Shown: one piece after another, positions 1-64,000 of the stretch
Layout of the letters: every line of letters begins with the position of its first letter
How positions within the stretch are numbered: position 1 is the stretch's first letter
NCBI GenBank assembly: GCA_019058445.1
Contig: JAHPZA010000004.1
Location: forward strand, 192,001-256,000
From: Promethearchaeota archaeon
Lineage (GTDB): Archaea; Asgardarchaeota; Lokiarchaeia; Sigyniarchaeales; SOKP01
Direction of reading: 5' to 3'
Length of the DNA: 64,000 nucleotides
Program-made: the position numbers and the translations under genes
The notes under the pieces: generated by a model
The model's input: only the letters and a program-made list of their open reading frames with translations
Told to the model about the DNA's origin: nothing
Database searches by the model: none

Positions 1-254
1 ATAAGATATATTCCCTCTTCAATAATTCCGTAAGCGGCGCCTAAAATTAGGAGGGGCAACCAGCCATCGGAGCCTTTATCCCAGCGAATCAGTAATTCGC
101 GGGTGATCAGTGCTCCAAAACCGTATAGGAACACTAACAGAATTATTACTACTGGATTTATCCATTCAATTACTGGTGTAGAGGTTGATAACCCTTCTCC
201 TACAAAAGGAGCAAAAAAAATCAGAAACAGTAATGCCTTTTTTGAATCTTTCAT
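1..254 (-). CDS. Hypothetical polytopic membrane protein, N-terminal part (runs off the window edge)
   Basis: Manual translation from ATG at 254: MKDSKKALLFLIFFAPFVGEGLSTSTPVIEWINPVVIILLVFLYGFGALITRELLIRWDKG..WLPLLILGAAYGIIEEG; open to position 1, hydrophobic. Confidence 0.75.
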   Translation of the reverse strand, partial: MKDSKKALLFLIFFAPFVGEGLSTSTPVIEWINPVVIILLVFLYGFGALITRELLIRWDKGSDGWLPLLILGAAYGIIEEGIYL

Positions 255-281
255 AGTAATTTCTCTTTTTTAAAAAAATTC

Positions 282-1385
282 TTATTCCTTAGGCTTTTTT
301 TTTCTCAAATATTCTGGAAAGGCATTGATGATTTGAATGTTTGATTTTAATACAATATATCGCTCATCATTGTAGGCCAGTTCTTCAATCACGTCGCGTT
401 CCTTTAGATATTCAATGGTTTCGATTAAATTGTCTAAAAATGTTTTTGAGACAAGTTGTGGTAATTTATCTCTTTGAATTAATCCTTCTCTAAGTTTTGA
501 AAGAAGATTATAGGTTTTTGGGTCGGCCATAATCTTAAATAAAATTTTGCCGTCTTCTTCCAATTCTTCCTTTGTTTTAGTCTCATATTTATTAAAATAT
601 TCTTGGACTTTTGTGAGTAAGATATCTATTAACTCGGGGATTTCATCAAAAAATTCTATTACACTGTCTGGAGGTATTCTTTCTATAATAACTTCCTTTA
701 ATAAAATAATGTACTTTTCAACTCTTCCAATCTGGTTAATAAAAACTAATTGCTCATCAAGGAGAGTGGCAATCATATTATCAAAGTTATTTTCTGGAAA
801 CCTTTCAATAAACCATTCTTTTAATTCTTCCAAAGTGAGCACTCCCTCGGATAATTCTTGGAGTGTATCATAGATATGTTGTTTACTTAATAATAGAGCA
901 ATTCTCTCTTCTTCAGTTCTTTCTCTAGTACTTTCCACAACCGCCCAGTATAGTTCCTTGACCCAAAGTTTTACCAAGGAGTAATTTTTATGTATATCTT
1001 CTTGTTCTTGACCCTCAAACTTATGTAATTCATCTTTATAAAAAGCACTGTGAATCGCACCATGTGTTTGTAAACTATTTGAAAATTCCTGGAGTAATGT
1101 GGAAACTTTTTGTTCAATTTCAGGGGTAGTTGGTTGATCAAAAATAACCGAGACCATGAGCATTTCTTTCCCTCCGCGAGCTCGAATAGACTGAATTTCG
1201 AATGGATAATTTAAGGTCGTAAAACTTTCAAACGCATGTATGAAAAAATTTTCGCTGAATGGCTGATCCAGCAGGAAACTCATTACAGAAGAAATTTCTT
1301 TAGTTAGCATATGTTTTGGATACGAATAAAAGACCGAAGGACCTATTTTTCTGTGGAAGTGATTAAGACTTATGATCGGATTCAT
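282..1385 (-). CDS. uDENN/longin-domain protein (folliculin/NPRL2-like N-terminus) with probable C-terminal winged-helix domains
   Basis: N-terminal 'SLNHFHRKIGPSVFYSYP' resembles NPRL2 'FFSEFHPTLGPKITYQVP'; 'FEIQSIRARGGKEMLMVSVI' resembles the FLCN/SMCR8 'ARG' loop; C-terminal half has two helix-wing-like segments. Confidence 0.6.
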   Translation of the reverse strand: MNPIISLNHFHRKIGPSVFYSYPKHMLTKEISSVMSFLLDQPFSENFFIHAFESFTTLNYPFEIQSIRARGGKEMLMVSVIFDQPTTPEIEQKVSTLLQEFSNSLQTHGAIHSAFYKDELHKFEGQEQEDIHKNYSLVKLWVKELYWAVVESTRERTEEERIALLLSKQHIYDTLQELSEGVLTLEELKEWFIERFPENNFDNMIATLLDEQLVFINQIGRVEKYIILLKEVIIERIPPDSVIEFFDEIPELIDILLTKVQEYFNKYETKTKEELEEDGKILFKIMADPKTYNLLSKLREGLIQRDKLPQLVSKTFLDNLIETIEYLKERDVIEELAYNDERYIVLKSNIQIINAFPEYLRKKKPKE

Positions 1386-1664
1386 GTTTATTTTCTCTAT
1401 TACTATAGATAGAATTCATTGTTTATAATACTATTTTACAGTTATGGAAATTGTCTTATTGTTATATAAGGAATTCTAAGTTATTAAGTACTGCTCTTAA
1501 ATTTATTTAAAGGAAAAGTTTTCTTCTTGTATGATCCGAGCCTCTATATAGAATAATTGTCATTTCTATATCTTTAAGAAACTATGCAAAAAAGTCCTTC
1601 TATTATTGAGTTAAGTGGGCAGATACTTACCATAGGGAAAAAGCGATTAACTGGATAAGTGAAA

Positions 1665-1985
1665 TTATTTTTTGCCATCTTCTTGCTCTTCCTCTCTCTG
1701 CTTTCTTTTTTCCTCTCGTAACTTTTTCAGATATTCCTCTTCAGACATAATCTCTTCAATGATCGTTTTTTTCCCATTTTTTAACCATGTTTCTTTTTCT
1801 TCTCGGGTAGTCTCAACAATTTTTTTACGGATCTTGTCTAAAACGAGTTTATCTTTTATTTTTCCTTCCTCAATCAATTTCTCAATAGCAAAAACGACCC
1901 AAGACTTATCTTCGGCAATACCATCCTCGACACCTTCAAAATAAGCTTCTTCAAATTTTTTTTGTTTATCTTTGGTATTTTCCAC
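1665..1985 (-). CDS. Hypothetical charged protein
   Basis: 106-aa ORF, E/K-rich, GTG start. Confidence 0.55.
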   Translation of the reverse strand: MENTKDKQKKFEEAYFEGVEDGIAEDKSWVVFAIEKLIEEGKIKDKLVLDKIRKKIVETTREEKETWLKNGKKTIIEEIMSEEEYLKKLREEKRKQREEEQEDGKK

Positions 1986-2033
1986 ATCCCTATATAGTTC
2001 TTGAAAAGGTAATATAATTATCTTATTTTTACA

Positions 2034-2237
2034 TTAGTTCTTGATTTGAATAACTTCTTTCATAAGCTCAATGTAACTACTATATGAGGAAGTAGTAGTG
2101 CATAAGAGGCCACCTGCTGCGTCTAATAAATCAAACTCATAGATTAGCTTTCTATCTTCAGTCGCAGTTATAAATGTGATAACAATTCCATGAATAAAAG
2201 ATAGATATTTCGCAAGATCTTCATTTTTTAGGGTCAT
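2034..2237 (-). CDS. Hypothetical small protein
   Basis: 67-aa ORF co-oriented with the neighbouring ORF. Confidence 0.4.
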   Translation of the reverse strand: MTLKNEDLAKYLSFIHGIVITFITATEDRKLIYEFDLLDAAGGLLCTTTSSYSSYIELMKEVIQIKN

Positions 2238-2433
2238 AATAATCTGTAATACTAATTATACCTTGAATATAAAAAGAAAAATTTTGTATCAAATACTTGT
2301 CATTAAACTATTTCTCAAAAATTGGATTATAAGGTTAAATTTATTTAAAGCACAGGGAGTCCAATATTTAATGATAGAAACATTTAAATATGAATGTTAA
2401 GTTTATTTTACATAAGTTAAAAAATAAAAAAAG

Positions 2434-2694
2434 GTGAAAAATGAATTGTTAAGTCTTGTAGTACGGACTCGACCTGATGGTCCACCTCCTGCTGGTGTCG
2501 CTGATCCTCTCTTAGTTGGTCTTTTCATTTCTATCGCTATTGCCTTATTTATTGGAGCAATTATATTATTACGCTATATCTATAAAGACGCAGTTAAAAG
2601 AGAATTAAACGCAGAGCTCTGGATTATCATCATTTTACTAGCTCCGATTATAGGGATTCCATTATACTTCGTAGTTCGAAATACAACGCGATGA
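2434..2694 (+). CDS. Small membrane protein, PLDc N-terminal (YxlE-like) domain
   Basis: Two TM segments with the 'YKDAVKR....LWIIIILLAPIIGIPLYF' pattern typical of PLDc_N. Confidence 0.7.
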   Translation: MKNELLSLVVRTRPDGPPPAGVADPLLVGLFISIAIALFIGAIILLRYIYKDAVKRELNAELWIIIILLAPIIGIPLYFVVRNTTR

Positions 2695-2808
2695 AAACAT
2701 GGAGGAGCGAGTTAAAATGCAAATTCTAATTTTTTTTTTTTATTTTTTATTAGAGATAAAATCAAATAGTAAAATTAATTTAACAAACCTATAAGAGTAA
2801 AAAAAACC

Positions 2809-3930
2809 ATGAGTAAAACGATTATGGAAACGGATAAATTAAATAGAATAGCTGAAGAAAAATCCTCGATTGGCCCAATTGAGAAAGTAGGAACCGGTTT
2901 AAAAACCGTGATGAGATTAGAAAACTTGACAAAAAAATTTGGAAGCTTTATAGCAGTGAACAATATTAACATAGAAGTTTATGAGGGAGAAACCATCGGA
3001 CTTGTAGGACCGAATGGAGCGGGGAAGACGACTACAATTAAAATGATTGCGAAACTTTTAAGGCCGACATCGGGAAAAATATTGGTTTTGAATAAAGCGG
3101 GAAAATTACAAGCTCTAAATGGGAATGACAAGGATTTAGTCAGGTTTGGCTTTCTGATCGACCAACCCTTTTTTTATGATATGACAGCGTATCAGATATT
3201 ACGATATTTTGCAAGGTCTCAGAATTATCAGAAGGAAAAGATTAATTCCAGAATAGATGAGCTTTTGAAGTTATTCAAGTTATTTAAGTGGAAACATGAG
3301 AAAGTTAATACGTTTTCAAAGGGGATGCGCCAAAAGATGGGGATAATTCAATCAATTTTAGTGGATCCCCAAATTATTATATTGGATGAGCCTCAAACGG
3401 GATTAGATCCAAAGGCGCGAATAGAAATTAGGGCTACTATCCGGGAGCTTCAAAAGCTAGGAAAGACTATTTTTGTTGCATCCCATATGCTTCATGAAAT
3501 TTCTGAAGTTTGCGATAAAATTGCGTTGATTAACAATGGGAAGATTGTTGCTTTTGATACAATTGAGAATTTGGAAAAGAATTTGAAGGAAAAAGAGCTA
3601 CACTGTCAATTGCTTTATCCAATACCCCATAAGGATCTCGAAAGTACAATTGATAGAATCAATCAGAAATTAGAACACTATGCAAATCATAATATTGAAG
3701 TACCAACTCCTGAGCATAATCATAGTGTAAAATATAATCCCGAGGAACAGAATTTTACAATATATTATGACGGTAAAAGGGAATCGCGAGGTGAAATATT
3801 AGAAATATTAATGTCAGAGTTTAAATCAAACAACAAAATAATTTCTTTCAGTCAGCCAAAAACATCTAAATTAGAGCAAATTTACTTGGAAATGATTCTA
3901 GAAGATCAACCAAGAGATGGAGGTGGTTAA
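2809..3930 (+). CDS. ABC exporter ATP-binding protein
   Basis: Walker A GPNGAGKTT, signature FSKGMRQK, Walker B IIILDEP, H-loop SH. Confidence 0.95.
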   Translation: MSKTIMETDKLNRIAEEKSSIGPIEKVGTGLKTVMRLENLTKKFGSFIAVNNINIEVYEGETIGLVGPNGAGKTTTIKMIAKLLRPTSGKILVLNKAGKLQALNGNDKDLVRFGFLIDQPFFYDMTAYQILRYFARSQNYQKEKINSRIDELLKLFKLFKWKHEKVNTFSKGMRQKMGIIQSILVDPQIIILDEPQTGLDPKARIEIRATIRELQKLGKTIFVASHMLHEISEVCDKIALINNGKIVAFDTIENLEKNLKEKELHCQLLYPIPHKDLESTIDRINQKLEHYANHNIEVPTPEHNHSVKYNPEEQNFTIYYDGKRESRGEILEILMSEFKSNNKIISFSQPKTSKLEQIYLEMILEDQPRDGGG

Positions 3931-3933
3931 AAA

Positions 3934-4788
3934 ATGCAATTATTAGAAAAAAATGAAAAGTACGAACAGTATTACTTAGCTGCATTGCCCGTTGTTACTA
4001 CATATATTTTTGAACTCAAGAAACAGTGGAAAAAATTTGTAATTTTTACGATAATGGCCATCTCTTTTGTAATATTGTTGAGCCATTTACCATATGCATT
4101 GATACCTGACAATCCCTTACCAGACACTCAAGCGGATTATTTTCAATCAGGGCTTAATTTCATCATTTTGCTTACTATTTTCGGAGCTTGTTTCTTCTTT
4201 AGTGGAATCATTTGTTCAGAATATAGTGAAAAAACGGGCTTCATTACTTTTCCAATAATTAATAAATATAAGTTAGTAGTTGGAAAGTATCTTGGGGCGT
4301 TAACGCTAATGATTGGAGTAATTGCAGCATTTTATATTGCACTTGGAGTTTTAGGTATTTATTGGTATGGCGGACCAATTAATTATCGATATTACTATAG
4401 TTTCGGAATTGCATTATTATATTTAATAGCTGTTAGTAGTTTTGTAACCTTTTTCAGTAGTTTCATGAAATCAGTTAATATGACGATAGTTACTACCATT
4501 ATGCTATTACTCATCGCTAATATGATTATAGATAGTTTAGTCATATTATTATATCCAGAGTTTGAGCCAATATATTCGTTAAATCATAATTCTCAGCTTA
4601 TTTCCTATATTTTAGTTGAGGACTTTCCGACTAAACTTGAAGATAGATATGAAGATCTTGAATTTCGGAATTTTCACCGTCGAATTTGGCTTACGCCGAC
4701 AATAGAGGGTGCAATCACGATTTTTCTGCTATATACAGTTATTTGTTTAATAGTTGCAGCGATTATATTTAAAAGGAGGCAATTATAG
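3934..4788 (+). CDS. ABC-2 type transporter permease
   Basis: About 6 TM helices, 'ICSEYSEKTG...PI..YKLVVGKYL' motif, 3 bp after the ATPase gene. Confidence 0.9.
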   Translation: MQLLEKNEKYEQYYLAALPVVTTYIFELKKQWKKFVIFTIMAISFVILLSHLPYALIPDNPLPDTQADYFQSGLNFIILLTIFGACFFFSGIICSEYSEKTGFITFPIINKYKLVVGKYLGALTLMIGVIAAFYIALGVLGIYWYGGPINYRYYYSFGIALLYLIAVSSFVTFFSSFMKSVNMTIVTTIMLLLIANMIIDSLVILLYPEFEPIYSLNHNSQLISYILVEDFPTKLEDRYEDLEFRNFHRRIWLTPTIEGAITIFLLYTVICLIVAAIIFKRRQL

Positions 4789-4814
4789 AAAGGTTATTAT
4801 ATCAGAATAGATGA

Positions 4815-5807
4815 GTGAGTGAAAAAATGGCAAAATTATTGAAACGAGATGGGGTGAAAAGAATCTCATTGGGTTTCTTCATATTGTCGACAATTTTAAT
4901 TGGGCTGTGCTCAAATAGTATGGCTGCGAGTACTACATATGAACCTGCATTGAACAAGGGAACTGTGGTATTTAAGGTAGATCAATATAATGAGGGAAAA
5001 TGGGAAGATACCGTTGATAGAGAATTAGAGCCTGATGATTATTTTGATGGAGACAGCGATGAAATCGGAGCAAGGAGTAAAATAACAATCAAAAATCTTG
5101 CAGAGTATAAATGGGATTTATATGATGCTTTAATATTCTTCTTTGACGTAGAGAGCTTTATTGATGAGGATGCACTTAATCAAACTGAACTTTTCTATTT
5201 ACTGTCATTTCTTTCAAAGGATTATGTAGATGCGCTATATCCTGAGGAACATAAAGTATGGGAGGCTTTGACCGTGCAATGGGATTTTGAAACGGAAGAA
5301 TTTGATGAATCGCCTGATGAAAAAAATTATATTCTTCCAATCTTTCAAGAACCCAAATATTACAGAGATCTGCTGGATGATTATAATAAATGGGCATTAG
5401 GTTTAAATACTACTATGCTCTTACTTGGAATAGAACCCTTTCCGATACTTGACGGAGATGATTTTCTATGGTTGCTTATCACAAGTGGGATATTTACGAT
5501 TGCCCGTCCATTTAATAGCTATTTAACCACTTTAATTGACAAACTTGGCAGTGATGATGCCGAAGTAAAAGGAAACACATTAATCTTAGAGAGGAAAGGT
5601 GAAGAAGAGTACATTGTAGAAGTGACATTTAGCGACCAGGGAATGCAATCGAGTCTTGTCATAAAAAATGATGAAGGGAGAGTAATTTACGAAATCGTAC
5701 AGGATAATACTGATACGATTGTTTTAATTGTATCAGGAGTCATAGCAGCAAGCATTGCTGGAATAATAATAGTGATAATGAGAAGAAGAAAAAAGTTTAA
5801 ACAGTAG
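4815..5807 (+). CDS. Secreted protein with C-terminal membrane anchor (cell-surface protein)
   Basis: Signal peptide, acidic ectodomain, C-terminal TM followed by RRRKKFKQ. Confidence 0.8.
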   Translation: MSEKMAKLLKRDGVKRISLGFFILSTILIGLCSNSMAASTTYEPALNKGTVVFKVDQYNEGKWEDTVDRELEPDDYFDGDSDEIGARSKITIKNLAEYKWDLYDALIFFFDVESFIDEDALNQTELFYLLSFLSKDYVDALYPEEHKVWEALTVQWDFETEEFDESPDEKNYILPIFQEPKYYRDLLDDYNKWALGLNTTMLLLGIEPFPILDGDDFLWLLITSGIFTIARPFNSYLTTLIDKLGSDDAEVKGNTLILERKGEEEYIVEVTFSDQGMQSSLVIKNDEGRVIYEIVQDNTDTIVLIVSGVIAASIAGIIIVIMRRRKKFKQ

Positions 5808-5907
5808 AATACTAATTCTACTATTTTTTTATTTTAAAGTAAATTATAAGAAATTAAAATACTAAATTTTCTTAGCAGAAATAGAGAAAATAGAGGAATG
5901 AATTTTA

Positions 5908-6780
5908 ATGAAAAATAAAGAAATGGCGTATGAACATTTTATTCATAAAGACTTTCGCAGAAAAATTATTTTAAAAGTTAATGCCATCTTAATTCCTATA
6001 TTCGCATTATTAACATTATTTTTTGTCGAACTTAGTTATGGGGAACATGTACCAACGGGTAGAGGCCCTCCAGGACCCAGCCCGATTGAAGAAATTGTAG
6101 GAGTCCCTGAATTATTATTTTGGCTGTTATTACTTGTAGTAGTAATTCCATATCTCGTTATAATGATTATTTTAGGTGTTTCATTGACAATTTACATTCG
6201 CAATTTCTCATTTGAAGTACTAGAGAATAATCTTGTAATCCATCATGGTGTTATTACCAAGACAAAGGCGACAATTCCATTTATTCAAATACAGAACATT
6301 AATGTGGTTAGTGGCATATTTGATAGATTATTTAAACTTTACACAGTGAAAATTGAAACTGCAGCAAGGAGTAGAAGTGGTTCAAGTCCAAGCCTCATTA
6401 AATTTAATCCAGAGGGCCATATACCGGGACTTAAAGAACCAAATATAATTGAAGATAAAATTAATGAAATGATGAAAAAGCTTTCGCATGTTCCTAGTGA
6501 ATTAGAAGATAAGCTCTTTAAACCCGAAGAGCTTGCATTTGATAATTTCATTAGCTATATACTCTCTAAAATGCGAGAGGGGAAGGAATTAAAGACAAAT
6601 ATTAAGGAACTAAGGGAAAAGATGAATATCTCAAGTATGCAGTTAGCAGAAAAAGTGGGAGTTCCAATTCAAACAATAAAATATTTGGAAGAAGGCAGTT
6701 ATAATCCCAGTTTAAGTTTGGCTTACAAAATCGCAAATGTATTGAATTGTAAAGTTGAAGATCTCTTTCAATTGGCTTAA
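5908..6780 (+). CDS. Membrane protein with bacterial PH (bPH_2/YdbS-like) domain fused to an XRE-family HTH
   Basis: 2 TM; 'LVIHHGVITKTKATIPFIQIQNINVVSGIFDRLFKLYTVKIETA' is bPH_2-like; C-terminal 'IKELRE..NISSMQLAEKVGV..QTIKYLEEGSYNPSLSLAYKIA' is an XRE HTH. Confidence 0.85.
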   Translation: MKNKEMAYEHFIHKDFRRKIILKVNAILIPIFALLTLFFVELSYGEHVPTGRGPPGPSPIEEIVGVPELLFWLLLLVVVIPYLVIMIILGVSLTIYIRNFSFEVLENNLVIHHGVITKTKATIPFIQIQNINVVSGIFDRLFKLYTVKIETAARSRSGSSPSLIKFNPEGHIPGLKEPNIIEDKINEMMKKLSHVPSELEDKLFKPEELAFDNFISYILSKMREGKELKTNIKELREKMNISSMQLAEKVGVPIQTIKYLEEGSYNPSLSLAYKIANVLNCKVEDLFQLA

Positions 6781-6844
6781 TGTTGAATTTTGAAATATTA
6801 AAATATATCTAAAAATCCAGTTTATAAAATATAAGTCCAATTAT

Positions 6845-7276
6845 TTGGTGGGGATAATTCCGAGGTTTAATAAAAAATTAGTGTCAAGAATAAAGGAATT
6901 ACGAGAAAAGCAGAAAATCTCCCAGCAAGAATTGGCAAAATCAGTGGGGGTTTCCCGTCAGACGATTTATTATTTGGAACGGGGTATGTCTAATCCTTCT
7001 TTAACTTTATCTTTAGATATATCTAAAATTCTTAATAAACCAATTGAAGAAATTTTCTACTACGAACCCTTTGTTGTAGAATTCTTAGGAAATAAAACTG
7101 TGGATGAAATGGATGAAATTGCGGACGTTACAGGAGTTAATTTAGAAAAATTATTGAACTTAAGAAAAATTGATGATAACCAATTATCTACCATGTACAC
7201 TGAAGAAGAGTTAAAAAAAATTGCTGAAGCTCTCGGGGTAAAGTTTCATATTCTTTTCATAAAGGATGAAGGGTGA
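6845..7276 (+). CDS. XRE-family HTH transcriptional regulator (tandem HTH)
   Basis: 'IKELREKQKISQQELAKSVGVSRQTIYYLERG..NPSL' plus a second degenerate HTH. Confidence 0.9.
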   Translation: MVGIIPRFNKKLVSRIKELREKQKISQQELAKSVGVSRQTIYYLERGMSNPSLTLSLDISKILNKPIEEIFYYEPFVVEFLGNKTVDEMDEIADVTGVNLEKLLNLRKIDDNQLSTMYTEEELKKIAEALGVKFHILFIKDEG

Positions 7277-7362
7277 AGCAACGCAATACTATAAAAGTAA
7301 AGATAAAAATAAAATAGTAGATGTGTAATAGTTTAAAAAAAAAAGATATTTTGTTTTTGTTA

Positions 7363-7779
7363 TTAACCTAAAACAATACTTGCGATAATTATGGCAACAA
7401 CAAAAGTAATTATAATTATTAGTACGAAGAGTATAATTAAAACGATAATAACAAAAAATAGCGAAGAACCAAATCCTTTATCGTAAATTTTCGAGACTAT
7501 AATGGAGCCAATGATTAAATTAATTACTAATGCGAGAATGTAGGATATGAGTGGATCAAGCTCTGCATAACTAAGTGCCACAGCAACAATAATGAGCACT
7601 ATTAACCACACAAGATTTACAATAAACGCTTTACTCCATGAATCTGCCCAATCTTTTTTATTCGCCAGCCATTTTGTTATAATAATTCCGAGTATAAACG
7701 CAATTACCGCTACTATTATCATGGTTAATATAATGATCAAGACTATATTTCCAATTAATTCTCCAAGCTGAAAAATCAT
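7363..7779 (-). CDS. Hypothetical 4-TM membrane protein
   Basis: Highly hydrophobic 138-aa ORF. Confidence 0.75.
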   Translation of the reverse strand: MIFQLGELIGNIVLIIILTMIIVAVIAFILGIIITKWLANKKDWADSWSKAFIVNLVWLIVLIIVAVALSYAELDPLISYILALVINLIIGSIIVSKIYDKGFGSSLFFVIIVLIILFVLIIIITFVVAIIIASIVLG

Positions 7780-7952
7780 TTTTTTATCAACTCAAATTTA
7801 AATTTAAATTAATATAGAATTATGAAATATTAAAATTTTTGTTTCGAAGAGTATTAAAAAGGAGACAATAAATATAGCAAAAGTATTATAAAACCAATTA
7901 CCTATCTTTTATATTTGAAATAGTATCATTTTAACTTTGAGAGTGTAATGAG

Positions 7953-8777
7953 GTGGTTACTAATATGAAAGAAAATTTAGATAAATATTGGGATTATGGG
8001 AAGAAAATAGAGCGTTATTTACGACCTGCTACGTTTCCGATTGCAATTAAATTGATTCGAAATGAAAAAGAAATTCCCTCGAATAGTAGGAGACCAAATA
8101 AAGACTTAAAAATTCAAAATTTTATCTGTCAGAATTTCTCAATGGTTCGCCGGTATGGATGGACGGTCGCCATAACGGAGGAGGATTGTGTATGCAGAGC
8201 GGCAAGAACAGTCTATGGTTGGGATTCTGTTTCTGAAGAAATGGCAGAATGGGGTCATCAATTTAATATTGGGCTTTATGCCAAGGATTTAGAGACTTCA
8301 AAAAAATTGCAAAAACACTTTTATTTATTCAATAATGAGTATAGAGGCCTAGTAATTTCACCACTTACCAGAACTAAGGTTATTCCAGATGTAGTGCAAA
8401 TCTATTGTATGCCTGCTCAAGCAATGCGTTTGACTCAAGCATATCTTTACATGGAAGGTGGCATGCTTGAATTTACCGATGCCGGAAGGATAGGATCGTG
8501 CCATATTGGAGTAATTAAAACTTTTCAAACGAAAAAACCCCAATTAGTAATATTGGGCAATGGAGATAGAGTATGGGGTGGAGCAGAAGATCATGAAGTG
8601 ATGTACTCCATTCCAGAGAGTAAAATAGATGTTGTTATAGAGGGTTTAGAGGCAACTCACAGTGCGGGATTGAGATATCCCATTCCGAAATATATGAATT
8701 ATAAACCTGGATTTCAAGAGGCTTTTAGAAAAAGGGCAAAAAAAAGAGCTGGGGGCACTCTTGTTAAAGAGAAATAA
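7953..8777 (+). CDS. DUF169 family protein
   Basis: 'L..PIAIKL', 'FICQ..SMVRRYG', 'CRAA', 'PDVVQIY..PAQAMRL.QAY', 'GDRVWG' motifs. Confidence 0.8.
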   Translation: MVTNMKENLDKYWDYGKKIERYLRPATFPIAIKLIRNEKEIPSNSRRPNKDLKIQNFICQNFSMVRRYGWTVAITEEDCVCRAARTVYGWDSVSEEMAEWGHQFNIGLYAKDLETSKKLQKHFYLFNNEYRGLVISPLTRTKVIPDVVQIYCMPAQAMRLTQAYLYMEGGMLEFTDAGRIGSCHIGVIKTFQTKKPQLVILGNGDRVWGGAEDHEVMYSIPESKIDVVIEGLEATHSAGLRYPIPKYMNYKPGFQEAFRKRAKKRAGGTLVKEK

Positions 8778-8879
8778 CTGTTTTTTAATTAAAGTAAAAT
8801 TTTTTTAATTTTACTATTTAAATTCTAAAAAGTTATTTTAAAGGAACTTAATTCAAAAAAGAGATTATATTATTACTAT

Positions 8880-11800
8880 TTAAAAACAGAGTTTTAATGC
8901 CCATAAAATCATATTGCATTCAATAAGAAACTCCTGTCTTAATTCCTCATCTTTTATCCAAGCCTTTATGAAAGGGCAAGAACACCAGTCAAAAAATTCA
9001 TCTCCATACTCGTTAGTAACATTTCCCGTTAACTCAATCTTAATACCGAGCATTACAATATATGCAATTTCATCTAAGTCATTCTGAGCCAGAAATTCAA
9101 CAATATCCAGTTCAAAAAGTATGAATAATTTTTTAAGACGCGCCCAACCCCTCCAATCCTTATAACTTGAGTCAACAACCATTCTTCGCATGATATCTAA
9201 TTCTCGATAAATTAAGTCTTTAACGTCTTCTTCAGCAAGTTCAATTGTCATTTTTGCATTATAATTTATTCCACTTACATTGAGCTTAACTATAAGTGTA
9301 TAATTATTTAATTTGAATACTGTAGGATTAATTGTTCCAAATTCATCATAGGTATAGAGAATGCTGCCATTAATTAGTTGAATGATAACAGAATAATCTG
9401 TACTAACTTCTAAATTAGCAGAAATCATAAAAGAAATATCCACCCCAAGATTTCGATTTAAGCTAAATCCTAAAAATTCAATAGTTATGTTAATTTCAGT
9501 AGTAGTTCCCTGCGCTACTTCAATCGCAAAAGTTTCAATTACACTTAAAGAATCAAAATTTCTGTCATCATCAGCATCAGTGGCCATAACTATTAGGCTG
9601 TAATTTCCAATCTCAGAAGGCATTAGAATAGAAGTATAATATATTCCATTAGCTTCAGTTAAGTTATAAATACTTTCGATAAATATAATTTGAACAGTCT
9701 CAATTCCAGAAAAGTCGCTAACATTTACTCCTACTAGAAAGAAACTGGCATTATTATACACAGGATCATCAACTAATATTTCTTTAATTATAGGCGCCTC
9801 ATTATCATCGTCTATTATCTTAAAAAGATATTCAAGGGTTAAATTTAAGGAATCTTTTTCACGATCATCATCTGCATCCTCAATGATCACCTTGAAAGTA
9901 TAATTTCCGAGTTCATTTGGATTTTTCATTGCAAAATAATATGTATTATTATCAATATATGGTCCGTACATTTCTCCTTGAAATTCTATTGTAATTTTCT
10001 TTATTCCAGAATAATCAGACGCATTGATTTCCACTGGAATAAACACATCATTATCATAGATATACTCTTCATAGAAAATTCCATCTATAACTGGAACATC
10101 AATGTCATCATCCGTAATATTTATCCAAACTACTATTGAAGAATTCAAAGAATCATTAGACCTATCAAAATCGGCATCAGTGGCATTAAAGATAAAAGCA
10201 TATGTTCCTAAGCTACTTGGAACGGAGTACGCCCCGCTCGGATCGATGGAAAGTCCTGAGGTATCCGAAGCGCTCACTATAATTTCTCCGGGATTTCCAT
10301 CCGTTCCATCTCCGGTATATATATAATTAATTTCCGGATGAATAATATCATCATCCGTTATATTTATTACAACTGAAATTGAAGAATTTAAAGCGTCGCC
10401 TGAGCGATCATTATCAGCATCGGTGGCATTAAATATAAAAACATATGTTCCTATATTACTCGGAACAGAGTACACCCCGCTTGGATCAATGAAAAGCCCT
10501 GAGACGTCCGAAGCGCTTACGATAATTTCTCCAGGATTCCCATCAGTTCCTTCTCCAGCATATGTATAACTTATTTCCGGAGGAGTTATATCATCATCAG
10601 TTATGTTTATTATAACAGTAATTGTAGAATTTAATGAGTCTCCAAGCCAATCATTATCAGCATCAGTGGCATTAAACATAAAAACATATGTTCCTATATT
10701 ATTCGGAACAGAGTACACCCCGCTCGGATCAATGGAAAGTCCTGAGATATCTGAAGCGGTCACGATAATTTCTCCAGGATTCCCATCAGTTCCTTCTCCA
10801 GCATATGTATAACTTATTTCCGGAGCTACTGTATCATCATCAGTTATTTCGAAACTAAAAAATACAGTAATATTTAGTTGGTCTCCAATATGATCAAAGT
10901 CTGCATCAATGGCAACAACAGTGATCTCGTAAATCCCAGGAACATTTGGGTTTAAGATTATTATACATTTATCATCATCATCGTCATAATACTTTTGATC
11001 TAGAAACTCAATATATAACTCAGCGATTCCAGAATCATCTTCGACTAAAATCTCAATGTTTATATTTTCAGAGCTATCGTAAATGGGAGCATTTAACACA
11101 TTAATACTTGAGATGATTGGTATGTTCATATCATCATCAATTATAGTTTGTTCATTTTGCAGTTCCGTAGATAAGGAATCAACTATTAGCGTTCGATCAT
11201 CATCATTATCTCTGGCAAAAATGGTCATAGTATATTTTCCAGGATAGGGTGGAAGATTCCAAGTACCATTCTCACTTGGAGGTAAAATATATTCTTTATT
11301 GGGTAAATCTTCATAAGATTCAAAATATACTTTAATGATGATTTCACTCAACCCTGTATCATTATCTCCTCCAATCCCATCGTCAAAATCAGTGATTTGC
11401 CACGAAAAATATCCTGGATTGCTGTCGGTTCCATCTTCACCTGTGTAATTTATTTGAATTATTGGTGGATTAGTGTCATCGTCGACTAAATTTATTTCTC
11501 TAATCAATTCTGTGCATAAAGAATCAACTATTAACGTTCGATCATCGTCATTATCTCTGGCAAAAATGGTTATAGTATATTTTCCAGGATAAGGTGGGAA
11601 ATCCCATGTACCATTCATATTTGAAGGTAAAATATATTCATTATCAGGTAAATCCTCATTAGATTCAAAATATACTTTAATGATGATTTCACTAAACCCC
11701 GTATCATTATCTCCTCCAATTCCATCGTCAAAATCCGTGATTTGCCAGGAAAAACATCCTGGATTTCCATCAGTTCCATCTCCCACATTATTTTTGATAA

Positions 11801-14800
11801 AGTTAGTTGGAGGTGTCGTATCATCATCAGTTATATTAATCCATATTGTTGTAGTGTAGTTTAAAGAATCATCAGGTCTGTCTTGATCGGCGTCAATAGC
11901 AGTAAAAGTAAAATTATGAAGCCCTAAATCGTTTGGGACATTATAAACTCCACTTGGATCTACTAAAAGTCCTGAGGCATCGCTGGCCAGAACTATGATT
12001 TCTCCGGGATTTCCGTCTGTCCCGTCTCCATTCTTATAATTGATTTCAATAATTGGAAGGCTAATATCATCATCCGTTATATTTATTACAATGGAAATTG
12101 AAGAGTTTAAGGAGTCGCCTGACCGATCACTATCAGCATCAGTGGCATTAAAGATAAAAACATACGTTCCTAAACTATTCGGGACGGTATAATTTCCGCT
12201 TGGATCCTCAAATAATCCTGAGATATCTGAGGCAGAAACTATTAGCTCTCCGGGATTCCCATCGGTTCCATCTCCGGTATATATATAACTTATCTCCGGA
12301 GGAGTAATATCATCGTCGGTTATGTTTATTACAACGGTAATTGTAAAATTTAAAGAATCGCCTGACCGATCATTATCAGCGTCACTGGCATTAAGGATAA
12401 AAATATATGTTCCTAAATTATTCGGGACGGTATAATTTCCGCTTGGATCCTCAAATAATCCTGAAGCATCCGAGGCGCTCACGATAATTTCTCCGGGATT
12501 CCCATCGGTTCCATCTCCGGTATATACATAGTTAATTTCCGGAGGTGTAATATCATCGTCGGTTATGTTTATTACAATGGAAATTGAAGAGTTTAAGGAG
12601 TCACCTGACCGATCATTATCAGCATCAGTGGCATTAAAGATAAAAACATACGTTCCTAAGCTATTTGGAACGGAGTACGCCCCGCTCGGATCAAAAGTAA
12701 ATCCTGAGATATCCGAAGCGGTTACGATAATTTCTCCAGGATTCCCATCGGTTCCATCTCCAGTATATATATAACTTATTTCCGGAGGAGTTATATCATC
12801 ATCCGTTACATTTATTACAACGGTAATTGAAGAATTTAAAGAGTCGCCTGACCGATCATCATCAGCATCAGTGGCATTAAAGATAAAAACATATGTTCCT
12901 AAACTATTCGGAATGGTATAAGTTCCGCTTGGATCCTCAAGTAATCCTGAGATATCCGAGGCGCTCACGATAATTTCTCCGGGATTCCCATCAGTTCCAT
13001 CTCCGGTATATACATAACTGATTTTCGGAGGTTTAATATCATCATCGGTTATGTTTATTACAACGGTAATCGTAGAATTTAAAGAGTCATCTGACCGATC
13101 ATTATCAGCATCACTGGCGTTAAAGATAAAAACATATGTTCCTAAACTATTCGGAATGGTATAAGCTCCGCTTGGATCCTCAAGTAACCCAGAAATATCC
13201 GAAGCAGTTATGATAATATTTCCAGAATTCCCATCAGTTCCATCTCCGGTATATACATAATTAATTTCTGGAGGAGTAATATCATCATCCGTTATGTTTA
13301 TTACAACGGTAATCGTAGAATTTAAAGCGTCTCCAGGCCGATCATTATCAGCATCAGTGGCGTTAAAAATAAAAATGTGTGTTCCTAAACTACTCGGGAC
13401 GGAGTAAGGTCCGCTCGGATCGATAGAAAGCCCTGAGAAGTCTGAAGCGCTCACGATAATTTCTCCAGGATTCCCATCTATCCCATCTCCCGTATATATA
13501 TAGTTGATTTCAGGTGGAATAATATCATCATCAACTAAATCTTGTTCTCTTTCAACTTCCGCTGAGAGAGAATCAATGATTAATGTTCTATCATCATCAT
13601 TATCTTTTGTGATAATATTTAGGGTATATTTACCAAGATAAGCGGGTAAATACCACGTTCCATTTTCAATTGGACTTAAATTAAATTCTTCACCTGGTAT
13701 TCCGTCATTTGAAGAATTAAAAGAAACAGTTATGTTTATAATACTGAGGCCTGAATCATAATCACCTCCAACTCCATCGTCAGAATCGATAATTTGCCAA
13801 GAAAAACAACCTGGATTTCCATCAGTTCCATCTCCATTGTTGTAATAAGTGTGAATTGTAGGTTGGGTTGTATCATCATCAGTTATATTAATCCTTACTA
13901 TTAGAGTCGAATTCAAAGAATCATCCGGTCTGTCATCATCTGCGTCAATAGCGATAAAGGTAAAATTATGAAGTCCAATATTATTTGGCACTGTATATAT
14001 TCCACTTGGGTCAAGAATAAGTCCAGAAGAATCTAAAGCAGAAACTAAAAGTTCTCCTGAGTTACCATCAGTATAATCTCCAGTATAAACATAACTTATA
14101 TCTGGTGGAGTATGATCATCATCCAAAATGTCAAAATTTTCAATTTTTGACGCAACGTCATATATAATGTTGTTAAGATAAAAAACCACTTCAGCCTTAA
14201 TTTCCAAATTATTTTCTGCCACATATGTTTCAAGATTTATTGGACCACTCCAATAAAAGGCATAATTATTATCCCATGGATTTAAATCCTCCAATTCGGG
14301 TTCAAATAATTTGCTATATACTTCTACATAATGATCTTCTGTGTCACTATACCATTTTCCACTAGAATTTTCTGACTTTAAATATAATTTCAAACGTTCA
14401 GCGACATACGTCATAGATGGAGTTGATTTAACGGCAATTTCAATATTTAGTGTCAGATTAACCTCATCTTTTCTTAAAAAGGAGATGGTTTTAACATTCA
14501 CAGTATCGTGAATCAATTGAGCTTTTAAACTATTAGTATCTTCTTCGTTTAAAGATCCATTGTATATTCCCCATACAAGGATCGTAAAAATGTGAATATT
14601 ATTTTCGAATAAAGTATCATTCTTAATCTCATCTGCTAATTCTATCTCAGTTACCCCATAAGTTTCTAATATTATATAATGTCGCCATTCTTCATAACCC
14701 CAATCAGAAGCATTTTGTTCATAAACACCTAGCCAAAAGTTTTGATATGGGGTGTAATTATATACTTCACCACTAGTATTGGGATTGTTTGCATTATTAT

Positions 14801-14921
14801 TAGGAGAATTATTTTCTTCGTTATTTCCATCATCACCTGTTACAAATTGTGTTGCAATGCAACCCAAAAAAAGGATGAGAAAGAACGAAAAGACAATATA
14901 TTTAAGATTTTTAGAGTTCAT
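8880..14921 (-). CDS. Giant secreted surface protein (2013 aa) with about 17 acidic Ig/cadherin-like repeats
   Basis: Signal peptide; repeats 'DDDxxPP...SD.SG...DADNDR..D.LN...INIT'; many N-x-S/T sequons. Confidence 0.85.
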   Translation of the reverse strand: MNSKNLKYIVFSFFLILFLGCIATQFVTGDDGNNEENNSPNNNANNPNTSGEVYNYTPYQNFWLGVYEQNASDWGYEEWRHYIILETYGVTEIELADEIKNDTLFENNIHIFTILVWGIYNGSLNEEDTNSLKAQLIHDTVNVKTISFLRKDEVNLTLNIEIAVKSTPSMTYVAERLKLYLKSENSSGKWYSDTEDHYVEVYSKLFEPELEDLNPWDNNYAFYWSGPINLETYVAENNLEIKAEVVFYLNNIIYDVASKIENFDILDDDHTPPDISYVYTGDYTDGNSGELLVSALDSSGLILDPSGIYTVPNNIGLHNFTFIAIDADDDRPDDSLNSTLIVRINITDDDTTQPTIHTYYNNGDGTDGNPGCFSWQIIDSDDGVGGDYDSGLSIINITVSFNSSNDGIPGEEFNLSPIENGTWYLPAYLGKYTLNIITKDNDDDRTLIIDSLSAEVEREQDLVDDDIIPPEINYIYTGDGIDGNPGEIIVSASDFSGLSIDPSGPYSVPSSLGTHIFIFNATDADNDRPGDALNSTITVVINITDDDITPPEINYVYTGDGTDGNSGNIIITASDISGLLEDPSGAYTIPNSLGTYVFIFNASDADNDRSDDSLNSTITVVINITDDDIKPPKISYVYTGDGTDGNPGEIIVSASDISGLLEDPSGTYTIPNSLGTYVFIFNATDADDDRSGDSLNSSITVVINVTDDDITPPEISYIYTGDGTDGNPGEIIVTASDISGFTFDPSGAYSVPNSLGTYVFIFNATDADNDRSGDSLNSSISIVINITDDDITPPEINYVYTGDGTDGNPGEIIVSASDASGLFEDPSGNYTVPNNLGTYIFILNASDADNDRSGDSLNFTITVVINITDDDITPPEISYIYTGDGTDGNPGELIVSASDISGLFEDPSGNYTVPNSLGTYVFIFNATDADSDRSGDSLNSSISIVINITDDDISLPIIEINYKNGDGTDGNPGEIIVLASDASGLLVDPSGVYNVPNDLGLHNFTFTAIDADQDRPDDSLNYTTTIWINITDDDTTPPTNFIKNNVGDGTDGNPGCFSWQITDFDDGIGGDNDTGFSEIIIKVYFESNEDLPDNEYILPSNMNGTWDFPPYPGKYTITIFARDNDDDRTLIVDSLCTELIREINLVDDDTNPPIIQINYTGEDGTDSNPGYFSWQITDFDDGIGGDNDTGLSEIIIKVYFESYEDLPNKEYILPPSENGTWNLPPYPGKYTMTIFARDNDDDRTLIVDSLSTELQNEQTIIDDDMNIPIISSINVLNAPIYDSSENINIEILVEDDSGIAELYIEFLDQKYYDDDDDKCIIILNPNVPGIYEITVVAIDADFDHIGDQLNITVFFSFEITDDDTVAPEISYTYAGEGTDGNPGEIIVTASDISGLSIDPSGVYSVPNNIGTYVFMFNATDADNDWLGDSLNSTITVIINITDDDITPPEISYTYAGEGTDGNPGEIIVSASDVSGLFIDPSGVYSVPSNIGTYVFIFNATDADNDRSGDALNSSISVVINITDDDIIHPEINYIYTGDGTDGNPGEIIVSASDTSGLSIDPSGAYSVPSSLGTYAFIFNATDADFDRSNDSLNSSIVVWINITDDDIDVPVIDGIFYEEYIYDNDVFIPVEINASDYSGIKKITIEFQGEMYGPYIDNNTYYFAMKNPNELGNYTFKVIIEDADDDREKDSLNLTLEYLFKIIDDDNEAPIIKEILVDDPVYNNASFFLVGVNVSDFSGIETVQIIFIESIYNLTEANGIYYTSILMPSEIGNYSLIVMATDADDDRNFDSLSVIETFAIEVAQGTTTEINITIEFLGFSLNRNLGVDISFMISANLEVSTDYSVIIQLINGSILYTYDEFGTINPTVFKLNNYTLIVKLNVSGINYNAKMTIELAEEDVKDLIYRELDIMRRMVVDSSYKDWRGWARLKKLFILFELDIVEFLAQNDLDEIAYIVMLGIKIELTGNVTNEYGDEFFDWCSCPFIKAWIKDEELRQEFLIECNMILWALKLCF
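12075..13532 (-). repeat. Six highly similar tandem 243-bp (81-aa) coding repeats; part of a repeat array spanning about 9510-14123
   Basis: DDD codons at 13524-13532 and 12066-12074 are 6x243 nt apart; the motif gttatgtttattacaacggt recurs at 13048 and 13291. Confidence 0.95.
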
Positions 14922-15045
14922 TAAACCCTCTTAAGATACTAATTTATATTCAGTATACCTTGTAAAAATATGATTGTTTTATATTTAAATTTTGAGGAAA
15001 TTATAGTTTTCAAAATTATCATGAGAATAAAAAGAAATTGACCTA

Positions 15046-15771
15046 CTATCTCTCGAGGGAATTATTATTATCTTTTAAGTCTCTTTTTCTCGATTTAAAA
15101 TACCTATTGTATATTTTATAGTAGTATTGTTCATTTAAGAAATATAAATTCTTATTTTTTGAGACTTTTTTGTACAAAAGACCAAAATCATGCAGCAAAT
15201 CCATATATTTCTTAATTGTATTTGAATGCATTCCCAATACAGTGTTAACCTGGTTTTTTGTACTCCCTTCATTGTTATTTTTAAAATATTCTATAATTTT
15301 ATTACATTTATCTCTTGAAATGATATGAACGAGAAATACATCTTTATCCTTGATGCCTTCCTCGAAATAAGCCTCAAAATTATCAAACTTTTCCTTTCTA
15401 ATAAAATTAAATTTTATTAAGATATTTATATGCCATTCAACTACAGGTATACTTAGTTGTAATTCATTGACAATTTTATTAAAATAAATTCCAGGATCTC
15501 TCTTAATAAGCTCATAAATCTCCTTTCTATTCGAATTATTCAAAACTTCCTCTCGAATTAATTTTGACCTCTCTACGATTAAGTTTTTTTTCACTAAAGA
15601 TTTAAGGATAGCTTTTATACCATCATCATTAATATTAATATTAGATTTAGCAAATCTGGAGCTAATAAAAGGTACAATTTTTTCTGAATTAAAATATCTA
15701 TTCTTATCTAAATACTCTTGGATTACGTTAATGACTAATTTTTCATTTTCTAAATTGATTTCAGCCAACAT
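15046..15771 (-). CDS. Tandem winged-helix transcriptional regulator (ArsR/HVO_0163-like)
   Basis: 'NSNRKEIYELIKRDPGIYFNKIVNELQLS..VVEWHINILIKFNFI' plus a second wHTH 'TKNQVNTVLGMHSNTIKKYMDLL'. Confidence 0.85.
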   Translation of the reverse strand: MLAEINLENEKLVINVIQEYLDKNRYFNSEKIVPFISSRFAKSNININDDGIKAILKSLVKKNLIVERSKLIREEVLNNSNRKEIYELIKRDPGIYFNKIVNELQLSIPVVEWHINILIKFNFIRKEKFDNFEAYFEEGIKDKDVFLVHIISRDKCNKIIEYFKNNNEGSTKNQVNTVLGMHSNTIKKYMDLLHDFGLLYKKVSKNKNLYFLNEQYYYKIYNRYFKSRKRDLKDNNNSLER

Positions 15772-15798
15772 TGAATAATCTCTATTTAGATAATTATT

Positions 15799-18138
15799 CT
15801 ATTTTTTATCAGAATTCAGTTTTGTTAAAATATTATCAACTATCTCATTTCTCTCTTTCTGAGATAATGCTAGCATTTCTTTAAGGAATTCCATTTTGTT
15901 TTTTTCATCAAAACCTATTTGATCAACCTTATTTAGAAATTTCTCGGATACCATAGTCAATTCAATTTGTTCTAGATTGAAACGTTCATACTTAGGGTAT
16001 AATTCATCAAATATTTGAAGTAAAAGATATTTATTGCTTAATTCTTCTAATATTTCTTTTGATGATTTAATATAAAATAGCTCTTTACGTGCCTTTTTCT
16101 TACCGAGAATTGAGGGCAATTTTGCTTTTTTATTTCTTTGTTCATAATAGTATATTGAAGTTGCTGCGATCGCTGCAGCGGAACCAATTAAAATCGCGAA
16201 AAATATAAAACTTAAGAGATTATCTTCCTCATTCTCATCGTCATCACCACCCTCATCAATAATATAGTCAAATTCATCTAAACGCAAGGTATAAACTATT
16301 TTACTGTTATAATAAAGTGAATATGTCTTTAATACTCCATCATCCGTGTAAATATATTCATATCCCCAAAAAGCACCCTGTTTATAAGAATTATATGCAA
16401 ATCCATTATTAAACCAATCAAACGATAAATTTTGAGTAAAAATAGTCTTTTTAAAATTCAACGCAACATTAGTCCAATTTGTATTTATAGCTATTAAATG
16501 AAATCCACCTCCACGAAGCGTATTGGTAATGTCATATTCTCTATAAACATAAAAAACTTCGTGATAAGAATTGTTCCATAATCCTGATGAATGTTGTTCT
16601 GTAATATTAATAATTACAAGAGTGTAATTGAGAATTGGATCTTCACCACCTAAATACTCAATCTTAATCCTTTTTTTAATAGGAACATTTTCAGGATCAC
16701 TAAAATAATAAGGGGGAGCATTTTCTACACTTATATAATAGCCATATTCATAGGTTTCGTTTACATTAACTCCAATGTACGGTGGCTCTACTCCTTCATA
16801 AAAATTATGCATTTTGAAAATTATATATTCCTCATAAGTGGTTTCATTACGATAATTTACTTCAAACCACTCTAAAATACCATGCTTATTATAATGTGAG
16901 AGTCCTTTGTATGTAATATCATGGCCATTTATATCCCTCAAATTCTCAAACCCAATTTCAATAAAATCTCCATTACCAGTACTAGTGCCAACATCATAGA
17001 ATATTGAAAGTGATGCTCTATTGATATAATTGATTATTGGTTTAGGAATAAAGAATGGAAAAATATTTGTAAGATTATGGGGTTCTGTATAATTTAATGG
17101 TTCCTTACGATGAATTATCGAATCATTCATATTTGGTAAAGAAGTAAAGGTATAATCTCGAGAAATCCAATCCCATACCGTGTAATTAATCTCCCAATGG
17201 GTGGAATTATCAAAGATGGAAGTTACATTAATTTTCATTTTACTAAATTTATATGGATCTTCATTTAATCCAAAAGAGTTTTCCCAATTACTTCCTAGGA
17301 TTAAATCCATCATTTCATTATTTATTTCAGTCACGAGCCAAAAAAACTCATCATTTTCATCAGCTTCTAAAGAGTAGGTTATTGGAATTATTTTATCGAA
17401 AGTAAAAGAGATAGCAGAATCATAAATAGGTAAATTCTCATTGGAAAATTCATCAAACTTATTATAATTTAAATAATCACCATGGTCTAAACCAATGAGA
17501 TAAAATTGTAAGAACTCTAAATTCTGATATTGAAAAATTATTGTGCCATTTTCATAAAAAATAACTTCAAAAGTTCCAATTAAATTGCCATTTTTATGAT
17601 GTACATTATGATATTCTATGATTAAATATCTATTTGGAGAATCACCTGAGAAATTGTAATAAATATCTCCTCCGCCTCCATTACTATCGTTACAGTTAAT
17701 ATCTTCATGTAATAATGCCACAATATCTTCATTTTCTACATAATAACTAGGAATATCTTCAATTTCTAAATATTCAATAGATTCTTGGGTAAAGCTTATA
17801 ACACCATCGGTATTTACATAGATTTTGTCATATTCAGTTCCGTAATAAGTAAAATTCCAAGTTGTAAAATTAATCGTTTGATAACCTTTATCCGCTTCAG
17901 ATAGATAAGTCAAGTTAGTTCCTGTTCCTGTTATATCTACCCATGAATAAGCGGCATTAGTATCAATGATATAACCTCCTCCATTTATAGAAGATGTTTT
18001 TAAATCCTCGGAGATGTCATTATTTTTATTCTCTATTGAAAAATCATTCTCATTCATATAATGTGGATTGATAAACACAAAAAACAAGTAAAAAAATATA
18101 ATTATGAACAAGAAAGCTTTATTTTTAATAGATATCAC
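15799..18138 (-). CDS. Single-pass cell-surface glycoprotein/receptor with a ~110-aa cytoplasmic tail
   Basis: Signal peptide; nidogen-like 'YSWVDITGTGT..FTYYG..Y..IYV.T.G.ISF..FEVIFYENG.I.FQY' domain; TM near aa 645-665; basic then helical tail. Confidence 0.8.
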   Translation of the reverse strand: MISIKNKAFLFIIIFFYLFFVFINPHYMNENDFSIENKNNDISEDLKTSSINGGGYIIDTNAAYSWVDITGTGTNLTYLSEADKGYQTINFTTWNFTYYGTEYDKIYVNTDGVISFTQESIEYLEIEDIPSYYVENEDIVALLHEDINCNDSNGGGGDIYYNFSGDSPNRYLIIEYHNVHHKNGNLIGTFEVIFYENGTIIFQYQNLEFLQFYLIGLDHGDYLNYNKFDEFSNENLPIYDSAISFTFDKIIPITYSLEADENDEFFWLVTEINNEMMDLILGSNWENSFGLNEDPYKFSKMKINVTSIFDNSTHWEINYTVWDWISRDYTFTSLPNMNDSIIHRKEPLNYTEPHNLTNIFPFFIPKPIINYINRASLSIFYDVGTSTGNGDFIEIGFENLRDINGHDITYKGLSHYNKHGILEWFEVNYRNETTYEEYIIFKMHNFYEGVEPPYIGVNVNETYEYGYYISVENAPPYYFSDPENVPIKKRIKIEYLGGEDPILNYTLVIINITEQHSSGLWNNSYHEVFYVYREYDITNTLRGGGFHLIAINTNWTNVALNFKKTIFTQNLSFDWFNNGFAYNSYKQGAFWGYEYIYTDDGVLKTYSLYYNSKIVYTLRLDEFDYIIDEGGDDDENEEDNLLSFIFFAILIGSAAAIAATSIYYYEQRNKKAKLPSILGKKKARKELFYIKSSKEILEELSNKYLLLQIFDELYPKYERFNLEQIELTMVSEKFLNKVDQIGFDEKNKMEFLKEMLALSQKERNEIVDNILTKLNSDKK

Positions 18139-18216
18139 ATAAAATTGTGTTTTTAGATTTCTTTATTTATTTCTGTTCTTATTAATGAATAATATTCAAA
18201 TTTTTTTCTTAAAATT

Positions 18217-18366
18217 TTAGGTTGGATTAATGATATTTAAATCTTGAAGAGAGGAAATAGATTCTTCATGCAATTTCTTTACTTCAGGAAATCTTATAAA
18301 GGCTTGTCTAATTGCTCTATTAAACTCCAATAACTCATCATAATCAGTTGAAATAAGTTCATTCAT
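18217..18366 (-). CDS. Putative 49-aa small protein (not in the ORF track)
   Basis: MNELISTDYDELLEFNRAIRQAFIRFPEVKKLHEESISSLQDLNIINPT, co-oriented upstream of the receptor gene. Confidence 0.4.
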   Translation of the reverse strand: MNELISTDYDELLEFNRAIRQAFIRFPEVKKLHEESISSLQDLNIINPT

Positions 18367-18723
18367 TTTCTCTCTATTTATAACTTTTCTTTATAGCTTA
18401 TTTAAATCCATCTATAAAATATTTGAATGATTCTCTCTTCATAAATGAATTTCAATCAATATTTTTAATGAAATTCATAAGTTAGTGGAAAATTGCTTCT
18501 TTTATTATTTACTTATGGTTTAAAATTAGATTATCTTATTTTTATGCGTTATATGAAACCAGTTTAAATACTTGATAAAATCCATAATCGAAATATAATG
18601 CTTACGAAAAAAATTTCTTTAAATAAGGAAATCTTGGATAGATTTTAGAAGTAATAAAAAGAAAATTTTTAATTTTTATTGAAATTATTTATTTAAATTA
18701 AGTAAATTAGCATGTGATTTTAT

Positions 18724-19440
18724 TTGGATATGGAAAACAAAATTGAACAGTATCTAAAAATGAGGAGGCGTATGAAGCCTTCTTTAGATCCGCGAACGTG
18801 TGCGCATCTCGTGATTGATATGCAAGAATATCAAGTGAGGGAGAATGGGTCTATAGCTCGTTTACTTGAAAATGCTGTGCCTGGAATGCTGCAATACTTT
18901 TTGAAACGCGTTAAAGATATCGTTATACCAAATATTATTTTATTGCTCAATTTTTTTAGAGCTTATGAATTACCTATATATTTTGCGAAACTTGCCTCTA
19001 TGAGGTCTGACCGCAAGGATTACTCGAAAAATTACAAAGATTTTAATAAATTAGCAGTAAATTTAATCGGAGAGCCTATTTTTCCTGAAAAACAGAATCC
19101 AAGTGCCTCTATTATTCCAGAATTAGCACCAAAGGATAATGATGTCGTGTTCATCAAAACAACAAGCGGATCATTCGCCTCAACAGATCTTGACCATCAA
19201 TTAAGAAATTTAGGTGTAAAGACGGTTATTATTGTTGGTGTTGTAACAAATTTTTGCGTAGAGACTACCGCACGAGACGCTTCAGATCGGGGATTTCAAG
19301 TATTTGTAGTGGAAGACGCATGTGCAGCATGGACGCCATCCCTCCATGAAGCTTCTCTAAAAGTCTTAGAATTAAGATATGCGAAAATTTTCAACACCGG
19401 TAAGATTTTGAAGCAATTAAAAAGAAATATACTAAAATAA
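18724..19440 (+). CDS. Isochorismatase-family cysteine hydrolase
   Basis: VIDMQ; K...SF..TDL; GVVTNFCVETTARDASDRG; DAC. Confidence 0.92.
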   Translation: MDMENKIEQYLKMRRRMKPSLDPRTCAHLVIDMQEYQVRENGSIARLLENAVPGMLQYFLKRVKDIVIPNIILLLNFFRAYELPIYFAKLASMRSDRKDYSKNYKDFNKLAVNLIGEPIFPEKQNPSASIIPELAPKDNDVVFIKTTSGSFASTDLDHQLRNLGVKTVIIVGVVTNFCVETTARDASDRGFQVFVVEDACAAWTPSLHEASLKVLELRYAKIFNTGKILKQLKRNILK

Positions 19441-19457
19441 TCTTAAGATTTGATAAA

Positions 19458-20333
19458 TCACGTATAAATTTCTTTACCGTGTTTAAGAAATGTTCCATTT
19501 CGATATTCTTCAAAAGCAATTCTTAACTCTTCTTCAGTATTCATAACAATTGGACCCCGCCATGCTACCGGCTCCCGGATTGGCTTCCCTGAAACTAAAA
19601 GAAAACGCACTTTTTCTTCAGCAGTACTAATAAGGATTTCATCTCCTTCTCGATAAATTACTAAATTCTCATTCGATATAAGCTGCTTTTTTTCGTCATC
19701 AAAATATCCTTTCCCCCCAACAACGTAGGCAAAAGCGTTATGTCCTCTTGGTATAGAATGCCGGAATTCCGAATTTGGCTTTATCGTAACATCTAAATAT
19801 TTTGGCTCAGTAACTATATCCTGAACGGGACCTTTTATTCCTTGAACTTCTCCACAGATGATTTTGATTTTTACATCTCCTCCATTTAATTCAACTTCAG
19901 GGATTTGATCTTTTGTGATACCCCTATATCGAGGATCCATCATTTTATGAGAAGATGGAAGATTTGCCCATAATTGAAATCCCCAAAGCAAGGTATCATT
20001 CTCGTTATGCTTAGGCATCTCACTGTGAATTATACCATTTCCAGCTGTCATCCATTGAACATCTCCCGATTCAATCACTCCACCATTACCCATGCTATCT
20101 CCATGTTCCACTTTTCCATGAAGCATGTAGGTGATGGTTTCTATTCCACGATGCGGATGCCAAGGAAATCCAGCCATATAATGATCTGGATTGTTAGAAT
20201 GAAAATCATCTAAAAGCAAAAATGGGTCTAACCAAGGGTCATCATAACCAAATGCTCTTTTTAAGTGGACTCCTGCACCTTCAAGCGTCGGTCTACTTTT
20301 TAAAGTTAAACGTACTTTTCTAACTTCTTTCAT
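19458..20333 (-). CDS. Pirin family protein
   Basis: DPFLLLD, GFPWHPHRGIETITY, QWMTAG.GI.HSE, GPIVMN. Confidence 0.97.
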   Translation of the reverse strand: MKEVRKVRLTLKSRPTLEGAGVHLKRAFGYDDPWLDPFLLLDDFHSNNPDHYMAGFPWHPHRGIETITYMLHGKVEHGDSMGNGGVIESGDVQWMTAGNGIIHSEMPKHNENDTLLWGFQLWANLPSSHKMMDPRYRGITKDQIPEVELNGGDVKIKIICGEVQGIKGPVQDIVTEPKYLDVTIKPNSEFRHSIPRGHNAFAYVVGGKGYFDDEKKQLISNENLVIYREGDEILISTAEEKVRFLLVSGKPIREPVAWRGPIVMNTEEELRIAFEEYRNGTFLKHGKEIYT

Positions 20334-20509
20334 ATTTAATCACTCATGAAAAATTATAAGATTTAATTTAACGAGATGAATGAGATTCACCGGAATTATA
20401 TAAGTTAGTTTTATGAATTATAGAAAAAAAGCCAAGAATGGTTTTTTACCACAGAGCTTTTTCTTAAGAAATTTATAAAAATTAGGATTTTAAACTGGAA
20501 GTAACCTGC

Positions 20510-21253
20510 TTAAGATTTTAATTCTGTAATCCATTTTTTATCTTCCTTTAATCTTTCATATTCTTTAATATCTCCGAAATCGCCCCTAAATTGATTCTTA
20601 TTCATCTTGAGAACTCTGACTTTCCAATTTCTCTCACGGATACCTGTGAGAATTGCGGCTGGAAGTTCTATCTCTCCCCTTTTAGAGGTCTTTAAACTCT
20701 TTAAAACACCAAAGATGTTCTTGGATAAAATAAATAAACCAGAGTTATTCCAACATGGAAATTTTTTATGAGGTGGAGGTTTTTCGATCATATTTACTAG
20801 ATATTCATTATCAGTAATTAGTGAACACCCTTTCTGAATATTTTCTAAATAATTAGAAACTAAAACAAAATCTTCATGCTCGTCTTTATGTATATTATAG
20901 ACTTCATTATAGAACCTGTAAGGAACTAAGATGTCTCCATTAGTTATTAAAAAATGTGAAGATTTAATCAAGTTTTCAACTAATAAAATGGCTCCTCCTG
21001 TTCCATTTAGATTTGATTGTTCAATATATTCAATACTTATATTCCATTTGTCCCCTTTTTGAAAATAATCAATGATCTGTTCTTTTAAATACCCTATTAC
21101 TATTATAAATTTTTTAATTCCAGTATACTTAATCCCAGTGATGATATATTCTAGTAGGGGCTTTCCATGAACTGGAATCATTGATTTTTGATAAATTTCG
21201 GTATAGAGACGCATTCGTTTCCCATAACCTGCGCATAAGATAACGGCTTTCAA
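20510..21253 (-). CDS. Sugar-1-phosphate nucleotidyltransferase
   Basis: AVILCAGYGKRM..K; EQ...GTGGA; NGD; IEKP; SKRGEIEL. Confidence 0.9.
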   Translation of the reverse strand: MKAVILCAGYGKRMRLYTEIYQKSMIPVHGKPLLEYIITGIKYTGIKKFIIVIGYLKEQIIDYFQKGDKWNISIEYIEQSNLNGTGGAILLVENLIKSSHFLITNGDILVPYRFYNEVYNIHKDEHEDFVLVSNYLENIQKGCSLITDNEYLVNMIEKPPPHKKFPCWNNSGLFILSKNIFGVLKSLKTSKRGEIELPAAILTGIRERNWKVRVLKMNKNQFRGDFGDIKEYERLKEDKKWITELKS

Positions 21254-21435
21254 AATATCATGAAATTCTTAATAATTTTTATTGAAAATTTTTTAAACTT
21301 CCCTTGTATATGATGTTAGAAAGTATTAATATCTGAAGAAAGGAAGCATTTACAATAAAGTTTTATTTAGTTTAGTAATTTATCTTTATTCAAATCTTTA
21401 TGCATACAAATTAAAACAAGTTAAGTGATTAGTTT

Positions 21436-22551
21436 TTGAAAAAAAAGGAGAAAAACTCGATAAGCATTCTATATTTGATGGCTTTCTTCACATTTTTTAT
21501 TATTATTTTAACATTTTTCATTGGATTTATGATTTTGGTTCGATTTATTATTTTTTATGCAACAATCTTTTTCCTCATCATTATTTCCGTATATCTAAGT
21601 ATTTTTGGACCAGCTAAATATAAATATAAGGATGGAGGTTGGGAAGATACAACACGATATTATCAGCCCGAATATGATACTCAAAAATGGAATATTCTAA
21701 TAGATATGCATAGTCATACCAAAGCAAGCGATGGTAAGCTATCAGTAGAACAAAACGTCAAATATCATATGAGCGTTGGATTTAATGCGTGCGTTATTAC
21801 AGATCATAACACAATGAAACAAATTGAGGAAGTTATAAGAATAAAAGAAAAATATAAGAATAAATTGATTCTGATCCCGGGTTTAGAATATAGTACAAAT
21901 AGAATTCATATGTGTTTTATAGGGATTACAGAGTGGGATTGTAAGAAAATTCCAAAATATCCTACGGATAAACAAATTAAGGATGCTATTGATAAAGTTC
22001 ATGAAATGGGAGGTGTGGTGGCTGCATGTCACTATCCGTGGTCTACATGGCCTATAGTTGGTCGAGGGATTTCTCGTATGCATGATCATCCAACAAGAGA
22101 ACAAATTTACTCCTGGGGTGTTGATTTATTAGAATGTGGTGGTTGGGACGATGATAATTCCTTATTTGATCGATTTAGTTTTGAATTTGCAAAATCTCAC
22201 TCAAATATTAGCCCATGCTGTGGTACAGATATGCATGAACCTTACCGCCATCCATTATGCGGTTGGACAGTACTCAAAGCCGAAAATTTCACAGAAAAGG
22301 CTATTATCGAAGAATTAAGAAATCATAAAACGGATATCATCTTAACAGAGCCGATAAAATATCCCTTTAATCATAAAGAAAATTTTTGGTATAAAGCAGT
22401 TAGACCATTGACGATGTTAGGAGAGATGTTTCAAAATGTGTATTTATGGGAAGAAAAGCCAAAATGGGATATCTCTGCAGTACAAGCATGGATTTCTTAC
22501 TTTTTTATCATATTTTTATTGTTTGAACTTTTTCTATTTTATATTTTTTAA
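21436..22551 (+). CDS. Membrane-anchored PHP-domain phosphoesterase
   Basis: DMHSHT..SDG, ITDHN, GLEY, GTDMH; N-terminal TMs and a C-terminal TM. Confidence 0.88.
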   Translation: MKKKEKNSISILYLMAFFTFFIIILTFFIGFMILVRFIIFYATIFFLIIISVYLSIFGPAKYKYKDGGWEDTTRYYQPEYDTQKWNILIDMHSHTKASDGKLSVEQNVKYHMSVGFNACVITDHNTMKQIEEVIRIKEKYKNKLILIPGLEYSTNRIHMCFIGITEWDCKKIPKYPTDKQIKDAIDKVHEMGGVVAACHYPWSTWPIVGRGISRMHDHPTREQIYSWGVDLLECGGWDDDNSLFDRFSFEFAKSHSNISPCCGTDMHEPYRHPLCGWTVLKAENFTEKAIIEELRNHKTDIILTEPIKYPFNHKENFWYKAVRPLTMLGEMFQNVYLWEEKPKWDISAVQAWISYFFIIFLLFELFLFYIF

Positions 22552-22624
22552 AATATTAACCACTTTAGGTTAGCCATTTGCAATTTTGTTTACTTTCTAA
22601 TGTCGGTATAAAAAATCACAGCTT

Positions 22625-23728
22625 TCAATAATGTTCAACTCCATTACTTGTTGCTATTTGATAAGCATCAGCATCTTCATTAGTTAGAATCTGCATCATT
22701 TCTTCTTCCCTCTCCGGTGCTAGGGTGAACATTGTTCCTCCAAAACCAGAACCATTAATTTTTGCTCCTAATGCTCCTGAATCGATACACGCAGCTATCA
22801 TCTTATCTATTTTAGGTGTTGAGATTTTTATGTGTTCACTTAACTCCTTTTGGTGCTTGTTTAAAAGTTGACCTAATTGATAATAGAAATTCATGATCAA
22901 ATCAGCATCAGGGGCTTCTTTTTGTTGTTTTTGCCAATCAAGGATTATATTTTTTGCTGATATGGTTACATCTCTGTTGATTATATTTCCAATTATTTTT
23001 TCTTGGTGTTCCTTTTTAAGACTAGGCAATAATGGCCTAATTTCTTCGAGATTAGTAGTAAATTCCTTAAATTCTGGCATTACTTCTTTTAAAGATTCAA
23101 AGGCGTTTTTGGATAATATTTTTCCTCTACGGAGATCTTCGACGGTATTTTTTTTTTCTTTTGAATCTCCTAAAACAAAACCGTCAAGTTTCATAGGGAT
23201 TTCAATTATTTCTGAAAGATGTTCAGTAGGCTTTAAATAAATGAGATCGCCGTAGATAGAGGTATAGAAATCCATCTTTCCTCCTGCCTCTCCAAATTCA
23301 GCCACTTCCGTTTGGTAACCCATCTCAGCCAGTTGTATTTTACTAAATTTGCCCCCTGAAATTAAATTTAGAAAACTTAGCCATGCAATAACAAAAGCAG
23401 AAGAACTAGCAGCTCCAGCATTAATAGGAATATTTCCAGTAATTTTGATATCATAACCTTTATTAAATTTTATACCTTTCCTCAAGAATTGATTATATCC
23501 ACTATGAAGATAATCTCGGTCTGAGTTATATTTCATTTCTCTGTTTTTAAGTTGAATTTCTAAATTTTCATTGATATTTGGAAGATCAATAATAAATTTT
23601 TCATTTGATATTCGTGAAGCTTCTAAGTAAATATATTTGGATATAGCCATAGCAATAACTGGATAATTTAAATAATCTTGATGCTCCCCAAATAAACAAA
23701 TCCGTCCTGGTGCCTTTAATCTTATCAT
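22625..23728 (-). CDS. galK: GHMP-family sugar kinase (galactokinase-like)
   Basis: APGRICLFGEHQDY, IPINAGAASSSA, GKMD, GAKINGSGFGG. Confidence 0.8.
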   Translation of the reverse strand: MIRLKAPGRICLFGEHQDYLNYPVIAMAISKYIYLEASRISNEKFIIDLPNINENLEIQLKNREMKYNSDRDYLHSGYNQFLRKGIKFNKGYDIKITGNIPINAGAASSSAFVIAWLSFLNLISGGKFSKIQLAEMGYQTEVAEFGEAGGKMDFYTSIYGDLIYLKPTEHLSEIIEIPMKLDGFVLGDSKEKKNTVEDLRRGKILSKNAFESLKEVMPEFKEFTTNLEEIRPLLPSLKKEHQEKIIGNIINRDVTISAKNIILDWQKQQKEAPDADLIMNFYYQLGQLLNKHQKELSEHIKISTPKIDKMIAACIDSGALGAKINGSGFGGTMFTLAPEREEEMMQILTNEDADAYQIATSNGVEHY

Positions 23729-23854
23729 ATTAGGATAGTATCACTGAGATATTATAGCTTTTTTTTTTAATTGTATCAAAATTAATAATGATTCTATAGA
23801 TATTGTTTTTTCTTTAGGTTTTTAAGATTTAAAATTAAAATATAAACTGAATTT

Positions 23855-24562
23855 ATGATAAGGGATTTAGTAATTATAAAGGATGGTGTTCCATTACTTG
23901 CAAAAAATCTCTCAAATTCTCAAAAGGGGCTTTTTTCTAAAGAAAACGACCTTATTATGCTGTCTGGTTTCTTTTCTGCGTTAAATTCTTTTTCTGATCA
24001 ATTTGAGGATTTGGGTTCAATCAAAGAGTTAAAACTATCTAAAAATAACTTGAAATTATCATTTCTAAATGATAGATCTGTTCAAAATTTAGTTTATTTA
24101 GCGACTTTCGATAAAGATTCTAATAGTGTTGATGTCAGAAGTTTCTTAAAGAGTGTCTCAAAGAGTTTTATAAATCGGTATGGAATAAACGAAATAAAAA
24201 AATGGGCTGGAAGAAGGGAGATGTTTGAAACGTTTGAAGAGGTAGTTGATACATTTTTAGAAGAGGAAGATTATGAGGGAAATGGAACAAGTACTTATAA
24301 TGAGCCTGAACAGCTCTTAAAATCTCATGATATTCTAAGTGAAAATGTTCCAAAGTATTATCATTATATTCCTCGATTTAAAGTATCTACAAAAATAAAT
24401 CCAGAGCATTACTTGACTGGTGAATCTTCTTATAAGGTATTTAATAAAATAGATGGTATAAAATCAATCTCTCAAATCGCAAATGAGTTACAAATGAAGG
24501 AAGAAAGAGTTTATGCCATAAGCAAGAATTTAATTAAATTCGGTTTCATATCTTTTTCTTAA
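23855..24562 (+). CDS. Longin-domain protein with a C-terminal NPRL2-like winged helix
   Basis: 'IIKDGVPLL...MLSGFFSALNSFS' longin signature; C-terminal 'IP...VFNKIDGIKSISQIANEL....VYAISKNLIKFGFI'. Confidence 0.7.
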   Translation: MIRDLVIIKDGVPLLAKNLSNSQKGLFSKENDLIMLSGFFSALNSFSDQFEDLGSIKELKLSKNNLKLSFLNDRSVQNLVYLATFDKDSNSVDVRSFLKSVSKSFINRYGINEIKKWAGRREMFETFEEVVDTFLEEEDYEGNGTSTYNEPEQLLKSHDILSENVPKYYHYIPRFKVSTKINPEHYLTGESSYKVFNKIDGIKSISQIANELQMKEERVYAISKNLIKFGFISFS

Positions 24563-24723
24563 AGGATATTTAAAGTAAATTTTCTATGTTATAGGGGATA
24601 GAAAAACTCTCTCAAAAAATAAGTTTAAATTAACCAATTTTGTATAGTATTAAAGAAATTATCTTTAATTTTTAGAAACTAAGGATATTAGGGATTAAGG
24701 TGCAATAAGAAATAACAGTTGCG

Positions 24724-26580
24724 ATGGAGCCTAAATCTATTGATTCATTAATAGATAAATTAAAAGAAGCCACTGGAATTAAATTTGAATATTATCAGAG
24801 GAATTTCCTCGAAAGAAGAATTCATTTTAGAGTAAAGAACTTAGAAATTAATTCTTATCAAGATTATATCAACTATCTGGCTGAAAATCCTGGAGAGATT
24901 GACCATTTTCTAAATAAGTTCACTATTAATTATACATATTTTTTTAGAAATTATGAGATCTTTGAGAGATTTGAAGAATTCATAAGACAATATCTTATAG
25001 GACTCAAAAGACCAATCCGTATATGGTCTGCTCCTTGCGCTTCTGGAGAAGAACCTTATTCTATCGCAATGATATTTGATAAATTGAAATCTAAAATTAT
25101 AAATTTTCCTGATTACGAGATAGTAGCATCAGATATTGATAAAACAGCTTTAGGAATTGCTAAAGCGGGTGTGTATGGTGAATATTCTATTCATGAGATC
25201 CCTAAAAGTTATTTAGAAACTCATTTTACTAGGCAAGACACTCAACTTGGCCCTAAATTTACGATTAGTGAAGATATTAAAAATAAAGTGGAATTGATTG
25301 AAGAGGATATTATCAGTGGGCATAAGAAAAATTCAAAATATGATGTAATTTTTTGTAGAAATCTACTAATATACATAAATAGAGAATCTAAAGAAAAATT
25401 ATTAAGAACCTTAGAAAATCATTTAGTTCATGGGGGACTTCTAATTTTAGGAAAAACAGAAATGTTAGTCAATATTCAGAGTAATTTTAAATCAATTGAC
25501 ACTAATAATCATTTTTATGTGAAAAGTAAATTAAATCCAAGTATTAAAGTAAATAAAAAAGAATCGCCAATACCCACGAAAAAACCCATAAAGAAAAAGG
25601 AAAATAAACCAGCAAACGTGAGGAAAACGATTAAACGAGAGAATAGAGAGAAAATAGTTCCGACACTCTCAGAAGAAAAAAGAGTGAAAATAAAACAAAA
25701 TGAAAGACTCAAACCTGTAAAAATTGAAACAGAAAATCAAATGGAATCCCGTAAAAAAATATTAGACAATCGAGAACTTCAAATTATCCGACGATTAAAC
25801 CAAATTGAATTAAGAGAAAAACAATTGAATGAAAGAGAGTTGAGGTTAAAACAAAGAGAAGTACAATTAGGGCAAAAAGAAGTTTTAATAGGGCTCAGAG
25901 AACAACAAATAGAAGACCTACTGGAGCAGATTGAAGAAAAGGAAAGAAAGAACGATAAATCAAAACCTCGTGGAAGACCTCCTTCTAAAAAGAAAGGAAC
26001 AGGAAAAAAGGCTTTACCCACTAAACCAGCATCAGTAGATTTATCAATTGATGATGCTGATCGAATAGTGCATCCTAATATTAAGGGAGAATTAAATTTA
26101 CCAGTTGGCCATTATGCTATAATTAATTCACATGATATCGAGAATAAATCTTCAAAATTCTCAGTTTATGGATTAAGCTCGGGAATTGTGTTAATTCTGC
26201 AAGATAAAGTTCATAAGGTTTATGGGATGTCCTATATGTTACATCCAAAATCAACAGCTGTGAATAATGGGGCTTCCTTGTTTCCTCATAGATATATAGA
26301 TTCATCCGTCTCCGTGCTGTTGGATAAAATTTTATACAATGGTGCGAATAAAGACAATCTTGAGGCTATTATAGTGGGTGGTGCAAACAATATTTATGAA
26401 CAAGAAGGAGATTATCAGGATAATATTGATGCAATTACTCAAGAATTATTTTCTCGTCATATTTCAATTGAAAAGGAGTTTTTGGGAGGGATTTCTGAAA
26501 GATCTCTAGTGTATGATACAATTCGAAATGAATTGTTAATTAAAAAGAAATGGGAATCGCACTATAGAAGAGTTAGTTAA
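24724..26580 (+). CDS. cheR: CheR-type methyltransferase fused through a coiled coil to a CheD-like domain
   Basis: TINYTYFFRN, RIWSAPCASGEEPYSIAM, ASDID, DVIFCRNLLIY, GGLLILGKTE; C-terminal CheD fold 'GLSSGI....D....GM....P', 'GGAN'. Confidence 0.85.
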   Translation: MEPKSIDSLIDKLKEATGIKFEYYQRNFLERRIHFRVKNLEINSYQDYINYLAENPGEIDHFLNKFTINYTYFFRNYEIFERFEEFIRQYLIGLKRPIRIWSAPCASGEEPYSIAMIFDKLKSKIINFPDYEIVASDIDKTALGIAKAGVYGEYSIHEIPKSYLETHFTRQDTQLGPKFTISEDIKNKVELIEEDIISGHKKNSKYDVIFCRNLLIYINRESKEKLLRTLENHLVHGGLLILGKTEMLVNIQSNFKSIDTNNHFYVKSKLNPSIKVNKKESPIPTKKPIKKKENKPANVRKTIKRENREKIVPTLSEEKRVKIKQNERLKPVKIETENQMESRKKILDNRELQIIRRLNQIELREKQLNERELRLKQREVQLGQKEVLIGLREQQIEDLLEQIEEKERKNDKSKPRGRPPSKKKGTGKKALPTKPASVDLSIDDADRIVHPNIKGELNLPVGHYAIINSHDIENKSSKFSVYGLSSGIVLILQDKVHKVYGMSYMLHPKSTAVNNGASLFPHRYIDSSVSVLLDKILYNGANKDNLEAIIVGGANNIYEQEGDYQDNIDAITQELFSRHISIEKEFLGGISERSLVYDTIRNELLIKKKWESHYRRVS

Positions 26581-26583
26581 AAA

Positions 26584-26889
26584 TTACTTATGTTTTCTTC
26601 TCTCGTGTTGTTTCTTTCGTTTTTGTTCTTTTTCTTGGATCTCTTCTTCCAACTGCATTAATTTTCCCGCATCTTTACCCTGTAATTTAAATTGTCCAAA
26701 AACCTTGCTTTCTTCTTTTTCACCTGATTTTGAAATTTTTTCAAAGGTTAACTCAATGGGAGCATCTTGATTTAAAGCTAAGTTTATAAAATTAATAAAG
26801 CCAATATGTTTTCTGGGCGCGATATTAAACTTAATGTTTATTTCCTTTCCTTTCTTTGTTTTAGATTTCAAGACTAGACGTAATTTCAA
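26584..26889 (-). CDS. Hypothetical basic protein
   Basis: 101-aa ORF, TTG start, SD-like ggt upstream. Confidence 0.65.
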   Translation of the reverse strand: MKLRLVLKSKTKKGKEINIKFNIAPRKHIGFINFINLALNQDAPIELTFEKISKSGEKEESKVFGQFKLQGKDAGKLMQLEEEIQEKEQKRKKQHERRKHK

Positions 26890-27111
26890 TAGTTTTCAAT
26901 CTCTTTATTGTAGGTGTGTATTTATTATTAACTTAAAACATTTATGCTAAAAAAATCTATTTATCAATTAATGGTTAGTAAAAGAAATCTATATCTTTTA
27001 TAGAAAGATTTTGGCTTTATTTTTTTCATGTATATAGTAATGGAACGCAACTATTTTAAATAAAAGGTTGAGTTCTTTGTTGATCCCTTTTAGTTTGCAA
27101 TTTAAAAAAAA

Positions 27112-27966
27112 ATGTTGATATATTTAAATATTTTAAATTATCTTTGTATATTTATGGAATTAGGGATCTTATCTATGTTATTTATAATATTAACTCTATA
27201 CTTAATTTATATAGTATTACAGATGGTAGTGGGGATATATTTATTTATTCGAATGAGAAAGACTAAACTAAATAATATTTTGCCATTGTCATTATTTTTT
27301 ATTATATCATCAATACAAGGAATTATGTCGCTATTTAATTTACCTGTTATTATTTTTCAGGCAAGTCTGTTTATTCCAAGTATTTTATTATTGATCTTTA
27401 CTAAATTAACATTTTTTAGAGACCAAAAAACTCCATTTATATTTTTCTTAGTGATCATGTTAATACTAAAGATTATAACTTTCTTAGTTAGTTTATTTAT
27501 AATCCCGCTATCAACACCAATGACTGCAAAATTCTCTAAAGATTATGTGCTCTATTATTATTTGTATTTATTAATTATTTGTATAAATTTATCAATACCG
27601 GAATTATGGCTTGGTTATTCTGCTTTAAATTATTATAAACAGGTTAAGCTTCTAAATATTGAGCCATGGATAAAAAAAAGATATTTAATAATTAGTTATT
27701 CAGCAATTATTCTTTTTATCGAAGCAATTGCTTATTTATTTTTACCATGGTCGTCTGAGGGCTTCAGGCATCCACAGGCACTAGTAGTTATTTTTATAGT
27801 AACCACAGTAACAGTTGTTTTTTCTATCGGAAGTATAATTGGCTGGATGATGCCAAAAAAACTTAAAATTCACTTTAATAAAGGCTTCACACCTATTAGA
27901 GATGAAATATTGGATGAAGCTGAATTATTAAAGAAAATTAAATCCGAATTATCAAAGGGAGGGTAA
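27112..27966 (+). CDS. Polytopic (~7-TM) membrane protein
   Basis: About 7 hydrophobic helices, 'IEPWIKKRY' loop, 'W.MPKKLK..FN' C-terminal tail; true start may be ATG at 27154. Confidence 0.75.
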   Translation: MLIYLNILNYLCIFMELGILSMLFIILTLYLIYIVLQMVVGIYLFIRMRKTKLNNILPLSLFFIISSIQGIMSLFNLPVIIFQASLFIPSILLLIFTKLTFFRDQKTPFIFFLVIMLILKIITFLVSLFIIPLSTPMTAKFSKDYVLYYYLYLLIICINLSIPELWLGYSALNYYKQVKLLNIEPWIKKRYLIISYSAIILFIEAIAYLFLPWSSEGFRHPQALVVIFIVTTVTVVFSIGSIIGWMMPKKLKIHFNKGFTPIRDEILDEAELLKKIKSELSKGG

Positions 27967-27967
27967 A

Positions 27968-28243
27968 TTGAATTTCATCGAGTTTTTAGGAAATATATTA
28001 TCTAAAGAATTAGAAATAAGCACCTATGCTGCAAGAGGGCTTATTAAACTTTCAATTAAAGATGAATTTGGGCCATTTTTCCCTCTTGATAAAATTACTT
28101 ATAAATTGATTCGAAAAGTAATAAAAAATTCATTATTTTTTAGAATGAAAAGATTAGAGGTATTCAGATTTGAAGAAATTAGAAATTATCTATTAGATGA
28201 ATTAGTTAAAAATCAATCTTTAATCACGTTCGAAAGTATATGA
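27968..28243 (+). CDS. Small cytoplasmic protein adjoining the 7-TM gene
   Basis: Starts 1 bp after the upstream stop, SD ggaggg; 'AARGLIKLSIKDEFGP' motif. Confidence 0.75.
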   Translation: MNFIEFLGNILSKELEISTYAARGLIKLSIKDEFGPFFPLDKITYKLIRKVIKNSLFFRMKRLEVFRFEEIRNYLLDELVKNQSLITFESI

Positions 28244-28305
28244 GAAATAATAATATTATAAATTAATATTATGTTTTAATATTTAAGCAATTAATCTTAG
28301 ATTTC

Positions 28306-28962
28306 TTGATATACCAGAATATGCCATCAAAATTTCGTTTAAGATTTATTTTTCGACCAGTAATTAATTTGATTGCTAAGGCATTAAGTAAAATTGGTAT
28401 AACACCAAATTTAGCGACAATTCTTATGCTTTGTTGTGCAGTTTTAAGTTTCATTGCATTAGTTTTCTTTCAAAATCTTTTGATTTTTGGGCTTTTAGTG
28501 TTTATTACAGGTATTATGGACGGGTGCGATGGAGCAATTGCGAGGTTAACCAATAAATCAAGTGCTTTTGGAGGATTTTTTGATTCCATAATGGATAGAA
28601 TTTCAGAGTTCGTAATATTTTTAGCACTCTTGGTATATACTTGGGATCAATTTCTTTGGATTTTAATTGACGTGAAATTAATTATTTTTATTACCTTTTT
28701 AGCCTCCTTAATGATAAGCTATATGAGAGCTCGAGCTGAAAATTTTTTTAAAAAAGAAATGAACAAAGGGGAATTCGATCTAGGACTTATGGCCCGATCA
28801 GAACGGTTGTTTTATATTTTTATTACTTCTATAGTATGCTTCTATATAAATGCGTTTTATAATGAAGCTTTATTTCTTTTTATGTGGTTAGTATTAGGAA
28901 CCGCTTTTTTCAGATTTATAAGAATTAATAATCAAATTAAAAAGCTACAGCATGAAACTTAG
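28306..28962 (+). CDS. pgsA: CDP-alcohol phosphatidyltransferase (archaetidylinositol phosphate synthase-like)
   Basis: GITPN; DGCDGAIAR......FGGFFDSIMDR; SY.RARAE; R.ER. Confidence 0.88.
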   Translation: MIYQNMPSKFRLRFIFRPVINLIAKALSKIGITPNLATILMLCCAVLSFIALVFFQNLLIFGLLVFITGIMDGCDGAIARLTNKSSAFGGFFDSIMDRISEFVIFLALLVYTWDQFLWILIDVKLIIFITFLASLMISYMRARAENFFKKEMNKGEFDLGLMARSERLFYIFITSIVCFYINAFYNEALFLFMWLVLGTAFFRFIRINNQIKKLQHET

Positions 28963-28968
28963 ACTATT

Positions 28969-29679
28969 TCAATTCTTAGTTAATTCAATAATTAACTTAT
29001 CTCCGTCTTTTAAGTTAAGGAAATCCCTTAAATAAGGCTCTGCTAAGATTTCAACAATATTTTCCTCATGATGGGTTCTTTCAATAGCTAAAATGGCTGC
29101 ATCGATTTTATTTTCTCTATCATCTAAACGGGAAATTTTACATCCATAACACTTGACTTCTCCATAAGTACGATCAGAATTGTCATCCTTAAATCCATCA
29201 ATTATAATTGGCGTTTGATTTTCGAGATTTTCTCGTAGTAAGGCTTTATTTAATTGACTTAATTTTAAATTTAGTGTTCCTTTGTACGGCGTAAATCCTA
29301 ATTTTTCTTTAAACTGCACATAATACCCTTTAATTGCAACGTAATATCCCCCTTCTTTCATACCTTCCGATACAATGCCTACGATTAAGATATTTTCAAG
29401 AATATGTTTTAACTCTTTATAAACATTTAGCATCACATCTGCCCCTTCTTTTGGTATCCTTAGAATTTGGGTCTTTCCTTCAATTTTTCGCTTAATCCAC
29501 CCTAATTTCTCTAAATCTTGGATCCTGCGAGAGGCGGTCTGTTGGCTTACTCCCATAATATCCCCTAATTCAACACTACTGATATGGATTGCCTTTTGAT
29601 TTCCAATTTGCTGGCAAAGGTGATAGAGAGCGAACCAATTCGCATAGTTTTCAGGAATAATTTCATCTTTTTCTGGCAT
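28969..29679 (-). CDS. ribK: CTP-dependent riboflavin kinase with an N-terminal HTH (RbkR-type)
   Basis: SQQTASRR HTH; G...GMKEGGYY; LGFTPYKGTLN; RTHH; LR..L.LKDGD. Confidence 0.92.
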   Translation of the reverse strand: MPEKDEIIPENYANWFALYHLCQQIGNQKAIHISSVELGDIMGVSQQTASRRIQDLEKLGWIKRKIEGKTQILRIPKEGADVMLNVYKELKHILENILIVGIVSEGMKEGGYYVAIKGYYVQFKEKLGFTPYKGTLNLKLSQLNKALLRENLENQTPIIIDGFKDDNSDRTYGEVKCYGCKISRLDDRENKIDAAILAIERTHHEENIVEILAEPYLRDFLNLKDGDKLIIELTKN

Positions 29680-29691
29680 ACTCTTCCCTTT

Positions 29692-30147
29692 TTATATCCG
29701 ATTCTCTTTCTTTTGCTCTATAATTTTCTTCTTTATTAAACTTGAGGCATGGAGTTTAAATTTATCATAATATTTTTCTAGTCTTTTCACTTCTATATGA
29801 TTCATCCCTTTCATTCTAAGTGCATTTTGCAGCTTCTCAACACTAAACTTCTGATTTGGGCCTAAGAGTATAATGTCAGGGTCAATTTCTTGCACAGTTT
29901 TAAGAGTATCATTATCATGCCGTCCTAATTTGGCATCTTTCACATTTTTTATACTTTTTATCACTTCTAATCTCTGCTCTTCTGGGACAATAGGAGCAAC
30001 TCCAGAATAAGTTTCTCGATTTTTATCTGTTGCCAGGACCACATACACGTCTCCTAATTTAGCTGCTTCATTTATCAAAAAGATATGACCTGGATGTAAT
30101 ATATCGAAGGTACCGGCAATCATAACTTTTTTTTTATTTTTCTTCAT
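29692..30147 (-). CDS. ribL: FAD synthase (FMN adenylyltransferase)
   Basis: GTFDILHPGH, PDIILLGPNQ, SS.IK; adjacent to ribK. Confidence 0.88.
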   Translation of the reverse strand: MKKNKKKVMIAGTFDILHPGHIFLINEAAKLGDVYVVLATDKNRETYSGVAPIVPEEQRLEVIKSIKNVKDAKLGRHDNDTLKTVQEIDPDIILLGPNQKFSVEKLQNALRMKGMNHIEVKRLEKYYDKFKLHASSLIKKKIIEQKKENRI

Positions 30148-30170
30148 CTTTTTCTCTAACTTATTGCGAT

Positions 30171-31730
30171 TTAATCGACTTTTTTAAATGAAAGCCCTAC
30201 AAAAACGGGACCTCTAATATCAATTTTCTTCTGTTTGGAATGGATATATTCTAATATAATATCATCCACTTCAGTATTTATTTCAGAAGCTCTATAACAC
30301 ATCTTTACTCTATGTTCATAGTTAGATTTGTTTTGATCTAGCATAATTTCTATAAGATATGCCATTTCTGAAGCAATTCCTTCAAGATAAGTTTTTCCAC
30401 TATCGACTCCATCATCCAAAGTTTTTTCAGAAGCAAGTCCTATTATTTCACCATTTTTTACCCATATTTTATTCAATGCTGCAGGTCCCAAAAGTTTCAC
30501 ATTTTTATCTTTTTCCCATATGGAAACTTCAATTTTATTGTCTTTAATTGTTCCTCCCCACACTTTAATCTCTATAGGAGACTTTTCATCCTTATTCTCA
30601 ATGGCAGTATTAATAATCGCGTCCTTAATTTCAATACCCTTTTCTGTGAGCGGTATTTTTTGATATTTAATACCCTTGCTAATTTCTTCATCTGAAAATG
30701 AGATATCTTCATAAAAATAGGGATATACTAGCTTTCTAATGTCTTCAATTTCAGTTCTTATCATACAAATACGTTCTACTCCAAATCCAATATTGAACAC
30801 GGGATGTTCTATGTCATATTGGGCAAGACTCACGGGACTATAAAAACCTCCATCCCCAATTTCAATCCATTCTTTGGTTGTGGGGTGCTCTACAAAAATT
30901 TCAAATTCAGTTTGAGGGGCATAATATTTTGATGTAGCTTTTTTTATCTCGGATTTACTATTTTTAAAACCTAATTGCTCACATATCGTTTTTGCGATCT
31001 TTTGGCAATCTTCTAAAGATATTTCTTCAGTCATTATTACTAATGAAAGAGTATTTGAATCATATAAATGTGTGGCATCAATTTTTTGTTCTCGTCTGAA
31101 TTTTGGACAGATAGTAAAATATTGAAGAGGCATCCTTTTCTTTTTTTTTAATTCTGCCAAAACTTTAAACCAAAGTGCTGTAGTATGACTCCTTAAGGTG
31201 GTCTTCGTAGGGATGGGTCTTAACGCTTTTAATTCTGGAAATACTTTATCAATAATTTCTGAAGCCTGACTTTCTGAGACTAAAAATTCTTCAACTATAA
31301 ATTCTATCATATCGTCTGCTTCAATATCTCCAGTTTTATACATTCGAAAGAGATCTTTTAATTTTTCAATATTGGCTATATCCGGAACGATTTGTTTAAC
31401 TCGGTCTATTTTTTCCTTTGAAATTCCAATATCAGGGCGTGGGAGCCCGGCTAAATAAAACAACCTATCAAGAATTAATGCCGCTTCTGGGCCGTATTGC
31501 TTATATATTTCGTCCTCTTCAACAAACATAGGCAAAACTACTTCTTCAAACCCTAAGGCAATCATCTGTAATCTCGCATCAGAGATAAAATCATTTACTG
31601 GATGAGTTTTAGCTTTACTTTGAAGATTAAAATAATTTCCACTTAATTTTAAAAGTTCCCTTGTTTCTAACCATGCCTTTTCATAATTACTTTTTGCTTG
31701 TCTTTTAATAGACTCAGTATCGAAGGGCAT
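30171..31730 (-). CDS. sepS: O-phosphoserine--tRNA(Cys) ligase
   Basis: YKQYGPEAALILDRLFYLAGLPRPDIG, LRSHTTA.WF, FRREQ..DATHL, GFGVER, IDIRGPVF. Confidence 0.95.
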   Translation of the reverse strand: MPFDTESIKRQAKSNYEKAWLETRELLKLSGNYFNLQSKAKTHPVNDFISDARLQMIALGFEEVVLPMFVEEDEIYKQYGPEAALILDRLFYLAGLPRPDIGISKEKIDRVKQIVPDIANIEKLKDLFRMYKTGDIEADDMIEFIVEEFLVSESQASEIIDKVFPELKALRPIPTKTTLRSHTTALWFKVLAELKKKKRMPLQYFTICPKFRREQKIDATHLYDSNTLSLVIMTEEISLEDCQKIAKTICEQLGFKNSKSEIKKATSKYYAPQTEFEIFVEHPTTKEWIEIGDGGFYSPVSLAQYDIEHPVFNIGFGVERICMIRTEIEDIRKLVYPYFYEDISFSDEEISKGIKYQKIPLTEKGIEIKDAIINTAIENKDEKSPIEIKVWGGTIKDNKIEVSIWEKDKNVKLLGPAALNKIWVKNGEIIGLASEKTLDDGVDSGKTYLEGIASEMAYLIEIMLDQNKSNYEHRVKMCYRASEINTEVDDIILEYIHSKQKKIDIRGPVFVGLSFKKVD

Positions 31731-31747
31731 TCTTAAACCTTATAGAA

Positions 31748-32389
31748 TTATTTTTTATTTGTATTATTATCTTGCACGTTGGTCTCAATACATTCTCTTA
31801 AGCTATTCATTTGAAGAGAAATGGAGATATCTCCTCTCGTTTTTTCTATAATATTTCTAGCTTGATCAGTTTTATGTCTTAAGTCTTGTGTAACACCTGA
31901 GGGATAATCCAAAGAAAAAAGATAAGTATAAATTTCATCCATACTTTCTAAAATTTCATTAAGATCATCAATTTGAGAATTTCTAATGTTATCTAAAACG
32001 TATCTACGTAATTCTCCAACTACATCTGCCAAACCTAGCGCATAATTTAACGGGTAGATTTTTAATACTTTCGGAAGGGGCAGATCTTTTTTCTTAATAA
32101 TAGAAAAAAATGATACAGCCTCAGCGTATTCTTGCTCTGGAGTTTTTAAATACTTGAAAAACACTCCGATATTTTTATTAACTAATGATACCAGTTTTTC
32201 ATGGGTTACTTGCACTTTATCAATTTTTTCTTGATACTGGTTAAACTCTCTTCTGTGGATATGCTTAATAGCAACACTACAATCCCGAATTATATATCGA
32301 GAGATTTTTAAAATCTCTTCTCTATCTTGATCTAATTTATCTAATGCCTCAGTTAATTCTGAGAAAATATTATTAAGATTCATACTCAC
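31748..32389 (-). CDS. Translin/TRAX-family protein (C3PO-like)
   Basis: DQDREEILKISR, QEYAEA, YALGLADVVGELRR, LRHKTD.AR..IEKT. Confidence 0.9.
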   Translation of the reverse strand: MSMNLNNIFSELTEALDKLDQDREEILKISRYIIRDCSVAIKHIHRREFNQYQEKIDKVQVTHEKLVSLVNKNIGVFFKYLKTPEQEYAEAVSFFSIIKKKDLPLPKVLKIYPLNYALGLADVVGELRRYVLDNIRNSQIDDLNEILESMDEIYTYLFSLDYPSGVTQDLRHKTDQARNIIEKTRGDISISLQMNSLRECIETNVQDNNTNKK

Positions 32390-32524
32390 GATGTTTTGAA
32401 AAATGCGATAAAAATTTTAGTAATGATTAATTTTGATTTTAAATATAATTAATTATCATACTTCTAAAAATATTTAGAATTTTTTATTAGAACTAGTATA
32501 GAAAAATAAAGATTAAAGATTATT

Positions 32525-34585
32525 ATGAAGATTTTATTAATACATTCAGACGGTGTTGAAGTTGTTAAGCATAAACCAGCTACAAGTGAACCTCAAGAAT
32601 TTCCCGAAGATATCATAAAAATGGATGGTTTGGTACTTGTAGCTTATGTATCTGTTGAGGACCAAGATACATATGACACGGATATAATTGCACAGCAAGG
32701 AGCCCAAGTGATAGAAGAGGCAATCTATCAAATAACCGGTTTTCCCGAAAAAGTTAGAGAAAAAAATGAAGAAATAAGACAATATAATACAGATATTGAA
32801 GCGGGTAAAATAAAGGGAAAAACTAGGAATTATATAGAATTAATCAAAGAAAGAGATATGTATCTTGTCGATAAGGTATTAATATATCCATGGGCCCATT
32901 TAAGTAAATTTTTAAGTCATGAATCAAACGCCATGGATGTATGTCCTAAAATTGCGAAAATTTTGGAGGATAAAGGAATCGAGGCGAAATTTTCTCCGTT
33001 TGGATGGTATAAATCTTTCAAAATCAATTGTATTGGTCATGAAGTTGCAGAAATGTATCGAGATGTTAAGTTAGCTATTAAACCTGAGGAGCAAATTAAA
33101 AATTCTATGTTTAAAGTGGTAACAACCTCAGGGAAGGAGATTGATTTAAAATTTGATAAACAAGGGAAATTTTTACCCTTAAAAGAAATTAAGGACAAAG
33201 ATTTTAATTTGTTCCTAAAATCTGAACTAGGTTCTAGGACAATAGATAAGGCAATCGAACCGGCCCATATAAAAGTAATGAAAGAATTTGAGCTCGTGGA
33301 TTTTGATCCTAATACTGATGCGGGAAATTTTCGATGGTATACGAAAGGTGTCATCATGAAAAATTTAATAAAGAATTTCATAGAAGATAGATTAATAGAT
33401 TATGGGGCAGTTCTCATTGATACTCCAATAATGTATACTGTAAAAAATAAGAAGTTAACTGCTCAAACAGCTCGATTCCCGGCAAGGAGTTATTGGGTTG
33501 AATCTGGAAGTGATAGATACCTATTAAGATATGCTTCTGATTTTTTATTATTTGATCTATTTAGTAGTATGAATTTAAAACCTCAATATTTACCATTACG
33601 AGCATATGAATATGAACAATATGATTTTCGAAGAGAACAAGAAGGCGAATTATCAGGGATAAGGCGATTACGGGGATTTATCATGCCGGACATGCATACT
33701 CTTTGCAAGGATTTAGAATCTTCAGTTAAAGAGTTTAAACTCCAATATGAGTTAATAAAGAATCTGGAACAAGATTTAGGAATCACAAGTTATGTTATAT
33801 TTAGAGCAACTACGGAGTTTTATAAAGAAAATAAAGATTGGATTATTGAATTAATTAAATCTGAAGAAAAACCCGCCTTAATCGAATTATGGGATGATAG
33901 ATATTATTATTATATACTAAAATTTGAGAGAAATGTACTTTCAGCGGAAAATAAAAGCGCAACTTTAGCGACAAATCAAATAGATGTAGAAAGTTCCTTA
34001 GAATTTATGGAAGATTCTGAGGGGAAGAAGAGGCAAAAGTACAATATCCATTTTACTGATGTAGATGGCCAAATTAAATATCCTATTATTCTTCATAATT
34101 CACCTACAGGTGGTTTAGAGAGAGTGTTATGGGGATTAATTGAAACAGCTGTAAGAAATAAGGATACAATTGTACCAGGATTTAAAACATGGATATCCCC
34201 TATTCAAGTGAGGTTACTTACCGTAAGTGATAAGCAAAATGAATATGCTGAAAAGCTCTTAGATGTTTTAAATAGAGAAGGGTATCGGGTCGATTTTGAT
34301 GATAGAGAAGAAACTTTAGGGAAAAAAATAAGACAATCCGAAGTTGATTGGATACCATATACTGTGATATTAGGGAAAAATGAGGAAGAAGGTGAAACAG
34401 TCTCTATTCGAAAGAGACTAATTGGAAAATCTTTCGGACCTAAAAAAAAAACTTCTGAACAATTTAATAATATTAAGCTCGAAGAATTCTTAGAAATGCT
34501 CCGAGATGATACAAGGAATTTTCCAAAATATAAACTACCTATCCCATTTAGAAAGTATTCTACAAAAGTATCATTTCGAAAATGA
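32525..34585 (+). CDS. thrS: Threonine--tRNA ligase, archaeal type with N-terminal editing domain
   Basis: MKILLIHSD, YPWAHLS, PFGWYK.F...C.GH, FRREQ.GE..GIRRLR.F.MPDMH, ILH.SPTGG.ER. Confidence 0.97.
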   Translation: MKILLIHSDGVEVVKHKPATSEPQEFPEDIIKMDGLVLVAYVSVEDQDTYDTDIIAQQGAQVIEEAIYQITGFPEKVREKNEEIRQYNTDIEAGKIKGKTRNYIELIKERDMYLVDKVLIYPWAHLSKFLSHESNAMDVCPKIAKILEDKGIEAKFSPFGWYKSFKINCIGHEVAEMYRDVKLAIKPEEQIKNSMFKVVTTSGKEIDLKFDKQGKFLPLKEIKDKDFNLFLKSELGSRTIDKAIEPAHIKVMKEFELVDFDPNTDAGNFRWYTKGVIMKNLIKNFIEDRLIDYGAVLIDTPIMYTVKNKKLTAQTARFPARSYWVESGSDRYLLRYASDFLLFDLFSSMNLKPQYLPLRAYEYEQYDFRREQEGELSGIRRLRGFIMPDMHTLCKDLESSVKEFKLQYELIKNLEQDLGITSYVIFRATTEFYKENKDWIIELIKSEEKPALIELWDDRYYYYILKFERNVLSAENKSATLATNQIDVESSLEFMEDSEGKKRQKYNIHFTDVDGQIKYPIILHNSPTGGLERVLWGLIETAVRNKDTIVPGFKTWISPIQVRLLTVSDKQNEYAEKLLDVLNREGYRVDFDDREETLGKKIRQSEVDWIPYTVILGKNEEEGETVSIRKRLIGKSFGPKKKTSEQFNNIKLEEFLEMLRDDTRNFPKYKLPIPFRKYSTKVSFRK

Positions 34586-34594
34586 ATTACATGT

Positions 34595-35227
34595 TTGAGA
34601 TACATGACAATTAAAGCTATAATTTTTGATTTAGGTGGAGTTATTGTAGACTTAGATTTCTCAAATTTTTACAACAGAATAATTACTCTATCACCATTAA
34701 ACAAACCTGAAACTCCAATCATGTTGGAGTTCTTCAGACAATCAGATATTTATCATCAAGGAAATATGAGTGATGATGAATTCTACCAACTTGCCTGTGA
34801 ACTATTACAAGTTTGCGCATTAAATCAGCAAGAATTTTTTGACGCGTTTAATAGCATCATTGCGGGTTTTAACCATGAAATCAAAGAATTGTTACAAAAA
34901 TTGAAAAATAGTAATTCTTATAAGTTAATTGCTTTATCAAACGTAAATTCAAGTCATTGGGATTATTTATTGAATCAAAAATGGGGATTTCTTGAATTTT
35001 TTGATGAATTGATACTTTCCCATGAAGTTCATATGACCAAACCTGAGAAGAGGATCTTTGATCATACTATTGAAAAAGCGGGATGTAAACCGGAAGAGAT
35101 TTTGTTTATTGATGATGGTCTTAATAATGTAGTATCTGCGAAGAAATTAGGAATAATAGGAATTCATTTTTCCACAGCAAAGGATTTGATTGAGGAGTTA
35201 AGAAAATTAGGGATAAAAATTGATTGA
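34595..35227 (+). CDS. HAD-family phosphatase
   Basis: IFDLGGV, LSN, KP...IF, FIDD. Confidence 0.92.
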   Translation: MRYMTIKAIIFDLGGVIVDLDFSNFYNRIITLSPLNKPETPIMLEFFRQSDIYHQGNMSDDEFYQLACELLQVCALNQQEFFDAFNSIIAGFNHEIKELLQKLKNSNSYKLIALSNVNSSHWDYLLNQKWGFLEFFDELILSHEVHMTKPEKRIFDHTIEKAGCKPEEILFIDDGLNNVVSAKKLGIIGIHFSTAKDLIEELRKLGIKID

Positions 35228-35285
35228 AAGAGTTTAACATTAAATTATCTTAAAAAACTAAAAAAAATGTGAGTTAGACTTGAAA

Positions 35286-35813
35286 TTATTCGATTAAAAC
35301 ACTTTCGAGGCATGCTTTTGCGATCTTTTTAAATGCCAACTCTACGTTATTTCCTGTTTTTGCTGATGTTTCCAGATACTCACCACCTAACCTTTTTGCT
35401 AAATCTTCTGCCTCTGCTTGATCAACTTGGCGTTTTAAATCTGATTTATTACCCAAAATTATCATGGGAATAGATTTTTTTACGGTCTTTTTAATAGAGC
35501 TTACCCATCCTGGCAACTTAAGTAATGATGGTAAGTTGTCAAGTGCAAAGACGCCAAGAGCAGCATTACTCCCCTTAAAATAAATTGTCCGTAGTTTAGC
35601 AAATTGAGCTTGACCCCCAATATCCCATAAAAGTAATCTGAGGTTTATATCATCAATTTTTACATCTTTAATAAGAAAATTGGTTCCAATGGTCTTAATT
35701 AAATTTTCCTCAAATTTATCTTGAACATAACGAATTAAAAGCGAGGTTTTACCAACGCCACCAGCACCATAAATACAAATCTTAAATTTATAACTTTCCT
35801 CTATATCAGAGAT
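35286..35813 (-). CDS. Rab-like small GTPase (175 aa; the ORF track shows only the last 76 aa)
   Basis: Manual translation: YKFKICIYGAGGVGKTS (G1), TIG (G2), WDIGGQ (G3), GNKSD (G4), ETSAK (G5); start inferred at ATC 35813. Confidence 0.9.
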   Translation of the reverse strand: MSDIEESYKFKICIYGAGGVGKTSLLIRYVQDKFEENLIKTIGTNFLIKDVKIDDINLRLLLWDIGGQAQFAKLRTIYFKGSNAALGVFALDNLPSLLKLPGWVSSIKKTVKKSIPMIILGNKSDLKRQVDQAEAEDLAKRLGGEYLETSAKTGNNVELAFKKIAKACLESVLIE

Positions 35814-36078
35814 CGTGAAAACCCTTTTTAAGTTATTTCAAATTGAATTTGATATTGATTTACTTTTTCTTTCTATATTTGATCTATTTCACTATATATT
35901 TATATGTTTATTCTAGATTATCAAAATGAATGGATATGGAAAGGGAGACACCGCAGAAAACAAGTGAAGAATTAGAGCAATTTAACAAAAACTTAACAAT
36001 TTCTTTGTTCTATATAATAAAACTGATTTATCATTTTGAAAATAGATGAAATAAGTTCCATATGACGGATTCTGTGCT

Positions 36079-37509
36079 TTATTGTTCTTTATCTTTGTCT
36101 TTTTTAACTATTTCTTTAGTTTTTTCTTTAATCTTATGACTCTCTTTTTTAATATAATCTTCTGTTTTTTTAATCTCTTTAGATATAAATTCTTCAGTCT
36201 TTTTAATTTCTTTAGATATAAATTCTTCGGTCCTTTTAACTTCTTCAACCACCTTTTCTCCAGTTTTCTGTCCAACCCTGCCGATTTGTATCATAAACCA
36301 TTCTGGGGAGCCAACTCCATTTCCGTACTCATTCCAGAAGTACATGAAGAACCCACAAAATCCTATATACCCAAGCACAACGAAAACTATAATTACAATA
36401 TTAAATTGTCCTATGAAAATGGGTAAAAATACAAAATGGATTAAAAAAAGGCTCAATGAAACTTTCCCATAATAAATTATCATGCTAGTAAATTGATTAT
36501 CCTTTTTCTTAATATCAATGAGATAAAAACAGATAGCAATTATAAGCAATGCTGCACCCATGTTATAGAACATATTTCCAATTGTACCCCTTATTAAGAA
36601 TTCAGGCATACCTGGGAACTTATAATAGTCTTGTTGATTCATCATCGTATATAACCTTAAGTGCGGATACTCGGATTCGGGTAATGTTTCAGGAGTTTGT
36701 AATTGCCAACCTGTTATTAATCCTACAACTAAAAGAACAGTCCCCCATATCATAAATTGTCGAAATAAATGCCAATACGCCTCTTCGGTTCCTTCGATCA
36801 TCGCATTGTAAAGAATTTCACCGAATATAGTCGAAATAAAACATATCGATAACCAGGGTAAAAGAGTTAATTCTGGGGTTGGTGAGGTAATAATGAAGTG
36901 TAATATAAATATTAATAGACTTGAATCCTTTTCAATATAAAGAAACATCCTAAGGGTTGGCGAGATCAAAATAATTAATACGCCTATTAGCGCCCGGAGC
37001 AATTTTTTTAATTTTAATGCATAATAAGAAGCTATTTGAGAGAATCCAATGAACATTAATATATTCCATCCCCAAAGATTCATAGGAAATGGAATATCCG
37101 GACGTGTTACAGTCACTCCTATTAAATTAAATAACACTCCTATAACCATAATTGAAATTCCCCTTGAAAAAATACGTGCACGAATAACTTTTTCAGGCAA
37201 CTTTCCCTTTTTGCGCCTAATGCTAAATATAACACTGAGCGCGGAAAGAAAAACGAATAGTGAAGGTCCTAATATATCTAGCGCAGAATAAACCATCCCA
37301 TTTAAGAAAATCCAATCGCGATCAAACCAAAAAAGAGTTGAGTGACAGATTATAATAAAGATCATGGCAAATCCTTTCACAAAATCGATGGATTCAATTC
37401 TTTGAGGGCTTGCATAATCTCTCATATCTTCGATTGGTATCTCTTCCTTTAAATAACTAAGAAGATCTTCAGATTTGGAATCCTTTTCTGTTATATTTTC
37501 TGATGACAT
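36079..37509 (-). CDS. DUF1624/HGSNAT-like membrane acyltransferase with a C-terminal 11-aa repeat tail
   Basis: 'RIESIDFVKGFAMIFIIICH', 'FVFLS..S', 'ILMFIG', 'LLPWL', 'YGKVSLSLFLIH'. Confidence 0.8.
   Translation of the reverse strand: MSSENITEKDSKSEDLLSYLKEEIPIEDMRDYASPQRIESIDFVKGFAMIFIIICHSTLFWFDRDWIFLNGMVYSALDILGPSLFVFLSALSVIFSIRRKKGKLPEKVIRARIFSRGISIMVIGVLFNLIGVTVTRPDIPFPMNLWGWNILMFIGFSQIASYYALKLKKLLRALIGVLIILISPTLRMFLYIEKDSSLLIFILHFIITSPTPELTLLPWLSICFISTIFGEILYNAMIEGTEEAYWHLFRQFMIWGTVLLVVGLITGWQLQTPETLPESEYPHLRLYTMMNQQDYYKFPGMPEFLIRGTIGNMFYNMGAALLIIAICFYLIDIKKKDNQFTSMIIYYGKVSLSLFLIHFVFLPIFIGQFNIVIIVFVVLGYIGFCGFFMYFWNEYGNGVGSPEWFMIQIGRVGQKTGEKVVEEVKRTEEFISKEIKKTEEFISKEIKKTEDYIKKESHKIKEKTKEIVKKDKDKEQ
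36145..36243 (-). repeat. Three tandem 33-bp (11-aa) coding repeats E(V/I)K(R/K)TE(E/D)(F/Y)I(S/K)K
   Basis: Directly visible in both protein and DNA. Confidence 0.9.
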
Positions 37510-37690
37510 TTTTACTATTAATAATAAAACGTTTTCATATAAAAATCTAAAAAAAAATTAATATTTACTGAATTTATTTTATAATTGATTGATTTATTTT
37601 TTAACAATAACAAGTCACAATTAATATTAATTAGATGTTCACCAATATATATATTTCAAAATAAAGTAATTCTACAAAAATAGCAAAAAG

Positions 37691-38116
37691 ATGACTCCAA
37701 TGAATTATAAAGAGAAATCATTGAACTTTCTAGATTATAGATTAGTAGGATTAGTTGGATCTATAATATTAATAGTTTCTGAGTTTTTAACTTGGTTATC
37801 TGAATTTTCATTATTTGATATATATATTTTTTATACGATTACAAGGGTCGAGCAATCCTTTATCTTTTTATTTCCATTAATCAGCGGTATCATTTGCTTG
37901 ATAGCAAGTCTTTTAATCATATCCAATCTTGAATATAAAATCAATTCAGTTATTATAACTAGTATAGGTTTAGGGTTTCTTACCCTTTTTTTGGTTGATT
38001 TTATCCCAGGAGAATTATTTTATCTTTCAAAAGCGGGGATTGGTTTTTATTTATGTATTGCGGGATTTGTAATATTGATTTTACATATAATTTTGATATT
38101 AATTTCAAAAGAATAA
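37691..38116 (+). CDS. Hypothetical 4-TM membrane protein
   Basis: Hydrophobic, 'GIGFYL' near the C-terminus. Confidence 0.75.
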   Translation: MTPMNYKEKSLNFLDYRLVGLVGSIILIVSEFLTWLSEFSLFDIYIFYTITRVEQSFIFLFPLISGIICLIASLLIISNLEYKINSVIITSIGLGFLTLFLVDFIPGELFYLSKAGIGFYLCIAGFVILILHIILILISKE

Positions 38117-38137
38117 CGATTGGGAAGGTAATTATCT

Positions 38138-39034
38138 ATTAACGAGGACAAGGAAGAAAATTCAAAAGTCAACAACAATCAAGATTTAGAATCGAGTTTC
38201 TATTATGCGTTAAGCCATGAAATTCGCAGAAAAATCATCCAAATTATTGGTGAGAATGAATTTTCTTCTTTTACATCCTTAAAGAAAGCACTAAAAGTGA
38301 GTACTGGTACAATATATCATCATTTGGATTCCTTATCTCAATTAATTGAGCAGGGAAAGAATAAAAAATATTATCTTACAGATTTTGGAGTTCATGCATA
38401 TAATTCTCTAAAGGAAAATATAGAAGTCATGGAGTCATCAAAATTTTCTAAAGGAGATTATAATTCTCCTCTTTTAAAATTTTTGTTTGCATTAACACCA
38501 ATAAAATTTATTGCGTTCGAGGAAAAGGACAAAAAGTATAATGCGGTAATATCTTTTGCAATCCTAATAATAGGAACGATCTTATGTGGATTAAATGGAT
38601 TTTATTCACTTTTACTATTTTTCATTAAGACTTCTGAAGATATCTACAAATTAACACTCATATCTCATGTGGTTCTTTCTGTAATATTCATTGTAAATTT
38701 CCTTTTGTATTTTTTGCTCGTGGAACTATTCTGTAGGTTATTTTATAGAAAAAAGGGAAACACATTTAATTTTTTTCTCTCTTTTCCTATTATATTATAC
38801 CCGATGGTGATTTATTTATTCATTCATTTCATTTTACTTTCAACAGGATTAATTCGAATAACCTATATTAATTTTTTAGATACTGTTTTGCTCATATTCT
38901 TTCAAATTTTATCATTATGGCTCTTGACGTATAATTTAAAAGTGAGTAAGGATTTAAAAATTGAGCGAGGCTTGATTATTGCCTTATTGCTTCATTACGG
39001 TAGCTTTACCGTAGTTTTATTATTATCTATTTAA
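38138..39034 (+). CDS. ArsR-like winged-helix domain fused to a multi-TM domain (membrane-bound regulator)
   Basis: The frame is open upstream of GTG 38297 and encodes 'FYYALSHEIRRKIIQII....SFTSLKKALKVSTGTIYHHL'; start inferred at ATT 38138. Confidence 0.8.
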   Translation: MNEDKEENSKVNNNQDLESSFYYALSHEIRRKIIQIIGENEFSSFTSLKKALKVSTGTIYHHLDSLSQLIEQGKNKKYYLTDFGVHAYNSLKENIEVMESSKFSKGDYNSPLLKFLFALTPIKFIAFEEKDKKYNAVISFAILIIGTILCGLNGFYSLLLFFIKTSEDIYKLTLISHVVLSVIFIVNFLLYFLLVELFCRLFYRKKGNTFNFFLSFPIILYPMVIYLFIHFILLSTGLIRITYINFLDTVLLIFFQILSLWLLTYNLKVSKDLKIERGLIIALLLHYGSFTVVLLLSI

Positions 39035-40346
39035 TTATAGAAAAGTCATATTTTTCTTTAAGAATTTCATTAATTTTAACAAAACGCTTTTGAGAGAGAA
39101 TTTTATCTTTCTCTTTCGTAGCTATAAAACAGGAAAAATCAGATTTTTTAGTTGGATCTGATTTAGTAAATGATATTGGCGGCGTAATAAATTCAGGTAT
39201 TTCATTTAATAGCTTAGGAATAATTTTATCATTCAGTTCATTAATACTCTTTTCTCCTACATATTCTAATTCTACTCGTTTAAAAATAGAGTGACCTTGT
39301 ATTTCAGGCTCTTTAAAATCCAGAAATTTAGAGCAATAACTGAGGATTAACTCGACGGGGTTCACATTTAAAATGTTTCTAATTCCAATATAAGAAGTGG
39401 TTAATCTTGGATTTATTTCGATAAAATTGAGAGAATCCTGAGCTAATATAAAATCTATTCCAAAATAACTATTAAACATTGAAAGTTCTAGTTTTTCAAA
39501 TATTTTTATTAATATCTTTTTAATGTGTTCATAATTCTCTACTGGAGTGTATCCCCCAAAATATTCTGAATCTCCTTTTGACTTTTCAATATTAATGTCT
39601 TGATGATTTATCCCTAAAATTAATGGAGCGATACGAGGGTTTTTTTTATTAATAGGGGGACCTATTAAAGAAACGCTTAAATCTACTCCTTCAATATATT
39701 CTTGAGCGATGAACTTCCTTTCAAGATCAATATTTTGAGATTCTAGGTCTTTAAAGAAATTGAAAATCTGATATTTATTCTCGAAATAATATATCGATTC
39801 CGCACCCACGCCATCTATTGGTTTAATAACTATTGGAGAGTTAAATTCCTCAAATATTTGAATAATATAATTGAATTTTAAATCATTTATCAATGGTAGC
39901 GGATAAGTGTTTGGCGTTTTGATATAATGATTTCTAAAAAACTTGTAGGTTTTAATTTTTGATGATCCTAATTCAATTCCTTTTAGACCAGTACTCAGAA
40001 GCTTTTTATTTTCTTTTTTTACAATTTTAGTAAGATCATATAGTATATTTGAAAATTCAGGCGCAATAATAAAAGCTGATTCACATTCTTTCACTGAGGC
40101 CTTAAATATATTCATAAAATTATCACTTGCTTTTATGAATTGCAAAGAATCAGTTTCTAAGTAGTGTGATAAGAAAGAGATTCTCTCATCTAGTAAAGTG
40201 GTTATTTCAAAATCCATTGCTTTAAAATCTGCGATGATCGCTCTTAACATACCATATCCTTCGCAAAATAGCGACGAGGGAATTTCGACTTGATTAAAAC
40301 CACCACCAGAAACAAATTCAAAAATAAAAATCCTACTACTATTCAT
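39027..40346 (-). CDS. ATP-grasp ligase (tyramine--L-glutamate ligase MfnD-like)
   Basis: FEF.SGGG, EG..ML, IIAPE, VIKP.DGVG, QEYIEG, FGID, IEINPRLTTSY. Confidence 0.8.
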   Translation of the reverse strand: MNSSRIFIFEFVSGGGFNQVEIPSSLFCEGYGMLRAIIADFKAMDFEITTLLDERISFLSHYLETDSLQFIKASDNFMNIFKASVKECESAFIIAPEFSNILYDLTKIVKKENKKLLSTGLKGIELGSSKIKTYKFFRNHYIKTPNTYPLPLINDLKFNYIIQIFEEFNSPIVIKPIDGVGAESIYYFENKYQIFNFFKDLESQNIDLERKFIAQEYIEGVDLSVSLIGPPINKKNPRIAPLILGINHQDINIEKSKGDSEYFGGYTPVENYEHIKKILIKIFEKLELSMFNSYFGIDFILAQDSLNFIEINPRLTTSYIGIRNILNVNPVELILSYCSKFLDFKEPEIQGHSIFKRVELEYVGEKSINELNDKIIPKLLNEIPEFITPPISFTKSDPTKKSDFSCFIATKEKDKILSQKRFVKINEILKEKYDFSIIK

Positions 40347-40481
40347 TTTTAATAATAAGTTCTATACACGAATATTTATAGATTATTTTAAAACCAAAAA
40401 AAAATAAACTTCTAAAGATTTTAAAAGAATTTTGGATTAGAATATTATAACTTAAATTTAATAAAAAAAAGTGTTGATTTT

Positions 40482-41717
40482 ATGTCGTTTTTCAATGACG
40501 AAGTAATGCAAAGAATTAGATTCCTCCATTACTCAATTAAAAAAGTAGAAGCCGCATTAGACAAAGACGACGAAGAATACTCTTTAGATGACCTCAATCT
40601 AGTATTAGAATACACTATGATTCTAAACATAAATTATAAAAACGAGAGTCATAAAAAAATCCTAAACGAGTTAGATATCACCCCTTCTTTTCATGATTAT
40701 ATAGAGAATAGGGATATTGATATTGAGGACTTAATGTTTGAATGTGCTAGAGCTTTATGGGTGTTAGCAAGAGCATATTCTCATCTCTCAGAAAGTTTTG
40801 AGGAAGATGAAGATTGGGAAAATGCCATTATTGCGATGGTTGAATGTAGCAAAATTTATAAGACTGCTGCTTATTTTAGTGCTGCTACAGTGTATCAAAA
40901 TGACAAGGGTAGCTTAATATCCGCCGAGCAGTTAGAATTAAACTCAGAAGAGGCAAGAGTATGGGCACAGAGTATCGCAGCATCATGGGAAGAAATTAAA
41001 AACAATATATATTTTGCCTCGAAATTATATTCAGGCCTTTCCTTGCTTTCAAAAAGACTTTTCTACCTTAGGAAACATGAAGAAAAGAAACGTCAAAAAA
41101 TAAGGGCTCAATTTCATTATGATATGGGTAGAGCTTGTCAATTAAAAGCCATAGCCTCATTAGAATCTTCTATTGCTCCTATTAATAAAGAAAAAGTAAG
41201 AAAACTTAAGCAAAAAGCTCAATTTTATTATTTAAAAGCGAGAGATATTTGGGAATGGATGCTTGACAATTTAAATAACCTGGATCTCGAAGAAAAGAAT
41301 AGTATCGAGAATAATATCTCAATCGTTAAAGAAAACATTCAAGAAATTGACGATGAAGTCTTAGAATATGAAGAAATTAAGAAAATCCAAGATCCTGAGC
41401 CAATAATTATTATTCCTGAAAATTTAGCGCCATTCGTACCTAAAAGTACCGTCTATTTAACAAAGTTCATCCCAAAAGATCTGAATATTAAACGATTTAA
41501 GAATTTCCAAAGAAAGAAATTAGAGAAGAAAATTCCTTATAGCAAAAAGGAAAAATTACTGGACAAAAAAGCAGGAGTAATAAGAACAATCAATGAGTTA
41601 AAAGTTCTAAAAGAAAATAAAGAAATTGATCTCGAAAAATTTGCTGACCTTATGGAAAAGTATTCCACAAAACTTGAAATGATTGATACTGCTATTGAAA
41701 AATTAACGAAATCATAG
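40482..41717 (+). CDS. Hypothetical alpha-helical (TPR-like) protein
   Basis: 411-aa ORF, predicted helical pairs with A/Y patterning. Confidence 0.7.
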   Translation: MSFFNDEVMQRIRFLHYSIKKVEAALDKDDEEYSLDDLNLVLEYTMILNINYKNESHKKILNELDITPSFHDYIENRDIDIEDLMFECARALWVLARAYSHLSESFEEDEDWENAIIAMVECSKIYKTAAYFSAATVYQNDKGSLISAEQLELNSEEARVWAQSIAASWEEIKNNIYFASKLYSGLSLLSKRLFYLRKHEEKKRQKIRAQFHYDMGRACQLKAIASLESSIAPINKEKVRKLKQKAQFYYLKARDIWEWMLDNLNNLDLEEKNSIENNISIVKENIQEIDDEVLEYEEIKKIQDPEPIIIIPENLAPFVPKSTVYLTKFIPKDLNIKRFKNFQRKKLEKKIPYSKKEKLLDKKAGVIRTINELKVLKENKEIDLEKFADLMEKYSTKLEMIDTAIEKLTKS

Positions 41718-41719
41718 AA

Positions 41720-42220
41720 CTAATCTAACTGCCTGGAATGGATTCTTTCTCTTTTTATATACATCCTACGGTTTTTATCTAACTCATGTTTTCTCTGAGT
41801 TTCTTCTAAAAATACCAAATCATACACTTCCTTTAATATCACTCCAAAAAGACATAATTCCAATAGCATGATTAATATAATCATCATAACCTGCAAATTA
41901 TGTAAATCTCGAAATAACAGTAAGCCCATTAAAAAAAAATGGATTAAATAACATAATGAAATGATTCCAATTCTTTTTCCAAATTTGATAATGTGTTTAT
42001 CTTCTAATTTAAAGATTTTTTCCAATCTCAGGGCTTCTAATAAGTAGTACAAACTGAAGATCAGATTAATCATACTTAAAATTATAATAAAATTTTGATC
42101 TTCAATTCCTAAATTAATATAGGGGCTTAGGAGAATTGAACCCACCATAAATGTAAGTGAGAATATAAATATTAATAAAGCCAAAGAGAGTAACCCTTCT
42201 CGAAACTCTTTAAAATCCAT
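41720..42220 (-). CDS. Hypothetical 4-TM membrane protein
   Basis: Hydrophobic ORF. Confidence 0.7.
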   Translation of the reverse strand: MDFKEFREGLLSLALLIFIFSLTFMVGSILLSPYINLGIEDQNFIIILSMINLIFSLYYLLEALRLEKIFKLEDKHIIKFGKRIGIISLCYLIHFFLMGLLLFRDLHNLQVMMIILIMLLELCLFGVILKEVYDLVFLEETQRKHELDKNRRMYIKRERIHSRQLD

Positions 42221-42431
42221 GTCAAAATTAATTTTAGGAATCCGTAATTAGGTGATTAATAATAGTAAACACTCGTCAAATTAATAGTCATGGAAATATA
42301 TTATCACACGAAATTTGTGGGATAAATAATAATGTGTTCATGATATATTTTCTATTTTTAAATGAAAAGACTGCGCTAATTTTCTGATTTATTGCATTTT
42401 TCTTTAAATACTTTGAGAAGGTTAAACATTT

Positions 42432-42818
42432 ATGATCACATTTGATAAAATCAAATATCATTCGGACTTAGGAAATCTGAAATGTGGAATTTGTGGTGAA
42501 CCATTTAGAGCAGACACCGACATTTACTATTCTCAGAAAGTTAGCGGATATGTTTGCGAGAAATGCATAAAAAGGTTTTCAAAACAGCAAATTGAGGAAT
42601 TTCTGGTGTTGTTTAATACCTATAAAGGGCATTTTGGGCAATTTAATATCTCCGTAATGACATTAAAACACATGATTATTGAGTTTTTTGACCTTATTTC
42701 ATATACTAGCCATACCGATATAATCGAGCTAAATATGAGACTGAGACATCAAGCGTTATTATATGGATATACTCCCGAGCAGCTTATAGAACTCATGAAG
42801 AGAATTATTGCAAAATAA
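42432..42818 (+). CDS. Zinc-finger protein
   Basis: CGIC...CEKC. Confidence 0.7.
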   Translation: MITFDKIKYHSDLGNLKCGICGEPFRADTDIYYSQKVSGYVCEKCIKRFSKQQIEEFLVLFNTYKGHFGQFNISVMTLKHMIIEFFDLISYTSHTDIIELNMRLRHQALLYGYTPEQLIELMKRIIAK

Positions 42819-42895
42819 TTCCATTATTCAGAATGTAAGTTTTTGATCGATTACAATTTGGAAACGTATTAAAATTACTAAAATTTGAATTACTT

Positions 42896-43165
42896 ATGTC
42901 TAAGGACCAAATTTCATTACTGGAAAAAATTTCTGAAAAACTTTCTGACTTACTTTATCTAAATGGAATTATTGCAACTGAACTCATTAAAATAACAGAA
43001 AATACAGCAACTATTCGACGGGGGGAAGAATTTTTGGAGAAGACTCCCTGTCCTTCTGAGCACTATGAATTAAACACAAGAATCATTAGTATCTTGAAGA
43101 AATTTACAAAGAAATCAGAAGATTTAGCTGGTTTAGAAAAACATGTATTAAAACATATCGAATAA
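42896..43165 (+). CDS. Hypothetical protein
   Basis: 89-aa ORF with an ATG start. Confidence 0.65.
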   Translation: MSKDQISLLEKISEKLSDLLYLNGIIATELIKITENTATIRRGEEFLEKTPCPSEHYELNTRIISILKKFTKKSEDLAGLEKHVLKHIE

Positions 43166-43343
43166 TCAGGTCTAATTAAAAATTATGCCAGATGAATTTG
43201 ATAAGTTTGTAGAAAACTTTCTAAAGGAAATAATCAAAGAGGAAATTGAATAAAACAACGAGAAAATTGTAAATTAGTCATAAACACATTAACGCACACA
43301 ATTCAAAAATATAAAAAATAATGAAACCTAAGTTAAAATCATA

Positions 43344-44066
43344 ATGGAAAATATTAATATCGAAAATTTTGATATCCCTATAGAAGAAGACAATATTAAT
43401 CTGAAAAGTTCAATTTATTATAATTCAAAAATCCCCCCAAAAGCTCCGTGGGTAATTAATTGTGCTGGTTTATTAGACCATAGAGGGAGTCCTTTTGTTC
43501 AAATGTTCACTGAACGATTTGTAAATGCCGGCTATTATGTTTTGTCTTATGATTATCGAGCACATGGAGAAACCAAGAAACAAACGCGTGGACCTTGGCT
43601 TAGACATATTTTTAAGATTTTTACCGATATCAATGATGTAATTAATTGGGTTTTTGATAATCAATCCCACAGACTGTTAGAAGATGGTATTGCATTATTT
43701 GGAAGAAGTTTAGGGGCAGCGTTGATTCTAACCCAGGGATATATAAATGAGCATGCGAAGAAGTTAATTGCCTTGTGTGCGCGATATGATTATGCTCAAA
43801 TAAAAGGTATTGAGTTCCCTGAAGATGTCATAAAACATATTAGTCCAAGATATTATTTGAAAAAAGATCCTTCAAATTATACGAGAATTATGATTGCCCA
43901 TTGTGAGGATGATCCAAGAATTCCCTTTGAGCATTTTTTAAAGATAAAGGAACATCTCGGATTTGAGAATGAAAATGCGATTAATTATGAGACGGGAGGG
44001 CATTCCTTTAAAGGGCATAGGGATGAATTATTTGAGAAAGTTATTGAATTTTTAAACAAAAAATAG
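43344..44066 (+). CDS. Alpha/beta hydrolase
   Basis: YDYRAHG, GRSLG nucleophile elbow, HCEDD, GGH. Confidence 0.9.
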   Translation: MENINIENFDIPIEEDNINLKSSIYYNSKIPPKAPWVINCAGLLDHRGSPFVQMFTERFVNAGYYVLSYDYRAHGETKKQTRGPWLRHIFKIFTDINDVINWVFDNQSHRLLEDGIALFGRSLGAALILTQGYINEHAKKLIALCARYDYAQIKGIEFPEDVIKHISPRYYLKKDPSNYTRIMIAHCEDDPRIPFEHFLKIKEHLGFENENAINYETGGHSFKGHRDELFEKVIEFLNKK

Positions 44067-44121
44067 ATTTGTCATCCAAAAAGGAATATTTTTTTAATAA
44101 TTTTAAATATGAACAATTCAT

Positions 44122-44859
44122 TTGATTATGGAAACAATTCAAATTGAAAATGTTGACATTCCGATAAAATCGGATAATGTTAATCTTAAAGGATCCATAT
44201 ATTTTACATCACGTACACCTCAAAAGGCTCCATGGATAATTACGTTGGCCGCTTTTGGAGGTCATAGGAAAACTAAATTTATTAAGACTTATAATGAAAG
44301 ATTTGCTAATGCTGGATATTATGTGTTATCTTATGATCACCGTGGTCATGGAGAAACTCTTAAAGAAACGGGGGAATTGTTTTCTAAACGAGGATATCAA
44401 ATGTATCCGAAAATTTATTCAGATATCAACGAAGTAATGAGTTGGATTTTGGAAACACAATCTGAAAGACTGTTGGATGATAAAATTGCATTATTTGGGA
44501 GAAGTCTAGGAGGGGCTATTATATTAACACATGGCTTTCTGGATACTAGAGCTAAAAGATTAATTGCTTTAGCTGGTCGTTATGACTATGAAATCCATAG
44601 GATAAAATTCCCTAAAGAAACCATAAAAAAAATCAGTCCAAAATATTTTTTGAAGAAAAGTTCTTCAAATAATGAACGAATTTTAATCTTTCACTGTCGA
44701 GATGACGATATTGTACCGTTTGAAAATTTTACTCATATAAAAGAGCATCTTGGCTTAAATCAGGAGAATAGCATAATCTTTGAAACAGGAGCACATTCAT
44801 TTAGGGGGCATCGTGATGAAATATTTGAGTATTCATTAGAATTCTTAAAAAAATTATAA
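44122..44859 (+). CDS. Alpha/beta hydrolase (tandem paralog)
   Basis: YDHRGHG, GRSLGG, HCRDD, GAH. Confidence 0.9.
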   Translation: MIMETIQIENVDIPIKSDNVNLKGSIYFTSRTPQKAPWIITLAAFGGHRKTKFIKTYNERFANAGYYVLSYDHRGHGETLKETGELFSKRGYQMYPKIYSDINEVMSWILETQSERLLDDKIALFGRSLGGAIILTHGFLDTRAKRLIALAGRYDYEIHRIKFPKETIKKISPKYFLKKSSSNNERILIFHCRDDDIVPFENFTHIKEHLGLNQENSIIFETGAHSFRGHRDEIFEYSLEFLKKL

Positions 44860-44898
44860 AATAAGGGCAATAATTATTATATTAAATTATTATAAAGT

Positions 44899-45813
44899 GT
44901 GAAGTCAATGGAAAAAATATTAATTGTAGGGCCTGCATCTCAAATTCTTGGGGTAAAAATTGCGAATGAATTAGGCATAGAAAGCCTTAATACCGAATTC
45001 AAGACATTTCCGGATGGGGAAAACTATTTGCGAGTTAATATCGAAGATGAAACGAAAATAATGGGAACGGAGGTAATTATCGTTCAATCTACAGGTCCAA
45101 GTTCCAGCGGAAATCAAAATTCCAGATTATTTGAGCTTTTTATGATGATAAGTACTGTTAAGCGAATGGGGGCTGCAAAAATTATAGTAATTATACCCTA
45201 TCTCGCTTATGCTCGCCAAGATAAAGTTTTTAGACCAGGAGAATGTGTATTTGCAAATGTAATTTTAAGTATTATTGACTCGATGAGAATTGATGAGCTT
45301 TATGTATGTGATGTACATGCACCTAAGGTTTTACAAGATTTAATATGCAATAAAGTTGTAAATATTGACACTATGAAAATTTTAGCTGAATATATTAAAG
45401 AGTTGGGCGCAAAGGACATCGTTGTCGTGTCCCCTGATAAAGGCGCTGTGGAAAGATCAAAAGCATTTGCAAAATATTTTGGAGAGGATGTTCCAGTAGA
45501 TTTTTTTGAGAAAAAAAGAGATGTCAAAACAGGTGATATCACAATGACCGGCAAGTTAAGCCTTCAAGGAAAGGATGTTGTCATTTCAGATGATATCATA
45601 GCTACAGGAGGAACCATGGCTTCAGCAATTAAATTATCTAAAGAAAGTGGTGCCAATAAGGTGTATGCTGTTGCATCACATGCACTTTTATTACAAAATG
45701 CTAAATATCGTATCCTAAGTGCAGGAGCAGATGAGATAATTGGGACTGATTCTATAGATAATGAAGCTGCCAAAGTTTCGTTAGCAAAGGCAATTGCCGA
45801 TTACTTAAAATAA
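44899..45813 (+). CDS. prs: Ribose-phosphate pyrophosphokinase
   Basis: FPDGE, IPYLAYARQD, VSPDKGA, DDIIATGGT. Confidence 0.96.
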   Translation: MKSMEKILIVGPASQILGVKIANELGIESLNTEFKTFPDGENYLRVNIEDETKIMGTEVIIVQSTGPSSSGNQNSRLFELFMMISTVKRMGAAKIIVIIPYLAYARQDKVFRPGECVFANVILSIIDSMRIDELYVCDVHAPKVLQDLICNKVVNIDTMKILAEYIKELGAKDIVVVSPDKGAVERSKAFAKYFGEDVPVDFFEKKRDVKTGDITMTGKLSLQGKDVVISDDIIATGGTMASAIKLSKESGANKVYAVASHALLLQNAKYRILSAGADEIIGTDSIDNEAAKVSLAKAIADYLK

Positions 45814-45825
45814 AATCAGTGTATT

Positions 45826-46371
45826 TCAATAATTTTGGAGTATTTCTACCACTAACTTTCTTGTTTTCTTTATTAATTCCTCTTCAGTGGAGTTATTTTC
45901 TATTTTATGATCGGCCTTATTTATCACTTCTTTAAGTCCAAAACCAATTTCTCTTTTATCTCGTTGTTTTATCTCCTCTATTGACTTTGAATCATCACTA
46001 CGAGCTCTTTCATAAAGTCTTTTAAATCTCTCTTGATCACTTAATTCTATCGCTATTAATGGAAATTTCCATTCTTTACGGAATTCATTAACCTCATAAA
46101 AAGATCTTACTCCATCTATTATAATTATCTCATGATCAGATTTCTTAATCAATTCAATACATTTTTTAGCAATCGCAGATGGACCACCCAATTCTCTTAA
46201 ATCTTTAGCTAACTTTCCTAAATTTTCACCGGAGGGGTCAATATTCCTTGTTTTTGCCTCATCTCGTACCACATCTCCCATGGTTATTATTTTCCCTAGA
46301 TCAGCTATTGATTCTATTGCTGTTGATTTTCCAGAACCCGGAAGTCCACAAAATCCTATTATCTTCATCAT
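45826..46371 (-). CDS. P-loop nucleotide kinase (UPF0200 / dephospho-CoA kinase-like)
   Basis: GLPGSGKST, MGDVVR, IDGVRS..E, R.R.DD, RD.RE..FGL. Confidence 0.85.
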   Translation of the reverse strand: MMKIIGFCGLPGSGKSTAIESIADLGKIITMGDVVRDEAKTRNIDPSGENLGKLAKDLRELGGPSAIAKKCIELIKKSDHEIIIIDGVRSFYEVNEFRKEWKFPLIAIELSDQERFKRLYERARSDDSKSIEEIKQRDKREIGFGLKEVINKADHKIENNSTEEELIKKTRKLVVEILQNY

Positions 46372-46609
46372 AATTAAAATGAATTTTAACTATAGTTTAT
46401 ATAGAGCAACTAGATTTTTAAAATCTCCAATGAATTTTATACAAAAAAATTTAATTAAGGACTATGTAATAACTTTAAATACTTTAGAATTAATCTATCC
46501 TTATAGACTATACCAAACTTTAAAAAAAAAAGTTTTTTAACAAGTAAAACATGTAACTTATTGTAAAACTTCTTTTATTTCAAATAAAATCAAAATCTTA
46601 TGATTTTTC

Positions 46610-46930
46610 ATGGATAATAACGTTTTTTATATCAAAAATAGAAATGAGAAAGAGAGAATTATCAAGGATGTCATCTTTGCTTTTTCTGGCGGGCAAAAGA
46701 CCTTACAAATTAAAGGAGAAGGTGAAGAAATTTCGACTGCTGTAGAAATAGCTGAAATTCTGAAAAGTAGACTATATCCCGGAATAGAAATAGGAAATGT
46801 TTCGTTAGGAAGTCGTCCGTTTTTTGAACGCAGAAAAAGGGGAAGAAATTATAATAAATATAATAATCGGAATAAAAAAGATTTAGTATCTCAAATAGAA
46901 ATTACGCTCAAAACTAAGACATATATGTGA
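46610..46930 (+). CDS. Divergent Alba-family nucleic acid-binding protein
   Basis: 'IKGEGEEISTAVEIAEILKSR', 'VSLGS', 'VSQIEITL'. Confidence 0.75.
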   Translation: MDNNVFYIKNRNEKERIIKDVIFAFSGGQKTLQIKGEGEEISTAVEIAEILKSRLYPGIEIGNVSLGSRPFFERRKRGRNYNKYNNRNKKDLVSQIEITLKTKTYM

Positions 46931-46933
46931 TTT

Positions 46934-47107
46934 ATGACTTCGACTAATTTTAAACATTTAGGACCATTATTGGGAGAATCCCGAACACCTGCAGTATGTG
47001 AGATTTGCGGAAGCTACATTTTTAAGCAAATTTATCATGACGAAAATTCTAACAATAAACAGAAAACTGTTTTTGTCTGTAAAAATTGTCTGAATAATAA
47101 TAAATAG
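46934..47107 (+). CDS. 57-aa zinc-ribbon microprotein (not in the ORF track)
   Basis: MTSTNFKHLGPLLGESRTPAVCEICGSYIFKQIYHDENSNNKQKTVFVCKNCLNNNK; ATG 3 bp after the Alba stop. Confidence 0.75.
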   Translation: MTSTNFKHLGPLLGESRTPAVCEICGSYIFKQIYHDENSNNKQKTVFVCKNCLNNNK

Positions 47108-47139
47108 TAGGCTTTTGTGCTCGTTACTCGCATTGATAA

Positions 47140-47310
47140 TTAGCTTTTACGATAGTTCATTATTTGTTTTAGCTGCTTTCTTTTTTCTTCAAGAAATTTG
47201 TTCCAATCAAAAGTTAAGATGAAGAACATTATCATAAGCGTGACTAATAGCATTAACGCTTTGGTAATTACTGTTGATTCAATAATGATTGAGTGTTTTT
47301 TTTTCACCAT
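47140..47310 (-). pseudogene. Duplicated 3' end (46 codons) of the DedA/VTT gene at 52557-53399, with a short unrelated N-terminus
   Basis: ESTVITKALMLLVTLMIMFFILTFDWNKFLEEKRKQLKQIMNYRKS vs ESTVITEAIMLLVTLTIMYFILAFDWNKFLEEKRKQLKKIMNSRKN (38/46 identical). Confidence 0.85.
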
Positions 47311-47341
47311 TATTTAAATATAAAATTTTACATTATTGTAA

Positions 47342-47773
47342 TTGGATTCTATAAAATTTTTAAAACTACAATTAGGTGTTAAATTAATGGGATTAAAATT
47401 AGAATTTCAGCAAGAAGCTATATCTGAGGGAAAGAAGAGTTTTGATTATGGGATGGTTCAAATTTCACAAGAACAAAGACAAATAGTCTTAGATGCTTCG
47501 AAAATATTTACACAATATCTTCCTTTCGATGAAACCCCAATGGCAGGTCACATTCTAATTGCAATGAGAAAGTATCAAGAAGAGGCAAAGATAGATATCT
47601 CTAAGATACAGACATTACCAATTGCCCAACAGATTGAACAAGTAAGAGGTGTTCATAGAATGTTAAAGCTGAATTTAACTAAGTATTTGATTAAACATGA
47701 AATGGAACCTTTATTAGACAAAGCAATAAATGAAGCAGAGAAATTTGTTTTAAAACGATTTGAGAATTTTTAA
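47342..47773 (+). CDS. Hypothetical protein
   Basis: 143-aa ORF; true start may be ATG 47387 after the ggtg SD. Confidence 0.7.
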   Translation: MDSIKFLKLQLGVKLMGLKLEFQQEAISEGKKSFDYGMVQISQEQRQIVLDASKIFTQYLPFDETPMAGHILIAMRKYQEEAKIDISKIQTLPIAQQIEQVRGVHRMLKLNLTKYLIKHEMEPLLDKAINEAEKFVLKRFENF

Positions 47774-47866
47774 ACCAATTTTAAAGAGAGTTTTCATCTT
47801 TGATATTTTATAGTGTAATCCCCTAATTCAACTAAGTAAGATTTCTTTAAACGAGTTAAGATCCAT

Positions 47867-48994
47867 ATGAAAAAAGCAAATGAACATCTAAAGAAGGAAC
47901 GAGAGCCATCTGCATTTGAAACTATGCACGATGATGTATTGAAACTGGGTCTAAAAGAATCTGAAGATATTTTTCAAAATATAATAATAAATACTAAAGA
48001 ACCCATTTTTATCATTGGACTTGATGGAAAGTTTAAGTTTATCTCTCCGCAATATATTGAATTATTGGGGGGAATAAAAATTGATCTTGAAACTAATATC
48101 TTCAAATATATTCATCCAGATGATGTGAATATGTTAATATCATTATTTAAGAAGGGTATAAGAGAAAAAAAGCCAGCTATAAATGAAAACATTGAATTTC
48201 GATTAAAACAAAAAAACAACCAATACATTTGGGTATCAAGTTCGACAAAGAATTACTATAATAGTGATGGGAAACTAATCGGCTTTATTTCCACATTAAG
48301 AGATATTACAGACGAAAAATTAAGCAAAAAAAAATTAGAAGAATCTATAGAAAAATTTAAGTCAATTATAGAACAAACACCTATAGAGATTTATGTTTTA
48401 CAAGATGGACAAATTAAATATACTAATAAACAAGATTTAACATTCAGCGAATATTCTGCGAAAGAAATATTAAAATGGTCAGAAGCCGATATACAGAAAA
48501 TAATTCATCCTGATGATCTAAAAATCATACTAGATCAAGAAAGAATGAAAAGAAAAGGAGAAAAAAACGAAATTCCTAATTACATTTTTCGAATAATTAC
48601 TAAATCTGGAAAAACGATGTGGATTGAAAGCAAAATTAAAAAGATTATTTATCATGGAAATCCTGCTCGTTTAATCACTCTAAAGGAAGCTTCTGAGCAA
48701 AAAAAAACAAAAATATCTACTAAAGTATTTAAAGAAAAAGAAATATTAGCTCTGAAGAACTTTGAAGATATTAAAGAATCATTAAACGGATTATGCCTAC
48801 TTCTTAATATGGCTTATAATCATAATGATATTTATTTATGGACAGGGATTGAAAATCTTAATAAGCTTTATCAGAGAATTATACATTTATTATTGGATGA
48901 GGATGGTATAAAACTCATTAAGCAAAAAATTGAAAAAACTCAAATAGATTTAGATATCAATAATAATGATGAAGTATATTTTAAATTCTCATAA
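47867..48994 (+). CDS. PAS-domain sensor protein (2 PAS, no kinase domain)
   Basis: Two IHPDD / EFR....G...W PAS-PAC units. Confidence 0.85.
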   Translation: MKKANEHLKKEREPSAFETMHDDVLKLGLKESEDIFQNIIINTKEPIFIIGLDGKFKFISPQYIELLGGIKIDLETNIFKYIHPDDVNMLISLFKKGIREKKPAINENIEFRLKQKNNQYIWVSSSTKNYYNSDGKLIGFISTLRDITDEKLSKKKLEESIEKFKSIIEQTPIEIYVLQDGQIKYTNKQDLTFSEYSAKEILKWSEADIQKIIHPDDLKIILDQERMKRKGEKNEIPNYIFRIITKSGKTMWIESKIKKIIYHGNPARLITLKEASEQKKTKISTKVFKEKEILALKNFEDIKESLNGLCLLLNMAYNHNDIYLWTGIENLNKLYQRIIHLLLDEDGIKLIKQKIEKTQIDLDINNNDEVYFKFS

Positions 48995-49254
48995 CATCCT
49001 TTTTTTTTCTCAAAAACCAAATTAACTTAATCTTATTAATTATTATACCTCCCCTTCTCCTTCCAATTAGGACTATTTCTCATCTAATAGTTTATTATAC
49101 ACAATTGGTTTCAAAGATAAGAAATTATGAGATTAGTATTGATAAAATATAATGAGGAGGAGATAGAAAAAAATGATGATCAACTAAATAATTATAATAG
49201 AAAGTTTCTTAATATTCTAGTTGAGAATATTAATTTTTATGAGGTCTATCAACC

Positions 49255-52227
49255 ATCTTAGACATTAAAGAGAAGTACAGTGTTTTATTAGAAAGTACTT
49301 CTGATATGATAATGTTAGTAAACAGAGATCATATAATTGAATATTTAAATCATATTCCCGAGGGAAAAACAAGAGACGAAATTATTGGTACTAGTATTTA
49401 CAATTATTTCCAACCCGATTATCATAAGTTGTATAGAAAATTTATTGATAAAGTTTTTGAAACTGGGCAACCAAAAAAGACTATTGTTCAAGCAATCGGT
49501 CTTAAAGATAACATTGCTTGGTATGAAACTATAATAATCCCTATTAGTATTGAAGGAAAGATTAACAAAGTGATATTTAATATTAGGGATATTACTGTTC
49601 GAAGAAATATAGAAACTGCTCTAAAAACAGCTCAAGATGAGATAATCCATAAAGATATGCTTGATTTACTTATAAATAATATTCCAGATATTATTTTTAT
49701 TACTGATTTAGAGGGTAAAATAAAATATATTAATCATTTACTCCCTGGATACAGTGAAAATAATGTAATAGGCTCTCATATCTATAATTATATACCAATT
49801 GAATACCAACCGCATCATGAAAAAATGATTAAGGAATGTATGAAGACAGGGGAAATACAAAAGAATATAGTCCAAGTTTATGACTTATCAAATAAGTTGC
49901 TTTGGTTTGAAACTCGTGTTATTCCAATTAAAAGAGACACTCATGAAATTGAATCCTTGTTATTTATTACTACTGATATTACAAAAAAAATAGAAGTAGA
50001 AAAAAATCTAAAGGATTCTGAAGAAAAATATCGAGAATTAGTAAATAATGCTAACAGTATAATTATTAAATTAAACAGAGATGGAGATTTCTTATTCATA
50101 AATGAATATGGAGAGGAATTCTTTGGTTTTTCTCAGGATGAGCTAATAGGGTGTAACGTTATTGGGACTATCGTTCCAAAAACAGAATCTTCTGGAAGAG
50201 ATTTAGAATCTTTAATATCAGTGATTTTGAGTAATCCTGATGAGTATAAATACATAGAAAATGAGAACATAACAAAATCAGGAAAAACTGTTTGGGTATC
50301 ATGGGCGAATAAAGCACTTTATGATAAAGAAGGAAAAATTATAGGAGTTTTAACAGTTGGAACAGATATAACTGAGAAAAAAGAAGCAGAGCAAGGATTA
50401 AAAATTTCTGAAGAAAAATACCGAAATATTATAAAAAATTTACATTTAGGCTATTTAAACGTAACTACAGAAGGGAAAATACTAATACATAACCCAACTT
50501 TTAATAAAATTGCGGGATTTGATTCAAATAAGGATTTAGTTGGCTTAAATATGCCTGACTTATGGCAAAATCCCGAAGATAGAAAGAAATATTTAGATCA
50601 ATTAAAAAAACAAGGTTGTGTATATAATTATATCATTTATGGTAGGAAAATCAATGGTGAAAAAATTATATTACTTGCCAATTCTCAATTACTAAAAAAT
50701 GACATTGGAGATGCGATAAGTATTGAGTCAACATTTATAGATATTACTGAAAAACATAAATTAGAACAAAAATTAAGAGAATCTGAAGAGAATTACCGTA
50801 ATCTTTATGAAGAGGCTCCCAACGCATATTTCTCAATAAGTATTGACAAGTCAATTTTAAGATGTAATAAAGCGGCAGAGAAACTTTTAGGTTATACTAA
50901 GGAAGAACTTCTTAGTATGAAAGTTTTTGATTTGTATGCTGACACAGAATATGGATTCTCTAAAGCTAAAGAGTTATTTCAAAAATTCTCCAAAGGTGAG
51001 CTAATTCAAGATGAAGAATTTCAAATGAAACGCAAGGATGATAAACATATTTGGATAAGTTTATCTGTAAAACCTATTTTAGATCAGGAAGGAAATATAA
51101 TCGAATCCCTCTCAATGGTAATAGATATGAACGAGCGTAAACGGGCAGAAGAAGCGTTAAAATCAGAGCGAGATAAATTAAAGGCAATGATTGACGGATT
51201 AACGAGTGCAGGATTAAGTATTGATATTATTGGAGATGACTATAAAGTCCAATATATGAATGATCTAATGAAAGAAAGATTTGGAGATTTTATCGGTAAG
51301 TTGTGTTATGAAAACTATATAGGAGCAACGGAACCGTGTGAAGATTGCCCAGCTATGAAATCGATAAAAACTAATACTATTGAGCGTGTGGAACAATCTG
51401 CTGTTGATAAAAGGAATTACGAAATTTTTTCTGCTCCAATTCCTAATCCTGATGGAACAATTAGTAAAGCTATTGAACTCGTAATAGATATTACAGAACG
51501 AAAAAAAGCAGAACAAGAATTAATCTTGTTAAGCCAATTAAAATCGGAATTACTTACCCGATATTCTCATGAATTAAAAACACCCCTTATGTCGATTAAG
51601 GGATTTACGAACCTATTATCAATAAAATTTCAAGATACTCTTCACGACGAGGAATTAAGTTTAATTGGTGAGATTACAAAGGGTTGTCATCGTTTAGAAA
51701 CCCTCGTTAGAAATATTTTAGATACTGCAGATTTAGATTCTGGTACAGTTGAGTTAGAGCTAACTAAAAATGATTTAAGCTCTGTTATAAGATCCTGTGT
51801 TGAGCAGTTAGAAGGATTTGCAAACTCGAGAGATCATACAATAAATTTAAAATTACACGAGGAATTACTAATTTCTTTCGATATCAAGCAAATCGTTCAA
51901 GTCGTAAACAATATAATAACTAACGCTATCAAATTTACCCCTCCCCAAGGAAGAATTACTATTCAATCTGAAATAAAAGAAGATTTTATTACAATCTCAA
52001 TTAGAGATACGGGAATTGGTTTTACAAACGAAGAAACTCAAATTTTATTTAAGCGATTTGGTAAAATTGAAAGGTTTGGACAAGGATTTGACATAATTAC
52101 CGAAGGTTCTGGTTTAGGATTATATCTCTCAAGAAAGATCGTAGAATTGCACGGTGGAGAGTTATGGGTCGAATCCGAAGGAAGAAATAAAGGATCTACG
52201 TTTTACATTACCCTTCCCCTACTTTAA
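49255..52227 (+). CDS. Multi-PAS sensor histidine kinase
   Basis: About 6 PAS/PAC repeats, H-box SHELKTPL, N-box NAIKF, DTGIG, GSGLGL; the frame continues upstream of ATG 49306 (EKYSVLLESTSD), start inferred at ATC 49255. Confidence 0.93.
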   Translation: MLDIKEKYSVLLESTSDMIMLVNRDHIIEYLNHIPEGKTRDEIIGTSIYNYFQPDYHKLYRKFIDKVFETGQPKKTIVQAIGLKDNIAWYETIIIPISIEGKINKVIFNIRDITVRRNIETALKTAQDEIIHKDMLDLLINNIPDIIFITDLEGKIKYINHLLPGYSENNVIGSHIYNYIPIEYQPHHEKMIKECMKTGEIQKNIVQVYDLSNKLLWFETRVIPIKRDTHEIESLLFITTDITKKIEVEKNLKDSEEKYRELVNNANSIIIKLNRDGDFLFINEYGEEFFGFSQDELIGCNVIGTIVPKTESSGRDLESLISVILSNPDEYKYIENENITKSGKTVWVSWANKALYDKEGKIIGVLTVGTDITEKKEAEQGLKISEEKYRNIIKNLHLGYLNVTTEGKILIHNPTFNKIAGFDSNKDLVGLNMPDLWQNPEDRKKYLDQLKKQGCVYNYIIYGRKINGEKIILLANSQLLKNDIGDAISIESTFIDITEKHKLEQKLRESEENYRNLYEEAPNAYFSISIDKSILRCNKAAEKLLGYTKEELLSMKVFDLYADTEYGFSKAKELFQKFSKGELIQDEEFQMKRKDDKHIWISLSVKPILDQEGNIIESLSMVIDMNERKRAEEALKSERDKLKAMIDGLTSAGLSIDIIGDDYKVQYMNDLMKERFGDFIGKLCYENYIGATEPCEDCPAMKSIKTNTIERVEQSAVDKRNYEIFSAPIPNPDGTISKAIELVIDITERKKAEQELILLSQLKSELLTRYSHELKTPLMSIKGFTNLLSIKFQDTLHDEELSLIGEITKGCHRLETLVRNILDTADLDSGTVELELTKNDLSSVIRSCVEQLEGFANSRDHTINLKLHEELLISFDIKQIVQVVNNIITNAIKFTPPQGRITIQSEIKEDFITISIRDTGIGFTNEETQILFKRFGKIERFGQGFDIITEGSGLGLYLSRKIVELHGGELWVESEGRNKGSTFYITLPLL

Positions 52228-52556
52228 TTTAAAGTATAATTTAACATCCTCTTAACTATTCCCTTGAGAATTAAAAATTAGTCATTTTTAAATGTCAGTT
52301 ATTTTATCATAGTATTTGGATTAGCGTTAATAGTTAGGATAAACATAATAGAATAACAGAATAACAAGACAAATAGCCTGAACACCTCCAACAGCATCCA
52401 TAAAATAATAATTTTAGAATTGAGTGATAATCAAAAGGTTTATTAGGAAAGGAATTAATAATAAAAGCAAAATAATTCTATTTCCCACACTATTTCAGGT
52501 ATATTAACTTTCTTTATAATTAAATTTTGCTTTAGATACTATTCGTTTATCTGGAA

Positions 52557-53399
52557 TTAATTTTTACGGGAGTTCATAATCTTTTTTAGCTGTTTTCTTT
52601 TCTCCTCAAGAAATTTGTTCCAATCAAAAGCTAAAATAAAATACATTATGGTAAGTGTAACTAAGAGCATAATTGCTTCAGTAATAACAGTAGATTCATC
52701 ATTCACTTCAATTCCAGATGCCGCTAACCCTAAAATAATTAATATAGGGAGTAGAACGTAGATTGTGGTGGTAATTGTTTTTCCGATCCACCCCGCGATA
52801 ATTAATTTTGGGATACTTAATTTTTTTTCTGACATACCTAAGGCAATCCAAAGGGGATCATCAGGAATAGGAAGAGCAGCAGCAATAAACACATACAGAT
52901 ACATTCTATTGGGATGTTCAATTATTAATTTGCCAAAACCTTCAATATTATGAAGGACTATTGATTCTTTATCTGATTTTTTTACAATAATTTTCGCACC
53001 GCGACCAAGTAAAAAGCTAGTAATTTCTCCTAAAGCAGCTCCAAGACCACCAGCTATCGCGATTCCCATAATTTCAAGCCAAAATGGACCGCTTACTAAA
53101 ATTTCCCCCAAAACTAAACCCCGTTTAGTATATTTTAAATAAATTGAATTAGATAAGCTAAACAACACAAAAGGGAATGGAACAGGAAATCCGATTGAAG
53201 CAGAACCAATGAAACATACGATAAGCGCAAACAAAAGAGCCCAATAGTAATTTGATCCTTCTGTTAAATTCGCAATATCTTGTCTAGATTGCATTATCGC
53301 TTCTTTAATGTCAGGAAACAATAAAAATAACAATAGATATATTATTACGGCTAAATAGAAAAACATAAAGACGCTGGTTAGCTTTTTATCGATTGTCAT
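52557..53399 (-). CDS. DedA/VTT (SNARE-associated) membrane protein
   Basis: 'GFPVPF', 'AGGLGAALGE..SFLLGRG', 'AALPIPDD....LG', 'GK'. Confidence 0.85.
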   Translation of the reverse strand: MTIDKKLTSVFMFFYLAVIIYLLLFLLFPDIKEAIMQSRQDIANLTEGSNYYWALLFALIVCFIGSASIGFPVPFPFVLFSLSNSIYLKYTKRGLVLGEILVSGPFWLEIMGIAIAGGLGAALGEITSFLLGRGAKIIVKKSDKESIVLHNIEGFGKLIIEHPNRMYLYVFIAAALPIPDDPLWIALGMSEKKLSIPKLIIAGWIGKTITTTIYVLLPILIILGLAASGIEVNDESTVITEAIMLLVTLTIMYFILAFDWNKFLEEKRKQLKKIMNSRKN

Positions 53400-53419
53400 A
53401 ATAACTCTGATACCCTTTC

Positions 53420-53806
53420 TTATTTTATGATTGAGATTTTGGTATTCATCCCATTCATTGCTTTTTGAAACAACTCGATATTTGCCGTAATTTTGCCAAT
53501 TTTATTAATTTTATTTGGCATTTCAATTGTTTCCAAAATAATAATCATTTCATCTGTTTTTGGACTATATACGATATCCGCTTTCTCAACGTTTCTAGTA
53601 GCTTTTGAGTCAGGTCCCTTTCTTATCCCAATTGGTAAAGTCCAATAATTTTTCGAGCCAAATCCAAATCTCCCTCTCAAAACAAAGGGCATTTTTCTTA
53701 GTATCGCATCTGCCGAAATGGGACCCAAATGTCTTGTTATAAGCCCCTCTACATTTCCTACGTTAAATATTTCTATTCGAATCTTTATATCTCCTTTACC
53801 AGACAT
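53420..53806 (-). CDS. Cyclophilin-like fold protein
   Basis: 'R.L.P.S..AI...MPF', 'VEK.DIVY.P', 'IGKI'. Confidence 0.65.
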   Translation of the reverse strand: MSGKGDIKIRIEIFNVGNVEGLITRHLGPISADAILRKMPFVLRGRFGFGSKNYWTLPIGIRKGPDSKATRNVEKADIVYSPKTDEMIIILETIEMPNKINKIGKITANIELFQKAMNGMNTKISIIK

Positions 53807-53995
53807 GTCTTGTTAATAAAATAAATTAAAGTATATATATTATTTTAGATGGATGAAAATTTTGATCATCTTATCTAAGTAGTGGATTTTTAATAGCTGT
53901 AAATCGTTTAATAAACCTATAATAACGCTTTGTATTAGAGTTATTTTCAGTTTAATATGTTTTTTCCCAAATTCAATAAAAAATTAATAGTAAAA

Positions 53996-54003
53996 TTTAA
54001 ATA
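53996..54003 (+). promoter_or_regulatory. Archaeal TATA box (TTTAAATA) preceded by a purine-rich BRE-like gtaaaa, for the candidate ncRNA
   Basis: Ends 22 nt upstream of G54026, the first base of the terminal helix. Confidence 0.5.
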
Positions 54004-54025
54004 TTCAATTTGTTATATTATTTGT

Positions 54026-54579
54026 GGACAATAGTAAGCATTGGTTTAAGTTACGTTAATACGGAACTAAACAATAGTAAGATAGAAACAGGTAATTAAT
54101 CGGTTCATAATTTCCGACGAATTTTTTTTTTTTATTCTTACGGAGATTGCACGTTTCTGAATTACATCTATAAATTTTCATTATATTATTAACCATTAGT
54201 ACACGAAGTACTAATCTACATTCAAATTTCAAAATAATCCAAAAAAATCTTTACGCTGGTGCTCCATTTTAAAGATTTGCCTTCAAGTTATTCCCGAAGC
54301 TAAGATTAATCCACTAATAACTGTGCAAAGTTGTACTTTAATTCCAAAAATGTGATTTAAAGTCGTTTTAACGAGTAGTAAATTTTTACACCATTAGGGA
54401 GTTCTAAGAGACTTTAAAGATCATTACTACATTACAACAAAATCTCATGTAAAATTAATGTGTTTTTTAAAATAGGGACTTATATTCCGAATGGTTTAGT
54501 TAAAAATTCTCAGGAGTTTTATACCCAGTAGAAACAGAATCTCAGAGAATTAAATAATATTCGGACTTTACTATTGTCC
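54026..54579 (+). ncRNA. Candidate large (~554 nt) highly structured non-coding RNA of unknown family
   Basis: ggacaatagtaa (54026-37) is complementary to ttactattgtcc (54568-79); multiple internal helices; G-U pairs favour the + strand; no ORF >=60 aa. Confidence 0.6.
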
Positions 54580-54580
54580 C

Positions 54581-54592
54581 TCTCTTTTTTTT
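54581..54592 (+). terminator. Pyrimidine/T-tract immediately after the terminal helix (archaeal-type terminator)
   Basis: tctctttttttt directly 3' of the candidate RNA. Confidence 0.4.
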
Positions 54593-55448
54593 ATAGATTT
54601 TCCAATTCAATTAAATCTAATTTACTATCGATATCATAAAACATGTACTTCTTAGAAATTTCTACAGCAATAATTCTTTTTCCTTGTTTTACCATATAAT
54701 TAACTATCTCTCTAATAGTTTTAACTGATTTTTTTTTCTCAGCGCTAATAATTTCTTGAATGAAGTCATAGGGAAATAAAAAGATTGGAACGATTTGATT
54801 AACAGTTTCAGAACTAGTTATTTCACTTAAGTTTATCTTTTTAATTCTCTTAAGAAAGTTTTGCATCTCTTCATTTTCTATATCAGCTACAGAAATTATT
54901 TTTGATTGAATTCCTTTTTGAAAAAAAGTTTTTTGAATTTTTCTGTAAAATATTAAAGGTTTTTTTTTAATTACACTCAAATTATCTTCGATAAACGAGA
55001 AAATCTCATTTAAGAGATGATGCTGAAAAATCGTATCTCCAGGAATGATAAGATATACATATCTATCTTGGTAAAGCTGCTTATTCTTGGTAAAGGAAAG
55101 GAAGGAATAAAGCGGTCCTAATTTATATTCATCTGTCGCATCAACCACATACAGGATATTATTTATCTCTGCATTATATCGTTTCAATCTAGCAATAAAT
55201 TCATCAATTTTTTTTGCCAAATATCCTTTTACTATTGCGATTTTCTTAACACTCAAATTTATTAATAAATCAATGGTAAATTGAACGATTGGCTTGTTAT
55301 TTAGAGCAGGGATTTTAATTAATGGTTTTGGAGTGTTTTGTGTAAGTTCTTGAAGACGAACACCTTCTCCAGCACATAAAATAATCGTAAAAAGAGATTT
55401 ATTCCATTCCTTATTTGGTTGTGACAATTGTGTTCCCATCCAAGTCAA
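54591..55448 (-). CDS. Nucleotidyltransferase-family protein
   Basis: IILCAGEGVRL..LT...PKPL; PGD; DID. Confidence 0.8.
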   Translation of the reverse strand: MTWMGTQLSQPNKEWNKSLFTIILCAGEGVRLQELTQNTPKPLIKIPALNNKPIVQFTIDLLINLSVKKIAIVKGYLAKKIDEFIARLKRYNAEINNILYVVDATDEYKLGPLYSFLSFTKNKQLYQDRYVYLIIPGDTIFQHHLLNEIFSFIEDNLSVIKKKPLIFYRKIQKTFFQKGIQSKIISVADIENEEMQNFLKRIKKINLSEITSSETVNQIVPIFLFPYDFIQEIISAEKKKSVKTIREIVNYMVKQGKRIIAVEISKKYMFYDIDSKLDLIELENL

Positions 55449-56325
55449 TTATTATAGTGTGCTCTTGTTGAGCCACAAATTCACCAGATCTCTCAATCAA
55501 AATGGGATAATGATCAAGTATGTTCTTTCTTACAAATGCATCAATAGTTCTTTGTATTTTATTCTTCGGTATTAAGTTCTTATTTTCTAAAAATCGAGGG
55601 GAAAAAGGGAGGTGATTAGTATTTTTTTCAATTTTATTCATATAACCCTGCTGTTCATAGGGTAAGTTTTTCTTTTTTCGTTTAGCAAAACGATAAATAT
55701 AGGAATGTTTCCCATTTACTACTTTTCCTACTCCTGATGTAGTAAATGGTTCACACGCATATGCATCACCGGGTTTTAACACTTCGCTATGTAACGTTTC
55801 TTTATAATTTGGTATAAAAGGCCCCGCATGCAAATTATATTGCTTTAATTCATGACCACCTAGATTAGTAATTGGTCGTAAACCATGACTGATTATTTTT
55901 TGAGCAATGACTTCTCCTAACTCATAAAGTTTAGTTCCTGGTTTAAATATTTCAATTGCAGCTTCGAGACCCTCCTCTGCGGCATCTATATACGTTTGAA
56001 GTTTAGGATCTTCACCTAAATTTAAAGTTATCGCTGAGTCTGCAATATAACCATTGAAGTGAGAGCCAATATCTATTTTTAATAAACCACTTTCGGGTAT
56101 TAAGGTCTTATCATCAATTACGGGACTATAATGTGCTGCGACCTCATTTAAGGACATATTAACAGGAAATGATAATTCACAACCATTTTTGTAAATCTCA
56201 GCTTCAATTTTATTAGCCACATCTAAAAAAAAAGCTCCTGGTTTCACAATCTCTTTTGCTAATTTTTTAGCAGCAATCACGGCTTTTCCTGCTTTAATAT
56301 AATCTTGAATATAATCTTCAGTCAT
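55411..56325 (-). CDS. map: Methionine aminopeptidase, type II
   Basis: FPVN.S.N..AAHY, KIDIG.H..GYIADSA, NLGGH, LHAG, EPF, QQEHT. Confidence 0.96.
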   Translation of the reverse strand: MTEDYIQDYIKAGKAVIAAKKLAKEIVKPGAFFLDVANKIEAEIYKNGCELSFPVNMSLNEVAAHYSPVIDDKTLIPESGLLKIDIGSHFNGYIADSAITLNLGEDPKLQTYIDAAEEGLEAAIEIFKPGTKLYELGEVIAQKIISHGLRPITNLGGHELKQYNLHAGPFIPNYKETLHSEVLKPGDAYACEPFTTSGVGKVVNGKHSYIYRFAKRKKKNLPYEQQGYMNKIEKNTNHLPFSPRFLENKNLIPKNKIQRTIDAFVRKNILDHYPILIERSGEFVAQQEHTIIIDLDGNTIVTTK

Positions 56326-56360
56326 AATTTAAAAATAGGTTTTTATTTTCTTTAAATAAA

Positions 56361-57695
56361 TTAGGGAGTTAGTCTGTCAGGGGTTCTTGGATACATGACC
56401 GCTTCTCTTATGTCATCTAATCCACATAAGAAAGTTATCCATCTATCAATCCCTAGTCCTACTCCTGCGTGAGGTGGCATTCCAAAATCATACACTTTCA
56501 GATGGGATTCAAATGCGATTGGATTAAGCCCTTTAGCCTCCAGAGCTTGACGTAGTTGCTCACTACTGTGAACTCTTGTTCCTCCTGAGGTCAATTCAAG
56601 CCATCCCATTTGTAAATCAAACGATTCGCTATATTTCGGGTCTTTTGAGGGCATTATATAAAATGGTTTAATTGACATTGGCCAATGAGTGATATAATAA
56701 TATCCTGTTAATTCTTTTCCTAATTTACGGTATGCTTCTGTGGAAATATCCTCACCGAATTCGATGGAAATCCTAAATTTTGACTCTATCAATTCAAGCA
56801 TTTCTTCATAAGTGTATCGAGGAAATGGAAGTTCCGGAAGAACTGTCTTTTCTTCCATTTTTAAGAATTTTAATGAATTCATTTGATTTTCTCTCACATT
56901 TTTAATAACCTGATGTACTAATTCTTCTAAAGTTTTCAGAACATCATTCATTGTGGCAAAAGCCATTTCGATATCCAAGGTGAATATTTCACATAAATGT
57001 CTTCTTGTATGGCTTTTCTCTGCTCTAAAACAATCACTAATCTCAAAAACTCTTTCAAAAACCCCACTTAATTGTTCTTTATATAATTGAGCAGACTGAG
57101 TAAGAAACGCCTCTTTATCAAAATACATTATTGGAAATAACTCTGTTCCTCCCTCAGTGGCAGATCCGATTATTTTTGGAGTGGTAATTTCCGTAAAATT
57201 ATTCTCAAGCAGAAATTCTCTAATAGTATTTAATACTTCTCCCCTGATCTGAAAAACTGCTTGATTTCTGACAGATCTTAAATCTAATGCCCTATTATTA
57301 AGTCTTAAATCCAATTCGGAAATAGTTTCTCCTGTCATGTCGATTGGTAATTTATCAGGAGTTTTATTTAATATTTTTAGCTCAGAGGGAATAACTTCAA
57401 TCCCACCGGGAGCTTTTTTAAAAGCCTTCACTTTACCCTTAACCATAATGCAATATTGATATCCAACTTTCGTTTTATCAAAAATCTCATCAGATACTAC
57501 GCCTTTTTTCAAGGTAATTTGACGTTCTCCATATTTATCTTGAAGGTTAATAAATTTTAATCCACCTAAGTCTCTATAGTTGCGGACCCAGCCTCCTAAA
57601 GTAACCTCTTGATCAATTAAATCCGGAGTAACTTCATGTGTATAATGAGTTTTCCGCCAGTCATCCATATCATCTAGCATTTCTTTTAGCAACAT
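56361..57695 (-). CDS. aspS: Aspartate--tRNA ligase, archaeal type (probably non-discriminating)
   Basis: GWV...RDLGG, RL.NR.LDLR, QSAQLYK, FRAE.S.T.RH, GMPPH.G.GLGIDR, PR.P.RL.P; Pro in the KAPGG loop. Confidence 0.96.
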
Positions 57696-57767
57696 TTAGT
57701 ATTATTTAAAAATTAAGTTTTAAAATGAAAAATAACAATAAAATTTTTTGTTATCTTATGTAGTAAT

Positions 57768-59300
57768 ATGGTAAAACTCAATTGGAATACTAAAATCCCA
57801 CCTGACATAAATAAACTAAAAACCCAAAATTTTGAACCGTTACTAATAGTTGAAAAATTAGGTTCTCCTATAAATGAGAAGGTTGAGAGTAGTAGGCAAG
57901 TAAAAAGTTCGGGAATAATAAGAGATTGGTATAACCAACTGATTTGGGGAGATAATATTTCAGTTATGAGTTCATTAGTAAAACAATTTGCTGGAAAAAT
58001 TAACCTGATATATATCGATCCCCCATTTGCTACAGGGGGAGATTTTAATTTAAAAGTTCAGATTGGTGAAAAGGATCATTCCAAAAAACATGCTTTATTA
58101 AATCAAAAAGCTTATAGTGATAATTGGAAAGAAGGCCTTGAATTTTACCTAAATTTTATGTACCAAAGACTCTGGTTAATGAAAGAATTATTATCTGATA
58201 AAGGATCTATTTATGTTCATTTAGATTGGCATGTAGGTCATTATATTAAAATACTTATGGATGAGATTTTTGGTGCAGACAATTTTCGAAATGAAATAAT
58301 TTGGGCATATCCCGCGGCATCAGTCAAAACAAGGAATTTTTTTATTCGCTCTTTTGATATTATCTTATTTTATACAAAATCAGAAAATTATGTGTTTAAT
58401 GACGATCCGAAAATCTATATGGAATATTCAGAGAGAGTGAAAAATGCTCTTAAAAGAGATGAAAAAGGGATTTACTACTATCGTGGAGGGAGCCATAATG
58501 GAAAAAAACTATCGAGAAAAGTATATATTACTCATAATGGAATCTTCCCTCGGGACGTTTGGAACGATATTCCTTATATTCGAGCAAATACTAAAGAGTA
58601 TCAGGGCTTTTCGACACAAAAACCAGAATTATTGTTGAAAAGAATAATTTTAGCTTCATCTAATGAACATGACATTGTAGCAGACTTTTTCTGCGGTTCA
58701 GGAACGACACTGGCCGTTGCTGAAAAATTACAAAGACGTTGGATTGGATGTGATGTAACAAAACACGCTATTCATATTGTTAAAAAAAGAATACTCGATA
58801 TCTCTAATAGTAAGAGCCTAATTAAAAAGAAAAATAAATATAATAAAGTGTATCAACCCTTCAAAACTTTACAAACTAAAGTTCCTATCAATCATCAAAG
58901 AATCCCCCAAGATTTTTTGCAAAGAAAAATTCAGAATTCAATTGAACTTAACATTTTAGATAATCCTGAATTTTCTGTTGATATTAAAATTAAAAACAAA
59001 GAAGTAATAATTGAAATGCAAGACTATATTATTCCTCATATAGACTTAATTTCTGAAAATGTAAAAACACAAGTAAAGCGTTTTTCTGATTGGATAGATT
59101 TTTGGGCTATAGATTTTAATCATATTCCTGAAATGTTTAATACTTTATGGGTATCATTCAGAACACCAAAAAATAGGGAATTGAAACTTATTTCTAGCCC
59201 CTATATTTATGAAAATTCGGGAACTTACACTATTTCTATAAAAGTGATTGATATCTTGGGAACGGAATCTATTCAAAATTACGAGATTCTTATTAAATAA
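57768..59300 (+). CDS. Orphan site-specific DNA amino-methyltransferase (beta class, Mod-like)
   Basis: IYIDPPF (motif IV) precedes TQKPE and DFFCGSGTT (motif I); no res gene nearby. Confidence 0.9.
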   Translation: MVKLNWNTKIPPDINKLKTQNFEPLLIVEKLGSPINEKVESSRQVKSSGIIRDWYNQLIWGDNISVMSSLVKQFAGKINLIYIDPPFATGGDFNLKVQIGEKDHSKKHALLNQKAYSDNWKEGLEFYLNFMYQRLWLMKELLSDKGSIYVHLDWHVGHYIKILMDEIFGADNFRNEIIWAYPAASVKTRNFFIRSFDIILFYTKSENYVFNDDPKIYMEYSERVKNALKRDEKGIYYYRGGSHNGKKLSRKVYITHNGIFPRDVWNDIPYIRANTKEYQGFSTQKPELLLKRIILASSNEHDIVADFFCGSGTTLAVAEKLQRRWIGCDVTKHAIHIVKKRILDISNSKSLIKKKNKYNKVYQPFKTLQTKVPINHQRIPQDFLQRKIQNSIELNILDNPEFSVDIKIKNKEVIIEMQDYIIPHIDLISENVKTQVKRFSDWIDFWAIDFNHIPEMFNTLWVSFRTPKNRELKLISSPYIYENSGTYTISIKVIDILGTESIQNYEILIK

Positions 59301-60707
59301 CTATTTCATAAATTCCCTCAGAAACATGGTTGCATAGGCTCCTTTAATGAGGGAAAATTCGATTTTCAATTTTTTACGTCCCGGAAAAAGCTGATCATCT
59401 TTTATTTCGAGAATTTTAAAACCTACAGGTTTCGTTGTCATAGCTCGAAAAGAACCTTTATATTCAAATTGATATAATAAATTGCTTTTAAAAATATTAA
59501 GATCAATTTCCTCCTTTTTTATGACTTCATCAAATAAAGTTTTAAATAAGGGAAAATCATTCAAATCTGTTTCATATCCCACAATAGGGACAACTATTAC
59601 TGCTCGATTTAGCTTCATTGCTTTTTCTAAATATTCATCATATCGCCCATTAAGAGCGTCATATACATATTTTATCTGAGTAATATGGCCATTATCATCA
59701 TCCAGTATGCTAATTGTATCTCCTTTGACAGGTGTTAACAGAGAAATTCCTTTTTGTGCTCGTAATGAAATCATTTTATTAAATACAAATGACTGGAAGG
59801 CGCTTATTAGTAAATTTTTTAAGTCTAAGGATATCAAATCGAAACATCCTTTATAATCATTTGGATGACCTATTAGATGTTTAATCATTACTCTTTCATA
59901 ATGGAGACTTTTCGGAAACGCATTATAAGTTTTTTCAAGATCATTCGTTTTTGTTAAAACACTCCGAATATTCTGTATGTTTTTGCTTTCAGTAGAATAG
60001 ATGGTAGATACATATTCTTCAAACGCCTTTTTAAAATTTTCCTCTAATAAATACCGTCCAACTAAGTGAGAATTTGGTCTATATTTCCCAAATCTTTGAA
60101 GACCAAAATAATTCAGAAAACCTTTTTTAGCTAACTCATTACCTAAATTTTCAATAGTTTTCTGAAGGTCTTTTTTATCTTCAATGTTTCTTAAAGTAAT
60201 TGTAAAATTGTTTCCCCAATTACCTCCCAGTTTTACTGGTTTCCTTGTTGGTCTAATGTGCCGTATAAAAGAATCCCGAATTTTTAGTTTTTTTAATTCC
60301 TTCACATAATTTCCTTTGATAGATACTTTTTGGACGCTAATTGAACGCCTATCTTTTAATCCAGAATATTGTATGGAACTAGGAGAAATATTTAAAGCAT
60401 CGCCAATTTCTCTTATCGCTTCAAAGGTGTCTTTTTTAACTTTAACCAAATTAAAAGTCGTAAATTTATCTTTTTGCTCTTTAGAAAAGGATTCAGTATA
60501 ATAATCCTCCTTTATTTCAAGAATGCGCCCATTATCTAGTATTTCTTTGACAATAAAATCTTTAAAGTTATGTTTGTATATTCCTTTGATCCCTTCGATA
60601 TTCGGAGTAAGATATGCGTCTATACCTACGAATTGTTCTATGGTTCTCTTACCATTGATTAAATCATGATGATTAATATCGTCCATCTTAATCAGTCTAA
60701 TTTCCAA
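59301..60707 (-). CDS. truD: tRNA pseudouridine(13) synthase
   Basis: DFIVKE, GLKDRR.ISVQ, GN.F.I.LR, NYFGLQRFG, F.L.KG.YAT..LRE. Confidence 0.96.
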   Translation of the reverse strand: MEIRLIKMDDINHHDLINGKRTIEQFVGIDAYLTPNIEGIKGIYKHNFKDFIVKEILDNGRILEIKEDYYTESFSKEQKDKFTTFNLVKVKKDTFEAIREIGDALNISPSSIQYSGLKDRRSISVQKVSIKGNYVKELKKLKIRDSFIRHIRPTRKPVKLGGNWGNNFTITLRNIEDKKDLQKTIENLGNELAKKGFLNYFGLQRFGKYRPNSHLVGRYLLEENFKKAFEEYVSTIYSTESKNIQNIRSVLTKTNDLEKTYNAFPKSLHYERVMIKHLIGHPNDYKGCFDLISLDLKNLLISAFQSFVFNKMISLRAQKGISLLTPVKGDTISILDDDNGHITQIKYVYDALNGRYDEYLEKAMKLNRAVIVVPIVGYETDLNDFPLFKTLFDEVIKKEEIDLNIFKSNLLYQFEYKGSFRAMTTKPVGFKILEIKDDQLFPGRKKLKIEFSLIKGAYATMFLREFMK

Positions 60708-60731
60708 AATGATGCTTTATAACAATTATCT

Positions 60732-61088
60732 TTATAATAATTTTAGATCTCCAGTTATCTTATCTATTTCTGTTGATGACGCAGGTCCAATCCCCAGAGC
60801 TGTGGTAGTTCCGGGGGCAAGTTGAGTTAAGCCAGCATCTTTTACTAAAAAGCAATGAAGGTTTTGTTTTTGAAGTGTGACATAAAGATCGTGTAATTGT
60901 TCTTTACTAGTGACTTTTAACACTACTTTTTTCTGTCCTGTATTCTTCCATAGCTTCCACACATTTTTATCCTGTACGTGGACTATGTCAGAGGCGGAAA
61001 GACTCGCATGACAAGCTTGAGCACACTTTTTTCCGGTACTCATTCCCAAATCTGTTCTAATAAGAATCACTTGCTTATATTCGGGCAT
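60732..61088 (-). CDS. pth2: Peptidyl-tRNA hydrolase, Pth2 type
   Basis: KQV...[35 protein letters not shown]. Confidence 0.96.
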
Positions 61089-61134
61089 AACTTTTTACCT
61101 ACTAAAAGATTAAAAAATCAGGTACATATTTTTG

Positions 61135-61647
61135 CTAGGCAAATTCAATTCTGGTAACATTACCTGTTAATTCTAAAACTAAATCCTCAAGTTCTTCCTT
61201 GGTAAATAAAATTTTATCCTTATCAGATTTACGGAGAATTCCTTTAAATTCTATATCTCCAGTTGCCAAAAATATCTCATTGAGAGAGATTACTTTTGCG
61301 GGAGAAATAAGACCCTCTATTACCGCTCTCGGCTTATTTGTTTTTTCTATTAAAAGTATTTGATCTATTTCATATGTTTCCTTAATCCAAGTTAATAACT
61401 CTTTACTTATTCTAATTTTATCTTTTTTATCGACCACAAGAATAACAACATCTTCAAAATCAATCGCTTTATAGAAAGAGATATCTCTTAGAAAGTCAAA
61501 TCTACCGTCACGTTCTTCTAACTCTAGCAAGTCTTTTGCTAAATCGAGTTCGAATTCAGTAATTTCTCCCTCATCAAGTTTCTTTTGACAACTATTGCAT
61601 AAAAATCCGGAACTCACGCATGTTTTACACGCTGGAAGATTTTTCAT
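61135..61647 (-). CDS. Archaeal NusA-like paralog with an N-terminal Zn-binding motif
   Basis: 'LP.C..C..SG.LC..C..K...G.I...E' N-terminus followed by KH-like domains; usual neighbour of pth2/truD. Confidence 0.7.
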   Translation of the reverse strand: MKNLPACKTCVSSGFLCNSCQKKLDEGEITEFELDLAKDLLELEERDGRFDFLRDISFYKAIDFEDVVILVVDKKDKIRISKELLTWIKETYEIDQILLIEKTNKPRAVIEGLISPAKVISLNEIFLATGDIEFKGILRKSDKDKILFTKEELEDLVLELTGNVTRIEFA

Positions 61648-61687
61648 TAATTTGATACCAAATACTATTTTACGTATTGAATTTCCA

Positions 61688-61882
61688 TTATAATTCTATT
61701 ACTTCACAAGTTATCTGTCTTAAAAGATTTTCAGCAGAGTCGGGAGAAGTTTTTAAGGTGAAAAGCGTTTTTTTTGTTCTTAATTTCAATTTCACCGTGT
61801 CTTTTGTGCGTTTTACTCTACAATGCACCGCAAATTCTGCTAATTCTAGAAATTTTTCCTCATCAAATATTTCTCTTGGCAA
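61688..61882 (-). CDS. rpl38e: Ribosomal protein L38e
   Basis: MPREI.D..KFLE.A....CRVKR....VKLKLRT...L.TL. Confidence 0.88.
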   Translation of the reverse strand: MPREIFDEEKFLELAEFAVHCRVKRTKDTVKLKLRTKKTLFTLKTSPDSAENLLRQITCEVIEL

Positions 61883-62059
61883 CCGTTATCAATTCTTTTC
61901 TGTTTTGTAAGATCTATTAATTATAGAATTTTAATTTTATGATGTAAGACTATTATCTATCCAAAATTTTATTTTGAATCATTGTTTTTCCTTATTATTC
62001 TACATTTAATTTTATTAATTTTACTTTTTAGAAAAATAAAAAATTAGGAATGATGAATA

Positions 62060-62224
62060 ATGGCCCCCATCGATGATCCTGTGAAAAGGAAGATTGCCAG
62101 ATATCACTTATTAGAAAAGAGTGTTTGTAGAAGGTGCGGAGCCCTCAATCCAATTAAAGCAACTAAATGTCGAAGATGTCACAGTAAGGATTTACGGCCA
62201 AAAAAGAGAGAGTTAACGAAATAA
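62060..62224 (+). CDS. rpl40e: Ribosomal protein L40e (not in the ORF track)
   Basis: [54 protein letters not shown]. Confidence 0.95.
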
Positions 62225-62299
62225 TTCAAAATAAAGAAATTTTACTCATTTTTAATTTAAAGTTTAATAAGATTTTATTATAATATGCACTACTTATTT

Positions 62300-63751
62300 T
62301 TAGGTATCTGAAGCCAACTCTTCTAAAACTGCGGGTGCAATATCTAATATTTCCTCATTTATTTCTATTTGCCGTAAGAATAGTAAGCTAACTAGATAAA
62401 AAATACCCATAGATGCTAAAGATAAGGTAATTATTATTGAATTCTCTTCATTTGGTCCCGAAAGAATGAAACCTATCATAATTGAAGCAATCCCGCCCGC
62501 AATTGAGAATACAAAATTATTTAATCCGAAATATGCCCCCGAAATTTCTGAGACCCCTTTATCTAAATCTGCGTTATCATTTTTTCCGGCAGATTCATAA
62601 ATTATAGCACTTGCTAGAGGACCCGAGAATAAATTGAATGCATATATAGAACCTAAGACAGTGCCCATAGTAACTACAAATAAAATTACTTTTAACTCAA
62701 AAGGAAGGAAAGGATATAAAAAGATAAGATCTAAAAATGAAGCAATTAAGGAAGCCATAACACAGAGTGAGTAGGTCTTTACCAACTTATGTTTTTCGAG
62801 GACTTTTTTCCAAATGTAATACCATCCAAATTTGCAGGTAAATGATACTATAATATAAATAAAATACAATGTCCCTCGAAATTTTAGGGTATAGGTTAAA
62901 AAAGGAAAAATTAATATTCCTAAAAATGTTCCCGCCATACTCGTGAAAAAACCCATCAATAATAACTTTCTAAATTTCTTATCTTGGGCGGGTACCGTCA
63001 TTTGACGAAATGTCTCGAAAATTGATTTTTTTTTCATTTCTAAATCTTTAATCCTGTCATGAAAACTTTCATCGACAGAAAAAAAAGTAATAATTATTGA
63101 AACTAATCCAAAAATGGCAATTGTTCCACCTACTATTGGAATATAAAATAGAATCACTTTTCCTGAAGGTTCCCACCATTTTACATTTTCAGGATCTTTC
63201 AAGAGACTCTGGACCGTTAAAGGCAACAGCAGCGATATCCCTGAAGCAAGGATCGATAAAATTGTGGTCATAGAAGCTACTTTTTTTCTATTTATGTGAG
63301 TTTGGGATTGTTCTGGTAACATAGAGGCATATACGCTTAAGATACACATCCCTGAAAATGCATTTAAAATTAAATTTACCCAAAGCCATAAAGCTGTAGG
63401 CCAATATAGAGATTTTGTCTCAGGACAATACCAAGGGGGCAACCATATTAAGATACAAGTTGCCACCCATACAGGTAATCCATAAAATAAAAAAGGACGT
63501 CTTTTCCCTAGTTTTCCCGGTTTTTTATTATCTGCTAAAACGCCAAAAATAATAGATGAGATTGCTGCTATAAATAATCGGATAGCAATGCCTATTGAAA
63601 CTAAAATTGAGCTTAAATTAATCGTATACACATAATACTGAAATAGAAAAACACCTCTAAACACATCAGTCAAAATGAACCCAAAATAACCTATACAATA
63701 TCCAACAAGGCGACCTCGATGTAGTTCACGTGGTCTACGAGGTAAGCTCAT
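62300..63751 (-). CDS. MFS transporter, GPH (Na+/melibiose-like) family
   Basis: About 12 TM; 'FGVLAD.....LGKRRPF'; 'Y.SMLPE'; 'SGAYFG'. Confidence 0.88.
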   Translation of the reverse strand: MSLPRRPRELHRGRLVGYCIGYFGFILTDVFRGVFLFQYYVYTINLSSILVSIGIAIRLFIAAISSIIFGVLADNKKPGKLGKRRPFLFYGLPVWVATCILIWLPPWYCPETKSLYWPTALWLWVNLILNAFSGMCILSVYASMLPEQSQTHINRKKVASMTTILSILASGISLLLPLTVQSLLKDPENVKWWEPSGKVILFYIPIVGGTIAIFGLVSIIITFFSVDESFHDRIKDLEMKKKSIFETFRQMTVPAQDKKFRKLLLMGFFTSMAGTFLGILIFPFLTYTLKFRGTLYFIYIIVSFTCKFGWYYIWKKVLEKHKLVKTYSLCVMASLIASFLDLIFLYPFLPFELKVILFVVTMGTVLGSIYAFNLFSGPLASAIIYESAGKNDNADLDKGVSEISGAYFGLNNFVFSIAGGIASIMIGFILSGPNEENSIIITLSLASMGIFYLVSLLFLRQIEINEEILDIAPAVLEELASDT

Positions 63752-63937
63752 GATCTTGTAAAGAAATGATATGAGATTAATTTTATTATTTTCGAGAAAA
63801 CGCGATAATTGTTAATAGAATTAAATATAATCAAAAAAAGAAAACTTTTTAATTTTTCCTATATAAAGATCTCTAAATCATAATTATGTTTAAAATTAAA
63901 ATTAAAACTATACAAAATTTAAACAGAGTGAAAAAAT

Positions 63938-64000
63938 ATGGCACAATTAGGTGGAACACCAGTATTAATCATGAAAGAGGGAACCCAAAGAACTCGTGGC
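63938..64000 (+). CDS. ths: Thermosome (group II chaperonin) subunit, 5' end
   Basis: MAQLGGTPVLIMKEGTQRTRG matches the thermosome N-terminus. Confidence 0.85.
   Translation, partial: MAQLGGTPVLIMKEGTQRTRG

Follow-up and report, generated by a model that had tools for sequence, protein, structure and literature searches.

The gene at positions 282–1385 (reverse strand) of the window, which is the whole stretch of 64,000 nucleotides analysed and has a G+C content of about 30%, raises the question of whether this Asgard archaeon possesses a longin protein of the folliculin (FLCN)/NPRL2 class that may be a GTPase-activating protein (GAP), as had been proposed in a preliminary description of the locus. 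The coding sequence is complete, with an ATG start and a stop codon at 282–284, and encodes a protein of 367 amino acids (P0001); the window lies on contig 4 of the source genome (4.6 Mb, 10 contigs, 92.6% complete). A word-indexed search retrieves 436 homologues of P0001 at E<=1e-3, all of them from Asgard archaea carrying Promethearchaeota, Loki, Hod or Thor labels, and an exhaustive search of 50%-identity representatives retrieves 261. The homologues are annotated as 'hypothetical', and P0099 carries the JGI label 'ArsR family regulator'. A second open reading frame of 367 amino acids in the window (22625–23728) was considered as a paralogue of P0001 and discarded, as it contains GHMP-kinase-like motifs recognised by eye and bears no likeness to P0001.

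P0001 contains two short motifs that the preliminary description had singled out, and both are found where they had been placed. The first, F10-H11-R-K-I-G15-P16 (1338–1358, reverse strand), corresponds to the proposed N-terminal pattern F-H-x-x-x-G-P and occupies the β1-β2 turn and the start of β2. The second, S66-I-R-A69-R70-G71-G-K-E74 (1164–1190, reverse strand), is assigned to the β4-β5 loop from alignments and an AlphaFold model and carries the candidate arginine finger R70, which is encoded by CGC at 1176–1178 (residues 62–82 read 'FEIQSIRARGGKEMLMVSVIF'). In a full-length alignment of 27 sequences, the invariant residues are F10, G15, P16, F62, S66, A69, R70 (27/27) and S79. The conservation extends to the N-domains of about 120 Asgard 50%-identity cluster representatives with many architectures, where, counting aligned non-gap rows only, F10 is retained in 95 of 97, G15 in 97 of 99, P16 in 96 of 99, S66 in 109 of 115, R70 in 105 of 112 and E74 in 107 of 113. 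Since both motifs are near-invariant, the combined signature F-[HDN]-x3-G-P ... F-E-I-x-S-x-x-A-R-G-x-x-E-x4-S defines a large Asgard longin superfamily, and the presence of the GP and ARG-loop motifs in P0001 is, as judged from the sequences, far beyond chance.

The AlphaFold2 model of P0001, built on a 27-row alignment (pLDDT 89, pTM 0.72), begins with a longin domain (residues 1–153; 927–1385, reverse strand), which is also assigned from structure matches. Residues 1–107 of this domain follow the order β-β-α-β-β-β-α (β1, 4–11; β2, 15–22; α1, 29–40; β3, 48–51; β4, 56–65; β5, 73–82; α2, 88–107) and are followed by helices at 111–122 and 126–153. In the model, G15-P16 opens β2, while R70 is situated in the loop between β4 and β5, outside any strand or helix. 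Secondary structure, Foldseek and VIA-align agree on the longin fold that had been proposed, and the comparison with FLCN, NPRL2 and SMCR8 that had been suggested identifies FLCN, NPRL2/NPRL3, Npr2, FNIP2 and SMCR8 as the nearest solved relatives. In a Foldseek search of the PDB, places 1–15 are taken by NPRL2, NPRL3, FLCN, FNIP2 and yeast Npr2, the best match being 9o5a_H (1.2e-5, 334 alignment columns). By VIA-align, the longin domain gives its highest Z with FLCN (8dhb_J; Z 13.7, rmsd 2.8, 136 aa, model residues 2–152), followed by NPRL2 (9o5a_H; Z 13.4, 193 aa over model residues 1–219, thus reaching into the first winged helix) and NPRL3 (7t3b_C; Z 12.5). Among the named clusters of the ESM Atlas, those closest in shape comprise archaeal fusions of longin and Arf together with eukaryotic Npr2, of which 100% of the members carry PF06218 (209–215 aa aligned over residues 1–367); next come a Heimdall cluster, where PF11704 is present in 23% of the members, and then SMCR8. 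A neighbour cluster by Atlas features, in which 19% of members carry PF06218, is taken as a lead only.

Membership of P0001 in the Pfam families Folliculin or NPR2 is not detectable by sequence comparison. As a single sequence, P0001 yields nothing meaningful against Pfam, NCBIfam and PDB sequences, and it does not reach the gathering threshold of PF06218 (NPR2) or PF11704 (Folliculin). When 28 family members were compared with Pfam, NPR2 was not listed for any of them, Folliculin was listed for one (E 0.23) and Afi1 (PF07792) appeared below threshold in eight (best E 0.038). A profile of 83 N-domains searched against 177,635 PDB sequences places human NPRL2 at the top with a non-significant E=0.095, and this match covers the GP-motif strand pair only (profile 4–35, NPRL2 9–40). 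The full-length profile gives no relevant match among PDB sequences, and the ARG-loop profile retrieves no FLCN, NPRL2 or SMCR8 chain at E<=10. The ARG loop had been aligned by eye with the 'A-R-G'-type loop of FLCN; this alignment is plausible on topology, but it finds no detectable sequence match with the ARG-region profile. As neither the ARG-segment nor the whole-domain profile gives a significant match, it is fold and topology, and no sequence score, that support the equivalence of the two loops.

R164 of FLCN, R78 of NPRL2 and R147 of SMCR8 act as arginine fingers speeding GTP hydrolysis. The geometry of such a finger is directly visible in the SMCR8-ARF1 structure (PMC8213707), and the longin subdomain of DENN-type GAPs carries its arginine finger between β4 and β5, as part of a conserved patch (bioRxiv 10.64898/2026.01.05.697756). 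As modelled, the loop position of R70 matches that of these DENN/longin GAP arginine fingers. In PMC12290439, the GP motif is reported for FLCN, NPRL2, SMCR8 and C9orf72 and is absent from FNIP2, NPRL3 and non-GAP longins. P0001 is thus provisionally identified, with slightly better than even confidence, as a cytosolic regulator of the longin-GAP class acting on small GTPases, in which R70 would serve as the finger on a Rag/Arf-family GTPase, and as far as computation reaches the models support the earlier reading of an archaeal GAP of the FLCN/NPRL2 class. The GAP activity that we infer for P0001 would proceed by docking of the longin domain on a Rag- or Arf-family GTPase in its GTP-bound state, upon which R70, presented by the β4-β5 loop beside the G15-P16 turn, would enter the nucleotide pocket and accelerate GTP hydrolysis.

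P0001 stems from a recent duplication, confined to the genus, of a core gene that is found throughout the order. Of the 41 genomes of the order, 40 contain the full-length family, in most cases with one copy, and the core copy of the source genome (C6:1217076-1218386, on contig 6) encodes 436 amino acids, is 59% identical to P0001 and has a lysine-rich C-terminal tail which P0001 lacks. Copies of the P0001 type (64–84% identical) were found in two of nine other sampled genomes of the genus (G002 and G003) and on a few metagenome contigs; the GP and ARG-loop motifs are intact in all of these sequences, which argues that the duplicate is maintained. Downstream of P0001, across a gap of 27 nt, lies a gene for a membrane protein of 318 amino acids, the sole neighbour of P0001 that is conserved; it is common to one close relative only (84% identity) and is absent in L012. 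No GTPase gene neighbours the P0001-type gene at any of the four loci (4/4), and the contig-6 core copy is likewise without a Rag-like neighbour.

Links to GTPases are found in the wider family, by fusion as well as by adjacency. In nine 50%-cluster representatives, the ARG-longin immediately precedes, on the N-terminal side, an Arf-type GTPase whose P-loop reads GL[DS]xxGKT. Eight proteins of the source genome contain this longin domain, and the loop S-x-x-[AG]-R-G-x-x-E is retained in seven of them; the eight include two longin-Arf-PAS(-HATPase) proteins, 844 and 967 amino acids long (Arf E 1.6e-33 and 1.3e-39, respectively), each adjoining Gtr1/RagA-type GTPases that stand alone (Gtr1_RagA E 7e-25 and 3e-29), and a third protein of 359 amino acids with the longin domain and a P-loop. 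P0187, P0191 and similar proteins, where the domain lies at residues 165–330, were examined as further GTPase fusions and set aside, as Pfam identifies no GTPase in them.

For the core orthologue, an orthologous Gtr1/RagA-type GTPase gene is located 129–1879 nt away in 12 of 37 loci, distributed over all four sampled families and arranged head-to-head in three loci, a count that overstates independence because neighbouring genomes are related. The neighbouring enzyme has about 315 amino acids (Pfam Gtr1_RagA 3.6e-28), and its best PDB matches are the Asgard Rag-like structures 8yl2/8zla, followed by RagA/Gtr1. With about 13 such GTPases in a genome of 4.6 Mb, chance adjacency within 2 kb is estimated at about 1–2%. 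A gene for a divergent HAD-type hydrolase accompanies the core orthologue even more regularly than the Rag-like GTPase does (17 of the first 18 loci), which shows that the region around the core orthologue is syntenic as a whole. A small HTH_45 gene is often found 3' of the core orthologue. In the source genome, a search for an orthologue of the neighbouring Rag-like GTPase gave no clear candidate, the best matches being 32–40% identical. The complex predicted for the G033 orthologue (residues 1–372) with its head-to-head Rag-like GTPase, GTP and Mg scores 0.24 against a mark of 0.32 and speaks neither for nor against the pairing. The GTPase at 35286–35813, which had been suggested as a partner of P0001, was not sustained in that role: it is of the Ras/Rab type, lies 34 kb off and has no link to P0001, and the evidence favours Rag and Arf types. 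In strain MK-D1, GTPase genes are generally not co-located with longin genes (Tran et al., PMC10933270).

The longin fold, the GTPase fusions and the gene adjacency would fit any role in GTPase regulation, so that P0001 may be a non-catalytic GTPase platform, a guanine nucleotide exchange factor (GEF) or an effector adaptor, where the Arg/GP surface would serve binding or exchange and not hydrolysis. Among longin domains, many act as GEFs or as passive platforms, and most longin and roadblock regulators are of this non-catalytic or GEF kind, such as DENN, Mon1-Ccz1, TRAPP and Ragulator. Generic longins can be aligned with the model as well, those of SNARE, AP and TRAPP proteins at Z of about 10 or lower, and the solved Lokiarchaeal Roadblock-Longin domain (8yqg) reaches Z 12.7. 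However, the best structural matches of P0001 are GAP subunits, and the combination of the GP motif with the β4-β5 arginine is reported to be a specific trait of GAP longins that is missing in GEF longins, FNIP2 and NPRL3 (PMC12290439; bioRxiv 10.64898/2026.01.05.697756). A platform or GEF role is thus regarded as fairly unlikely.

It is improbable that P0001 is a scaffold unrelated to GTPases, in which R70 is structural and the likeness to FLCN/NPRL2 reflects fold ancestry only. The near-invariant E74, four residues past R70, could pair with it, for example in a salt bridge, which would suit a structural role; its conservation co-varies with that of R70, no sequence-level family membership is found and the P0001 locus is without GTPase context. 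Against this stand the repeated fusions of this longin type to Arf GTPases and the recurrent Rag-like neighbour, as well as the placement of R70, which is that of proven arginine fingers.

The C-terminal half of P0001 comprises, in the model and by fold matches, a first winged helix (residues 158–237; 675–914, reverse strand; pI 4.4) and, after a helical linker, a second winged helix (residues 272–357; 315–572, reverse strand; pI 4.85), which is ArsR/SmtB-like and has two extra N-terminal helices. The preliminary description had anticipated C-terminal winged helices as in NPRL2/NPRL3; two are indeed present, but they are of a generic type. Full-length matches to the NPRL2/NPRL3 architecture run past the longin domain, the NPRL2 alignments by VIA-align continuing to model residue 219–225, whereas the C-terminal half alone, which is also modelled with a pLDDT of 89, finds generic winged helices only (MecI 1okr_A, Z 8.1; cullin WHB; MarR; CzrA 1r1u_A, Z 7.2; SmtB 8qkf_B, Z 7.1) and as a structure query retrieves no NPRL2/3. 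This half has the winged-helix fold of ArsR/MarR-type proteins and, judged by composition, lacks their basic recognition helix and wing, since the putative recognition helices 'FDNMIATLLD' and 'KTFLDNLIETIEYLKE' contain almost no lysine or arginine. This composition, together with the acidity of both winged helices, speaks against DNA binding and in favour of a role in protein-protein interaction, and most likely the two modules would serve such contacts in the manner of the NPRL2/NPRL3 C-lobes. Although the best matches of the C-terminal half are the DNA-binding regulators MecI, MarR and ArsR/SmtB, P0099 bears the ArsR label mentioned above and an HTH_45 gene is a frequent 3' neighbour of the core orthologue, a signal-responsive transcription factor, with the longin domain sensing a ligand or partner and both winged helices binding DNA, is very improbable, as the domains are acidic with hardly any basic residue in their recognition helices, fold matches at Z<=8.1 are at the level of a common arrangement, and this reading would not account for the GP and ARG surface being invariant.

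As a GAP-class longin protein, P0001 would probably work as a longin-longin dimer, pairing either with itself or with the core paralogue of contig 6 (59% identical); the related Loki longin domain 8yqg was solved as a dimer. The heterodimer is an attractive idea; since most genomes have one copy of the family, a homodimer would be likelier than an obligate heterodimer.

Among known systems, P0001 resembles NPRL2/Npr2 of GATOR1/SEACIT (PF06218) in its longin N-lobe, GP motif, loop arginine, linker and C-lobe as well as in size (367 versus 380 amino acids in NPRL2). Unlike NPRL2, it has no significant PF06218 match, and its C-terminal half alone leads to generic winged helices; unlike in GATOR1, a partner resembling DEPDC5 or NPRL3 was not found for P0001. 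With FLCN/SMCR8 (PF11704; the FLCN-FNIP and C9orf72-SMCR8 GAP complexes) it shares the longin domain with the GP motif and the 'A-R-G'-type loop, and the substrates of these complexes are Rag and Arf GTPases, the classes tied to the P0001 family by fusion or adjacency; unlike FLCN/SMCR8, it ends in two winged helices and has no DENN domain. The monomeric DENN GAPs (Avl9, Afi1 and DENND6A) have their arginine finger between β4 and β5, the position of R70, while P0001 is without cDENN or dDENN, and the likeness to Afi1 seen in 8 of 28 family members is weak and below threshold.

Longin GAPs, namely GATOR1, FLCN-FNIP and C9orf72-SMCR8, control lysosomal Rag/Arf GTPases and feed into mTORC1. The idea of an Asgard longin GAP is not new, as the protein class was already published by Liu et al. 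2020/21 (bioRxiv 10.1101/2020.10.19.343400), who describe Asgard longin proteins of an NPRL2-like type, some of them fused to two-component domains, and in Traffic 2025 (PMC12290439), where section 2.6 and Fig. 5D present the GP motif together with an arginine finger for Asgard longins of the FLCN/SMCR8 type and propose these as possible GAPs for ArfR or Rag/Gtr GTPases. P0001 and the published NPRL2-like and FLCN/SMCR8-type longins belong to the same phylum and share the longin type and the arrangement of GP motif and arginine, and the PAS/histidine kinase fusions described by Liu et al. recur here for this longin type; a recurrent Rag-like neighbour goes unmentioned in the passages of the two sources drawn on here. 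That neighbour and the paralogue pair are possibly useful additions.

It is conceivable, if rather doubtful, that the order-wide longin and double winged-helix protein forms, with the nearby Gtr1/RagA-type GTPase (within 2 kb or head-to-head), a minimal archaeal Rag-GAP module and thus a single-protein forerunner of GATOR1/FLCN-FNIP, the duplication in this genus into two ARG paralogues then representing a first step from a homodimeric GAP to a heterodimer of the NPRL2/NPRL3 type. For bench tests of the published hypothesis, the family offers a candidate that is compact and soluble and occurs across the order, mostly in one copy per genome, with the neighbouring Rag-like GTPase as a candidate substrate and with P0001 and the core copy as a natural paralogue pair. 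If a protein of the P0001 type is indeed a GAP for an archaeal Rag/Arf-like GTPase, this core part of the GTPase control of nutrient responses and trafficking in eukaryotes would predate the eukaryotes themselves.

The gene for the FLCN/NPRL2-like longin protein P0001 is followed on the same (-) strand by that of a polytopic membrane protein of 318 aa (window 3-254; full gene L001:514-1470), whose start lies 27 nt past the P0001 stop. This arrangement recurs at L013, the locus of the one close relative checked (84% identity), and is absent from L012, another P0001-type locus. The window also contains, 280 nt upstream of the P0001 gene and on the same strand, a very K/E-rich ORF of 106 aa (1665-1985, -), which has no Pfam match; the other P0001-type loci lack an equivalent ORF.

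The core paralogue of P0001 on contig 6 is followed by a gene for a 288-aa protein (L002:2864-3730, +) without a Pfam match. By eye, its N-terminus looks like a longin/roadblock domain, and its C-terminal part has a UBC/RWD-like segment (YPLKP). The next gene encodes an 89-aa HTH_45 winged-helix protein (L014:9267-9536, +); of the 18 core-orthologue loci sampled, 13 have this small wHTH gene on the 3' side of the orthologue.

Two window proteins had been named as possible partners in the preliminary description. The small GTPase placed at 35286-35813 is indeed a member of the Ras/Rab family (35289-35813, -; Pfam Ras, 6.2e-45). No in-frame ATG, GTG or TTG occurs between the upstream stop (35838-35840) and the P-loop, and the ORF listing thus gives only a 76-aa C-terminal piece; either translation begins at a non-canonical codon (ATC or ATA), or the gene is damaged at its N-terminus. 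P0122 (235 aa; 23855-24562, +), which had been described as a longin, has no Pfam match, contains neither the GP motif nor the ARG motif (the G-P turn and arginine loop of P0001), and is not among the ARG-longin proteins, i.e. longins with that loop, detected in the genome.

Three stretches on contig 9 (430454-431077, 438808-439425 and 455484-456041, all -) resemble P0001 in its double winged-helix half (residues 157-362) with 26–28% identity, each within a giant open frame of about 2655–2670 aa. P0092, a metagenomic family member of 639 aa sharing 54% identity with P0001 over the full length, has an extra TIR domain (PF13676). Contig 3 carries an island that is GTPase-rich and includes Rag-like genes extended at the N-terminus (467 and 504 aa). 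Two large proteins encoded in this island contain, in order, an ARG-longin, an Arf-family GTPase and several PAS domains (L038:11214-13748, +; L040:4290-7193, -), the latter with a terminal HATPase_c domain, and each of the two genes has beside it one or two separate genes for GTPases of the Gtr1/RagA type.

Follow-up and report, generated by a model that had tools for sequence, protein, structure and literature searches.

The window analysed here, a 64,000-nucleotide stretch of DNA, belongs to a metagenome-assembled genome (MAG) of Promethearchaeota, one of the Asgard archaea. Within it, an ORF-poor gap of 784 bp (53807-54590) separates two genes of the - strand, a cyclophilin-like gene (53420-53806; 128 aa; PF04126 at E 0.0016, below cut-off) and an NTP-transferase-like gene (54591-55448) whose product resembles a divergent sugar-1-phosphate nucleotidylyltransferase. 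The initial annotation had described this gap as free of ORFs, and this is borne out, since the sole frame in it is a trivial 58-aa TTG frame. It had also read the segment 54026-54579 as an independently transcribed structured non-coding RNA (ncRNA), a reading that is supported by the data presented below. An independent, stand-alone ncRNA gene of 554 nt on the + strand is confirmed at these positions, covered by metatranscriptome contigs and present as a single copy in the genome; the cyclophilin-like gene is transcribed divergently from it and the NTP-transferase gene convergently with it.

Signals for transcription are found on both sides of the gene. Upstream, BRE-like purines and a TATA box (AAAA-TTTAAATA; 53992-54003, + strand) form a 12-mer common to 62 distinct homologues, in which it mostly reads AAGATTTAAATA and precedes the first G of the RNA by 22-24 nt. 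In the window, the TATA box itself (TTTAAATA, 53996-54003) lies 22 nt 5' of G54026, as expected from the earlier claim of a promoter at the archaeal distance. Downstream, an oligo-T terminator (T8, 54585-54592, + strand) corresponds to the T-tract that had been noted after the 3' end, and a T-rich run begins 0-6 nt past the terminal helix of the RNA (P1) in all homologues. The stop codon of the convergent NTP-transferase gene shares two bases with T8, the last two of the tract, and is only 11 nt away from the end of the RNA. Because the right flank consists of the 3' end of this gene, no space is left for a promoter on the - strand. A protein-coding gene or small ORF was ruled out: no open frame is conserved across the 62 homologues, frames counted from stop to stop are at most 53 aa long in the median homologue, homologue lengths range from 358 to 632 nt (median 491), and indels of many sizes occur throughout the alignment.

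Transcription of the gene

Twenty-two RNA-library studies contain small shares of the words of the window (0.04-0.12), which are no evidence alone. Four metatranscriptome runs, one from rhizosphere, two from wetland and one from sediment, were mapped on 53400-55500, and all RNA contigs fall inside 54031-54580. They are 85-99% identical to the window and thus come from relatives. RNA depth is zero on 53400-54030 and 54607-55500 in the four runs, with no contig on either flanking gene, and these silent genes provide a control against DNA carry-over. Summed word depth reaches 570 (run X3), 153 (X4) and 840 (X5), contig depth not being convertible to copy number. Overlapping contigs (54047-54259, 54092-54261, 54154-54498 and 54238-54580) span the ncRNA, including an internal U12 tract, and one contig of run X3 runs into adapter directly after 54579, the predicted last base. 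Transcripts are thus confined to the limits that had been proposed for a + strand RNA starting near 54026 and ending at 54579; adapter orientation fits a + strand RNA as well, if the libraries are dUTP-stranded. Altogether, the RNA is considered stable and very abundant; the mapping shows that it is made in full length and accumulates far above the level of its neighbours' mRNAs.

Two further features of the contigs were recorded. In two independent runs, adapter lies directly before 54044, the last G of the conserved GCAUUGG box, and this end may be a reverse-transcription stop, caused by a modified base or by the P1 clamp, or else a processing site. Moreover, the T12 tract inside the gene (54122-54133) is read through, and its length differs by 1-4 T among the environmental relatives; the position of the internal T tract is conserved across genera. 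Archaeal RNA polymerase normally stops at runs of at least five T, and read-through of U12 makes this RNA a natural case for studying archaeal antitermination.

Distribution, gene order and known RNA classes

Homologues were collected using the cyclophilin-like protein as an anchor, together with its flanking DNA. The ncRNA was found in this way in genera g1 to g5 and g7 to g13, all members of one family. In genus g6, a 360-nt form of the RNA lies 9 kb from the anchor and is still convergent with the NTP-transferase gene, with which it has been relocated. The RNA is present in every sampled genus of this Promethearchaeota family, once per genome, and some 130 species-level genomes retain it. 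The 3'-domain covariance model, which covers the four genera with that domain type, has matches in 93 of 131 family genomes, each time at exactly one site, and the 5'-domain sequence model has matches in 105 of 126, g6 included, again at a single site in each genome. Outside the family, the 3'-domain model gave no match in 19 genomes of three sister families, and matches of the 5'-domain model in sister families f2, f5 and f7 (E ~1e-3) proved to be coding DNA and were discarded. No gap is present beside the cyclophilin-like gene in sister families, nor downstream of the NTP-transferase orthologue in G050, a sister-family genome. As far as it has been searched for, the RNA is therefore restricted, judging by sequence models and gene order, to one family of Lokiarchaeia-type Asgard archaea.

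Some observations on individual loci are of interest for the history of the site. In the sister family of G038, where the ncRNA is absent, a tRNA-Arg(CCU) gene (locus L134, G038:C1, 2474-2550) is convergent with the NTP-transferase orthologue; the first and last four bases of its acceptor stem (GGAC/GUCC) are those of P1, which is probably a coincidence. In a MAG of the same genus as the window's (locus L005, G002:C170, 1548-3154), an insertion of ~840 nt carries a 128-aa ORF of an unrecognised family; beyond it, part of the 3' domain occurs a second time, at 90% identity to the window. Either part of the gene was really duplicated or two strains were joined into a chimera during assembly. Weak second matches of the 5'-domain model, which lack P1 and cover model positions ~15-120 with E values of 1e-4 to 1e-2, occur in some family genomes, for example at G078:C48:8892-8989, G057:C265:674-765 and G101:C39:10829-10933, and could be chance matches in A+T-rich DNA or a shorter paralogous RNA. 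The pattern GGACAATAG-N(1-14)-GCATTGG was also scanned in metagenome and viral contigs. Among the matches listed, which are mostly due to chance, two of the 239 fetched loci (L145 and L150) score with the family HMMs and none of the 119 viral contigs does, so that these scans are weakly informative on habitat or on absence from viruses.

The neighbours of the RNA offer no functional lead, as neither conserved gene, cyclophilin-like or sugar-1-phosphate nucleotidylyltransferase-like, appears to be RNA-related. The 128-aa cyclophilin-like protein is kept throughout the order, including where the ncRNA is absent. The NTP-transferase homologue is convergent and adjacent at 61 of 66 RNA loci, and this arrangement, retained even in g6, together with the closeness of its stop codon to the RNA end, raises the question of a cis element that would act on this gene by interference, as an antisense RNA at the 3' end of its mRNA, or as a shared bidirectional terminator. 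However, such a role needs no 500 nt with invariant boxes, a covarying end helix and very high levels of RNA. No RNA contig enters the NTP-transferase gene, the g4 loci lack this neighbour in the examined flank, and the adjacency may be inherited gene order. A cis function is thus considered very unlikely.

The RNA was also compared with known classes. Rfam 15 gave no match at gathering score on the 64-kb window, only chance fragments of snoRNAs and miRNAs at E<=10 on the ncRNA, and nothing at E<=1 on ten homologues, each from another lineage. Together with the absence of ARAGORN genes, this agrees with the earlier statement that signatures of RNase P, SRP and tRNA are lacking. For RNase P RNA, RF00373 does not match the ncRNA, and the genome carries its own copy elsewhere (G000:C3:7495-7803, 127.5 bits); a likeness to RNase P CR-I on the - strand is not conserved in relatives. 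ARAGORN found no tRNA or tmRNA genes on the ncRNA and ten homologous loci and did detect the tRNA-Arg of L134; a likeness to tRNA D-loops and T-loops was dropped. A Y RNA was rejected as well, since PF05731 (TROVE), the domain of Ro60, occurs in none of 41 family genomes and is missing from the host genome too, with control genomes positive. U6 snRNA (RF00026) gave no match, and its look-alike boxes stand in another order, with two of them altered in the RNA of the window. OLE, ROOL, GOLLD, HEARO and raiA RNAs were likewise rejected, with no gathering-score match in the window and none at E<=10 on the ncRNA or at E<=1 on the homologues.

SRP RNA deserves separate mention, because RF01857 was not detected in the host genome (92.6% complete), which may be due to an assembly gap or to a missed divergent copy. 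Archaeal SRP (7S) RNA resembles the ncRNA in being abundant, in its strong BRE/TATA promoter, in its closing end helix and in its occurrence once per genome. However, RF01857 does not match the ncRNA at E<=10, no motif of the helix 8 type is seen in it, and the relatives that carry both RNAs have them on separate contigs, the SRP gene being ~317 nt long with 45% G+C. SRP RNA was found besides the ncRNA in G001, G002, G003, G019, G022 and G024 (57-93 bits); over 41 relatives, RF01857 is present in 30, always under the Rfam gathering score (46-93 bits). A mobile element of the MITE type was also considered. The ncRNA has one full match in the 4.61-Mb host genome, which argues against a MITE, as do the single syntenic site per genome in 93-105 relatives and a P1 helix that covaries with G-U pairs. 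Altogether, a very divergent universal RNA (SRP, RNase P, tRNA- or tmRNA-like) or a MITE relic is extremely unlikely. Paired ends like those of archaeal SRP and RNase P RNAs, the undetected SRP RNA of the host, an inverted repeat at the termini and the tRNA-Arg at the equivalent site of a sister family would fit such an origin, but the separate RNase P and SRP genes, the failed searches and the single syntenic copy speak against it. No published description of the RNA was found in the full-text literature searched, Asgard archaea included. To our knowledge, rRNA, RNase P RNA and SRP RNA are the only large stand-alone structured ncRNAs described so far for archaea. The gene encodes a real, conserved and highly expressed large RNA of a new family.

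Terminal helix, inner helices and conserved boxes

The ends of the RNA form helix P1, in which the 5' strand (54026-54038, + strand) pairs with the 3' strand (54567-54579, + strand), whose last base is the mature 3' end. Exact complementarity of the 12-nt arms 54026-54037 and 54568-54579 had been pointed out before; it was confirmed, and the arms occur nowhere else in the window. A G38-U67 wobble (54038/54567) extends the helix to 13 bp, and its length in the homologues is 10-13 bp. Across the 62 homologues, pairing is kept in 85.8% of cells when all 13 positions are counted and in ~100% when only the first ten are. Compensatory cells number 78, compared with 31.8 in column shuffles, none of 1000 shuffles being as high. 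Double changes are seen at positions 1, 2, 4, 6, 9, 10 and further in, position 4 being C-G, U-A, G-C or A-U and position 10 U-A, G-C or A-U. Wobble pairs (nine at position 4 and ten at position 11) are U-G or G-U only on the + strand and would be A-C mismatches on the opposite one, which identifies P1 as a helix of the + strand RNA; the earlier suggestion that mismatches resolve as G-U on this strand holds for P1 in the 62 homologues. Conservation in relatives and covariation of the closing helix, both put forward as checks on the initial annotation, were thus found. The sequence of P1 is unusually constant for a helix.

P1 is followed by a series of short boxes, which stay fixed, as does the sequence of P1, while the centre of the RNA diverges even inside a genus. 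The order from the 5' end is the P1 5' strand, GCAUUGG, a variable hairpin, and UUUCCGAC with A-U(6-12); then GUUCCUGUAGUGC and UUAGCACUUUGGAGCA; then CUCUUGUUGA, a second U tract and GAUACACGAGACA; then AAUAGGAGCUUUGAUU; and, in the 3' part, an apical hairpin, GAAACAA, AAUCGGAGC and the P1 3' strand. The GCAUUGG box (54038-54044, + strand) is the most invariant motif of the family, with C14, A15, U17, G18 and G19 invariant in 46 sequences from 11 genera. The hairpin after it (54045-54075, + strand) is present in both MFE and centroid folds; its position is kept and its sequence varies, a hairpin-capable segment being visible by eye in every genus. The UUUCCGAC motif and internal U12 tract (54111-54133, + strand) are Sm-site-like or terminator-like and represent a RAC-RA-U(6-12) motif that is kept ~100 nt from the start in most genera; a purine-flanked U tract is conserved there and again before the GAGAC box. 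Positions 54473-54492 (+ strand) comprise the AAUAGG box and, at 54486-54492, UCCGAAU, which is the 5' strand of the 3'-domain helix; AAUAG is invariant in 34-36 of 36 sequences.

An alternative pairing of P1 is conceivable, as the internal AAUAG box can pair with the P1 3' strand in competition with the 5' end of the RNA. The shared 3' base tracks the 5' strand in 59 of 62 sequences and the internal box in just 24 of 36, which marks P1 as the selected pairing and a switch as no more than a possibility. In the window, ACAATAGTAAG forms an exact 11-nt direct repeat at 54028-54038 and 54071-54081, a third AAUAG is found at 54473-54477, and the repeated box can pair with the P1 3' strand.

For the inner helices of the initial annotation the outcome was mixed. 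The hairpin AUUAGUAC/GUACUAAU (54195-54215, + strand) recurs in L004 and L005, both close relatives, and is homologous to the AGUGC/GCACU stem of other genera, where one position is G-C, G-U or A-U. The helix at the base of the 3' domain (54486-54492/54559-54565) also has counterparts in other genera; its 3' strand (54559-54565, + strand) reads AUUCGGA here and AAUCGGAGC elsewhere. The hairpin AAAUCUUUA/UAAAGAUUU (54245-54278, + strand) appears in MFE and centroid folds and is lineage-specific, being identical in G007, the closest relative, and absent from G002 and G003. Environmental variants in these two hairpins lie in predicted loops, at 54205 and 54207 in the first and at five sites (54255-54269) in the second, whose stems have none. 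By contrast, the long-range helix 54147-54155/54319-54328 and the gtaaga/tcttac helix that had been proposed are broken in close relatives; in the former, each of the four runs carries a fixed environmental variant, 54149 G>A, by which a G-C pair would become A-C. A crossing helix (54356/54418) is kept in one relative only. The 3' domain is an irregular hairpin of ~115 nt, with an apical hairpin followed by GAAACA (54507-54536, + strand). Its apical stem, read from alignments, is UUCA/UGAA in most genera and UUCU/AGAA here, an A-U to U-A swap, and this pairing competes with the aattctc/gagaatt helix of the earlier model. In the 3'-domain model, 80.4% of cells are paired, compared with 34-53% when partners are slid; covariation is weak, with 21 compensatory cells compared with 15.3 in shuffles, 22 of 500 being as high.

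For the + strand as a whole, the folding energy is -109.5 kcal/mol (z = -2.96), a stability that none of 100 dinucleotide shuffles attains; for the - strand, z is -2.27. All z-scores of sixteen folded homologues are negative (-1.1 to -4.85). The RNA folds better than shuffled sequences, which was one of the checks put forward for the initial annotation. The claim that it is extensively base-paired goes beyond what is shown, since several inner helices are not conserved and the RNA is not enriched in G+C: its content, like the homologue median, is 28.7%, compared with 30.6% for the genome, 46% for the RNase P RNA of the same genome and 44.7% for the SRP RNA of a relative. When MAFFT alignments of the complete RNA and of its 3' domain were folded with RNAalifold, hardly any consensus structure emerged; these alignments are not structure-aware, and the helices are rich in A-U and G-U pairs. 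A brute-force scan of column pairs returned P1 along with a few short helices, against a strong background of G-U pairs.

These features bear on the possibility of an RNA-only machine, either an ornate homo-oligomer or an undescribed ribozyme. The bacterial OLE, ROOL and GOLLD RNAs belong to the same size class and are likewise stand-alone genes with very high expression and lineage restriction, in which conserved blocks alternate with variable arms; they too were discovered by comparative genomics, their function being unknown at first. According to a cryo-EM report, ROOL, GOLLD and OLE form homo-oligomers of RNA without protein (PMC12286853), which gives a precedent for such an assembly. However, the present RNA has no sequence or structure match to them in Rfam, is archaeal, and differs from compact ornate RNAs in its background G+C (29%), moderate z-scores and weak covariation outside P1. 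It has no adjoining dedicated partner gene such as oapA, and no viral or plasmid link was seen, none of the 119 viral contigs among the 5'-pattern matches listed scoring with the family HMMs. We regard an RNA-only machine as rather unlikely.

A similarly small chance is given to a base-pairing riboregulator or sponge, in which boxes such as GCAUUGG, GAGAC, AAUAG and those of the UUGGAG type would pair with mRNAs, rRNA precursors or small RNAs. Abundance and the invariance of short boxes across genera, while their flanks drift, would suit this function. However, most boxes of the GGAG type have partners of the UUCC type inside the same RNA, and 360-630 nt with ends clamped by P1 are atypical for archaeal trans-acting sRNAs.

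A candidate ribonucleoprotein RNA and its significance

The reading we prefer, to which we give about an even chance, is that the ncRNA is the trans-acting RNA component of a ribonucleoprotein (RNP) peculiar to its lineage, in which it would be a scaffold or a sequestering RNA, with its U tracts as candidate sites for Sm-like archaeal proteins (SmAPs). A protein-held RNA is favoured over a compact ribozyme because of its sequence boxes, U-rich tracts, clamped ends, abundance and low intrinsic stability. The latter, indicated by background G+C and moderate z-scores, suggests that the fold depends on protein. P1 and the adjoining invariant GCAUUGG box would form a protein recognition platform and would also shield the ends. 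Sm-like archaeal proteins would bind at both conserved A-U(6-12)-R tracts, and the fast-evolving centre would act as a spacer or bear lineage-specific arms. Pairing of the AAUAG box with the strand that is the 3' partner of the 5' end might allow the RNA to toggle between closed and open forms.

Parallels to this role can be found among RNAs that bind or titrate proteins. The Sm-site consensus is a single-stranded R-A-U(4-6+)-G-R element to which an Sm ring binds. The A-U(6-12)-R tracts resemble it, but the basis for this candidate likeness is a short U-rich motif, and the genome has 70% A+T. Eukaryotic RNAs of the Sm class and archaeal RNAs bound by SmAP or Lsm proteins are comparable in their U tracts, in being stable and A+U-rich, and with regard to the Asgard host; the ncRNA differs in having no homology to any snRNA, and its likeness to U6 boxes is not kept in the RNA of the window. 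The bacterial 6S RNA and RNAs of the CsrB/RsmZ type are also abundant stand-alone RNAs, and they titrate a protein; those of the CsrB type carry repeated short boxes of the GGA type. However, neither gives a model match, the ncRNA is three-fold larger than 6S RNA, and its GGAG boxes mostly appear to be helix strands paired with UUCC. CsrA is a bacterial protein.

A stronger version of the preferred reading, decidedly improbable in our estimation, is that the RNA is the core of an Asgard-specific RNP bound by Sm-like proteins, in which several proteins would be organised and a closed form (5'-3' pairing) would alternate with an open one (AAUAG-3' pairing). If true, it would represent an abundant regulatory RNP of a kind that other archaea lack, functionally comparable to the Sm-class or 7SK-type particles of eukaryotes.

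The RNA is found in the closest prokaryotic relatives of eukaryotes, and it is visible in wetland, rhizosphere and sediment metatranscriptomes in which the mRNAs of its neighbours are invisible. An RNA at such a level usually has a central job in the cell, and its partners would open up new Asgard cell biology. Their identification would also be a test of whether RNPs of the Sm type, built on large dedicated RNAs, are older than eukaryotes.
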